DNA of 64,000 nucleotides. Origin: Psilocybe cubensis (lineage: Eukaryota). Each line of letters opens with the position of its first letter. The stretch's first letter is position 1. The position numbers and the translations under genes were made by a program. Location: the NCBI GenBank assembly GCA_017499595.2, contig CM039000.1:1736001-1800000 (forward strand), in the 5' to 3' direction. Below the pieces are notes generated by a model. That model had not been told where the DNA came from. It worked only from the letters and a program-made list of their open reading frames with translations, and did not search any database. This document shows, one piece after another, positions 1 through 64,000 of this stretch.

Positions 1-463
1 TTCTTATCAATCTCGTCCATCTAACTTAAACCCGATTCCTTTGTCGTCAACTTCTACTGCGAGCCCTCTATCCAGACGTCAAGAAAGAATGGCCCCAGAT
101 GTGCAAAAATCCGTCAATACTGGCTCGCAGGCACGAATGTCTTATTCCCAAAACCTCCTGCCCACTCCTCCTAGAGTAACCCCACAGGCGCTTTCACAAC
201 CTCTGCAACCGACATACTCCGCCCCCAACTATAATATCTATGCATCCCCTGCGGGTACAGCTACTAGTGGCTCAGCTTTCGCTCCAACGATTAATGCATC
301 CTTGCCTTTGATGCCACAGCAATCAAGCATGGCTTCGCTTACACAACCGATTCAACCTCAAATGGGTGGTCTACTGACACCATCAAGACCAGTTCAATCA
401 TCAACAGGGACATCCAATGTGCTTTCGAAAGATGACTGGGGGGATTTCGACCCGTTATCATAG
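1..463 (+). CDS. 3' end of a probable SCY1-like (SCYL2-type) pseudokinase; low-complexity tail, 5' part outside the window
   Basis: S/P/Q-rich open frame ending LSKDDWGDFDPLS*, resembling fungal SCY1 C-termini from memory. No kinase domain is visible in the window. Confidence 0.5.
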   Translation, partial: SYQSRPSNLNPIPLSSTSTASPLSRRQERMAPDVQKSVNTGSQARMSYSQNLLPTPPRVTPQALSQPLQPTYSAPNYNIYASPAGTATSGSAFAPTINASLPLMPQQSSMASLTQPIQPQMGGLLTPSRPVQSSTGTSNVLSKDDWGDFDPLS

Positions 464-554
464 CAAAATTCTGATCATAATAGTCTAATATTGAATGTAT
501 ACCTCTTGACATTGGTTTAAATAAACCCAAGATCCCTATTTGCTGATTACTTAG

Positions 555-3500
555 CTAGGTCCTAGGTGTATCATCTTTACAATCAATCTGCGTCCCCGTT
601 AAGTAGTCAAGAATAATCTTAGCACCAGACTTTGAAGATATCAAGTTTGCATCCTTGCAGGCTTGACTTTGCACGCCTTTTTGTTCGCCATTAGAGTGTG
701 TTGTTAAATATGTATGGTTTAACGCACACAAAGAACATCCATCAACACATTTACAGTTGCTGACGATTAACCGAGCTCGGTCAAAAAGAACCTGCACTAA
801 TTATTTGTTGAAAGCGATTCCGAAGACATTCGTATATCATAACACAAAACCACTCACCGTTGTCAAATGCTCGAGAAATTACACCGCCCGTTTTTCCAAC
901 AGCATCGTAGAATACTAATCTATATACCAAACTTAAATATGCGCAACCATATTTTGAACTTTAGTACCTGGGGGCCCGTTTAGCTGAGGTATTACCATCG
1001 GCGTATCCTTCCTTTGCGACCCTGCAATCGGTTTTAACGTCTTGGGATAAGGCGTACTGGTTAAGGACAGCGTGTTCGGCAGCGTGTATGGCGGCCGCTC
1101 CGTCGATTTCCTCGGCGTATAGTCGTTCCAATATGACATTGGGCAGGTCGATCCAGAACCCAATAGTTTCTCGTTCCCAGGGTGGAGTAATCAGTTCAAC
1201 CGCGTCTAATATGTTGCTGCCTCTAATAAAGAGCGTTAAGAGCACAAAGTAACCATCATAGGTTGATTAGACTAACCTAATCTTGAAGAAACCTTTTCCA
1301 GGTGGGTCAATACAATTTGAGATGATGCTAGAAGGCCTTCACGCACCGAAGACTTTGACGCAGACATTTAACCCTGGTAAAGTCGATGATAAACCACCGA
1401 GGATGTAGAATGATAGAAACATACTTCCGAATTCAACGACAGTATTTTCGAATTTTAGCGCGCGAAAAGTTTGAAGAGGTAAGATCCGACTATGACCATG
1501 TGGTATCAGCCAGCTGGAACCCCTGGGACCCGAGAAAAAATATCCTACGTTACATCCCTGCAAGAAATTTGATAACCAGGTAAGAATTATACCGTAATGA
1601 TAACACTGGTGTCGGATTTATACCTTGGAGATGTTATATAGTTGACGTCCGCTCGAACGACTTTGGCCACTTTGGAATCATGGCTGACCTCTTTGACCTA
1701 CAAGGTGATCAAGGTTTCAGCGTAATCCGTACTAGTCCGACCACTCACTATGAAAGTTTCTCCTTGATGCATAAACTGTACCAAATTTTCTAAGTCAATC
1801 AACCAGCTTCCAGAAGAAACATACCACGCCTCCTTCATATAGCTCAAAAAGGGCTCTCGAAAATTCTACTTCCTCCAACTTGTTCAAACTTGTGCTGTTG
1901 GTCATATCCACGACCATGTATGTTTCTTCCTGGGTCCCGCCTAGTGTTTGAATGCTTAGCATAAAGAATTATTCCAAGGATCGCAACTCACGTATAGCAA
2001 CGTGTCTGGAAGGGAAAGGCAAGAATTTGGGATCTGGATGATACCTACAAAAAAGTCGGAAGTCTGCCTTCATAGCAAGCCAAACTTAAGGTTGCAAAAT
2101 TTTCTTACCATCCATCATCATCTTTTAGTAGCTTCCGTTTACAGATGCTCATGCACATAGAGCCAAACCACTTTTCATCTACTTTGGCGATAGGCATTTC
2201 GTAGGAAGCACACTGTAAATGAGCTATTGAATTGTTAACAGTCGCATGTGACCATAAATCGAGAAAGAGTATGCACCCTCTAATATCAATTCATTTTCCA
2301 TGTCAATTATCAGATCATCCAACGAATCCTCAAATAAACCCAAAGGTTGATTCACGAAATGTTGATCGATAGGGAAAGGATCCGCGACCATGATGGCGAG
2401 CGAATCTTGAGAGCGTCGACCTGCCCGACCTGCTTGTTGTCTCTATAGAAATAACATCACTATATGTGACAACGCTGCTCCGACTAAACTCACAAAATTT
2501 GAAATCGTCATAGGGAATCCAAGCATAATGACTGCATCCAAAGCCCCAATGTCAATACCAAGTTCCAAAGCATTTGTAGCGATGATGCCTAATAACTGGC
2601 CAGAGAATGCCTCATGTTCAATTTGTCGACGATCCTTGTTCAACATTAGTATTCAACAAGCTATAGTCCATACAATTAATGCAAACTTCACGAGAATATC
2701 CTTGAGACAATTAAACCTTGTTAGGACTGTAGCGTTTAGTCAAGCTGCTTTACCTACCTCCTCTGTAAGCTCTAACCTTTTCCACAATATCCATGCGACC
2801 TTCGTTGCTAAGATCCGCTTTGAGAGTCTTCATGGCCTGTTGTATATCGTATTTGACGACTACCCGACACAGAGATACGATCTCACTCACCAGTTCACAG
2901 ACTTTGCGTATCTAGACGGCGCAAGTAAAAGGTCATATACTTAGAGGCATGCTCTGTTTGACGGTAAAAAGTGTAATACCTTGCAAAAGAGTATAACCCG
3001 CAGGCCGCTCTTCATTAGTGTTCTCATTAACTTTGACGCTTCTGATAACGATGATCGTCGTCCCAAGGACGGATCCATTTCATCTATCAATGGAGGGTTC
3101 CAGAGAATATATTCTTTGCTACCAGACGGTGCACCGTCGTTGGATATGACTTCCAATGAGGCACTCTCGATGGCGAATAATTTTGACATGTATTCTGCTG
3201 GATTGGCGAGCGTTGCACTGCATGACACAAGTCGTATTCGTTTGTCTGGAATTCAATTTAAGGGTTGCATTGAAAAGGCGACAAGGCAAAAATCTATACA
3301 TACTGCCAACCGCTTCGCAAACTCTTCTAAACCGTCGTAAGATATAAGCCACATGACTGATAATGATTCAATAATCGACGGGGATATGTAACATCGTTTG
3401 CAAATTACCTTCCAAGTAGGCCAGTGTAATAGTGAAGCTCATCCACAGCTAGCAACTACCATGAATAAAAAAAAGCCTGTAAGATTTTGGGTTGATTTAT

Positions 3501-5593
3501 TAAGATTGGATACTACCTTCAATCTCTTCAAGAAACTTGTTCAGTGTAAAATTAACATATATGCACGGCTTGAGAGGGAGATACCTTCGCCATTTTTCTT
3601 CGTTAGGAAGAATTGATGCGTGCAAAGTGTCCTGTTTGATGATTGGAGTAAAATTAAATAGAGGGTGACAATGTGAGAAAGATTGCATACAAAATTTGTG
3701 ATAATAACAGAAGCAGTGTCTCGAATTTCTGGTGGATGTGTAATGAAAATTAAAATGTATATCATAATTATAGAGGCACACCTGTTCTATCCTCTTGAGA
3801 CGTGTCGCCATCATAGGTTGCTACCTGAATGACGTTAAATCCGGGAATCGACCTTCCAAAAAGTCTTGACTTCACCTTCACATGCTCTAGCCCCGGGCAA
3901 ATCTGGAGCAACTGAGATAAAGACTCCTTCTGATCTTGAGCTAACGCCTGATAATATAGTGTCAGGACGACTCGAGAACTATATTGAAGGATTTATTTTT
4001 TGCCTTGGTGGGGAAAACTAGCATAGCTGTTGAGTGACTGTCTTCATTGAGGCAAACCAGCAATGGAATCTAGGAAAAGTTAAATTTTTTATATACACCA
4101 TTAAAAAGGGTTTACCTGATAAATAACACTTTTTCCAGACGCAGTACTTGTGGATACGACAACGTGTTTTCCCCTTCTGATCGCGTCAATAGCAGCGACT
4201 TGGTGTGAATACAGCGTTGTAATGTTTCGAGAGTATAAAACAGCATTTGTAATTTTATCAGAGATAGGAGGGTTGAGATAACCTATGCACGACTCATTAG
4301 CATGCTCATTACAAATCAAAACCAAATAGATGGGTTCTACCGGTTTGAGCTGCCTTTGCCTCTACTAGTCGTCGATAGATGATTTGGTCTTTATACCATG
4401 GAGATGCCATTATGTCTGATATGACTTGGTTGATACTTGGACGCAATGTTGGCATTTCCTTCAGGTCTTTATCGTCACCCACCGAATGGTTTACAGGAAC
4501 GAAACTACGGCCAGCCGCGATCAACAGGTTTACAGGGTCGTCATGTCTTGATGATGCGATGATAAGTCTGGATGGGATCATTTGCATAAACATAAGTGCG
4601 GTGTAAAACCTCTGGGCATACTCATGTACAGCCATTTCAAACCGCTCATTACGAGCTTCAATTATCTTCTTTACCGCTGCAGGTGAGAGTGAGGCCCTGG
4701 TGTTCAATGAAGTCGTCAGCAATGGAAAATCAAGAGTACAGACCGTTTGAATGAACAGAACCCGAAGGATCTCTTTTTACATTCGACCTATCTTCGAATT
4801 CCAAGACAAGGACATGGCCTTGTGAGGAATTAATGGATGAAGCTGCTTCAGAATTACTGATAGAACGAGAGGCTTTACTACTATTTTCATCGAATGTAAG
4901 ATCACTTATTGGAACGTATGAAAATTTCAGAAGATCTGGAAGTAACGCTCTGACAAATATAAGCAACGTGCGATATTCAAAGTCACATTCGGAAATTACA
5001 CATACTTAATTTCAGAAACCTTGCCAATTTCTAATGGCCTTGTAGGGATGTGTCAATCAAACTAAAGTTGGAGCTCTTGAATATATCATTACCTTTTAAT
5101 TATACTCTCGACAGAAGTGCGAACAGCAGAGAAACTTGTCGCTAACTGTCGTTTAGACGAAACGAAGGCAAGGACGACATTGATAGCCTATTTGAAGAGA
5201 TTATGTTGATACTTTTCGAACCTTTTTAGAACAATAATTAACTTACTTTAAAAATCTAAACGCGAGACTTTAGATTATGTAGTAACACAAGGCATCCAGT
5301 AATCTTTTCTACCTTATAAAGCTACAGACAGAGGAGTCGATAATCGTTGACGTTGACTCGATGCGGTAAATATCATGATTGATACATACTGTTTGAAAAT
5401 AATCAGGCCATTCGTGAACTGGTGTAATTTCTTCTGCTTTAGATTCACTTGATTTCGTTGTAGTACGACGCGACTTCTTCGAAGGCGGTCGCCGGATGTT
5501 GACTGTGTTATTTTCACGGGCGAAACTTGATTCATCACTGGCAGGATAAGTCTCTTCTGGCGATGATTGTGATAATTTCCCTTTGCGTTTCAT
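555..5593 (-). CDS. HRQ1: Hrq1/RECQL4-family DEAH helicase with C-terminal Zn-binding (DUF1998/MZB) domain; many introns
   Basis: Motifs LYSHQ, STSTASGKS (Walker A), FPTK|ALAQDQ, VDELH, SATLANP, ATNALELGIDIG, QQAGRAGRR, HAAEHA and CKCVDGCSLC. Confidence 0.93.
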
Positions 5594-6146
5594 AGTGGTT
5601 CATTGCCAACGGAGATCGTGTAATAAGAAACGATATTTGCGACAGAGAATATTGCAGGTAAGAGTAAGACTTTAAGCTACTCGTTTGGTTCTAGTTGGCA
5701 ACACAGCCACTCCGTTGACGTCAACCAAACTTGAGATGTTATCCCCAATAGAGGCCAGACTATTGAGGGGACGTGGCGACCTCGTAGCGCAGGGGAAATT
5801 AGCCAAAGAAGGACTATATATAAACACATTCACAGGGAGCGAGTATTAGATAGATTAAATGTATATAGCCAAGGTGGGCTCCACCCCTCAAGCCTATAAA
5901 GCAACGTGAAAATGTCTACCAAAGTTATCGCTAATGAGCATTGAGCAACGGGAATGTGCGTTCGCCAACAGATGTATGACTTGTATGTCACAATCTAGGT
6001 TGCCCACTTGCATGGCATCGGATTCCCGTGCAATCGAATGGCGATCAAAGGCCCCTGCTAGCAAGAATACACCCACTAGATAGACAGGAAGCCTTTCTTT
6101 ATACTGAATTCTAACAGTGACATTTGTTGAGAAGAGCGGAATATCA

Positions 6147-6718
6147 TTAGGTTTGCCCTGTCCCAATGAGCAATCCAATTCGAGTGTCGAATCCTTCACT
6201 TCTGATTGGCATTTCCGGGGTATGGAACGGGTTCTTCATCACTGCATCTGCATAGATGTCATAGACTTTTTGCAATATAGAATCCGCATTAGTATCCGCC
6301 AGTGAAGTTAGCAATACAAATTTGGTTCCTTGTAAAGAGAATATCAAAGGGAAACTTTAACGGGTGCTTAACGGGTGTACTAGAGAAAACTTACCGGTCA
6401 CTGTCAATAGAACGTTCAACTTGAACGTCTCTGCTTCAATTACTTGGACACCTGAGCTTGAGCCCATAGGGGATAGACGACTCGTGATAGCGTGAATACC
6501 GTGAAGAGTTCCAGCAAGAACTAAGTATTCATTAGAGGTAAGGGGTGCAAGTCCATCTGGAAGATCATCAGACATTGTTTAAAGCAGCCATTCAAGTAGA
6601 AGACCTGCGAAATTGCGTTGGTACACGAGCCCTCCTGCTTTATTGATTACCTGCAGAGATAAGGCTGGTGTCGATGTATGATCAATATAGGACATACCCA
6701 AAGACTAAAAACGACCAT
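6147..6718 (-). CDS. TRS23: TRAPP complex subunit Trs23/TRAPPC4 (sybindin family)
   Basis: Spliced [52 protein letters not shown]. Confidence 0.93.
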
Positions 6719-6977
6719 ATTGAGAACAAAGGCGAGCTATTTAGTAGTCGTTGTTAGCTGTTAGCTTCAAGAACTGACTCCCGGTAGTGGGCACTTGTCA
6801 GGGAGAATGGTCAACGGTGCTGTGAGAGGTTATATAATAGGCATGAAGGAAGCAAACAAATGACAGCGGACCAGCGAACGGTTTGCCAGCGCAACCTTGA
6901 CCAAACAGTATTACGCTTGCGACCCTTGTCCCGAAAGTTGTTTCCTCACTTCTTGCCTCTAATTCCTTCATTGTTTC

Positions 6978-8471
<1,494 letters not shown>

Positions 8472-8808
8472 TCGTGAGGTCTAGTTGCGTTTATGTATTT
8501 ATATTTGTACTATTGTCGTCATACCAATGATCAGGCAGAGCTCGCGTTGCATGGGTGTTGTAAGCCAGGCTGGACTGCCTATGAGAATGCTAGTATCCGT
8601 GCTTAAATGGGGTCCTTATTGTTCTGATGACCTAATGATTCTATTTCTGTCATTCATACCTAACTTGAGGGCCGGTCTATACGCGTGTTTCGGGTAAATT
8701 TCAATTACCTATGCTTCCGTTTACATTTAAACAATCGGTGGTTATTTTCTTTCCTTGTCGCACTTCATACTGTCTTGCTCTATTGGATCCCCATTTCTCT
8801 CCACACCA

Positions 8809-10026
8809 TGCCAAAACGACAGCGATATTATTCCATTTTTTCGCCCCCGAGTCTTTCTATGTCAGAGCTTGTAAAGACTACCCTTGATCACGAGTCCACG
8901 GATAGGCTCATTGAAAAGTGGCTGGAACATCACAATGCAGGCCATGACGCCTACAATGAATGGTTTAGGGATGTTCGTGAGCGGAAACACGAACATTTTG
9001 GAAAGCAAATTATTGCGTGGAACAAAGGAGCTTTTGCACCGGAGAATGTATTCTGTCGAACCGTCGACACTGGTCGTTTGATTCCTCTAGATCGCACCTG
9101 GACAACCCATGTTTTTCATCATCATTCAATGCAAGAGAGGAAGAGGTCAATGATGCCAGTTGTTCTTACAATGGTGAGCTATTTGGCACATGTGTTCAAC
9201 TATTCCTCAACTTCACGTTTTCTGCATTCAGTTGCCAGAACTCATGCTTCTTCGTGGCATGCACGACCGCGGCTGCGATGAAATCTACATCATTGTCACT
9301 GATCTCAAAAGACAAGAAATGGATGATGTAACTGAGTACTTCAAACTTGTTTGCAAGCACTGTTTCGGACAACCTTGTAAACCTACAATGGAGAAACGGA
9401 TATTATACGAACGTATGTCGAGAACATTATGCCTTTGCAGATGTTAGCTAATAACAATTGTCTATACCCCAGATATGCGGTTAAGCCATACATTGCTCCG
9501 ACAACGAAGGACCCCATGTTTTCCCCAGATCGATCTTGCCGTTCGGGCTATCCTATATGAAAAACAACCACGATTCCTTGTACTCTTCTCCTATCAAACA
9601 ACGTCATATTCTCAGATCTTTTTCACCGACCCAGTGTTCGTACCCGACGAAGACCTATTCCATGACTATCCGACAGGTTGTCCGACATGTTGCACCGATG
9701 ACTGTGAAATGATTCGGTTCCCCAGACGAGGGCTTGAAACTGCATCTGTGCTCAAAATCAAAACGAAGACGAAGCGCAAAAGGGTAAAACCACGGGATAT
9801 GTGTAATTGGATTGACTGTGATGTATCATTCGGAGTCGTTCCTCGGCATCGAAAAAGTACCAGCGAGAGCTCTGAATGCTCGAACGTCTGCGATGAACAG
9901 CATCCACAGGAGAAAACAATGATTTTAGGACAAGTGTGTAGCAAGTGCAAACTTGTTAAATATTGCTCGCCAGAGCACCAACGGAACGACTGGGACGAGC
10001 ACAAACGCGTTTGTGTTAAAGCATAG
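8809..10026 (+). CDS. MYND zinc-finger protein with uncharacterised N-terminal domain
   Basis: C-terminal CNWIDC...CSKCKLVKYCSPEHQRNDWDEHKRVC; two GT-AG introns. Confidence 0.8.
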
Positions 10027-10408
10027 GCTTTTATTTTGCATGTTTCATCTTCACGACTTTACGCATTCGACTTTTCCGTTTCCCTTTGGCATAAAGCATC
10101 ATTTTTTAACCTCACGGCAGGCTGTTGTATTCAACACTATGCGATGCTTTTAGGACATAATTGTGGATATTTTGGACTTTCAGGAATTTCTCTCTACTTG
10201 ATGTATTATTCTCGACAATGTACCGATGATTTAGGGAATGCGTATGTAAATCTATTTTGGGCAGCTATGTAATATGACGTCATTATGTCGGTCTCGCAAG
10301 TCTCTCGTGTGAAAGTCGTCTTGGACTCTCAGGTTTATAATTACTTGAACCTATCTTTCCATTGAAACAACATAATTCTAGAGCACCAAGGGATCTTTGG
10401 AAGTTTAT

Positions 10409-11593
10409 ATGATGCGCTATCTATCTTCCAAAATCGCACAACAAGTGAGTCCTTCTTTTTTAAGTAGAACTGATGCGACGTGACGATGACTCGGATACCC
10501 TCGGCCTGATTTCGCACAGATTGATGAAGAACTGATGAGCTCAGTGGGAGCATTCAGTTTAGACCAAGTAATTCCTCACCTACGAGATTATGTTTTCCGC
10601 TCTTGACTCGGAACATTACAATTTTTGCAGTTGATGGAGCTGGCTGGCCTGGCGTGCGCTCAAACCCTTGCAACAGTTTATCGCAAAGATGTCTTTCCTA
10701 AAGTATTGGTATGCTGCGGTCCAGGAAATCAAGGTTGGTGCTTTGGAGGGTTAGAAAGAATTGTGTCCTCACAATGGTGTCCGATGTATCTGGTAACCTT
10801 TAGGAGGAGACGGACTTGTTGCGGCTCGCCATCTCAGTGAGAATTATTATTCGTAGGCAAAACAGCCCTGTTGAAACAGTTCCAACTTAATCTAGGTATG
10901 TTTGGGTACCAGCCGACCATTTACATGCCCAAGGTAAATTCAATTTTATCTATGTTTTCGCCGGAACTTAGAAATTGTTTACAGCCAGGCTCAAAGGACA
11001 TCTACCAAGTTAGTCTTGTTTTCTTCGACGATCCAGCTACTTATCATTTATTGAAATTCAAACAAGCGCCTTGCAAAACAATGCGAAAATATGAAAATCC
11101 CAATTATTCCACATGGTCTAAATGACGTAGAATTGCTTCGTCAAGCACTCCTTCGACCGAACACCGATGTTATTCTAGATGCTATCTTTGGATTTTCTTT
11201 TAAACCTCCTGTTCGAGCCCCTTTCGACGCTGTACTTCCACTGATCAACGATTCTCGCTTGCCAATTGTCTCTGTTGACATTCCTTCCGGATGGGACGTT
11301 GAAAAAGGCAACAACCATAAGATTGGTCTCCGTCCTGATGTATTGATCAGCCTGACGGCACCGAAGGAAGGGGTCAAAGATTTTGTCGGCAGACATTTCT
11401 TGGGAGGAAGATTTGTACCCAGGTAATGTCAAGACAATTGCTCTTGAACTGCGCTGAACTCATCGGTCACAGATTTATTGAGAGCAAATACGATCTGAAC
11501 CTTCCTGTTTATCCTGGTTTCGACCAGATTGTAGAGTTGATCTCAGAGAAGAATAGTCATTCACAGGATACGCAAGAAACAGAAGACAAGTAG
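10409..11593 (+). CDS. NNR1: NAD(P)H-hydrate epimerase (YjeF_N family)
   Basis: QLMELAGLACA, CGPGNQG|GDGLVAARHL, DAIFGFSF, SVDIPSGWDV, SLTAPK, HFLGGRFVP. Confidence 0.93.
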
Positions 11594-11750
11594 AAACCCT
11601 TTTGTTTACACAGGATTTAATTAAACTATGGGTGGGGTGGCCCCTCTTAGCTTCAAGAATAATTTTCCTTTTCCTACAGAGCCTGAAGAAAAAAAAATAA
11701 AACTAAACACAAGTTTAATTATGTACAGAGCTATGTTTTCAAATTTAAGT

Positions 11751-12845
11751 CTACACCCGTAATAAATCCTTCATTCGTTCGATAAGTTTCGTTGCATCAG
11801 TAGCATCCTTTCCAAAGTCCTAAAAATTTAGATCGTGTGTGAAGAACAAGGATGTTGTTCTTACTCTTTCAGCCTTTTTCATTTGCTCAAGTTGATGTCT
11901 CGCAGTCCTCGAAGCATTATTGAGAGCCTCTTGACGAGATTGTTCGTTAGTTCTGACTAAAATATGTTTTGAGTAGCAAGAAATTAAGAGCGAGTTTAAC
12001 GCCTGGTTTTATACCGAACGTACGCAAGGTACTGGCTGAATTGATTCTCTCCGAACGCGAAGTTCCCGTGTCGAGTAGAAATGAAGAGTAAATTCCACAA
12101 AGCTCCTCAAAGGCTTTCTGCGCAGGTAAATGATAGTAGCAGTTAGTAACATTATCGTCGAATAATATTGTAAGCAAGTGTCCACCTTCTGAGTGGTCGC
12201 AGGTAAATGAATGTCTTCATAGTACTTTTTTATCTCCACTTCGCCTCTCTGTAGATCGACTAATTGTATTTGAAACCCTGTTCTGGATTTTTTCAAAACA
12301 ACTGGAAGGTGAGAACAAAAAGGGCGGCGTCGAGAAGGCGCATACAAAAGGTCTATTCCGGTCTGTACAGCCATTTTGGTACTCTTGCGGGCTTCGACAT
12401 ATAATGCGTTCTTTTGAGACAGGAACACAGACGAGTGCGAGGCGAATGATTTTTTAGACTTGTGCTCTGTTCAACACTAAGAAGGTGATAGTGTATTGAA
12501 TGAGTGTTTGATTTTATACCAAATTGCCGAAACATGGTGGCGAGCATATATGCACTACATAAAATCAGCATTTGACCGTAGACGTTTGAGGCTGAGTGCA
12601 CCTATTGTCATCGTCTTGATCCACACCCTCATTGCCAGATCCATCTTGAGACGGACTAGAGTAAGAGGTCGTGTTCTGAGTTGTCTTTCTTGACTCCCTC
12701 GCACTGGCTTTGTTTGGAACTTTATGAGTTCTAGATTTGTTATGCCGGATTTGGTCGGTAGGCAGATTGCACCCTCCACTTTACAAAGGGCACTCGACGT
12801 GTCGAGCTAACAATTGGCTAACATACCTGTAACATGCTTCGGCAT
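11751..12845 (-). CDS. Uncharacterised ~250 aa protein: disordered N-terminus then long predicted helical/coiled-coil region
   Basis: Successive ~45-75 nt GT-AG introns join a continuous frame: DDDNSAYMLATMFRQFEHKSKK...QKNALYVEARK...ARHQLEQMKKAER|DFGKDATDATKLIERMKDLLRV*. The first-exon junction is uncertain. Confidence 0.65.
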
Positions 12846-13181
12846 TTTGACCGCTGTAAAGAAAATCAAATATTTGACAATAGAAATTCGGATTGAAGGT
12901 CCAAGTTATTACTTTGAGTAATGAGAAAATAAAAAAGGGAGTAGCTTGACGAATTGGCCAAGGTCAAGTGTAAACGTAAACTGGTGTAAACAGTGTGTAA
13001 ACTGAGGCGAGAGCGGTTTAATAGAGATAAGCAACCCATAACATTAACAAAGACCAAACAACGGCCATCAAATAGTAACTTACATACCTCCGGTTATTAA
13101 TAAGACATCTCACCCGCGTCACTAGGTTCAGAGGGCTTTAACTTGGATTTGCGTTGAGGGATCTACACAAGTTCTCTTCCA

Positions 13182-16100
13182 ATGGACTGGTCAGACCTAT
13201 CTACCTTGCCAAAAACGTCTGCTAATCATTATTCAGCCTTGAATTCAATATACACCAGCGAATATTGTCCGACATTGCTACCAATGACGAAGGAGACTTC
13301 GTTGAACAGGTTCTCTCAAGCAGAGTGCAGACGCGAGTAGATGCAGTAATACAGGAGGAGGAGAATAAGGACGACATTGAAGGCGTAGAACAAGGACAAA
13401 ACTATGAACGTGTTTATATGGTGTGTCTTCTACTTCTCCACTAATGCAATGCTCATTCCTTTAGTCTGCGAGGAGGGTGCAATGCAACATTGGGTTCGCG
13501 GACCTGGTTGTCAACTTTCCTGACTCACGCGTAAACACTTCACTGCATTCTGTTATGATGTCGCTCATCGATATCTTGCGAGATGTACCGTATATTGATT
13601 TCGACAAATCGTTGTCCTGGACGGGTTGGAGATCCGCGCTTGCTCTACGTATCTTGAACTCATACCTCGTTTCGCAGATTGGTCCCTACCCGACCAACTC
13701 GTATTTTCCACTATCTCAGCAATACTACGCCTTTCAAATGAGCATCGACAATATTGTGAACGTGCCACTGCAGCAATCTTCTTCTTCGTGTCTGTTTCAG
13801 TCCAAAAAATCCACAGCAGTTCATGTAAGCGGGATTACTGCTAATCTCGACTTGGTTGTTAACTGTATACTAGCTCTCGACGTTCTCACTCAGCTTATGC
13901 CAGCTCTGCACGGATTCTATCGTGCAATCAGTTCGACTTCGTATTGTTGGACACTTGCTCAATGGGAAACTCTCACCTTGCATTTGAAAGTCTTATGTTC
14001 TTCGAAAACCATAGAAAGGCTCAATCATCTTCTTGTTGATATTTTGCAACAAGAAAACGCAGACACCGAGACCCTTCGCCATATACAGACTTTTGTGACC
14101 CGCTACGTGGGGCAAGGCCGCCCACTGAGTGGTCATTTCATCGTGTGTTGTGTGTTGGAAACCGAGTGGACTGTGCTTGCTCAAGTGCTTGCTCCTTCTA
14201 CGAATAGTAGATCTGCGGTCGTTGAAGCGGCCGCTGCGAACAAGGCTTGGCTTTCCCTGACCAAAAATGCTGCACTTGAGCTGGATATAGAGTCAGAGCA
14301 GACTAAGGATGTACTTAAAAGCACCATCAAGTATGCTTTACAGTGCTTCAATGATCTTCTACTTCAAATAGAAGAAATGGAAGCAGCGCCCTCCGTGGAT
14401 ACTTGTGCATGGGAAACAGTTTCTGAAAGCCTGGTGAGTATTTGGTAGTGTCGAAGACAAGGTTTTGCAGAATTGATTTGACGTGTGCAGAAACTTGCAT
14501 CAATTTGTTGTTTGGCTCTACGAGAGATAGATGAGCAACTTTATAGCCGAATTCTACTCCTACTCAGCACCGATTCCCCTATCTCGGATAATCTTGCCCA
14601 AGAAGCGGCCCTTAAAGCAACAACTGTTCTCGTACGAAGGTATGGGTATAATTTCGATGATGGGGATGCTTCTTGTCCCTCAGCCCGAATAGTTTCCCAG
14701 ATATTGCACCAAACATGGTGGGACACCTGCGCCGCTTCGTGACTTCTCCTCTGCCACTTTTTGAATATGGTTTTCATTCGGAGAGTCGTGTTCCCCCTCC
14801 GCTATCTGCTGCTGCTAAATGCTTGGCATTGTGCATTAGAGTATGCGTTCATTTTTTTTTCTCCTGTGCTACAATGACTTGTATCTCAGCTCGCTCCCGG
14901 AGATGATTTAATCATGTCCAACATGTATTCACTTTTGAATTACATTGCTGCAACAAGCAAGGACATCTATGATTCTGCCAGTGTTCATAGCCACGGTTAT
15001 TCCCTCATTTCGCATGGGCAATCCAATCTACATTCTCTTGAATCAGGCTTGCGCGGCCTTTCGGAAGACGAGAAGAGATTGATTGGTATAAGCACAATAT
15101 CCGCTGTTACCAGGCTTGCTCTTGAATTCAAAATGGAAGAGGTTCGTCGAATACTTCTTCCATTCGGGTTTTTGTGCTAAGAACTCCAAAACGAGGTCAC
15201 ACGGCTTACCATCTCAATGTTGCTGCAACGGTTGCCTTCTGCTGAGCCCACTGTGGAGGCTGCCATTGCATATAATCTCGTCGACCTTGCTTTGGTTGCT
15301 CCCCTAAGTGCATTCAACGACATTGTCAAGGCATTTTCTACCATCAATCGTTCTGCAAACCCTGATGACCCGCGTTTCTCCAATAATATGGTATACTAAC
15401 TTTATATTTTGTATCTGATGTGTATATTGATTGATTGCATAGGTTCTAGCTGCTCAGACGCGTCTAGCTCAAGACCTTCATCAAAGACCAGAACTCTATG
15501 AAAGCTATCTCATCGAATTGTTGACCCTTTTTGCCGACAAAGGAGTTGCAATACAGAACTTGAAAATATTGAATCATCATGTCAAGGTATAACGCACAGA
15601 TGGGAGTTGCAACATTTTTAATACTTTGTTATAGATCGACGACATGGTGGAACAGTTAGCTTCTCTTCTTCTTCCTATCGATGCTCTTCTGGGACATCGG
15701 GACTTCAACCCCCACGAAAACCCTTCCAAAGAGGTTATGACTTTGTTCAGAAACACTTGGTTTCTTTGCATTCTTTTTGGTTTTACGACAGAAGATACCA
15801 GTGGTGCAAGCGCTATGGACTGGCTCAAGCCAGCACTTGCTCGTATCGCTATCAAAACTCCTTCAATGGTCGTTGAAGAATCACATGATGCAGTGGCAAG
15901 CGACGTTGAATATAACTCTGTCATCCGACAGGAATATTCCAACACTGTATGTCATCTTTTTCTTAATCGATACTGTGATTCATTTATATATTGATTTCAG
16001 GTGATATCAACGCACCGAGCTTGCTTGGCCGGGTACATATCATATCGGGCCAGCGACATTCGATATCTCTCCTCTGGTCAAGTTATATTTGTCTTGACAC

Positions 16101-19100
16101 TTCATGATATCGAAAGCATGCGATCGGCATTCGGATATCCATCATCTCTTGTCTCTTATTTCATTAATGACAGTCTTAACAGCCATCCCGGGTTAAGCGC
16201 TTGTATGGAGTCCTTGGCGGAGAAAGTAAGCCGTAATTGGGACTGGATTGCACTTATTGAATTCACGCTTGCACCAGGTTATACGGGACGCCATTATCGA
16301 TCTTAATTCCAAGGCCTCACAACAAGCGTTGCCTAAACATCTATCGACAGAGCTCCTTGCCTTGGTTGTTTTGAGCACCCACAGGATTGCAAAGGCCAGA
16401 GATATTGCGTCCAAATATCTTAATCGCCTTATCACCTCATTCCCTTCATTAATGTGTGATCCCACTTTAGTTTTTGCAATTTTAGAAGTTCTTACACTCC
16501 TCCAACGGTCATGCGAAAATGAATACATCGACGAGGTAATTCATTTTGTTATATGCATGAATATATTTTACCTGACAATTGGCGCTAGTACAACCCAACC
16601 TATGAATTCCACTCCGACAGAAGTGGGATAACTTTGCAGCTCACAGATAGCTACCAAGTTCGCAACGATATACTTGGACAGTTGCAGAGAAATGCCAACA
16701 CTTGGTTTGAACTGGCCTTGGGACGCGCCCCAATGGAACTACAATCCACACTGCAGGTATTTGGATTAATTTATACCCCACGGTATTGTAGTAATTCGCG
16801 CGCAGAAATATCTTGCTGTCAACCAGTCATTGGCTGGAATCAATTCAGCAGAATTAGGAGCCTCAATGGCGGAAAAATTCGGTAGAGCTATTGGTCCAGT
16901 GCATCGGCAGCTTCGTAAGTCGATAGCTTGCACTGTCATTCTCATGCTCAGCAAATTGTAGCATCGTTGTCGTCACTCTCACAATGGAAAATCGATGCCT
17001 CAAAAATTCTGTCCAGCCAAATTGCAATCAAGGGTTATTTTGCTGGAGAAGTGGCTGGTGTCCGATTGGCAAATCGGGAAGGTTGGAATTACTGCCACAA
17101 CAATTTCGAAATTGGGCTAATTATTCATGTTTTTTATACGCAGGTACCGATAAATTAGTTAATCCACCACCTCAAGATGCTCCACCTACCGAAATCAATG
17201 CACTCAAATCCAAACTACATAACACCCTTAAAGAAATCAAGGGAAAGAACAGCAAGTTAACAATCAATGATCTCAGAAGGCTTCTTTTCCGTTGCGCTGC
17301 TACTCTCATTGCTTTGGAAAAGGTACGGATTATTAATGTATTGGCTTGATATCGTTTTTGGAATTTTCTGACGATTACTCCAGAATGATTACGATCTAAT
17401 TCACTATCTGGCCAGATTACCTTTTGGTGTGGCTACGCCTTCTGCAATCGCCTCTGGCATTGATGTTTGGTCTTGGGTCATTGCCGAAAAATCTCAAGTA
17501 GAAGTGGCTTTAATGGGTGAAATTTTGTCTGCTTGGTCTGACACAATCCAGCTGCATAGCGGTTTGTTTTCGAAGTCTTTGAAGTAAGTCTCTTTGACAA
17601 TTTGGGTCGATGGAAATTGTGCTCAGATCCTTTTTCTAAGTTATGACGATCCTTTCTTCCATCCAATAAGCTATAGTCCTACCGACAAGGAAACCATTGA
17701 CCGTGGTCTTGCCCATGCGCGTAGGGTGCTTACACCACATGCACTTGTTTTGCAAATGTTGTTTAGCCGCCTTCAAGCAGCACGCTACCACAGACCTAGT
17801 GTCATGTTGATCATCCAACACTTGGTCCTACGTACATGCCGAGCTTACAAAAGTTTAAGGTGTGACACAGTTTTAATATACTGGAAAACAGACCAGTCTT
17901 ATAGCCATCAACAGCACGCATGCCCTTTCACGCGAAGCACGATTCTCGTTTCTTCTATTTGGGTTTGAAACGCTGAAAAGCTCCCATCTGGATGCTTATT
18001 GTGAAAACATTCTACGAGAGTGCCTTTATACAGTTGCCTTCTCGTGGTTTTCCGTGCGGCCTCAGTAAGGACCTTATATAAAGTTGAACTATAAAAATCG
18101 CTGATAGTTATGTAGATGGTCCTATGGGGCTAATCGAGTCCAAGTCGATGCGGATATAAAAGTACTATCTCAATTCCTCGCATACCTTCAGTCAGACTCC
18201 GTTAGAGGGGGTCTGACGATTTCGAGTTTATCGGTGTCACGATTTACATCCAGTTGTGCGTTCCTACCTACGATTTCTCACTCAATCTCATTATTGATTC
18301 CATATCTAGATTATGCAGAGCGAATGCGTATCTTTAATCTTCCATTGCGATTGTTGACTGAGAGTGAAATTTTCCGTTTGTCGGTTTGGGGTAACGCGAC
18401 CAATGATGCAAAAAAAGGTGGCGATATTATTGGAAATACAGAAAGAACTCTTTTGGATGTGAGCTGTTCGATCTGAATTTTGTAGCTCGCCTTCTAAAGA
18501 AGATTTTTTTTGCACTTTAGTCGTCCTGGGTCAGCATAGCGCGGACTGCTTGGCGAATCAACCCCGCCATTGCAGTGTACCTTGTGGAACGCTTCAAGAA
18601 TCCTATAGTTCGACACGAGGTTGGGAAATTGGTTCGCTCGAGTACAATTGATGTCCTTGAAGTTCCTGAGGCCCTCACATTTTTGCTTGGGGATAAACTC
18701 GACCCCAATGTCCGTAGAGATTTGAAAGTAAGTTTTCTAGAAGTTTTCTGTTCGTTGACTGTTTAAGCGTTCTTTTACAGCATCTGCTTCTGTGGTCTCC
18801 TGTTCCGCCAATTATCGCTAACACATTCTTTGAACGACGGTTCAATAGTGATCCTCTGGTATTGCAATATGCTCATCGAGTTTTGGCACAACATCCAGTC
18901 GAGCTCACCTTCTTCTTCATTCCACAAGTCGTTCAAGCTCTGCGTTATGATGATTTGGGTGCGTCATTTCTCAATTATTCAAATCTATTGTTGATTTGCT
19001 CCTAGGCTACGTGTCTCGTTTTATATTTGAGACTGCGAAGATTTCTCAGCTATTTTGTCATCAAATTATCTGGAATATGAAAGCAAATTGTTATAAAGAC

Positions 19101-20792
19101 GACGCGGCTGAGATTGTTCGCATAACAACAGTTGTTGTTGATTACGCACTAACTTCATTTTCTGCAGGAGGATCCAATGAAACCATTGCTTGACGCGATG
19201 ACAGAAAAGGTGGTTCTCTCTCTGTCTGGAGAAGCGAGGGCCTTCTACGACAGAGAGTTCTCGTTTTTTAATGAAGTCACTTCGATCTCTGGTAAACTAA
19301 AGCCTTACATCAAGAAGACCAAACCTGAAAAGAAGGTAGGTCTTCCTTGGTCTCTATTCAATACAAACTCAAATCGGTGTTTAGGCAAAAATTGACGAAG
19401 AGATGGCGAAGATTAATGTCGACGTCGGAGTATATTTACCGAGTAATCCAGACGGAATCGTGATTGATATTGATAAAAAATCCGGCAAGCCATTGCAAAG
19501 TCATGCCAAAGTGAGTTTCCCGTGATTCAAGTGCCAGAGCTTCATATATATACCTTGTTCATAGGCACCCTTCATGGCGACCTTTAAAGTCAGAAAGGAA
19601 CGTATCCAGATCAATAGTGATCCAGACTCACTCCTCAATGGCGAAGGTGGAGGCATTGAAACTCGCGCAGAATATGATGTCTGGCAACAAGCTATTTTCA
19701 AAGTCGGTGATGATTGTCGCCAAGATGTTCTTGCACTTCAGGTCATTGCCATGTTCAAGAATATCTTCACTAGCGTTGGGTTAACACTATATCTTTTCCC
19801 TTACCGTGTCACTGCGACGGCTCCTGGTGTAGGTCATATTCATGTCTAACGAGATAAATTCTGATCTAATCAACCGTAGTGTGGCGTTATTGATGTGGTT
19901 CCAAATGCTACCTCCAGAGATGAAATGGGCCGAGCAAAAGTCAATGATCTTCAAGATTTCTTTGTGGCGAAGTATGGCGGACAAGATACCACAAGTTTCC
20001 AAAAAGCTCGTCTCAACTTTATTCAATCAATGGCCGCCTACTCTGTTGCCTGTTATATATTGCAGATCAAAGACCGACACAATGGAAATATAATGATTGA
20101 CGGTGATGGGCATATTATTCATATTGGTCAGTGCTTATCTACGATTGGCAGCGCAGTTTTTGATGATATCTCCAGACTTCGGCTTCCTATTCGATATAGA
20201 TAAGTATTCTGGATTCCTCCATAGTGTTCTTGTACTTACCTACGGTGCTTCCTGCTTTCTTACGTCCTGGAGTATGTCCTTGAGATTCTCTTCGTGACTG
20301 CATTCTGATTCCCTTTTTAGGGCGTCAAATTCGAGCCTCATTCGTTCAAGCTTAACCATGAAATGGTAGTGCTAATGGGAGGGCGAGGCTCGCAAGGCTA
20401 TCAAATGTTCCAGAATTTAACAGTCAAAGCATTCTTAGCAATTCGACCTTTTGCAGAACAAATAATCAGCACTGTGCAATTAATGCTGGATACAGGACTT
20501 CCTTCATTTAAAGGAGAACCCACGATCAAACGTCTGAGAGATCGGTTTGCATTGCAATTAAACGAAAGACAGGCAGCCGAGTTTATGATGGGGATAATCC
20601 GCAACGCCCATGAAAACGTAAGAAGTACCGCTTATGACGAGTTTCAACGGGTAAGTAGCTTGTTATCACCAAGCTATGATTCACTGAAATCAACCTTTGT
20701 TTTCAAGCTTCAAAACGGTTCGTGTATCGAAACAGCGAACGATGTATGTGCCACTAACGTCTAGTTTCTTTCTAGGTATACCCTACAAATAG
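13182..20792 (+). CDS. STT4: Phosphatidylinositol 4-kinase type III alpha
   Basis: PIK helical region ([13 protein letters not shown]) and kinase motifs [34 protein letters not shown]; very many introns. Confidence 0.96.
20200..20263 (+). other. Non-canonical AT-AC intron (64 nt) in STT4, followed by an 8-nt microexon (20264-20271)
   Basis: Intron starts ATAAGT, has branch-like TACTTAC (20233-20239) and a pyrimidine tract, and ends TTAC. Removing it restores [17 protein letters not shown]. Confidence 0.8.
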
Positions 20793-21172
20793 GTCAATAC
20801 TCCTGTATTTTATTATCGCTCGCCTAATGCGACAGCATTTTGCTCAGTGCATATACTTTTCCACCCGTGTAAGTTGCCAACAGGTTGCCAATGCCGAATT
20901 GCAGGGAGGGGTATAGTAGCATTTTTGGTGCTACTGATCATAGAGATAGACGTGACATCAATCCCGAATGTTTCCAAGGCTGCGTTTGACCCAACTACTA
21001 CTCAGGCTGAGGAAATTAGTCTTATTTTGTGCCCAAATGTTCAGGTGTAGTTTCATCAATGCGATCATGTGACACGCGTTCATCCGTTATATACCTGATC
21101 ATATTGAATTATGTGGTCCCCGAGCTGTTTAACTTCGTATCCCAACAGTGCCAACGGAAGCCAGGTCAAATC

Positions 21173-24100
21173 ATGCAAGCTCAACAATCTAGAGCAGTGG
21201 CCCAGTCCATTACCCATAGTCAAAGCCTCGCAGCTGTGCAGACATTGCTTAGAGCAGGCCTCGGGTCTATAACATTTTTAAGGTTCCTCAAATTCGAGCT
21301 TCATTTTCGTAAATCACACTAATACGGTCCTGAAAATTCCCAGAAACTTACTTCCTGAAGAGAACTTCGCATCAAGTTCAGACCAGCAAACATCTGATAC
21401 TACCCCTCTTTCTTAACATTTCGTGCAGGTCATTTTACATCCATAGATGGATCGGATCAGGATTCCTCTGAGTGGGGTTTATCTCAGTCAGAAGGATCGT
21501 TCGATAGCGCCAGCTCCCGTAGAACGGTCAATAGCTTCAAGACTATGGTAAGCATTGATCATTTATCCGAATATTTATGCTTCAACCTCACCCACGTTAT
21601 GTATGCAGACCATCACGCGAGGTTACACAGATGAGGGCGACAAAATATTGAATTACTTGGTATATGCGTCTATTTAATCTTCTTTCATTATGTTTTATAC
21701 GTCCTCAGGAATATGGCGTTTTTGATGCCCTTGAAAAACGGTTTCTACGAAGTTTTATCTTCGCTATTTATCTGGTAGCTTTCTACATTACACTTCTGCC
21801 ATTCTGATTATCTCATGTTTTTCCATTTAGGATAATAAAGATCCCTGCAAGTAATATCCTTTTCCTTTTCTGCTATTGCAACAATTTTGATATTTCCCTG
21901 CCAGTATTGTTGAGGCTTATACGTTCAATTTTAAGGTGAGCCCGGTAACTACCCAATTCCTTAAATTGTAAAATGAACTCCCTTTTGTAGTATCTCTCAG
22001 TACCAGGAAGTGAAGTTCCCTTTCCTGTGATGAGTATGACAGATGCTATGAGTTCATCGACTCGAAGGAATGTCGAAGATCCGGTTACAAGAGCTATCAA
22101 GAATGGAAGAGCACCCACGTTGAAAGATGTGAAGAATAGCGTCAAGGTAATAAAGTCGCTTATTGGAGAAGTGTAACCTGTCTGAAATTCTCTGTGCTAC
22201 AGAGTATGTTGAAAACACTGATACAGGCTATGCATCATATGGACTTGTTGCCCAGTACGTTTCCACCAACCTCACTTTCGCAGGTGTTAATAGAATATTT
22301 AGAACGTCGCTTTGCAACATTTAAACTTTTTTATACTGAGGAAACACCCGCAGATTACGAACCTCCTAATTTTCAGGCTGGGGACGTAGATAAAGACAGA
22401 TGGTATTTTATGACCCACGACCTAGACGAGGTTCCTGAAAGATGCAGTATTGGGAAATTTGATGCAGGACACCATTTGTAAGCTGCATACAGCTATGACA
22501 TGGATGTGATACTGATCTACAATCAGGGTCAAGCTCAGCGTTACTTCTATCGCATCTTATCTACCCTCTTCTACAATTCATGATCATGCAACATTTTCTG
22601 GTATCACCTCTCAGCCAGGACACCAAGCCCTTTCAGCAGTGCAAGAAGCTGATTTACGCGAAAATGATGTCCACAAGCAGTTAGAAGATGCTGAGCAAAG
22701 AAACCTTCTATGGGCTGTAGAGGATCTGAGTGATCGAGATGCGGATGGAGAGGACGATACGGATTATATGCAGGACTCTAATGAACAATGCCTTCCGGTT
22801 GGTATCCGAAACATTAACGGAGAGATTGAAGCAATTCCAATGAATAAACGAACGGTCGAACAACACTTCAGTGGATTGATAGAAAACATTCCAAAGCGTT
22901 TGCATGAGATTGTGGGTGTTTTGGTATTCCGCGCTGATATATCACTGATCGGAATATACAACCTATTAGGTAGCGCAAGAAATACCCAAAGGCGCTCATT
23001 TGGACGAAACGCAGCCTCTGTTGGCTACTGGCGACTATAACACTGTTGACAACGGTACCCATATACGTATTTCATCAAAAACGACTTTTTGCTCACACCT
23101 CTATATATCTAGATACTGGTAGAGCTTTAAACTCGCGTTCACCGGAGCAACCGAGAAGCTCTCCCTTTTCTAATGCGCCCACAACACCTACGCCTCATGA
23201 CTTTGATCCAGAAATGCTGAAGAGCATGAGCATCGGAGGCCAGGATGACATCGAAATGTTAGGTTTGCCGTTTTCACAGTGGTATTCCCATTGAAGCTAT
23301 ACTTGCCGAATGATCGTCTCTTATTTAGATCTTGAAACGCAAGTGCGAGAGGAAACGTCTTCAGCACCTGACTTGTTTCCTCCTGAAGGATCCCAAGATA
23401 ACACGAATAATCATGAATCCGACGATAATGGGTTGGACTGTGATTGCGGAATTTCTGTAAGTTTCTGGTCAACGTCACCTGAGACCCCGCGTTAACATAC
23501 CCTTCAAAAATTTAGTTAGAAGATCTGTGCTGTTACTGTGAAGGAGGATGTAAAAAATGGTTCCATGTGTGGTCCGTGTATTTTTTTTTTGCATCCCTTT
23601 GTCCAATTAACCCTGCAATTCTTCCAGGTGTATGGGGTATGACATGGTTTGACCACATTCAGAGAAGATATACCTAAAGCGAATTACCTAGGTATCATTC
23701 CATCGACGATCCAAGAATGCCCACGAAGTTTGTATGCTTCGACTGTCGAATGCAGAAGGACATTACATGGGAGCTCATTAAGATTGAAATATACCCTCGC
23801 ATGCTGTCCAAGTTCAAGGAGCTTGCTCTTTTCAGGTAACCAGTCAACAATTCATAAACTAAAAAAGGCTTACAGTATGTGAAGGCGTGCTATAAAGGTC
23901 GCGCAAAAGGAACAAAAGTTTACTTCATTTCAGTTTTCTAAATCTTTCGGTTAGATTTTTTCCCTACTGTTGTCAGAGTATTAATGTGCTGGTCATTGGT
24001 AGCTCATGGTGACATGGAGTTAACTTCACAAATGCTGAAAAAACTGGAGGAAGACGGTACGCACTCACATGAAGGTCTACTGATAGCGCCACAATAATGT

Positions 24101-24670
24101 TTATAACAGAACTAGTCCTTCTTGAATCCACCTCATTGGACGACATGGGACTCACTATTACAAGTCACTCCAAAAAAGGAAAGAACAACAAGGGAAAGAG
24201 TGTTGGTAAACAACCCAGGCCTCGTAGAAACATGCAAAAAACGTTATATGTCTTCAACCGAAATGCGGTAACCAAATCCCAGTACCTAGACTGCTTCAAC
24301 CCAGACGACAAGGAGCTCGAACGACGCCTTCTTGGCGTCCCAGAATTGGTATCGTTCTTGTAGTCCATTTACTAACCATTTTTTAAAAATTTTACTCTAT
24401 CAGGTTGACCGAACCAAGAAAACAACTCAAAAACTTTTCGAAGGTCAAACTGCAGGTTTGGAAGGTGTTCATCAGCAAATGCGAGCTGAGTCAATCGATC
24501 GGCCGATCAATGATTCCAACGACACACAGACTCAGGATGAAACTCAACAGATTCAAAGCCGCGTGCAGAAGAGATCTGCGCCTCTCCGGGATGACACGAA
24601 TGACACGAATCCTGTCAGACCCAAGAAAATCAAAATGTCGTTGGCAGTTGGCGTTGATCTGGCGGAGTGA
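21173..24670 (+). CDS. HOP1: Meiotic HORMA-domain protein Hop1 (HORMA + PHD + winged helix + C-terminal closure-like motif)
   Basis: ITFLR|NLLPEENF, GVFDALEKRFLRSFIFAIY, VEAYTFNF, KLFYTEETPADYEPPNF; PHD CDCG...CYCEGGCKKWFHVWCMG...CFDC; tail RPKKIKMS. Confidence 0.92.
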
Positions 24671-25094
24671 ACATATTCAAGTCACGACGCAAAATTGACA
24701 AGGACATTTGCACATAGTCATAGCACAGACCATGGAGTAGGACGTTCTGCATAAAGTAACATCTCGAATAAATGGATTTGAACCAAAATATATATACCTT
24801 TGTCGTCTGCCAGCAAACCAGTGCGGTCGATTCTATCCACCTAAAAAGTTTTGTTAGGATGTATTATTTTTTGTTTACCCTTCATTCAATTCTCGTACCG
24901 ATTCATGTATATCCATTAGATTTTTGTTCAATGACAAGAGCACCGGTAAGCATGTCATCAGTCGAAGTTGGTGAAGATCTGAGCGTTGACCTATGTTTTA
25001 ACGATATCCGAAATGCCCGAAGCACTATATCAGGCACGTGCTCACGCTAGCTTTCTTGTGCTTCGTTCCGAAGTGTGAAGTTTGAGTGACCTAC

Positions 25095-27116
25095 ATGCAT
25101 GAATCGACATATCGTCTAGCTATTGTAATACGCGTTCTTATTGCTCTTTTTACAAGGACTTTCTTTCAACCAGATGAATATTTTCAATCTCTTGAACCGG
25201 CACACAACCTTGTTTTTGGCTACGGGCACCTAACATGGGAATGGACGGTACTTCGGCCCATTAGAAGCTTTATCTACCCCGCTATCAACGTTCCTGTCTA
25301 CTGGTTGTTAAAAGTCAGCGGTCTTGTCGAGGCGAGACTTGTAGGGGATTATTTTTTGGTCCGTTAAATTTTTCCTAGATTTGAAGAAACGCCCACTTAT
25401 ATGGAAAAACGCAGATTTTGTGTCCAAAGGTTCTCCACGGCTCCTTAGCAGCATGTACTGACATCTACATCGGAGATATTGCCCGTCGTACGCTAGGTAG
25501 CGACTATGAGACTACAGCTGTGAGATTCTATGCACAAGCATATTGCGATATTCTGATCTAATGCCTTTGCACCAGCGATTTGTATCGCTGACCTCCTTCT
25601 TTCATGCGATGGCATTGTCACGATCACTGTCAAATTCTTTGGAGACTTCACTATCAACAATAGCTTTTGCTTACTATCCTTGGGACGCCAACGCAAAACT
25701 GAGTCCGCATGTAATATTCCACAGGTCGGTCAAAATGTGTTTATAAATGAAGATTTTGAATATATTCGCATTAGATCGAATTTGAGAAAAATGATTCTCT
25801 TCAGTGCTTTTGCGTGTATGATACGTCCCACCAATGCTGTGATCTGGGTATTCCTCTTTCTCAACCTATTCTGGGCAATTCGTAAGCACAGGCGGATTGC
25901 CATTGCCATTGCAGAAGACGCAGCTATAATTGGGTTCGAAGTTCAAGTTTGATATCCCATATAATGTCAACTAACTTGCTTTAATTCAGAACAATTGCCC
26001 TAATGACTTTATTCATTTCGGATTTTTTGTATTACGGTACACCCACTTTTACACCGTACAATTTTCTCAAAACCAATCTGTCGTCTGTGTCCTTGTTCTA
26101 CGGAGGAAACCCATGGCACTTTTACTTAACTCAAGCCTTGCCTATTATTGGCACTACAACCCTTCCCTTTACGACTCACGGTATTTGGAGCACGTTCAGT
26201 TCTACGACATCTCGTGACTATTCTGCGAAAACTATGTTTCGTGCAATTACCTGGACCATCTTGATATATTCATTCGCAGGACACAAGGAATGGCGTTTCA
26301 TACACCCTATCCTACCACTGTTACATGTCTTTGCTGCAAAGTCGCTTGTTGACCTCTCCACCGACACCCGTATGTCTAGGAAGAAAAAAACAACACATTG
26401 GAAGTCTTTCATTTACCGACAATTCAAATTACCGAATATACATAAAAGATATATTGCATTTCTTCTTTTAACACTTCCACTTTCACTATACGTCATGCTT
26501 TTTTATTGCAGTGGCCCTATAGAGGTCATGCACTACATTCGCCAACTACCGCGACACGACCTTAATCAGACTACTATTGGCTTTTTGGTGCCATGTCATT
26601 CAACACCAGGCCAGTCTCACTTGCATCGACGGGATCTGGCTGGAGAAAGAATGTGGCAACTTGGCTGCGAACCTCCGTTACAGTAAGTACTTTCTTTCCA
26701 TATCAGAATGATATTCAACCGTCTTGCCTATCTACAGGCACCAAAATCTGGCTACATACAAGGACCAAACAGATGTCTTTTTTGACAATCCTAAGGAATA
26801 TCTGCTGACATATTTTCCAAGTCAAGTTGATCCATCGTTCCCATTGTCACCATTCCCTTCATCTATACCCGGACAACCTGCATCACTTCCTTACTTTTCA
26901 CAGAGATTCAACAAGTCAATATATCCTTGGAAACATGAATGGCCGCAATACTTGATTTTATTTGGAGATTTGTTGCAGCAAGATGGTGTCCAAGTCCTGT
27001 TAGAAGGTCAGGGGTACGGAGAAGTTTGGAAGGCTGGTCGTGAATGGGAGGGGGAGGGGAAACGGAAGGGAGCAGTGAGAGTGTGGAAATGGGCATCACC
27101 TCCGCAAACAAATTAA
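25095..27116 (+). CDS. GPI10: GPI mannosyltransferase 3 (GT22, PIG-B)
   Basis: TRTFFQPDEYFQSLEPAH, LTWEW, IRPTNA, HKEWRFIHP, PCHSTP, LGCEPP. Confidence 0.95.
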
Positions 27117-27235
27117 ACTTTATCCGTATAGTTGCACTATGCGTAACGCAAGTTCTTCGTATTTAATTTTTCTACATATAATAGTCCGTACTGTATTACT
27201 ACAACCTTACATATGATAACAAGGCAACTTAAAAG

Positions 27236-29834
27236 TTATATTCGAGACAAATCTCTTCCCCAGATACCTCTGTCAAATTATGAATTATATTGAAAGCGTG
27301 ACATTATTCGTAGGACTTACCTAACGATCCAATCGATCATTAACAAGGCGCGCGTCCTAGCGCTAACTTGTTCGTTCCAATAAATGCTCCTCCACGCATA
27401 CATGGCAACTAGGCCACCCATAAACGAATATTTACCAAAATCAAAAACAGCAGCATTGCCGATATACGCAAGGGTACCAAGATGAAAATATTTGAACGGC
27501 TTTGACACTGTTTCATCTGATAACAATTGGATAGCATTCGGGTTTCCTGATGCTGGAGGCGTGGAAGAGGCGACAGGAGGATTGGCGCGGGAAAGTTTGT
27601 GAAGTTTCTTGCCGAGGTATTTACCCTGTTGAGATGCGACTTGGGCCGTGGCGGGAAGAGAAGTAATACGATTCCCAATTTCTTCCAGGAGTTTGAAAAG
27701 CTCGTTGAGCGAAAGGCTATCGTCTGCATCAGAGTCGTATAGCTGGAACAACTCCTTCACTTTGACAAGATGGTCTTCAGCCATTGGTATGCGCTCTTTG
27801 ATCTTGACAACTACATATTGTCAGTTCATTCTAAACTTGAGCAATGTTATTTTACCACACACCCATATGTTCCCATTCCCCAAATTCAATCTTTCCATTT
27901 TTATCCGCATCTGCATCGTCCACTAATTCCATGAAATGACTCATCAAAGAGGTTTCAATCTAATAAAATTAAGAAAGACATCAAATTCAAATACATCCAG
28001 ACCTTTTCAAGACAAACCGTTGCGCAATCCCCAATAGCATAAACCTCGCCAATAGGGGCACCGTTGACCCTTAAGTGAGAGTCAACTTCTATCGCCTTCT
28101 TATGAACCTGGTTTGGCAATAAACTAGACACACGCTGCGTAAAGGGGTTCATAGCAATACCGGTGGACCATAGAACGAAATTGGTAGGAATACTGTGCTG
28201 CTCTGTTTCGCCTTCTGCATTGCGTGTCGTGTATAAAACATGCTCGGGAGTGACACCAGCAACACTACAAACATATGAGGTGCTGCCTGCAAGAAAGAAA
28301 AAATTGTTACCGTGCAGATGTAATAAGGTCTACTTGGTCGCGCCTGAATTTGTCCTAGAGATAAAAATTAGTTAGCAAACCATATAATGATGAGCGAACT
28401 GTAGAACTGTAGGCAAACCTCTGCAAACTTTGATATCGCCTCAGAATACTAGCATTTACAGTTTGTCAAGTACAGATGAAACCGAGAAAATGAAACAACG
28501 CACGGTATTTAAGATATGTTCTCGAGATTGGATCACATGGATGGAGACTTCCTTGCGACATATTTTCGGAAACTATAGAGCAAGTTATTTTTGGACCTTG
28601 AATTAGGCGACCACGATACATGCATAATTCATGATATCTTCCTGACAAAAATCATATATCTCCTGCACAATAACCGTCAGAAAACAGTGCAGCAACGCAA
28701 AACGGACATACGGCAGCAGTTTCTACACCAGTGGGGCCTCCTCCACAAACAACGAAGCTTAGCAAGCGTTTACGCTCTTCGGGGGAAGTGGTGGGCAAAC
28801 TGGCTCTCTCGAAGTTGTCTAACACATGAATCAATGGTTTTGCTCTTACCAAGCAATAAGTGTGTATGTTGCCCACCCATGATTCTCCTTCGAATAGCCT
28901 GGGCATCCCCAATAGTCTTGAGTTGGAAGCAGTTTTCCAACCCAGGAACACCGTGAGTACTTGATGAAGACCCAACCGCTATAACAATTTTGTCATAACT
29001 GCAGAATACGTAAGTAAAAGGGGAAGATAATACCATGAAACTACGCACGGAATGTAGAAGTTGCTTTCAGACCCATCTGGTGAAACTGCTGAAATTTCAA
29101 CCAGACGTTCGGACATCACAAGGTCAACAGCCTTTCCCTGAACAAAATGTCCTCGAAGACGGGCCAAAACCTTGCGAATAGGTTCAATGAGAGATCTAAC
29201 AGAAACCGTCCCAACAGCGGCAGCTGCAGAAAGTCATATTCAAGGATGTGTTGTACAAGACTTGCAAAACTTACATGGAAGAAGAGGCGTGAAAGTCGTG
29301 TAGGTGTCTGTAGAAACAACAGTGACATGATAATCTCCTGGATGAAGGGATTCAAGGACGCCCATTGCCTAGATGACGTATTTATCGAGTTAGGTGATTC
29401 CAGTATTAATTATAGCCACGTACGCCCCAGCCGCCTCCAATGATGACAAGCCTGGGTTTGCCTGCGAGCAGTTTGGCTTCTTCATCCTCCTCGTCGTCGA
29501 CCAGGACTCGCGCGACAGGTAAGTTCTTTGGCCCACCGCGTTCTGGATGGAGGGCGAGGGGATTGACAGGGACACGGTCAACATGTTTTTCGTTATAGGT
29601 GAAAGCGTCGTGGGCCAAAATGGATGCACCAACAACGAATATTCCCACTACGGAAGAAAGGCACAGTAAGCCAGTGACTTTGGCGATGGTTTTCGAGGTT
29701 TGAATATATGAATTCTGGCCAGGCTGTGGGGAAGACTGTGTTCCTGTGGTATATAGCCTGACGGAGAGTAAATTCTGTGGCGGACGGCGAGGGAATCGGG
29801 ACAGGGAGCGCGAAAGGGCTCTGGCGGAGAACAT
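27236..29834 (-). CDS. Mitochondrial external type-II NAD(P)H dehydrogenase with EF-hand (Neurospora NDE-1-like)
   Basis: Arg/Ser-rich presequence MFSARALSRSLSRF, IIGGGWG, VVCGGGPTGVE, AIGDCA, EF-hand loop DSDADDSLSLNE, PATAQVASQQG. Confidence 0.92.
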
Positions 29835-30018
29835 GGGGGTGTGGAGAGCAAGAGGTTCGGTTGAACAGGCGTCATTGCTAACATGGTTTAAGCATATTCT
29901 AAATATAAGTGACATAATATACAGTGTTTGTTATCAGATTTGTACACAATTGATTGTGCGAAACTATGACTACCTGACGAAACCAAGCCAAACCGCCAGC
30001 TTCTTCCCTTCCCCGACC

Positions 30019-32645
30019 ATGTCCGCAGCTTCTAACCATCCTATTCCCCCGGATCCCTCTTCCCCAACCACTGGGGCTGTCCGACGCCACCACACCATCT
30101 CAGCTCATTCGCGAAGCGCTCGTGCCAGTGCGAAGGAAGTCATCTCGGAGGAGACCCAGGAACAGCAGCATGCCATTTGGAACGATGACGAGGTTGTCGA
30201 CCAGGATTGGGTTGGAGGCGTTGGGGCAGTCGGAGAAAAGACTTCACTTCACCGACAGAGCTCTCTTCCAACCCGTTATCATCGCGGTTTATTTTTTCTT
30301 CCTTTTCCGATCACACTTTGTATCTAATCCGTTCTCCTCGTTCAGGGTTTCAAAACCAGGCAGGCAAGTCAGGAAACACGGCCCCTAAAACGATTAATAG
30401 TCTTGCCGCTATCACTGGCAATGAAGGCGATGAAGAAGTGTGGAGAATTGGCGATTATGGCCCAGAGGAAGACGACGTTAGTATTCTCGTCCAGGGCAAA
30501 ATCATCCTGCACTAAACGATTATTTGCAGCACTCCTCCACAGAACAACGTCCACAACACCAGCAGATTATCGACGTCCAGGCCCAAGCACAGTCAAATAG
30601 CTCACCTCTTTCTTCTCATTTCACTAATAATCCGTCGCCACCACCAGCCGAATCTGGTGTTAGACGTCACGTTTCCATCACATACGGAGCAGTTGCTAGC
30701 AATGCTCGTAAAACTTCCACAGGTTTAAGACGATCCGGAACTTTGCAAGCCAGTCTACCTGCTCATTCGCAAAACTCAACTCCACCAGAGCCAGCTGAAC
30801 AAACGGAAGACGAGGAATACGTCTACGAACAGGAAGATCAATCCGCCTACGATGAGGACTATTATGCTAGGTCGCAGCAGCAACAGCAACAGCAACAACA
30901 ACAACAACAACAACAGCAGCAGCAGCAGCAGCAGCAGCAATACCAGCAATATAATAACACACAAGTCGGCCGAACTTCTCCCTGGTCATCTGCAAATGAA
31001 TGGAGACAAGGGGCGTATGGTAGCAATGGAAATGCTGCCATTGACGATGTTCAACGTGCCCTATCTGCTCTCGAACTAGCCAGTAGCCAAAGCAATAATT
31101 CCGTTGGGTATGGTAGCTATCAGCAAACATCTCAAGGTGCCAATGCACCACCGCGGTTCAATTCTGGGCAATCCGCTCCGCTACACCACCAGTCGACTGG
31201 GTCTCGTGGAAGCAACGGTGGCAACGGCAACAATGGAAATGGAAACAAGATTCAAATGGGCAACGAATTTGATGGTCGAAAGACCCCTCTATCGCAACCT
31301 CAACGCGGAGGATTTGGCCAACATCAATCAGGCCAAAGGGAGGGAGAAAGTCTCCGTGGACGGGCATCTAATCCCAACCTCCAATACGGATATCAGCAAG
31401 GAGGTTCGGGGCATGTCAAAAGTAACAGCTCAGGCAGCAATGCTACCCCTGGATCGTCTGGAATCGTGCCGAGCGTACCACCTATTCCGCAACAGTACCT
31501 TCAGCAAGGACAAGGAAATCGGCCTGGGCTTGGGGTAGCGACCACCTTCGCTTCATCTTCCACTGGCCCGTCTGCCGTTCCTACAGGCCAAACACCTGTT
31601 CAACCTTTCGTCAATACCCCGATTGATGTGCCTACATTGATCGCTACGAAAGGCTATAATCCAGCTCAATTCGACACTCGCCCACAATTTGCACGATATT
31701 TCGTCATCAAATCATATACTGAAGACGATGTACATAAATCTCTGAAGTATGAAATTTGGAGTTCCACCGACCCTGGAAATAAGCGACTTGATAAAGCTTT
31801 TAAAGATACGGCTGGCCGAGGTCCTATCTATCTATTTTTTAGTGTCAATGCGAGTGGTCACTTCTGCGGAATGGCCGAAATGTTAACACCGGTACGTCAT
31901 CTTCACAACATTCATTTGCCTTTGTGTAGTAGTGATAATTACCTTTCTTTCAGGTGGATTATACAAGGAGCAGCACAGTATGGGCCTCTGATAAGTGGAA
32001 AGGAGTGTTTAAAGTACGATGGATTTTTGTTCGCGATATTCCCAACCTGAATCTGAGGCACATCAAGTTGAAGTAAGTGTCGTGCTGTATTTTTCTGAGC
32101 TCTCTAAAGACATCCCTTCAGCAACACGCAGGAACGAAAGCCTGTAACTAATTCACGAGACACTCAAGAGTTGCTTCCTGATGCCGGGCAAGAAATGTTG
32201 AGAATTTTCCACACACACCCTGCCCGAACTTCTTTGCTGCAGGACTTCGCATTTTACGAGGTTTGTTGTTCCTTATAATTTCGCGTTGGGTTCTGATCAC
32301 TCGTTTTCTTAGCTCCAAGCTATGCAAAAAATGCAGGCCACTGGAGGGGCTACTTCTCCATCTCCACCATCCTTGCATTCACCTCAATTGCCGTCGACCA
32401 TTGTCCCCAATACCAGTGCTAATTATAACCCTAACAACTACCCTGTGCAGCAAATGACGCCAATGATGCAGATGGGTATGGGGATGAACATCGGTCTTGG
32501 TAATACGGGTCAATTCGGAGGCGGTCAGCAAGGTTTACACCATCAGTCCCAGGCCATGCATCAGAGCGTCATGAGGCATCCTAGTCCAGCTCCGGGACAA
32601 GCAGTCCAGCAAGGAGGCAACCAAGGTTACAACCTCGGTTTCTGA
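30019..32645 (+). CDS. YTH-domain m6A reader (YTHDF/Pho92-like) with long Q/N/G/S-rich low-complexity regions
   Basis: [59 protein letters not shown]. Confidence 0.93.
30875..30940 (+). repeat. CAG/CAA trinucleotide repeat encoding 22 consecutive Gln
   Basis: 66 nt of mixed CAG/CAA codons read directly, in frame in YTH exon 3. Confidence 0.97.
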
Positions 32646-33236
32646 TGTCAACTTCTCAACAAAATGAGACTGCTAATTTTTCTGCACCACACCGGCCTAG
32701 GTATTTGTCCTATATTCTGGACAGTGCCACATTACTCTCTTGATTCCCTGTTTATGTTTCTATTCTTTTTCTGTACAGTTCGAATCAATTTAAATTTTAT
32801 CTAACTTTTTGGTAAAGACCGTTTTGATTTATCTTCCCAGTGTATCGTTTTCTTCCTTTCTTCACACCGCATCTGTGCAACGTGCCGGATCGCATTGTTT
32901 GTTCATGCTCTAAATTTAATCATCCTTTTTGGTACTCGTACTTTCTGAATTACAAAATTGTATGCACGAGTCTTTCTCTATGCTTTCCCCTAGTCTTACC
33001 GCGTAACGGGTTTCGGATTGCGAATGGACGTAGACTGCGCTTATTTGCTCCGTTGTATGAATATGTTGCGCGGAATTCTGTCACTCCAGCGATATATCGA
33101 CAAAGTACATTTTATCATAATTTTTTTATCCATATGCCCCTCATTGAATTTTCTTTACTATTCTTTGATTTACAAGACACCCAAATCACACATGCCATCT
33201 AAAGCTGATCGAGATCCCTTGGATACATAAAACTCC

Positions 33237-33500
33237 CTGCTTAGTAGAGAGTAGATACCTCAGCGTAGAAAGGTGAGGAGCACTCACCCGTACGTCTTAG
33301 CAGTGAGCACACCGACTATTGCTCCTTCCCATTTTAGGCAGCACCAGCACGGCCGGTGGTCCGGCAAGGTATTGCTGTATTGGGAGCAATGTCCGCCTAA
33401 TTGCCGTTCCATAGCAGCGGTTCGTGAAAGGCCAATCAATTTTGACTTTCAATGACCTTCTGCAGCAGGCCAAAGAGGTCAGAATCTGGGTGAAACACCT
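33237..33500. other. Unannotated GC-rich element with several inverted repeats and a minus-strand intron; possible ncRNA or small gene
   Basis: Complementary pairs GGTGAG/CTCACC, ATTGCTCC/GGAGCAAT, TTAGGC/GCCTAA, GCCGG/CCGGC, TGACCT/AGGTCA. Minus-strand GTGAGT...CAG 51-nt intron at 33287-33237. Confidence 0.3.
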
Positions 33501-33636
33501 CGACACATCTGGCAACTTGTTCCCCATAGAATTTCTAGTCATTTATTTTAACCTACGCACAAGCTAATTGACTTCCCCAGACAGTCAGTGATCTACAGTT
33601 TTTCATTTCTCAGAACTATAGAACTACATCGGCGTA

Positions 33637-35471
33637 ATGGCTGCCCGCATAATACACCCAATATCTGCCCTGGAGTTTGCGCATATGGTACGGAAATGCA
33701 TGCCTCCTGTAGGCTGGTCAGATACCATCGGTGGGAGTTTCGTCCATTAGATTGTAGATTTTTCTCATCTTTTTGACTATAGGCATTGCGAACTCTGGCG
33801 GACCTGATTCAACTTGCCTGATGTTTCTCTTCAACAGACTTATCAATGATACAAAAACAATGAATGCAGATGAATCTCTTCCCAAAAATATCGTTTCTCT
33901 TACGATAGACCACGACCTACAAGCAAGCTCTGCTGATATGGCTACTCATGCGTCCAGGATAGCCCAAAGCCTTGGTGTGCGGCATATTACGAAAAAGTTA
34001 GATTGGAAAAGAAGCAGGCCCGGGCCAGGGGATTCGATAGAAGAACTAGCACGAGACAAGCGTTATGATACATTGCTGGACTTGATCATTGCCTGCAATG
34101 CCAATTCTTTGGCAATGGGACATCATTGCGACGATCAAGTAGAAACCATGCTTATGCGCCTTGGGCGAAGTTCCACCAAAGTCGGACTTGGTGGAATGCG
34201 TCCCTGCCGTAGATGGGGAATGGGCAATGAAATTAAGGGAGTACCCAACAGACAGCTGCAGGTGGAACAGATGAGAAGGTGGATTGTGAGACCCCTCTTG
34301 TCTGTCGGCAAAGTGAGTCGCGCTATTTATTGGATAGAGGGTGTCAACTTACATGCCAAGTTTAGGATCGAATTCTTGCTACATGCGAAGAAAACAAACT
34401 TGAATATGTGTCTGATCCAACCAACTTTCAACCACAGTTGACCATCCGAAATGCTATCCGGCACGTCATAAGCAATGAGGTCCGGGATGACTTGGACTAT
34501 CCCAGCTTCCCTCATATCATTAATTTGCAATTGAAGCAAATCAATGCAACTGCTGCCAAAGATTTCAACGGTGCCTTCGATCTCACATCAGGTATTGATC
34601 ATCTTAGGAAGGTCAGTATGGACATGAGTTCCGCCGTAGAAAAGATGGACCTGCGTGGTGGGTTATCTATTCTCTGTGCGGTAGGCTGAATCTGATTTCG
34701 CACATTGTAGTTAATGAAATGATCCCAAAGTGTAGAATTCCCTCATCCCCCGGAACTTTTATGATATCAGCGGAAGCTCTCAGCAAAATTCCATCGCCTG
34801 ATCTCCGCGAAGCTTTGTTATATCGTATAGTACGATACGTTTCGCCGGAACCTTGGGGGAGTCCCAAAGCCGAATTGGGGAGAAGAAAAGTGGGTATGCT
34901 TAGGCTATGGGAACATCTGTCTAGCTACAAGCAGCATCTTTCGCGAAATAACAGTTCGATTTGCGTCGGGTCGGGAGTATGGTGGCGATTGGTGACGACA
35001 GTGAACGGGCGTCTGCGTAGCGAAGTTAGGAATGTAGATCCCTCCAACCTGGCATGGATTGCCCTTCGACAACCACCAAGTCGATCAATCAGAGTTCCAA
35101 ACTATGCTCGTTTCGACATAACACGCACAGTGCTCGACACAAGGAACACTTGGCTAACACAAAGCAAGTCACCATTATCGGAAATGGTATTCGACAACCG
35201 TTTCTTGCTCCAGTTTTCCGTTGACAAAATGCCAACATCTCTTGTGAAACTATTGGAACAAGGTGCGCTTCTTGTTGTCGAGCCCCGAGGAATTTGGCGC
35301 ATTCCAGAAGTTAAGTTACACAATGTAAACGGCCTAGCTCGGAAACTCGTACATACTGAAGTTAAACATGGACCGTTCTCTGTGGACTTGGAATTGGGAT
35401 CGGAGACTTACATCAAACTTGATTCTGGCTGGATCACTATGGAATATTTCAGGCCAATCTCTGCCATATGA
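33637..35471 (+). CDS. tilS: tRNA(Ile)-lysidine synthetase-like protein (TilS/MesJ, PP-loop family)
   Basis: [48 protein letters not shown]...RNAIRH. Confidence 0.9.
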
Positions 35472-35812
35472 AACGGATGCTTAGTTGACAACCTCGGTGT
35501 CCTTTATTGCTCTTTATTGCACACAAAAATATACCTACTTCGCAACATCGTTTCAAAAGTTTTCAAAGCCATATTACCATCCAGATTCCAAGATTTTAGA
35601 ATCTAGTCGTCGACTAAGCAATTCGATATCAAGTTCAAACTCGAAGGTTCCCCCTAAAAGTGGCATTTGCCATTAAACCTTCGATATTACCAACGAACCA
35701 CATGAACCCGTGTCAAAATATAAATATAACAAAAGTCACATTCCGTTTCCAAATTAACTATTTGGCTAAAAAGGAACCGTTGATATTTCATCAATCACCT
35801 TTGTTGTCAAAT

Positions 35813-37053
35813 TTATGCGCCCATAAACACGTCTATCACGTCGCGCCATACTTGAATATCAAAATATTCATACCAGAAGTGACCAAAGTCGCAGGAAGGA
35901 ATCTGTCCGGGCAGATTGCCTATCTCCACCAAACGCGCATGGGGTATTCGCCTAATAATTTCCTGTCTATATGTTATGCTTTAAAGAGGATCATTCAATG
36001 AGAATGGCTCACCTCCGCGCAAGTGAAAGGGACTACCTGGTCCAGTCGACCGTGTATAACCATAACTTGTATATCAACGGACAATTTAGAGAGCAACTCC
36101 ACAAAATCGAAATTTCGCAACTTTCAAAAGAAATATCAGCTAGGCAATAACGTATACACAAGTCGCTAATGGACTCACGGCGAGTGCCTGCTTGGCTTTG
36201 GGATGTGAAGGGATATTGATACAGATTAATTCCTAGCTTTGAATCCAAAAACAAGCATTCGTACCAATCATGTCGGAAGGACGATTGCTGGGTGCATTTT
36301 CAGCATTCAAGCCGACTGTTACAGGCACGGTACATACTCACATGGAGGGGTTTACGGCTCGTTTGAAGATGAATTCAAATCGTTCACCGTTATCCTCAAT
36401 CCATCTGGGGTCTACGAGAGAACTGATTACTCCACGGGCTATTTCTTTTCGTTCCTCCAGGGTGCGAGATGCGTTATTTTGCAATGGAGATATCGGTAAA
36501 CCGATATTCAACTGGACAGACGACCGAGTTCCAACCAAGAATAGATGAGTGGTGCGGAAAGGCAAAATTACAGCATCTTTGACGCTATGCGGCAGGACCA
36601 ACATCTGCTGGGCAACGACGCCTGGCATGGCATCCTTGAAAATATCGCACAATGACGAAAGATAATTCATACCTCCCATTGAATACCCACAGATAGCCAC
36701 TTCCGTCCATTTTAAATGGGTGAGAAGGGCAGCCAAATCTCGAGCCAAAAGATCTATGGTAATTTCCTCTTTTCCTGAGGGAGTCAGTGATGACTGTCCG
36801 ATGCCTCTGTGATCATAAAGCAGAACTGGAAATCAATCTTTCAGAGAATCGTCCTTCTAACATTTCTCAAAAGGGAGGCACCTGGACGTGTGACGAGAAG
36901 GCTGTGAGCCAGTCGCTCGTAATCAACCCAGACGGAAGTCATCCCGCAAATCAGGACAATGGGTACGGTATGTCCTAAGTGGTTGGAGCCCATGATATTG
37001 TAGGCTAGTTTTGCACTATCTGGTAGTTCGAAAATGGAATGGTGTGCGGTCAT
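35813..37053 (-). CDS. Alpha/beta-hydrolase fold protein
   Basis: Nucleophile elbow GYSMGG, LARDLAALLTHL, putative catalytic His in DFGHFW. Confidence 0.85.
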
Positions 37054-37485
37054 TGGGAACGATGTCAGTCAAAAGATGTTTGGGGGGAAAGTTACATGTA
37101 GGCATGATACTTTATAATTTTATACCTTAGGTACTAGATAACATAGATGGATTGTCTTTAGTGGCGCTTGCAGGTAACGGGCATGTTCAAATTGTCGATA
37201 TGAAGAGCACCCGAGACTGCTCCCGGACATGCGATTGTAAAGTTGGGTGTACATGACGGACGCGGCTGCAATAAAACTAACACCCAAGTTTCTTAAGAAG
37301 AGACTTATGAGATTGTTACAAAGAATAAGAAACACGGATGGAATAACGGTCGTTACAAAGCCTCCATGCCGAGATAGACGAGTAATGTCATAATAAACAG
37401 GATCGTGATCTAATGATTGTATTTTCAGATTCTAGTAGATAGATGTCAAAAGATACTTATATTCTCAATATCTTTGACAGTTTAA

Positions 37486-39202
37486 TCATGTAAATTTGAA
37501 GCTATGGCTAGCCAACTAAAAAAGAGGGGCGTCAGGGATGTACCTTCTGCTAAAAACGAAAGATTGAATACCGTGATTTCTCCTCCTCGGTAGCTTCCTC
37601 TTTTCTTTTTATTCTTCTCCTTGCGGAAACCAGCTCCGCGAGTAACGATCAAATCTTCATGGGCACGCTTTCCATAGTCATTTTGAGGACCAACCTAAAA
37701 GGTGTAGCCACGTTAAGGCTAAATATCAACTTTACCAAATCATAACGACACACCTTGGCTTCATAACGGTTATCAGCAATAGGCTCAAACTTTTTGGGAT
37801 CTACTCTTTGGAATCGCCCGTTCGTAGGGCGCCCTCCCTTGCCATTATCACCCTTGACCTTCCCAACAGCTAGGCTTTCAACCTGCTCCTTGGTATTTGG
37901 TATCGTAGTAGCAGTGACGACCGAGCTGCCATCAATGGCAGTCCGTCGTTTTTTTGTTGTCTGCACCTTATCTGTATCGTTGTCGCTAACCGTCGCTTTG
38001 GCTGTCTCGACGGTTTTCTTGGTATCAGACATCGCTACATCCGAATCCGATTCCGATTCCGAGCTAGAACTGGAGCTTGAATCGGACTCCGACTCTGAGC
38101 CCGAAGAGCTGGAATTAGAAGAGTCGCTCGCCACTTTCTTTGCGACAGGTTTTTCCGTCTTATCGGACTCTGAGTCATCACTTGAACTTGAGCTGGAAGA
38201 TTCAGAATCATCCTTTTCGACCACTGATTGCGTTTTCATAGCAGCTTTCTTGCCTAGTTTAGAATCAGGATCGGAGTCAGAACTTGACTCTGACTCTGAC
38301 GATTCGTGCGACGATAATGTTCGGCTGGAATCACGACCAGCTGCATTGCCCTTAGTCTCTTCAGCAGATACTTTTTTCTTCGTTAATTTTTTCTTTCCGA
38401 CTTTGGATGGTTCAGAATCACTAGATTCATCATCTGAATGGAATGAGCGTTTTCTCAGATTAAGTAAAGAGGCAATGACTTCACCAGAATCGGAGCCAGA
38501 AGAGGAAGACGACGAAGAGCTGGAGCTGGACGATGATGTGGCTGACGGGGCGTTGCGGAGTAAGAGAATGAATCGTAAAAGCTATAGACAGGGAGAGCAT
38601 ACCTTTCACTGCCTTGACATCATTGGCCACGATTTTCTTGTCTTTGTTCGAAAAATTTTTAACAGGAGAAGACTTAGATTCGGAATCAGAATCAGACTCA
38701 TCAGACGAAGATGACGAAGAAGAAGGGCTCTTTTTCGAGACTTTTTTCGCTTTCGTCTTGTTTTTCGGAGGGGCGCTGGAGCTTGAACTAGATGAAGAGC
38801 TTGATGCTTCGAGAAAAACTTGAGTATTATTGAATGCATAAATGATTGGCACGTACAGCTGGAATCTGAGCTAGATTCAGAGTCAGAACTATCCGAACTT
38901 AATTGATAGGTTAGTTTCATGTTATAGATATGGGAATGCGGACGCACGAATCATCCTGTTTTTCTGTTGCAGCCTTCCACTCCTTGATAATTTGGTCTAA
39001 CTGAGGTCCATCTACGTCTATTTCATCTTTTAGAATGACAACCTCTTTTGCGGCTTTCTTCACGGCAAGTGCAGCCTTAACATGCGATTGCTTCGTAAGG
39101 AAGGCATGGATCAAGGTATAAGTCGCTGTGTATAGCAGAAGTATTTAACAATGGATTAAGAAAGGATTAAACGACATTCGTACTGGCCAGATTGCCTTCC
39201 AT
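37486..39202 (-). CDS. SRP40: Srp40/Nopp140 nucleolar phosphoprotein
   Basis: LisH-like N-terminus (LIHAFL), alternating Ser/acidic and Lys-rich repeats, and SRP40_C FQRVDP...TRGAGFRKEKNKKKRGSYRGG...SHSFKF. Confidence 0.93.
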
Positions 39203-39327
39203 TGGCGACGCAGAGTAGCAGGGTATATTTCAGACTTAGTTGCAGTTGGTGGCACAGACTCAGAATTCATTCAAAAACTTTCTTTCAATTGGAAATCCAA
39301 AAGGGAAGAAAGTCCCACGGCACTTGA

Positions 39328-40035
<708 letters not shown>

Positions 40036-40157
40036 GGATGGACAATGAAATGTATACATAAATTACTTGTAAATTACTTCAAAGAAACTCTGTGACGCTG
40101 CCATCACGCTCTCCTCTTCGACCTCAACACCGACTCTTACCTCTGAAACCTTTCAAC

Positions 40158-41330
40158 ATGAAGCGTAAAGTATGTGTTCACTAATCTTGACAATGACCTG
40201 CAGGTAGTTGACTAGGCTTGCAGGTTCTTCTCATGGGCGCTTCGGGGAGTGGCAAGACCTCAATGCGCTCGCTTATCTTGTAAAGTCTTCTCCTGTTTAG
40301 TAGTCAATGCAGTCCTTTCTCAAACAAGACGTGCAGCTCAAATAATCCCGCGTCCTTGACTGAAAGGCTTGGTGCAACAATCGACGTTGAACAAAACCAT
40401 GTTCGTTTTCTTGGTGACCTCATCCTAAACTTATGGGACCTAGGGGGGCAAGACTCCTTCATGGATTCCTATCTTACCACTCAACGAACAACCATATTCC
40501 AACAAGTTGGTGTGATGATATACGTATTTGATGTCGAAACTAGGGAAATGGGCAAGGACCTCGAGTATTTCCGTGACTGTATGGCTAGCCTGAAACAGTA
40601 CAGCCCAGATGCCGCGGTGTTCCTGCTGATCCACAAAATGGATCTTGTAAGGGAACCTCGACACCTCACATTCCAGAAAAAGAAACAAGAGCTCGAAGAA
40701 GCGAGTGGAGATACGAAAGTAAACATCTTTGGAACTAGTATCTACGACGAAAGCTTGTACAAGGTTTGTTTTAAGTGTGCCCTGATTTAACCTTGAATTC
40801 ACCATCCACCCCTCATTTAGGCTTGGTCAAATATAGTGCACACTCTGATACCAAACGCAACCATCTTGTCAAAACACCTAAATACCTTTGCAGGGGCTTG
40901 CAATGCAACGGAAGTAATTCTTTTCGAGCGTACCACATTCCTCGTCATCGCTACGTCTGCTTCCTCACCGTCATCACCAAGTTTAACACCTGGGTCAGAA
41001 GACAACACAGAGACCGAACCATTGAACCCCAAGCGATATGAACGTACATCTGAACTTATCAAGGCCTTTAAGCACTCTTGCTCTCGCGTTAGAGAGGAAT
41101 TCCGTTCCTTAGAAATGGAACTCTATGATTTTACAGCTGTTCTTGATGAAATGACCAGGAACACATATGTGCTGATCATAGTCCATGATCCTACGATAGG
41201 TATGCTCCTGTTGGATTGCATCAGGGGATATATATTGATATCAGAGTTAGAAACAGCAGCATTAAAATTGAACATTCGACTGGCGCGCAGCAAGTTTGAA
41301 GAATTGCAGAGTGACAGTCTCGTTTCATGA
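40158..41330 (+). CDS. GTR1: Rag GTPase Gtr1/RagA
   Basis: MKRK|VLLMGASGSGKTSMRS, LGATIDVE, LWDLGGQ, HKMDLV, TSIYDESLYKAWS, FERTTFLVI. Confidence 0.96.
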
Positions 41331-41647
41331 CCTGAACACTGTTTGTTAGATCCGTTCTTATTTAAACCACATTGTTTCATCTTCCAACATTCTCACCTTA
41401 TATCCACTTTGTACACCAAATACACCCTAATCACCATGCTTGTTCAAGTTATCTAATCATGGCTCCATTCGTCCCACCATGAAACCAACTAAAAACATTT
41501 TTCAATTCAATTTCCTGTTAATACTTTGGATCTCACATGATATATTTTCGGTACTGCACAACTATATTCATACATTCAAATACACGGGTACATCTCGCAT
41601 TAACTTCAGAGGTATAGGAAACCCACACTACTCTGTAAAGGCGTGGT

Positions 41648-43916
41648 TTAACTGGCGTATTGAGAGGCACGAGTGCCTTCAAGAGGCCGGTATGGGGTAT
41701 ACTTTGCTTTCTGAGTTTGGACCTTCTTGTACGCACTAGCATTAGTGCCTTCAAAAGGGAACGAGTCGTCGGAAGATGTGGATCTTTCACGAGAGTGACC
41801 AAAGGTAGGTGTAAACGGACCTCGGTTCTGAGTCTCGACATCATGACCAGAACTCGACTGCTGCGATAGGAATATGTTATTCGTCTTCGACGCTCTGTCC
41901 CGTGAGGTCTCCCATGATTCCAGGAATTGAGACGGAAGTTCAATGGGACTGGAGGCTCTTATCGGTACCGTTTTGAAGAATGTCGACTGAGACTGATTGG
42001 TGAAAAGTTCTCCTTTGATTTGTGCATCATCCGTATCCATTGAAGGGGAACGCGGATCAGGTTCAACAAGCTGCCTATGACTGTGTTCAACCTGGATTAT
42101 GGCCTTTGAGGACTTATTAGCGCGTCCTTTACCAATCGAATCTTGGCTAGGACGAGAACGTGACGCAACAGCCACTGAATCGGCCTCAACTTGTTCCGTG
42201 CTTAGAATATTGACCGTTCCAGCACTGTTTGTGTTCTGCCGCTTAGAGTTAGTTTCTGGTGCATCAATGGACGCTTCAGAACGAGTTTTTGACTGTGAAC
42301 TTGGGTTTTGGCTATTGAAAGCACGAGGACGTCGAGCGGCCATCTTTGGAATGACACGCTTTGATCTGGCAGTCGTTGTCGTCGGAGGAATTTCTTTCGC
42401 TTTGGAGGCAGGAGGTTGACTTCGATATCTAGGAGGGGATGAAAGTGCTTGTGGTCCAGCCTGTTGCATCGGGGAAGGGTGTAAAGACATTTTGGGTGGA
42501 ATTGGAGTGGGCCATGGAAGAGCACCCGAAAACATTGGGCTGTTTTGACGAGAAGGCCCCTCATCATGCATGAACTTGGTGGTAACATTTGGCACGCTAA
42601 CATGGGAGTCTTGCAGAGGGACATTATCTAGCTGACGGTTTCGTTCTGGAGGCATAGGTATAAGATTTTGGTTAGATGGCCCTGGTTCATGCCCAAAAAG
42701 TTCATGATTTTCAGAGTTTGCATTGGTGCTGCGTTGACGCGATTTAGAAACGTGGGGTCAAAGAGTAAAGCAAGACACGGGACATACTTTTCAACGTCGT
42801 ATTCGTCGACTAATTCTTGTGGTTGAACTGCCCTTGCTTTGCCTTTTCCTTGTACTGGTCTTTGAGAACCATGGGAATGACCAGATTGTCTTGCCTTGAT
42901 ATTCTTTGCCGTACGCCGGGATTTTAAAGGACGTCTTTCTTCATCTCTCTCAGTGTCGTACCGGTTGTCATTTTCTTCTTCCTCTTGTTGTCCTGTTTCC
43001 TCGGCTTCTTCGTCCCATGTTTCTGTGTCTCCATCCTGGTCTTCGTCTTCGTCTTCAGTACTATCATGTTCTTGAATCCTTTTTCCATTGAGTCGTCTGT
43101 CATATATCCATAATTGATTTTGACTAGGAGCAGGATTTTGCGCCACTATTTCTTTTATCCTTCGGTTGAATGTTTGCCTACGCTTCTTGTACCTTTCTTT
43201 CCAAGACTCCGCGGTGTGTCGAGTTGCCCAGCCGCAAACTTCTGGATTCAACAATCCCTGTTCCACGTCAACGTTAGGGGAAAGTATATCAATGATTATG
43301 TGCAGGTGGGAATACCATTCTAACAAGGTCTTTATAAAAGTTAAGAGATAGCCGACCGCCAGCCTTTTCATCCGGAATGCTTTTGGCTATGTAATCTGCA
43401 AGTCTTTCATCATCATCTTCAGTAAACATCTGACGACTGTAATAGGGGGTTGTGCTGTCGTTAATACAAACGAAAAAGACAAGGCGGAAGGTACCCACCG
43501 ACTCCCAGGTCTAATTCCGTTCATACCCTGTCTTTGCGGATTGGGGTGACGATATTCCCCCCTTCCTATACACTTTCTGATAAAAGGGGAATATTCCACA
43601 AAGATTTTATGCAGCGTTGGATTCGAATCAGTGACATAGGATCTCTCCAACGTTCGTCTGTTTGCTTCGCCGTAATGTAGATCTACAAGAATTGTATCGG
43701 CACTAAAAACATCCTCCACAACGCGCCCACCATGTTCCTAATAGAGATGAAAGCATATGTTAGACTCCACGGTGCGCTGATACTATCACTGTGGGTGCGC
43801 ACCTCAATATCTGCTTTCAACTTTTGCTTTGTCCCATCTTTCTTAATAGAGTTGTGAAAGAAGAAGTTTATCGGTATGTCATCTCCATCTGTGAATATTT
43901 TAGATGGGCCTGACAT
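41648..43916 (-). CDS. Rap1-like protein (N-terminal BRCT, Rap1-type Myb domain, acidic patch, long disordered tail)
   Basis: LKADIE|EHGGRVV...ADTILV (BRCT) and FTEDDDERLADYIA...GGRLSLNFYKDL...HTAESWKERYKK (Myb). No RCT domain recognised. Confidence 0.75.
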
Positions 43917-44672
43917 GGCTCTAGCATGGGGTAGATAAACAGGTCAACACCAGAATATGGCCTCCTTGTTAGGTTGGATGTACTTTCAACGAATGGCTGC
44001 CGCGGTTAGGGACCACACCACGTGATGGGAAATATCTTCCAGTACCTCCTTGTTCCTCATCGCTCGAGCTGACACTGCAGCCTGCAAATGGCGTTGCAAC
44101 TTTCCATCTTTTGAGGGTTTATAATCGTCTGTAGCGTCTGCTCCTGCGTTTCCGCATTCTATTTTATAATTTTACCTTCTTTCCACTATATTCTGTTTTG
44201 TTATTGACCCCATGTTCATAGACCTGCCCTAAATCTCGAGTTTATAATGATTTTCCTGAGCAAGACAACCTCATCCCCTCTTGGTTTTTTACTTGTCAAT
44301 ACGTTTGCGCCGTGACTGACGAATCGACCAGGAGGCCCTCGCAGGAGATGAATTAATGGTGCAAGGCATAGACTACACCTCCGTATCCCCCATTCGCAGC
44401 TGCCTACTGTTGTTTGGGTTCGTTAGAGTGGTGCACATTTCTTTCGTTTTATGTAAAGTAGACACGCGCACTCCTGCAAATGCATTGATTTTCGTTCTCT
44501 ATTTGATTCTGTCGTGATCAGTAATAATAGGTCATCGAAGGGTCTAGATGTTTGTGCTTCCGTTTTGGCCACTTTGTAACTCCGGATTAGATATGTCTTA
44601 TGGGCTTGCGTGTATCTTGTTCTATCACTTACACGCCAATCTATTTCCTTCTCTCCCCCACCCATCTTGAGC

Positions 44673-47600
44673 ATGCCCTATAAATTGTCAGACACACTCA
44701 AGGCCCATACTTCAGATGTCCGTCTGTTTGGCGCATACCAGACTTTCAATTACTGATTGATTACAGGTCCGCGCCTTGACCACACCTACTGACCACCTCA
44801 TACTCTCTTCTTCTCGTGATTCGACCGCGATTTCCTGGCAAAGATCGCCTTCAGATCAGCAATTCAAGCCTCAAGTTGTTTTCCGAGCAGGATCTCGCTA
44901 TGTCAACTCCGTGGCTTATATCGCTCCTACCCCAGATGCGCCCAAAGGTATGCAAGTTTCCTTGTGAGCAACTCCTCTCGCAACTGTGATTGAACTCGTT
45001 GAAAGGTTACGTTGTTACTGGCGGACAAGACGCTGTAATCAATATATTCAATCTCGAGACGGCCAAGGATGATCCAGATTTTTGCCTCCTCGGACATCTC
45101 GAAAACATCTGCGCTCTCGACGTTACGCCTGGTGGCACAATCATATCAGGATCTTGGGATAAGTGAGTGCGAGTCCAGATCGTTGACGTATTGCATCGAT
45201 TCCATTTATAACATCGCATCCAAGAACAGCGAAGGTGTGGAAGAACTTCAATCTGACCCATGACCTGAAGGGACATCAGCAATCGGTCTGGGCCGTTCTG
45301 GCAATAGACGAAGAGCAGTATCTGACAGGTTCGAGGTGTGCTTTTATACATTAACATTTCGCTGACGCGTATATTGCGGTAGGTTCCGCCGACAGAACGA
45401 TCAAGTTGTGGCAACAACACAAAGTTCTCCACACCTTCACAGGACATACGGATGCCGTGCGTGGCCTTGCTCTTATTCCAGACATTGGGTTCGCTTCTTG
45501 CTCCAACGACAGGTGAGGCTGCTGCATACATTCCAGAGTATAGCTACTCACCCTTTCATAGTGAGATTCGAGTCTGGACCTTAGGGGGTGATCACGTTTA
45601 CTCGTTATCTGGCCATACGTCGTTCGTCTATAGTCTGTCTGTCCTACCCAGTGGCGACATTGTATCTTCAGGAGAGGATCGAACTGTACGCGTATGGAAA
45701 GGTAAGCACATGCGACCAACTATAAAATACTTGGTACTGATAACCAATAGATGGCGAATGTTCACAGACTATTGTTCATCCAGCCATATCGGTGTGGGCT
45801 GTATCAACGTTACCTAATGGCGATATTGTTAGCGGGTGTAGTGATGGCGTAGTACGTGTGTTCAGCGAAGCTGAGGAACGTTGGGCATCGGCAGAGGTTT
45901 TGAAAGCATACGACGATCAAATCGCCTCCCAGGCTCTACCATTACAGCAGGTCGGAGATGTGAAGAAAAGCGATCTTCCTGGCTTAGAGGCTTTGAAAAC
46001 ACCTGGCAAGCACTTCTAATTTTCGTTAATATGTTTGCTTTATTAAATGGTTTGTAGGGAAAAAGTCCGGAGAGGTAAAAATGGTCAAGAACGGCGAACT
46101 TGTGGAGGCGCATCAGGTGCGTGACTTTGAATTTGCCACGGTTAGGCGCTGTCTGAGATGTATCAGTGGGATAGCACCAGTTTTACATGGCAAAAAATCG
46201 GCGATGTCGTTGACGCCGTTGGTTCCGGCCGAAAACAACTCTACCAAGGAAAGGAATACGACTACGTTTTTGATGTAGATATCCAGGACGGGGTTCCACC
46301 TCTTAAATTACCCTACAACGTCGCAGGTTAGTCCTTGATTCGCTCGTCAACGTTCTATTTATTAACAGGGAAGCGAAGACAATCCATATGCTGCTGCTCA
46401 AAAATTCTTGCAAAGCAATGACCTGCCTTTGACATATATAGACGAGGTTGTCAAATTTATTGAGAAAAATACCGCGGGAGTCAATATTGGTACTAGTAAT
46501 GAGGAATACGTCGACCCATTTACAGGTAACGAAAACTTAAGGTACGGTATTCATTCAAAATTAAAATGTGTTGCACAGGTGCATCGAGGTACCGTTCTAC
46601 AACGACACCGGCAGCAGCACCTACGTCTCAATACATAGACCCTTTCACAGGAGGATCCCGATATGTTGCTTCACAAACTAGTGCAGCATCGACCGGACAA
46701 TCCCAATACGTCGATCCATTCACGGGCGCATCGAGATATGTGGCGTCTCCAGCAGCAGGGTCATCCGTATCGTCTGCTTCGTCTGGTGACCCGTTCACCA
46801 GAGCCTCGCAATATTCTGGAGCTTCCCAGTCCTCACAACCCGCACCTTCTGCCCCCGTCGCCAAAATCCTTCCTGTTGTATGTTGTCATAGAATCTCTAT
46901 ACCTGAATGATGCTGATAGCGGACATTTGTCTGTAGCCAAATCCTGTTACATTCAAGCAAGCCAATGTCAGTGCAATGCAGTCAAAATTATTCCAGTTCG
47001 ATGACGCCCTAAGGCATGAAATCGTACGTTCTCATTGATATGTACACTTTGATATGGCGCTGATGCGACAGGCATCTTTTATAGTCAACATCGTCCCTTG
47101 CGATGTATCCGAACGAGACACAGACCTTTGAAGAGACTTTCCTGTATCTGACACAGGCTACATCAACACCACCTGTGAGACCATCGTCGCCTCTCACGGC
47201 TACCCATGTAGAGGCAATCATATCTATCCTGGATCGATGGCCTCCATCCCAGCGATTCCCTGGTGAGTTATTTTCCCATCTTCTCCGACACCACGAACTA
47301 ACAAGTGAATCACAGTTATTGACCTAGGCCGGTTAGTGGTGGGATTCTGTCCTGAAGCATTCGGAGGACAAGGAACAGGATTGGAGCCGAATGTGCTGAA
47401 AGAACGGTTTGCAGAGGCACTGTTCCAGGCATCGGAATGGGGCACAGGATGGACACTCCCACTTCCGAAGGCGAGAGAGACGAATATGTTGTTGGTGTTA
47501 AGGACGCTAGCGAATGTGTTCAAGGAGGACGACGCCAGCAAGGGAAAGGACATGGATATCAGTATGGATGGAGGTTCCGAGGAAAGCTGGCTGGATAAAG

Positions 47601-48077
47601 TTTTGGAGACACTTGGCCTGGCACCGTATGAGATTTTTAATAAGACCCAGCGAGTTGCTTTTGCGACATTCTTGTTCAAGTGAGTTTTTTTTTTCTTTCA
47701 ATATTGGATACTGTTGTGATTTCTGGTTTTAATTTTCGATAGTTTATCGTGTCAAGGTCTGAGATCGCCTCTTGGGACCTCTACAAGGGATCAAGCTATT
47801 GGACTGATTAACAGGGTAGGTTATTTTTACTCCCATCGCTACAATTACGCGCTCAAGAATGTCTTGGCAGATCCTTGAGCAAGAAACGGCAGACTCGGAA
47901 GCGGTATACCGAGCGCTTGTGGCGCTTGGGAATCTGGCATACGCGGCAAAGAACTCAGGGAAAGGGCTTTCCGCTGGGCAGACTGGGGAGATTGCGCAGT
48001 GTCTCCAAGCGCTGCCAAGTCGGTTCCCAGACTCTCGAGTGAAGAACATATGTGTGGAAATTGGGGCCTTGATTTGA
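44673..48077 (+). CDS. DOA1: Doa1/Ufd3/PLAA (WD40 + PFU + PUL) Cdc48 cofactor
   Basis: WD40 repeats (GHTSFVYSL, SGEDRTVRVW), PFU YQGKEYDYVFDVDI...LKLPYN, DPFTG repeats, PUL DSEAVYRALVALGNL. Confidence 0.95.
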
Positions 48078-48336
48078 GGGGCAAAAAATGGGACGGGCTG
48101 TATTGGATTCTATTTTTTTTTTGGCGGGATGTGTGTATGCTCAGGCTTTTTTTTTTCTTGTTTGCTTGAGGTTCTCAGGTTATACATGCATTTTTTGGAC
48201 ACTGGAATGGATAAATTTGTTGTAAATGGACGAATGCTTATATAGACGAAATTGATACCGATAAGAGAGTGATCGATGAGGTCTCTGGTGCTATAAATAC
48301 AGGAAGGCCGTGAATAGATCCACACTACTTTGACCA

Positions 48337-49111
48337 TGACCAGACCGGCAGTGCGAGTAATCTTGGTGCGGCATGGCGAGACACGAGAAAATAAAGAAGG
48401 GATCATACAAGGACAGCGAAACACTGCGCTGAACGAGGTTGGCGAGGAACAGGCGAGAATGGTCGGGGAACGGCTCAAAGCTGAGAAGATTGACTGGCTT
48501 GTGAGCAGCGACCTGCAGAGGGCAGTCAAGGTTGGTCGCTGTAGCCGCGGGTGGAGAGGAGCTGACGGAGCGAGTTTGCAGACTGCAGAAGCCATTCAGA
48601 TGCACCATGCGGATACCAAGCTGGAGACCGATAGGGAGCTCAGAGAACGGGTGAGAAGAGAGATTCAGAGACTGCATGGCTCTGACGCTGATGACTGCAA
48701 GGACAGAACATGGGAGACATGGAGGGCCGGCCGGGGAGGGATCTGCGGGGAGGTCAGATGAGCGGGGGGGAGACGGTGGGCGGGTTCCGAGGGCGGGTGG
48801 TGGGGTGGTGGAAGAGGCGGGTTGTGATGAGGGGCGATGGGTTGAAGACTGTGGTGGTCTGCACGCACGGCGGGGTGATCACGACGCTCGTCGAGGCGCT
48901 GGTCGGGAGCCGACGGGCGGGGGCGGGGGCGGGGGCGGGGGCGGGGGCGGGGGTGCGCATCACGCGCAGCTGTCCCAACGCGAGTCTCACTGTGCTCGAG
49001 GTCGGAGCAGACGGCACGGCAACCGTTCTGGTGTACGCTGATGTCACTCATCTCAGTCTCACTTCCGACTCCAGCGCCGACTTCCAGCCACATACACGTG
49101 ACGTCACCTAG
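48337..49111 (+). CDS. Histidine phosphatase superfamily branch 1 (phosphoglycerate-mutase/TIGAR-like)
   Basis: LVRHGET, SSDLQRAVK|TA, LRER|NMG, VCTHGG, PNASLT; two GT-AG introns. Confidence 0.88.
48917..48952 (+). repeat. (GCGGGG)6 hexanucleotide repeat encoding (Ala-Gly)6
   Basis: Six perfect units read directly, giving six G5 tracts separated by single C. Confidence 0.97.
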
Positions 49112-49187
49112 CTCAGAGCTCTGCACTGCCTTGTCCATCTTAATCCTATTTTCTGTCCGAGGTCTCATCCTCTTATCCTTCTCCATT

Positions 49188-51383
49188 ATGCCTCCCTCAG
49201 AGTCGTCCCCGCTCCTTCCCAGCAATGGCACTGCCCACGCACCCTCTCTTTCCCACAAACTCACCGCCTTCCTCACTGCAGAGGGCGAGCCTTCCTTCCT
49301 CGAGTCCTATAGGTGGTTCTTTTTCGATTCATACTTTAACATTCTCCTCGTCTTTGTGCCCCTGAGCGCCATCGCCCACCATTTGAACTGGGATGCCGGA
49401 CTGCGCTTCACTTTTAGTTTTTTCGCCATCATGCCCCTTGCAAAGGTCCGTCTGCGTTCTTTCCGCGCGCGTCTGCGTCTCATTTCGATGCGACCCAGCT
49501 TCTGGGCGACTCCACAGAACAAATGTCTGCAAAACTTGGCCAGACCCTTGCTGGACTCTTGAATGCCTCTTTCGGAAACGCTGTCGAAATTATCGTCGGC
49601 GTCGCTGCTCTCCTTCAAGGTCAACTATTTACTTTGTCCGCTGCCTCGTCATTGCGCGTTTCTTATCCCTTTCGCGTTCAGATCAAGTCCGCATTGTTCA
49701 GACATCTGTACGTATTCATCTACGCCCTGTGACATGTCTATATTTATTATCTTGTCTAGATGCTTGGTTCTATTCTTTCCAACATTTTGCTCGTGTTGGG
49801 CTGCTCTTTCCTTGCTGGTATGCCGCAAGTCTCGCCATCTTGTTCCCTTTCCATGCTTACCTCATACCAGCCGGTGTCAAGCGGAGTGAAAGCACGTTCC
49901 AGGTTACTGCTGCTCAAGCGTAAGTCAACATGGCACAAACGTTGAATTTTATTCATTTTCTATCCCATTATAGCTCGAGTTCCGTATGTCTGCACGCCCA
50001 TGTTTGAAATTTCGCGTACTAACTTACCACAAAGCTCATGACATTGGCTTGTATCAGTAAGTTCAACCTCAGTGCCTATGGCCAAAATCCCGCAACAAGA
50101 TGCTGTGCTCAATTCAATAACTTTGTTCGGCATCAATAAATAGCACTCGTTATTCCTGCCGCCTACTCAAGCACATTGGGTGGTAAGCATCGTATATTAT
50201 GAAGTGCATTCTAGCCTCACCGCTCCTGTGTCCACCCCTCTTAGATACTTCTAACGAACATGGCCTCCTTGTGATTTCCAGAGGAACCGCTGTTGTCCTT
50301 TTACTCATCTATATTGCCTATCTTTACTTCCAAGTGTGTCGCAGAGTCTAGACAGTCACCCTGCATCGTCGTGACCTATTATTAATTTTACAGCTTAAAT
50401 CGCATGCTCATCTATATATACCTGAAAATGCTGACAGTTCTCCAGAGGAAGAGGAGCCCAAGATGAGCGTCGTCTCCGCATCCATCTCGTCAGTTTAATA
50501 TTTCTTTGCGTTTTATCTTCACTGATAATATTTGTGGTAGATTGCTCGTCGTAACTGTTGTCACGTCTTTCTGTGCTGATTACTGTAAGATTTTTGTTTT
50601 CTCGATTTCGTACTACATCCTGAACCTATTTCTCTCAGTGGTCGCCTCCATTGAAGAGTTCGCTGAAAGATATCATGTACCCAAAGCGTTCATTGGTTTG
50701 ATCTTGTTGCCCATTGTCGTACGTGTTAATCCATGTATTTTTTGTCTTGTTTAATCATTGTCGGACAATAGGCAAATGCGGCTGAGCACGTCACCTCTGT
50801 ATGGATGGCAATGAAAGACCAAATGGAACTCACCATTACTATCTGCGTTGGCAGCTCTATCGTACGTCCCTTTGCTACTTTTCCGACTTGGTTGTGAATT
50901 CGGTGAGGCTAACGGTTTCCTTGTAACTCTAGCAAATTGCATCATTTGTCGTCCCATTGCTGGTTATCGTCGGCTGGATGTATGTTTTTTCTTGTTCTCT
51001 CGTTTCCAGCAACAATAATGGCTCAAACTTCAATCAGCTCTGGCCACGAACTCACCCTCTATTTTGCAAACTTTGAAACTATTGTTCTTTTCGTGTCTGT
51101 GCTGCTCGTAAACACACTCATTCAGTACGTGTGATATGTGTTCTGTGCTTTTTTACTATACTTACCACTCTGCGATCCAGGGACGGAAAATCCAATTATA
51201 TGGAAGGCTTAATGTGCGTCGCATCTCTTCTACGCAATATAGGTTACTCATGTCCCACACTTACAATTAGGCTTGTCTCGTTATACTTTGTGATCTCGCT
51301 GGCTGGTATGGGTACTTTCCTTTACTTCCAAGTTTATTTCGCTAATCAATGTGATATTAAAATGCGCAGTTTGGGTGTCGTAA
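49188..51383 (+). CDS. VCX1: Vacuolar Ca2+/H+ exchanger (CAX family), highly fragmented by microexons
   Basis: Alpha-1 LLNASFGNAVE, LGSILSNILLVLG, QLKSH, alpha-2 LPIV|ANAAEH, GKSNYMEG. Confidence 0.93.
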
Positions 51384-52156
51384 ATTTGCAGCCTTCAGAG
51401 TACATTTGGACCTGTTATGTGCTGTCCACGCAAGCGCAATCTCTCGATATCAAACTCATATCTACCTACGTTTGATGCACGACGGTTGGTGTAATCTGGG
51501 GAATAATTAATTGTCACTGGATATACTATCTGGGATATACAAATTGGTTGAACTGAGGTTGTACGTAAATTTTGGTCTATTCATTGCGGAATCCAAATCA
51601 CATTTTTTGCTTTACATTTCCATTTATACCCTTCTCCCTTTCTCCGGGGATATTTTCTTTTGGCGCCTTTTCACTTGCATCATGATATTAGTTTCACTGT
51701 TTCGTAGGATCGGGGATCCCTGTTTGTTTTACCATTCTTTCTTCACAAATACCGCCAAGTGCCTTTGAAATTCGTGCTTCATTCTCTACTTTGTTGGCGT
51801 TGTATCTCATTATGTAGCTTATTGTTGTAGACCCTTGACATCTTTGCGATTCTTTTTTTTCCTAAACCGGTAGCAGCATCTCCAAAGTTTTCACAGGCTA
51901 CTCAAACGCCACGCCAAGCCAAGTGATCGAGTGCGCGTCTATCATGGTATGTGAGCCACACCCCTAGACGCCCACCACACCTGTCAATTAGGTGCGAACA
52001 TATGTTCTAGCACGCAACTTCCAAGTCAGGCCTTTGGACAATTCTCATACAAACAGTCTCGTTTTGTCATTTTTTCGGAAAGTTTAAAAAAGATAGAAGC
52101 TGTTGACTACAGTGCAAGAACTAGTTCCAGCTACAATGATTCGCTAGTCCTAATCA

Positions 52157-55100
52157 TCATTGTTGTAGGAGGAAGAGAGCAGTGTACGCTGGGACTGTGA
52201 TGTAGGTCGCCGATTTTAATGTCATCGTGGTCTGCTCGACAAAGGTGAAGGAATCAGCATCAGAGACTTATACGAACATGATACAAGAATTCCTACCTGC
52301 CACTTGGCCACACCAGCCTCCCCCCCAAAGTGGCGAATGAAGTACTTGCCGGTCGGGACACCCGATAGGTCGAACGAAATCGGTACGTCGGGGTTCTTGT
52401 TGACGATGACGAGGCTGAGCTTGCCCTTGGAGTTGGTCGCGGCGAACACGCCCTGTGTGTCTGGGTTCGGGGTGGACAGGTTGACCTGCACGCTCGAGCT
52501 GCCAAAGAAGGTTCCATATCTAATTTAATGGCAAATATGTCAGCCTTTTCCACACTGGGTACGATGAAGGACAAAAAATCTCACCCTCGGTAGAGCCAGT
52601 ACGCTAAACCAACGGGACCCATCTCGTCTGGGGTTGCCCAGTAGGTTGCGCTGTCCAGGCCGTATTTGCCAAATAGTCCAAGCATGTCGACGGTCACCAG
52701 TCCACCAGTAATATCAGTGTCATCTGAAGAGCTGAATTCACTGACAGAGAGCTTGGTTCCTGGGTAGTTCTCTGCAATGAGGGTCTTGAACCTCGGGATG
52801 AGATTGACGACCGTGGGGTTTGGCTGGTGGTTCTGTGGGTTGGAACCGACCCAGGATTCGTCGACGTATGTAGGATCCTATGCCGAAACAAAAAGACACG
52901 CTTGAAACGATTTGTCAATGATACAGATCAGATTACATACCCAAAGGCTGCGAGTCATCCTCAGTCTCAAGGCCTTTGCTGCGTCGTCGTTGGCACTGGT
53001 GTCTGCCTGGTAGTAGTAATGGATGTCCAGATAGTCCAGAAGCCTCTTCTTCGCGATTTTTTCTTGCTGCTTCATTTGGGCGAGGAACCATGGAAGGAAG
53101 TCGGTGTTGTTGTGTGCTGCAGTATCATCAGCGAACCCAATGACGCTCGTCCAGTCTGAGCAGAAATTCATGCGTAAGTTTTATGTGGTCAAATATGTCT
53201 CTACTCATTGAATCTTAAAGACTTACAGAACCACCATGAACAAGTAGAAGGAGCAACTACCAGAACATCTGGAAGTGCTTCCTTTGCTGCGGTCGCGAAT
53301 TGCACAACCCTGGACAACTCTTCATCGTAGCCCATAGGGCTAAAGTGTGACAAAAGCAAAAATCAGCTGGACTTCCTAACAAGTGATTTTAATGAGATAC
53401 TTACTCTGGATGCATATCCTGGTGGGTACTGCTAGCAATTTCGATTTCATTGTCAATTGCAACCATCGCCGGCTTGTTCTTCAGACCAGATAACCATTGT
53501 TTTGCGGCTGTGGTGTTCCATGCAACATATCCGCGACTCGGGTCAGTTGGAGGGCTAACGGCAGAGCCATTAGGAAGTAACCCATTCCCAGCGTCAGCAT
53601 TGTATGGATCGAACTTTTGTTGATCTATAATTGCCTTATAGTTAGCCTAGAGAAAGAAAGAAGAGAACTAAGACGAGAAAGCTAGCCTGGGTAGATGGTT
53701 TTTGGATATGAATAAGTCGAAGCATCTTTGGCAACCCAGTCAAGCCTGATTATAAGTGTTATCAGAGTTCGCCTCTATATTCGAGTAAATGTTCTTGACG
53801 TACGCAGGGATTGTCAACAAACTATCAGAGCCTGCACCTTGTACCCATTCCATCCAGTCATCAGCTTGGTCGCTACCACGGTTTTCGAAGTACCAATCGG
53901 CGCCGGCATTCGTGAAACCTCCAAACGGATTATACGCTGTGACTGCGTTGCCTCCCCACCTAGATATGGTGACACCAAGGTGTTGGATATAACTCGCAGA
54001 TGTCGGGAAATTGACGCCATATATGTGAGGGTTGATAGGGGTTTTGACTGATTGAGAGATTCTGGCACTTAAATCAGAAACCTGGGCATGTGGGATGTCA
54101 CTGAATGGGCTTTACCTTCCTTTCTGCACAGAGGGCAGAGTATACGCAAAGCTAGTACCTCCTGCGGTAATTGTTAGATTGCCTGGTTTTAATACAGACC
54201 CCAAAGTCAGGTAGGTGATTGTTTTTGAAGGAGTATCGACGGGGATGTACGTCGTAAGGTTAGCTATTTTAACGGCCTACGTGGTTGAAATGACATCATG
54301 TTGTGATTCATTTGATTGGCGCAGACGATGAGAAATACCTTTTCATTCAAAGAAACATGTATATCTGTTAGATTAACGGCACCAACAGTAGTGACAGCCA
54401 CTAGATCGTTGGCCAGAGGCTCTGCGCTGAGGAACTGAGGAGTAACCACGATTTGCTATAAAACAGATCAGCACGGTCCCTAAGCAAGTCAAGTGGAAGA
54501 ATTACATCAACAAGTACAATGTTATCAATGTGATACTATTTTCCCTTTGTAAATTGTACGTTGCATGATAGGTTACTCTACAACTCACGACGGCGCCATT
54601 GCCACCCGCCTGGAACGTGAGTCGGTCCCATGTTCCATTGCCCTGCAAAGCGGAGTTAATTATGAAGGGAATAGAAAACTCTTCTGAAAATTCGAGGCCA
54701 TACCAATTGTGCGCCACTTCCTGGAAGAGCGTTGAAGTCGATTAATAGAGAGGAGAACTGTCCATCCACAATAGTTTTACTGATTGCAGATAATAAAATA
54801 TTAGGTGACTGGCTGTTGTCTGCAGTAGATTGAATAGTTATTGTTAGATCCGGTTGGGCACCCTATAATACCAAAGCAAAAGAAAAACAGAAACTCCAGT
54901 AAGGATGGTTGCCAAAGACATGCTTAAATAAGTTGCTTACAGCGATATCGAAGCGAAGCCCTGCATAATCAGGGAATGTACCCTCTAGCTTTACAGATAA
55001 AGCTGCGTATTGCGTCGAGTTGACAAAAATTGAGCTTCCGGAAGTACCAGATATCAAGTCAGTGGCAGCAAAGTTGATATCGCTACTCCAGCTCCAGTTT

Positions 55101-55219
55101 TCCCAGCCTTGTGCGAGAGCATTGTCAGTGTAAATAGGCAAATCTTGTGTTGCACCTCTGGCGGTGGCAATTTCGATGCCCAATATTAGAAATACTAGAT
55201 GAACCTTGTTGAAAGGCAT
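52157..55219 (-). CDS. Secreted glycoside hydrolase family 44 (endoglucanase/xyloglucanase), copy A, with N-terminal beta-sandwich modules
   Basis: Signal peptide, IYTDNALAQGWENWSW, PINPHIYGVN, RWGGNA, IDNEIE, LLDYLDIHYY, RMTRSLWD, LSVSEF. Confidence 0.9.
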
Positions 55220-55999
55220 GAAAGTCGCGGAAATTTCAAAGGCTTTCGGGATGAAAAGTAAGAACCTTTTCGCCAGTATTTATGGCAAGCATATCCTGGT
55301 TTTATGGTGCCGTGTTTATGTTAGATGAATTGAGCCACATTTTCAGGTTTTACTACGGCCCAAAGTCGGTTAAACGCTCGAATGCGTCTTGACTTTCCAG
55401 CACGCAATTGAAGTTGAGTCGATGTCAAAGTACCTAGCGAGAATGGTCAGGTGGCAAAAAGCGGTCCGGTGGTGAAAGCAGCCCTTGCACACACGGATCA
55501 AAGTGTCCAGTGCAAATCCTCAAGGCCTCATCATTGGAGGTGAAGCGATGTTTCAGCAAGTTAAGGGTGATTATTTTCGTGGCTTCTTGCAGTTCACGAT
55601 GTGTTACAAAATTTGTTTGCTGATACGGATGCTGATACGGATGCTGAACTCGGGGATGGATCGGATTCATATTGAACAAAAATATTGTGGCTAAGAGAAT
55701 CAAGATGGCGTCCTTGGGCGTTCTTTTCACTGAACCTTGAAGAACAAAATCACGTGTGGTCGCTTCAGAAAAGCTTTCGAGAATGTCATAATTAGGATCA
55801 CGAATCGTTCAAATTTGCAGAGATAAATCCGCAGGAAAAAATATCTGATATGAACCAAACGAAAAGACGCACACATGAAGCTCGTATTAAATAGTAAAGT
55901 GCAACATGTGACATAGTAGGTAACCTTAGGCAACCCCGTTGTTCCAAGTAACAAAAGTGGCACAAAACTTTGTTCGTTCATCGAACTTCCTTCAAATTT

Positions 56000-58982
56000 T
56001 TATTGTTGCTGAAAGAAAATGGCAGTATAAGCGGGAACGACAATATAGTTAGTCGCTTCCAACGTGATCGTTGTCTGGAAATGCAATATTAATATGAAGG
56101 CGGAATCCATAAGACAGAACTCCTTACCTGCCACTTGGCCACACCGGCTTCACCACCGAAATGGCGGATGAAGTATTCTCCAACAGGAACATTTGCAATA
56201 TCAAAGGCAATTGGAGTGTCAGGATTTTTGTTGACAATAACAAGTGTCAGCTTGCCCCCTTCCGTTGCAGCATATACCCCCTGTGTGTCTGGGTTAGGAG
56301 TGGCCAAATTCACCTGAGCGCTAGAGCTTCCAAAGTATGTTCCGTATCTAGAGTACGGTTTTAAACGACCACTTTTGATAATCAAGTAAAAGATTGCATA
56401 CCCTCGGTATAACCAATACGCCAATCCAACGGGACCAAGCTCGTCCGGAGTAGACCAGTAGGTGGATGAATCAACCTGGTATTTGCCCCAGATACCGAGA
56501 ACGTCAACAGTAACAAGTCCACCAGTAATGTCTGTATCAGCCGTGGAACTCCATTCACTGACAGAGAATTTTGTTCCTGGGTAGTTTTGTGCAATAAGAG
56601 TTTTAAATCTTGGGACCAGATTAATGGAGGTTGGGTTCCATTGATGATTTTGGGGGTTTGATCCAACCCATGATTCATCAACGTATGATGTATCCTTCCC
56701 ACAGAACAGTTAGTAGAGAGCTAATAGCAAATAATGTTTCATCTTACCCAGAGACTTCTAGTAGCCCTCAGTCTTAGTGCCTTAGCAGCAGCATCGTTTG
56801 CGCTGGTGTCAGCCTGGAAGTAATAATGGATATCCAAGTAATCCAAAAGCCTTGAGCCCGTTGTACTTTCATGCTGTTTCATCTGCATAAGGAACCACGG
56901 CAAAAAATCAATGTTGTAGTGTGCTGCATTGTCGGTATAGCCGACTTCGCTAGTCCAATCTAACAAATATATTCAGAATATTGATCAGACAAATTAACGC
57001 AGAAAGTAACACTTACAGTACCACCACGAGCATGTGGAAGGAGCTACAACAAGAACGTCAGGAAGGGCTTCCTTGGCGGCTGTTCCGAATTCAATGACTC
57101 TGGCTAACTCTTCATCATAGCTCATCGGACTTCCAAAAAAATGGATCAGATTTAATGAAGTTGAAGTGGGAAATGATTTTGATTTACACAGGATGCATGT
57201 CTTGATGAGTATTGCTGGCAATTTCTATTTCGTTATCGATTGCTACCATGAGTGGTTTGTTAGTCAAACCGGAGAGCCATTGCTTAGCCGCTGTGCTATT
57301 CCATGGTACATAAACATTCGCCTGACTAGGAACAGGGGTAACATAGGAGCCATTTGGGAGTAAGCCATTTCCGGCATCACTGTTGTATGGGTCAAAGCTC
57401 TGCTGATCTAAAGCAGATGGCTTTAATAGAGAATATGTAGAGAAGTAAAAATGCCTGCCTGGGTAGACGGATTTCGGATAGGAATACGATGTGGCGTCCT
57501 TGGACACCCAGTCGAGGCTAAAAAGAGGATGAAAAGGAGTGAGCCCAATGCGACATGGGCAGGGTAGGGGAGAAAGATACTTGCGCAGGGACAGTCAACA
57601 AAGTCTGTGATCCAGCTCCATGGACCCATCCCATCCAATCGTCAGCTTGGCCATTATCAATGACTCTGTTTTCGAAGTACCAGTCATTTCCCGCGTTGGT
57701 GAATCCACCAAAAGGATTGTAGGCGGTCACTGCGTTACCTCCCCAACGTGAAATTGTGACACCTAAGTGTTGAATGTAGCTGGCAGAAGTTGGGAAATTG
57801 ACGCCGTAGATATGTGGGTTAATAGGGAAATTAACATCTTGTACAATGCTGACATATAGTCACAACTAAATAAATAAATTTAACAATGTACAGCGCTTCA
57901 GCACATACCTAGCATATTGCACAGCGGGCAACACGTATGAAAATGTGGAATTTCCTGCTGTGACGGTCAAATTTCCTGGTTGGAACGCGGAGTCCAGCTT
58001 CAAGTAGGTTATAGTCTTGGAAGGCGTGTCAACTGGGTTATAAGTGGTCTGATTCACGACTTTGAGTTTCTGTAAATGTATTCAGATTAGCGCCTCGGTA
58101 CAGGAGGTACTGTTTTTTACCTCTCCGTTTTGAGAGATGTTAATGTCGGTCAAGTCAACAGCTCCGACCGTAGTAACAGCCACAACATTGTTGGTAATTG
58201 GCTCTGCACTTAGAAATTGTGGGGTAATAGTTATTTCCTGCGTGCTCATGCTCATTGGCATGTTGACACAAATTAGCTACACAACTCACGCTGACAAGAA
58301 CGATATTGTCGATGTGGTACTATTTGATGCAATGAATAGAGATGTTTTTGTTTTAATATGCCACTTACAAAAGCACCATTGCCCCCTGCTTGAAATGTAA
58401 GACGATCCCAGGTTCCAGCTCCCTACAAAAATTAATGAGACTTTTCAGCAATGTCACGAGACGTCAAAACAAACCAATTGAGCACCGCTTCCAGGCAGGT
58501 TGTTGAAATCAATTAGAAGGGAGGAGAATTGTCCATCAACAATAGTCTTGCTGATGCTAGACAAGGCAATATTTGGAGACTGGCTGTTATCAGTGGTGGA
58601 TTGAACAACTATTGTCAAGTCCGGTTGTACACCCTAAACACGATAGATCCATAATGAAAAAGTGTAACAATCATATAGAGCAGATATGTAGACTCACAGC
58701 AATGTCGAAGCGAAGCCCAGCGTAGTCGGGGAATGTACCTTCCAGCTTTACCGAAAGCGCAGCGTACTGGCTAGAGTTTACAGATATTGAACTTCCACTG
58801 GAACCAGAAAATAAATCAGTGGCAGCGAAGTTAATGTCGCTACTCCAGCTCCAATTTTCCCATCCCTGAACAAGTGCATTGTCTGTATAGATTGCCAAAT
58901 CTTCTGTCGCGCATTGAACCCCTTTGGGCGCCAAAGACGCGACAAAGAGTGCCAAGCGTAGGAAGTAATGTTTGGAGAGCAT
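56000..58982 (-). CDS. Secreted glycoside hydrolase family 44, copy B (tandem paralog of copy A)
   Basis: Same motif order and intron positions as copy A; signal peptide MLSKHYFLRLALFVASLAPKGVQC, IDNEIE, FSVSEW. Confidence 0.9.
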
Positions 58983-60060
58983 CGCCGAAATTCGAGTGGG
59001 CCCTTTGCAGAAGTTTCCACAAGTTTTCAAAGTCCATTTAGTCCGTGTTTCTATAGAGGTGGCAGGTTGCAATAATGGCTGGACGGCCGGAATTCGGTTA
59101 ATCAAGTCAAGAAGGATAATATGCGGGTTATTAGACTAGCATGGTTAGAACCTGTCCAAATTACAACCACCAACGAATCGAGAGTCATGTGTCGAGGAAA
59201 GTACACCGCTACACTACCTTCTCTGCAAAAAAGAGGTTGGGGATCTACTTCGTGAGCATGTGGGCCACTAGGTACGAAGTCGCGTTGGGACCATGAAGGG
59301 CCCGAAGTGCGAAGTTCTAAACTTTTTACTTTTCAACATGTAAGTCAAAGCAATGGACTTTTCACTTACCCATCGGAAGTCCTTCATAAATTTGTCACTT
59401 GTGCAAGAATCGCCGTCCTGGATTGACTTTATCCGAGAGGGAATCCGAGCGCGACAGATCACAATGTCTGGTGCAAAGATAGGGACAGTCGCGAACAAGA
59501 AATTTGTAACGTAGATGCATCTTGTACACGATCAATGTAATTCATTAAGATTTGAACTTTGCTTTTGAGTCTTTTAACCAGCTGGGCAAAGTGGAGTTGT
59601 TGTGGACGAGGGCCGTTTCATTACATCACTTAAGCAATCTTGTTTCCGTTAGCCCAAATAGTCCCACGATCTTATGTCAATACAACTTTCTACACGAGCA
59701 ACCCACTTTCATCGCCTGTTTTTGTTTTTTCATCACAGTATGGTCACCCCATACTCGTCGCTTGATGGTTATATATACCTTGATAACCAGAGCAATATAG
59801 TTGACGCCAATACCGGACGACGAAGAGGCCCAACTTCATTTCATTTCATCGGTTTTAATTAGCCCCATCCACCAAAATATTGACTGCGCGTCCACAGCAA
59901 TTTTAACGTGATTCCATACGGTTCATGAGTCATGGAGTACCGTAATCACGGTCCCGTTTTCTGTTGCAATCGATAACATTCCAGATCAAATCCAATTTCA
60001 AAACCTGTGGATTTTGAACGACCTTCACGACGATTTTCTTTCATCCTGCAATCATCAACC

Positions 60061-62277
60061 ATGGCTGCTCTTTCTGAATATCATGCCCAAAGGAACTCTT
60101 TAATAGACGCGGACCTTTCTCTTAGACGTGAATATCGTAATTTGCATTCGCGCTCGTCCAAGGAGTTAGAGGCGGATAAGATAATGAGGGATATACGTGC
60201 TTTAGAGGCCAAAACCGTCTGGACAGCAGATTATCCATCAATTCCTCACCCGTTCCCCGGAATGGAATTTTTGACTGGTATGGCATCTTTCTGTGGCCTC
60301 AAAACATCTAAATCGAGAAATATCAAGGCAAGAGTATTATTATGAAGACCAAGGTCTTCGAAATTCTAAGCAAAGTAGTACATTCTCCTCTGATTTTCAC
60401 TTCCTTGTTTTAAATTCTAATTCGCCTAGATGCCGAAAGGCGCGTTATTACACGCGCATTTGGATGCTACAGTCGATATCGACTTTCTGCTCCAGTTGGC
60501 ACTCAAGCAACCTGGAATTCATATTCGCCTTCACAAACCTCTATCAAAATCGAACCTTTCGACAAATTTACCCGAGTTTCGTATTTTGCCTCAAGAACAA
60601 TATTCTCAAGTGAAGAGTATATCAGATCCAACGTATTCCTTGCAAACTTGGGTCTCTTTAGTAAATGCACGAAACTTTTTCTCGCAAGAATTGGGTGGCA
60701 TGGAAGGATTTGACAAATGGCTAATTGGTACCATGACCATTAATCCGTCAGAGGCGTATGGTACATACAACACTTTGGCTAAGGTGAGTGCGATGCTGCT
60801 TCACCATAATAATATTGATCGACAACCCCTCCAGATCTGGGACAAATTTGGCACTGTTTTCCAAACGTCTACGGTTTGATTTTTCTTTAATCAGCGGCAT
60901 GCTTGGTGCTAAGAAAATAGTAATAGAATCTTTTCCATATTGAACCGATATTTGTTGAATATGTCAGGCAGTTTTTCAGGTCTATGATTGCAGATGGCAT
61001 TTCTTACGTGGAAGCACGAATTAATTTCACTCCCAAGTTAGTCTGAATTTTTCAACACGAACGTCAACTAACCAATGATACTAGACTAATGTATGGGGCA
61101 GATGGTCAATTAAATGTCCCTCACCGCACGTGGCTTCAAATATTCGAAAGGGTGATGAACGAAATTAGGGAAGAAATGAAGCAACAAAGCAGGGGTGACG
61201 ATTTTATTGGGGCAAGAGTTCGTATTTTTCAACTTCTTCTCCCTCACGTTGATTTTAAGCGACCTATAGATCATATATTCAGTGGTTCGGTCTGCTACAC
61301 CGGAGGAATTGGTTTGGTATCTAGAAGATTGCATAACGTTGAAAAAGGAATACCCACACTTAGTAGCCGGCAAGCTATGTGTATTTTTTGCATGTGTGAG
61401 AGAAAGCTAATGTGAAGTTCCAGGATTTGACCTTGTTGGGCCAGAAAATGTCCTGAACCCACTCATTTACTACGCTGAACAACTGCTGCGATTCCAAGAA
61501 CGCCAGAAGGAAGAATCGTTAGACATACCATTTATCTTTCATGCAGGCGAAACCACAGGCGACGGGACCGAAGCAGATTCCAACCTTTATGACGCAATTC
61601 TTCTTGGGACAAAACGCATTGGCCACGGGTGTGTAGTAATAAGTACTGTAATTTATCGTGTATAACTGATTTCGGTAACAGATATTCGCTCCACAGGCAT
61701 CCGAAGCTGGTAGAAGAGTGTAGGCAAAAAGGTATCGCTGTCGAGGTCTGCCCAATTTCGTAAGTTATCGTTTATGAAATTCGTATAAATTAAAGTTGAC
61801 AAGATTTAATAGAAACGAAATCCTGGTACGCTTCACCGCTAATATGGCCAGGATGCTGATTTAAATATGAGTTTTTGCAGCGATTAACTTCTTCGATGCC
61901 TATGCATCCATTGCCTGCTTTACTAAACTACGGTGTACCGGTTGCTCTGTGTTCTGATGACCCAGCGGTGTTTGGAAGCATGGGTCTCACGTACGACTTT
62001 TTCCAGGTATATTACTACTGTTGTTGCAGCTCGGGGTGTGCTTATAGACGAGTCAGGTATTTGTCGCCAGCGAGATCACTGGACTAAGTACGCTGGGTGC
62101 ACTTGCGAGAGACAGCATTGAGGTGGGTACAGCAGACCAGTTCCGATGCATGACCGAACTAAAAGAGCACAGTTCTCTACGCTGGAGAAGGCAGAGAAGG
62201 AGAGGGCACTGGGAGTATTCGAAAGAAGATGGAGCGAATTTGTAGAATATATTGTGGTAGAATACGGGGCAAAGTGA
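60061..62277 (+). CDS. ADA2/ADGF (CECR1)-type adenosine deaminase
   Basis: MPKGALLHAHLDA, AGFDLVG, IFHAGET, TKRIGHG, EVCPIS|NE, CSDDP. Confidence 0.93.
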
Positions 62278-62589
62278 GCTGGTGTGTTTTGTATGTATGT
62301 GTTTGTAGCAGTATTTAGGGGACAAGTGGGACGAGGACAGGTCTTAGTCTTTTCTGATTTGACATCAACACTGAGCAGCGCCGTCGTTTCTTTCTCGTCT
62401 GAGGTATGTACAATCAACTTTGTAATGTTCCCAACCTCCTGCCTCGCATTCCCCTCACATCCATCCCTGCCATTCCATCAGACCATACCACACCTCCAAG
62501 TCATCCCATCCCCTTGGCATCGCACCCCCAATCCAATCCCTTCACAAACCCAGAGCTAACGAAAAGAACCGTTGAACTAAATTACGACC

Positions 62590-64000
62590 ATGCCAGACGC
62601 CGAATCTAACCGCAAGAGGTCGCGCTCGCCCTCCGACAACGAGCAGCAGAAAACCTACAAGCGTGCCAACACGGGCGCAACCGCCGTGGATGGCTCATCG
62701 GCCAACGCCACGGGTCCCGTTTCCCAGTCCTCAGATATCAGCATGGCCGACTCTGGACTAGCCACCAGCACCAAGCAGGCGAATGACACAAATTCATCTA
62801 CTCCCAATTCAAGTCGCAACGATGCTAAGAAGGACGACCAGAAGACCGCCCCTTCAGGCGACAATAAGGACTCAGCGACTACAACGGGCGAACCTTCTTC
62901 TTCATCGACCACGACAGCTGCTCCCTCTGCCAACATTCATATGCGCTGTTTGATCGTTACCCAAGACGCTTCCATCATCATTGGTAAAGGCGGGTCCCAT
63001 GTCAATGAAATCCGCGAGAAGAGTGGTGCTCGAGTGATGGTTTCAGAGAGCATTCCTGGTAACCCAGAACGTATTCTCAATGTCAGCGGTCCTCTCGATG
63101 CAGTGTCAAAGGTCATTATCCATTGTCCTTTTCTAGTGTGCCTCTGTACTTATTCATCTTTATCTTCTATGCATATAAGGCTTTTGGGCTCATCGTACGG
63201 AGGATTAATGATGAACCATTTGATGTGCCTTCAGTTCCGGGAAGCCGTGCTGTCACCATCAAATTCATGATTCCCAACTCCAGAATGGGATCCGTCATTG
63301 GCAAACAAGGTTCCAAAATCAAGGAAATTCAAGATGCTAGTGGTGCCAGGCTCAACGCCAGTGAAGGGATGCTTCCAGGCTCGACAGAGGTTTGTTTCTA
63401 TTGGTCAACTCCCAATAATTCAACACTGATGTGACCCACAGAGGGTTCTCAGTGTAGCTGGTGTCGCTGATGCCATCCATATAGCAACGTACTACATCGG
63501 AAATATCCTCATCGAAGCACAAGAAAAAATGCCTTCTTATGCCAATTCTAATTCTAGCTACCGTCCTTCCAATAACCCACGTGGCAACGGACGCTCTGGT
63601 GGAGGAGGCCCCGGAGGTTCCTCATATGTTCCTCAGGGAGGATACAATCCTGGTTCAACCTATGCACCTCACAACCCCCCTACACAACTACAGACCCAGC
63701 AAATCTACATACCTAATGATTTGGTGGGTTGTATTATTGGCAAAGGGGGCAGTAAAATCAATGAGATACGACACATGAGTGCCAGCCAGATCAAAATTAT
63801 GGAACCTGGCGCTGTAGGGCAAGGTGTGAATGGTGCCCCTGCCCCTGCTGGCCAAGAAGGGGAGAGATTAGTGGTTATCACTGGCCAGCCAGCAAACATT
63901 CAGATGGCGGTTCAGCTCCTCTATCACGTAAGTGGTAATAGCACTTTTCGTTATTATGTGGCTGATTAAACATTCCCATTAGCGATTAGAGCAGGAGAAA
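62590..64000 (+). CDS. Triple KH-domain RNA-binding protein (Rnc1/Pbp2/PCBP-like); 3' end runs off the window
   Basis: Three GxxG loops: IIIGKGGSHV, SVIGKQGSKI, CIIGKGGSKI. Confidence 0.93.

What the first reader, a model, noticed from the sequence alone, without database searches (positions are those of the whole stretch)
20176..20320. Apparently obligatory AT-AC intron (ATAAGT...TAC) plus 8-nt microexon in the STT4 activation segment
Seen: after ...TTC GAT ATA G the sequence reads ATAAGT...TACTTAC...CTTTCTTAC (20200-20263), then GTCCTGGA (20264-20271), then a normal GTATGT...TAG intron (20272-20320). This splicing gives [17 protein letters not shown], the expected PI4KIIIalpha segment. Splicing the nearby GT at 20204 to 20320 frameshifts, and 20200-20320 as one intron also breaks frame. 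Known: the donor is not U12-type (ATATCCT), and basidiomycetes are generally reported to lack the minor spliceosome. In yeast, a G1A donor change is suppressed by a terminal C. AUAAGU is also the donor used for spliceosomal 3'-end cleavage of Pezizomycotina telomerase RNA. Inference: this is a natural U2-type AT-AC intron in a gene that is essential in yeast. It may act as a rate-limiting splicing switch, and GT-AG-only gene predictors would misannotate it.
Basis: partly seen in the sequence, partly recalled or inferred. Interest (0 to 1): 0.8.

Follow-up and report, generated by a model that had tools for sequence, protein, structure and literature searches.

The report
Ancient AT-AC intron in mushroom STT4
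A mushroom gene for an essential lipid kinase holds a rare intron that starts with AT and ends with AC beside an 8-base exon; it is really spliced, very old, and breaks about half of the public gene models of its relatives.

Summary
Window 20200-20263 is a 64-nt intron with AT...AC ends. It is followed by the 8-nt exon GTCCTGGA (20264-20271) and an ordinary GT-AG intron (20272-20320). All lie in the activation loop of the STT4/PI4K-IIIalpha gene of an Agaricales fungus. Two intron-free transcript contigs join 20199 to 20321 with exactly GTCCTGGA between. Raw genomic reads show no variant at 20200 or 20263. No GT/GC-AG route restores the conserved PGG motif.

The intron is ancient and fixed. 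58 of 58 distinct orthologous copies (76 of 80 metagenome loci plus the window) are AT-AC, and none is GT-AG. Signatures in named species run from Cantharellales to Agaricales and into Tremellomycetes. A Naganishia-like genome has lost it.

The donors are AT[A/G]AGT, with none ATATCC, so it looks U2-type. The exon codon before it is frozen as ATA.

Of 168 public protein models of relatives, 88 read the site correctly.

U2-type AT-AC introns and fungal microexons are already known kinds, so this is a new, unusually old member.

The parts
13182..20792 (+). STT4 / PI4K-IIIalpha coding region, 34 coding exons, 1954 aa, TAG stop at 20790-20792
   Evidence: Spliced alignment to relative P0003 gives 33 introns, 32 GT-AG and 1 AT-AC. 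It reproduces all 15 RNA junctions listed. The other 18 introns rest on homology only. Pfam PI3_PI4_kinase. Relative P0003's best solved relative is human PI4KA, E 2.7e-206.
20127..20175 (+). Ordinary GT-AG intron (GTCAGT...CTCCAG, phase 1) between ...GHIIHI and DFGF...
   Evidence: Present in all 77 metagenome loci that show the DFGF exon and are not spliced.
20176..20199 (+). 24-nt exon: last 2 bases of the Asp codon, then F G F L F D I, then the first base of the Gly codon. It ends ...ATA G, giving AG at -2/-1 of the donor.
   Evidence: The Ile codon is ATA in 59 of 61 distinct AT-AC loci, while the other synonymous sites of this exon vary.
20200..20263 (+). AT-AC intron, 64 nt, phase 1, donor ATAAGT, 3' end TCTTAC; the longest intron of the gene
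   Evidence: Removed in the X10 and X11 transcript contigs. 58 of 58 distinct orthologous copies are AT-AC.
20235..20239 (+). Candidate branch site CTTAC; the A at 20238 lies 25 nt before the 3' end (predicted, not mapped)
   Evidence: A CTNAY motif lies 10-45 nt upstream in 56 of 58 distinct copies, median 21 nt.
20264..20271 (+). 8-nt microexon GTCCTGGA: completes Gly (G|GT), then Pro and Gly of the conserved GPGG
   Evidence: These exact letters lie between the two joints in X10 and X11 (table 5c). Orthologues read G[N]CC[N]GG[N], varying only at synonymous places.
20272..20320 (+). Ordinary GT-AG intron 2 (GTATGT...TTTTAG, phase 0)
   Evidence: 52 of 52 distinct orthologous copies are GT-AG. 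Absent in 8 Russulaceae-like loci.
20321..20650 (+). 330-nt exon [16 protein letters not shown]...YDEFQR, the rest of the kinase domain
   Evidence: One contiguous piece in X10 and X11 (table 8). 95% identical to the Galerina marginata protein.

Best explanation
This is a constitutively spliced AT-AC intron of the major (U2-type) kind, next to an ordinary GT-AG intron. The two leave an 8-nt exon between them that encodes the GPG of the activation loop of the essential kinase Stt4/PI4K-IIIalpha.

Proposed mechanism:
- The donor AG|AUAAGU matches the normal U1/U6 recognition sequence at every place except +1.
- A normal CUNAY branch site about 20-25 nt from the 3' end supports the first step.
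- The second step, which normally needs the first and last G of the intron to contact each other, works because A at the first place is matched by C at the last.
- A change at either end alone would stall splicing of an essential gene. Two simultaneous changes are needed to reach GT-AG, so the AT-AC state has stayed frozen since before the split of Agaricomycetes and Tremellomycetes.
- The rest of the donor is held close to consensus to compensate, including the exon's ATA codon.

Shown: the junctions, the genomic bases, the conservation, the donor composition and the misannotation.
Inferred: use of the major spliceosome, the A-C contact, the branch site, and the reason for the stasis.
For: - Junctions in two intron-free transcript contigs.
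- No variant at 20200 or 20263 in raw DNA reads X13, nor in contig X6, which may be the window's own source.
- No canonical alternative.
- 76 of 80 metagenome loci carry the complete intron. With the window that makes 58 distinct sequences, and 58 of 58 are AT-AC.
- Donor hexamers among 57: ATAAGT 36, ATGAGT 14, ATATGT 2, five others once each, 0 ATATCC. One of 57 has TCCTTRAY in the last 40 nt.
- Information content is confined to +1..+6 and the last 3 nt.
- RAGT at +3..+6 in 54 of 61 AT-AC donors, against 32 of 56 donors of the neighbouring intron (Fisher p 1.4e-4, not corrected for relatedness) and 6 of 32 GT-AG introns of this gene.
- The Ile codon is ATA in 59 of 61. L080, which lacks the intron, has ATC.
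- Named species whose models run into the intron as DID[K/E...] or out of it as ..RPGG / ..TSWS.. include Clavulina and Tulasnella (Cantharellales), Phellopilus, Hysterangium, Sertulicium, Russulales, Polyporales, Boletales, Atheliales, Agaricales and the tremellomycete Cryptotrichosporon argae.
- No minor introns were found in Basidiomycota (PMC10639083, passages).
Against: - Which spliceosome acts was not tested, and no genome was available for an snRNA search.
- X10 and X11 are contigs from one study, labelled RNA only by guess. Contigs hide minor isoforms, so 'constitutive' is not quantified.
- The orthologous loci are related to each other and carry no names. Taxon placement rests on the nearest named protein, and the named-species evidence is back-read from protein models, not DNA.
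- One metagenome ORF, P0180, reads [11 protein letters not shown], as a GT donor at this place would. Its DNA could not be fetched.
- The window's own predicted branch site CTTAC is not the commonest fungal form.
Confidence: 0.9

Rival explanations
1. It is a regulated, rate-limiting intron: slow or conditional removal of the AT-AC intron, or skipping of the microexon, tunes the amount of active Stt4.
For: AT-AC ends and an 8-nt exon are both weak contexts in principle, and the position in the catalytic loop means any mis-splice kills the protein. No direct observation here supports regulation.
Against: All four transcript-like contigs are fully spliced at this site (X10 and X11; L027 and L043). 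L027 retains an ordinary GT-AG intron while the AT-AC intron is removed. The rest of the donor is held near consensus, which suggests selection for efficient splicing rather than weak splicing. Russulaceae-like loci dropped intron 2, and a Naganishia-like locus dropped the AT-AC intron, without other change. The arrangement is therefore dispensable.
Confidence: 0.08
2. It is a U12-type intron removed by a minor spliceosome that this fungus still has.
For: AT-AC ends, phase 1 and deep conservation are all typical of U12-type introns (established knowledge).
Against: 0 of 57 donors read ATATCC. One of 57 has a TCCTTRAY-like motif near the 3' end. Branch-like CTNAY sits a median 21 nt upstream. 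A survey of over 3000 genomes found no convincing minor introns or snRNAs in Basidiomycota (PMC10639083, passages). An Rfam scan of the window found nothing, but 64 kb is uninformative.
Confidence: 0.02
3. It is an artefact: a sequencing or assembly error, or a dead gene copy.
For: None, beyond the rarity of AT-AC.
Against: Independent raw reads X13 agree at both bases; contig X6 also agrees but may be the window's own source. The frame is open for 1954 aa with 32 normal introns. The transcript exists. The same ends occur in 58 distinct orthologues.
Confidence: 0.01

Closest known systems
U2-type ('type II') AT-AC introns of animals, e.g. human SCN4A/SCN5A (Sheth et al. 2006, PMC1557818, passages seen)
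   Same: AT...AC ends with a donor that is otherwise the normal U2-type consensus /ATAAGT. Very rare: 24 of about 610,000 introns in five model species. The borders are conserved over long times (human to pufferfish).
   Different: This one is fungal, only 64 nt long, sits in a lineage reported to have no minor spliceosome at all, abuts an 8-nt exon, and is conserved across a fungal subphylum. Dependence on U2 was shown by experiment for SCN4A/5A but not here.
AT-AC introns catalogued in Agaricomycete re-annotations: Ganoderma lingzhi, 13 AT-AC in its table of splice-site types (GT-AG 89,855), one Sanger-confirmed in a DNA polymerase delta gene (PMC11590231, passages); Coprinopsis cinerea (PMC12230235, passages); Phanerochaete and others, 0.03% (PMC4084796, passages)
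   Same: Same class of organism, same rarity, and the same consequence: older gene models are broken where AT-AC is not recognised.
   Different: Those papers give counts and one example. In the passages I saw none names STT4 or reports conservation across orders. Their supplementary lists, which I could not open, may include the STT4 orthologue.
Engineered yeast intron with first G to A rescued by last G to C (Parker and Siliciano 1993, as cited in PMC5029451, passages), and the endogenous RPL30 AT-AC splice
   Same: The same logic: A at the first place is tolerated only with C at the last, and the major spliceosome does the work in an organism without a minor one.
   Different: The yeast cases are artificial or minor (about 1-2% of RPL30 mRNA). 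The RPL30 donor does not resemble /ATAAGT. Here the AT-AC splice is the only productive route in an essential gene.
U12-type AT-AC introns
   Same: Terminal dinucleotides, phase 1, deep conservation.
   Different: Donor /ATATCCTT and branch TCCTTAAC are absent, and the host clade lacks the machinery according to the literature.
Fungal microexons (Coprinopsis cinerea: 1,165 gene models with an internal exon of 15 nt or less; PMC12230235, passages)
   Same: An internal exon of 8 nt whose omission breaks the frame. The same gene has a second one of 10 nt (20708-20717).
   Different: Nothing unusual as a microexon, apart from its AT-AC neighbour.

Membership tests
U2-type (type II) AT-AC intron | The intron begins AT and ends AC, and is really removed at those bases | tested here: met
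   (table 5c). The left junction cannot be shifted.
U2-type (type II) AT-AC intron | The donor matches the U2-type consensus except at +1 (/ATAAGT) | tested here: met
   The window has ATAAGT. Of 57 distinct orthologues 50 read AT[A/G]AGT. Information content is high at +1..+6.
U2-type (type II) AT-AC intron | Lacks the U12-type donor and branch motifs | tested here: met
   0 of 57 ATATCC; 1 of 57 TCCTTRAY in the last 40 nt.
U2-type (type II) AT-AC intron | Removal depends on U1/U2/U4/U6 and not on U11/U12/U4atac/U6atac | not testable with these tools
   No genome held. Only the literature statement for Basidiomycota is available.
U12-type (minor) intron | Donor /[AG]TATCCTT and branch TCCTTAAC 10-15 nt from the 3' end | tested here: not met
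U12-type (minor) intron | Minor snRNAs present in the genome | not testable with these tools
   The Rfam scan of the 64-kb window gave 0 matches, which says nothing about the genome.
Microexon (internal exon of 15 nt or less) | A short internal exon flanked by two introns and present in the mature RNA | tested here: met
   The 8 letters GTCCTGGA lie between the joints in X10 and X11. They occur once in the region, at 20264.
Type III alpha PI 4-kinase (Stt4 / PI4KA) | PI3/PI4-kinase catalytic domain with DFG...PGG activation loop in a protein of about 1900-2100 aa; closest solved relative is PI4KA rather than PI4KB or a PI3K | tested here: met
   Pfam PF00454. Relatives carry PF19274, PF00613 and PF00454 and are named STT4/PI4K. 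The model is 1954 aa. The close relative P0003 (Agrocybe pediades) matches PI4KA at E 2.7e-206 against PI4KB at 6.8e-54.

The most novel reading that the evidence does not exclude
The intron is a molecular fossil of a U12-type AT-AC intron. It was captured by the major spliceosome when the ancestors of Dikarya lost the minor one. It has since been locked in the AT-AC state, because either single-base step toward GT-AG would stall splicing of an essential kinase. If so, fungi that kept the minor spliceosome (such as Rhizophagus, Basidiobolus or Spizellomyces), or animals, should carry a U12-type intron at the same phase-1 Gly codon of PI4KA. Nothing here tests this. In the broad protein sample, the non-Agaricomycotina-like relatives showed no run-through signature at this site. 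A search for PI4KA together with 'minor intron' found no paper.
Probability: 0.12. Interest if true: 0.75.

Novelty: new member of a known kind. Interest (0 to 1): 0.5.

Why it matters
- It gives a natural, constitutive and evolutionarily frozen example of the A-first/C-last rule of the second splicing step. It sits in an essential gene of organisms reported to have only the major spliceosome, so it is a ready test bed for splice-site proofreading and for how non-canonical introns persist.
- It is a concrete annotation warning. In 80 of 168 retrieved relatives (59 of the 120 closest) the protein does not read correctly across the catalytic activation loop of a conserved kinase. Most of these are gene models; some are raw ORF fragments. 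Domain, phylogeny and structure work based on such models inherits the error.
- Presence or absence of the two introns marks lineages: Russulaceae-like genomes lack intron 2, and Naganishia-like genomes lack the AT-AC intron.

Tried and rejected
- Whole-genome search for minor snRNAs: impossible, because no genome is held for this window. The Rfam scan of the window gave 0 matches, which is uninformative.
- The look-up of sequencing runs listed no holder on record as RNA. X10 and X11, marked 'RNA?' by guess, were laid and turned out intron-free.
- A canonical-only gene structure was rejected.
- Nested or recursive GT-AG splicing was rejected by reasoning: any series of cuts must include one whose 5' edge is 20199|20200, so its intron starts with A.
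- Partially spliced transcripts among the metagenome loci: none. Every locus with the AT-AC intron that could be checked also keeps its flanking introns, so these are genomic DNA.
- A conserved element inside the intron: none beyond the splice signals. A GATA-like motif near the 3' end is present in only 19 of 58.
- P0071 at first seemed to contradict the AC acceptor. It reads ..TARSKY.., which fits AC|GGCCCGGA|GTAAGT.
- GT-AG versions of the intron: none in 58 distinct DNA copies. The only hint is ORF P0180 (DIGEI*).
- Earlier notes of this scan: none.
- Literature searches: 'AT-AC' with 'STT4' gave 0 papers. 'AT-AC' with 'phosphatidylinositol 4-kinase' and 'intron' gave 1 paper, on vertebrate annotation, seen as a listing only. 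'PI4KA' with 'minor intron' gave 0. Supplementary files of the Ganoderma and Coprinopsis papers were not available and may list this intron.

Full report
WHAT IS THERE

- the exon ends ...TTC GAT ATA G at 20199;
- ATAAGT...CTTTCTTAC runs 20200-20263 (64 nt);
- GTCCTGGA is 20264-20271;
- GTATGT...TTTTTAG is 20272-20320 (49 nt);
- GGC GTC AAA TTC GAG CCT starts at 20321.

The flanking exons carry the PI3/PI4-kinase domain. The closest relatives are STT4/PI4K proteins of Agaricales: Galerina marginata 95%, Flammula alnicola 94%, Agrocybe pediades 95% over the 110-aa exon. The nearest solved structure to such a relative is human PI4KA, at E 2.7e-206, against 6.8e-54 for PI4KB. Only the proposed splicing yields [17 protein letters not shown], the form found in correctly modelled relatives.

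IS IT USED?

No whole genome is held for this window. Runs that hold the DNA were found. Two of them, X10 and X11, are marked RNA only by guess, hold 0.60 and 0.50 of the sampled words, and come from one study.

Laid on window 13000-21500, each gives one long contig (5945 and 5363 nt) from which the gene's introns are gone. The 15 joints listed are all GT..AG, and 19 more were not shown. Both contigs join 20199 to 20321 with the letters GTCCTGGA in between, at depth 43.9 and 30.6. That 8-mer occurs once in the region, at 20264. The left junction cannot slide, because the base before 20264 is C while the mRNA has G there.

Raw genomic reads of another study (X13, about 41x in that bin) and contig X6 (near-identical, possibly the window's own source) list no other letter at 20200 or 20263. 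The A and the C are therefore genomic.

A homology-guided spliced alignment allowed GT-AG, GC-AG and AT-AC, with AT-AC penalised most. It returns a 1954-aa protein from 34 coding exons with 33 introns, 32 GT-AG and this one AT-AC. It reproduces all 15 listed RNA junctions. The other 18 introns rest on homology alone.

With AT-AC forbidden, the best solution needs a 21-nt intron and a 1-nt exon and still loses PGG. Nested canonical splicing cannot help either, because one cut must always start at 20200, which is A.

HOW OLD AND HOW FIXED?

One scan of metagenome contigs with the downstream exon gave 187 pattern matches and 149 confirmed relatives. The best 80 were kept as loci. Of these 80:
- 76 carry the complete first intron;
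- L033 starts inside it and shows only the AC end;
- L027 and L043 are spliced transcript-like contigs;
- L080 is genomic but lacks the intron.

With the window, the 76 give 58 distinct intron sequences, and 58 of 58 are AT...AC. The neighbouring intron 2 is GT-AG in 52 of 52 distinct copies. The microexon varies only at synonymous places, G[N]CC[N]GG[N].

Eight loci have the AT-AC intron but no intron 2, so no microexon. Their exon is closest to Russulaceae: Lactifluus 92%, Lactarius 90%, Russula 88%. L080 is closest to the tremellomycete yeast Naganishia, at 85-87%.

Named species add breadth indirectly. Where a predictor ran into the intron, the protein reads DFGFLFDI-D-[K/E/M/N/D]. (ACG TCC TGG AGT).

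Such signatures occur in Clavulina and Tulasnella (Cantharellales), Phellopilus, Hysterangium, Sertulicium/Sistotremastrum, Russulales, Polyporales, Boletales, Atheliales and many Agaricales. They also occur in the tremellomycete Cryptotrichosporon argae. Unnamed fragments nearest to Kwoniella show them too.

The AT-AC state therefore predates the split of Agaricomycetes and Tremellomycetes. By recalled fungal time trees that is several hundred million years; I did not compute a date.

No GT-AG copy was seen in DNA. The one hint is the metagenome ORF P0180, which reads DIGEI* as a GT donor would. I could neither place it nor fetch its DNA.

WHICH MACHINERY?

The donors are:
- ATAAGT in 36 of 57 distinct copies;
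- ATGAGT in 14;
- ATATGT in 2;
- five other variants once each.

None is ATATCC, and only 1 of 57 has a TCCTTRAY-like motif near the 3' end. Information content is confined to +1..+6 and the last three bases. A CTNAY motif lies 10-45 nt upstream in 56 of 58 copies, median 21 nt. In the window the candidate is CTTAC, with its A at 20238.

[quoted passage not shown] A survey of over 3000 genomes found no convincing minor introns in Ascomycota or Basidiomycota (PMC10639083, passages). I therefore read it as a U2-type AT-AC intron. This is an inference from motifs and literature, not a test.

SIGNS OF COMPENSATION

- RAGT at +3..+6 occurs in 54 of 61 AT-AC donors. The figure is 32 of 56 for the donors of intron 2 in the same loci (Fisher p 1.4e-4, not corrected for relatedness) and 6 of 32 for this gene's own GT-AG introns.
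- On the exon side, the Ile codon before the junction is ATA in 59 of 61 distinct loci (one ATT; one AGA in L074).
- Every other synonymous site of that 8-codon exon varies freely. L080, which has no intron there, uses ATC.
- Together these give AG|AURAGU, complementary to the 5' end of U1 at all places but +1 (the U1 sequence is recalled, not checked).

WHAT IT IS NOT

All four transcript-like contigs are spliced here, and L027 keeps an ordinary GT-AG intron while the AT-AC intron is gone. Lineages have dropped either intron without other change. Contigs cannot exclude a minor retained form, so raw reads are needed.

CONSEQUENCE FOR ANNOTATION

Of the 120 closest relatives:
- 61 read DIGPGGVKFEP;
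- 27 run into the intron as DID...;
- 31 have no DFGF within 60 residues upstream of GVKFEP (the exon is skipped, replaced by intron-derived residues, or the fragment starts downstream of it);
- 1 lacks the GVKFEP landmark, so the site could not be located.

Over all 168 proteins from three searches the counts are 88, 37, 39 and 3, plus one that lacks intron 1 and runs into intron 2. Both outcomes occur within single genera such as Suillus and Mycena. That points to the annotation rather than the genome.

COMPARISON WITH WHAT IS KNOWN

U2-type AT-AC introns are a known, very rare class: 24 of about 610,000 introns in five model species (PMC1557818). AT-AC introns have been counted in Agaricomycetes:
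- 13 in Ganoderma lingzhi, one confirmed by Sanger sequencing (PMC11590231);
- mentioned as a class in Coprinopsis cinerea (PMC12230235);
- 0.03% in SnowyOwl models (PMC4084796);
- called a minor class in fungi (PMC7072748).

Microexons of 15 nt or less occur in about 9% of C. cinerea gene models. For all these papers I saw passages only, and supplements were closed.

Searches for AT-AC with STT4 or with phosphatidylinositol 4-kinase found nothing relevant. So this is a new member of a known kind. It is notable for its age, its complete fixation, its place in an essential catalytic loop, and the size of the annotation error it causes.

The boldest reading left open is that it descends from a U12-type intron captured by the major spliceosome when Dikarya lost the minor one. 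I could not test that.

Noticed in passing
window 20708-20717: A second microexon in the same gene, CTTCAAAACG (10 nt, L-Q-N and the first base of G), lies between the GT-AG introns 20651-20707 and 20718-20775. It shows up in X10 and X11 as letters lying between joints.
   Followed up: partly
window 20793-20847: A 55-nt GT..AG intron starts directly after the TAG stop codon (20790-20792). It is spliced in the X11 contig and in one X10 contig, and apparently retained in another X10 contig (tables 5c and 7).
   Followed up: partly
L062, L063, L068, L070, L072, L073, L077, L079: Eight loci carry the AT-AC intron but lack intron 2, so the microexon is fused to the next exon. L079's exon is closest to Russulaceae. 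This marks loss of an intron in that lineage.
   Followed up: partly
L080:1240-1346: A genomic locus closest to Naganishia (Tremellomycetes) lacks the AT-AC intron precisely (GATATCGGTCCAGGA|GTACGT...) but keeps intron 2. The ORFs P0163 and P0197 show the same arrangement.
   Followed up: partly
protein P0180 (JGI metagenome ORF, contig 1889 nt): It reads ...[11 protein letters not shown], as expected if the intron at this position began GTGAGAT. This may be a GT-AG version in an unplaced Agaricomycotina lineage. The DNA was not obtainable.
   Followed up: partly
L033:40-55 and L074:1340-1360: L033's microexon reads GTCACGGG, which would give His in place of the conserved Pro; this may be an error in a short contig. 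L074 has Arg (AGA) instead of Ile before the AT-AC donor.
   Followed up: no
window 13047-19488: Raw reads X13 show about half-frequency differences at several places (for example 13047, 13775, 15170, 16580, 19488) and two insertions at 13450 and 14851. Both insertions fall inside introns of the model. This looks like allelic or strain variation.
   Followed up: no
window 13182-13189: By homology the coding part of the first exon is only 8 nt (start ATG at 13182) before a GT-AG intron 13190-13236. This rests on the alignment to P0003 alone, not on a listed RNA junction.
   Followed up: no
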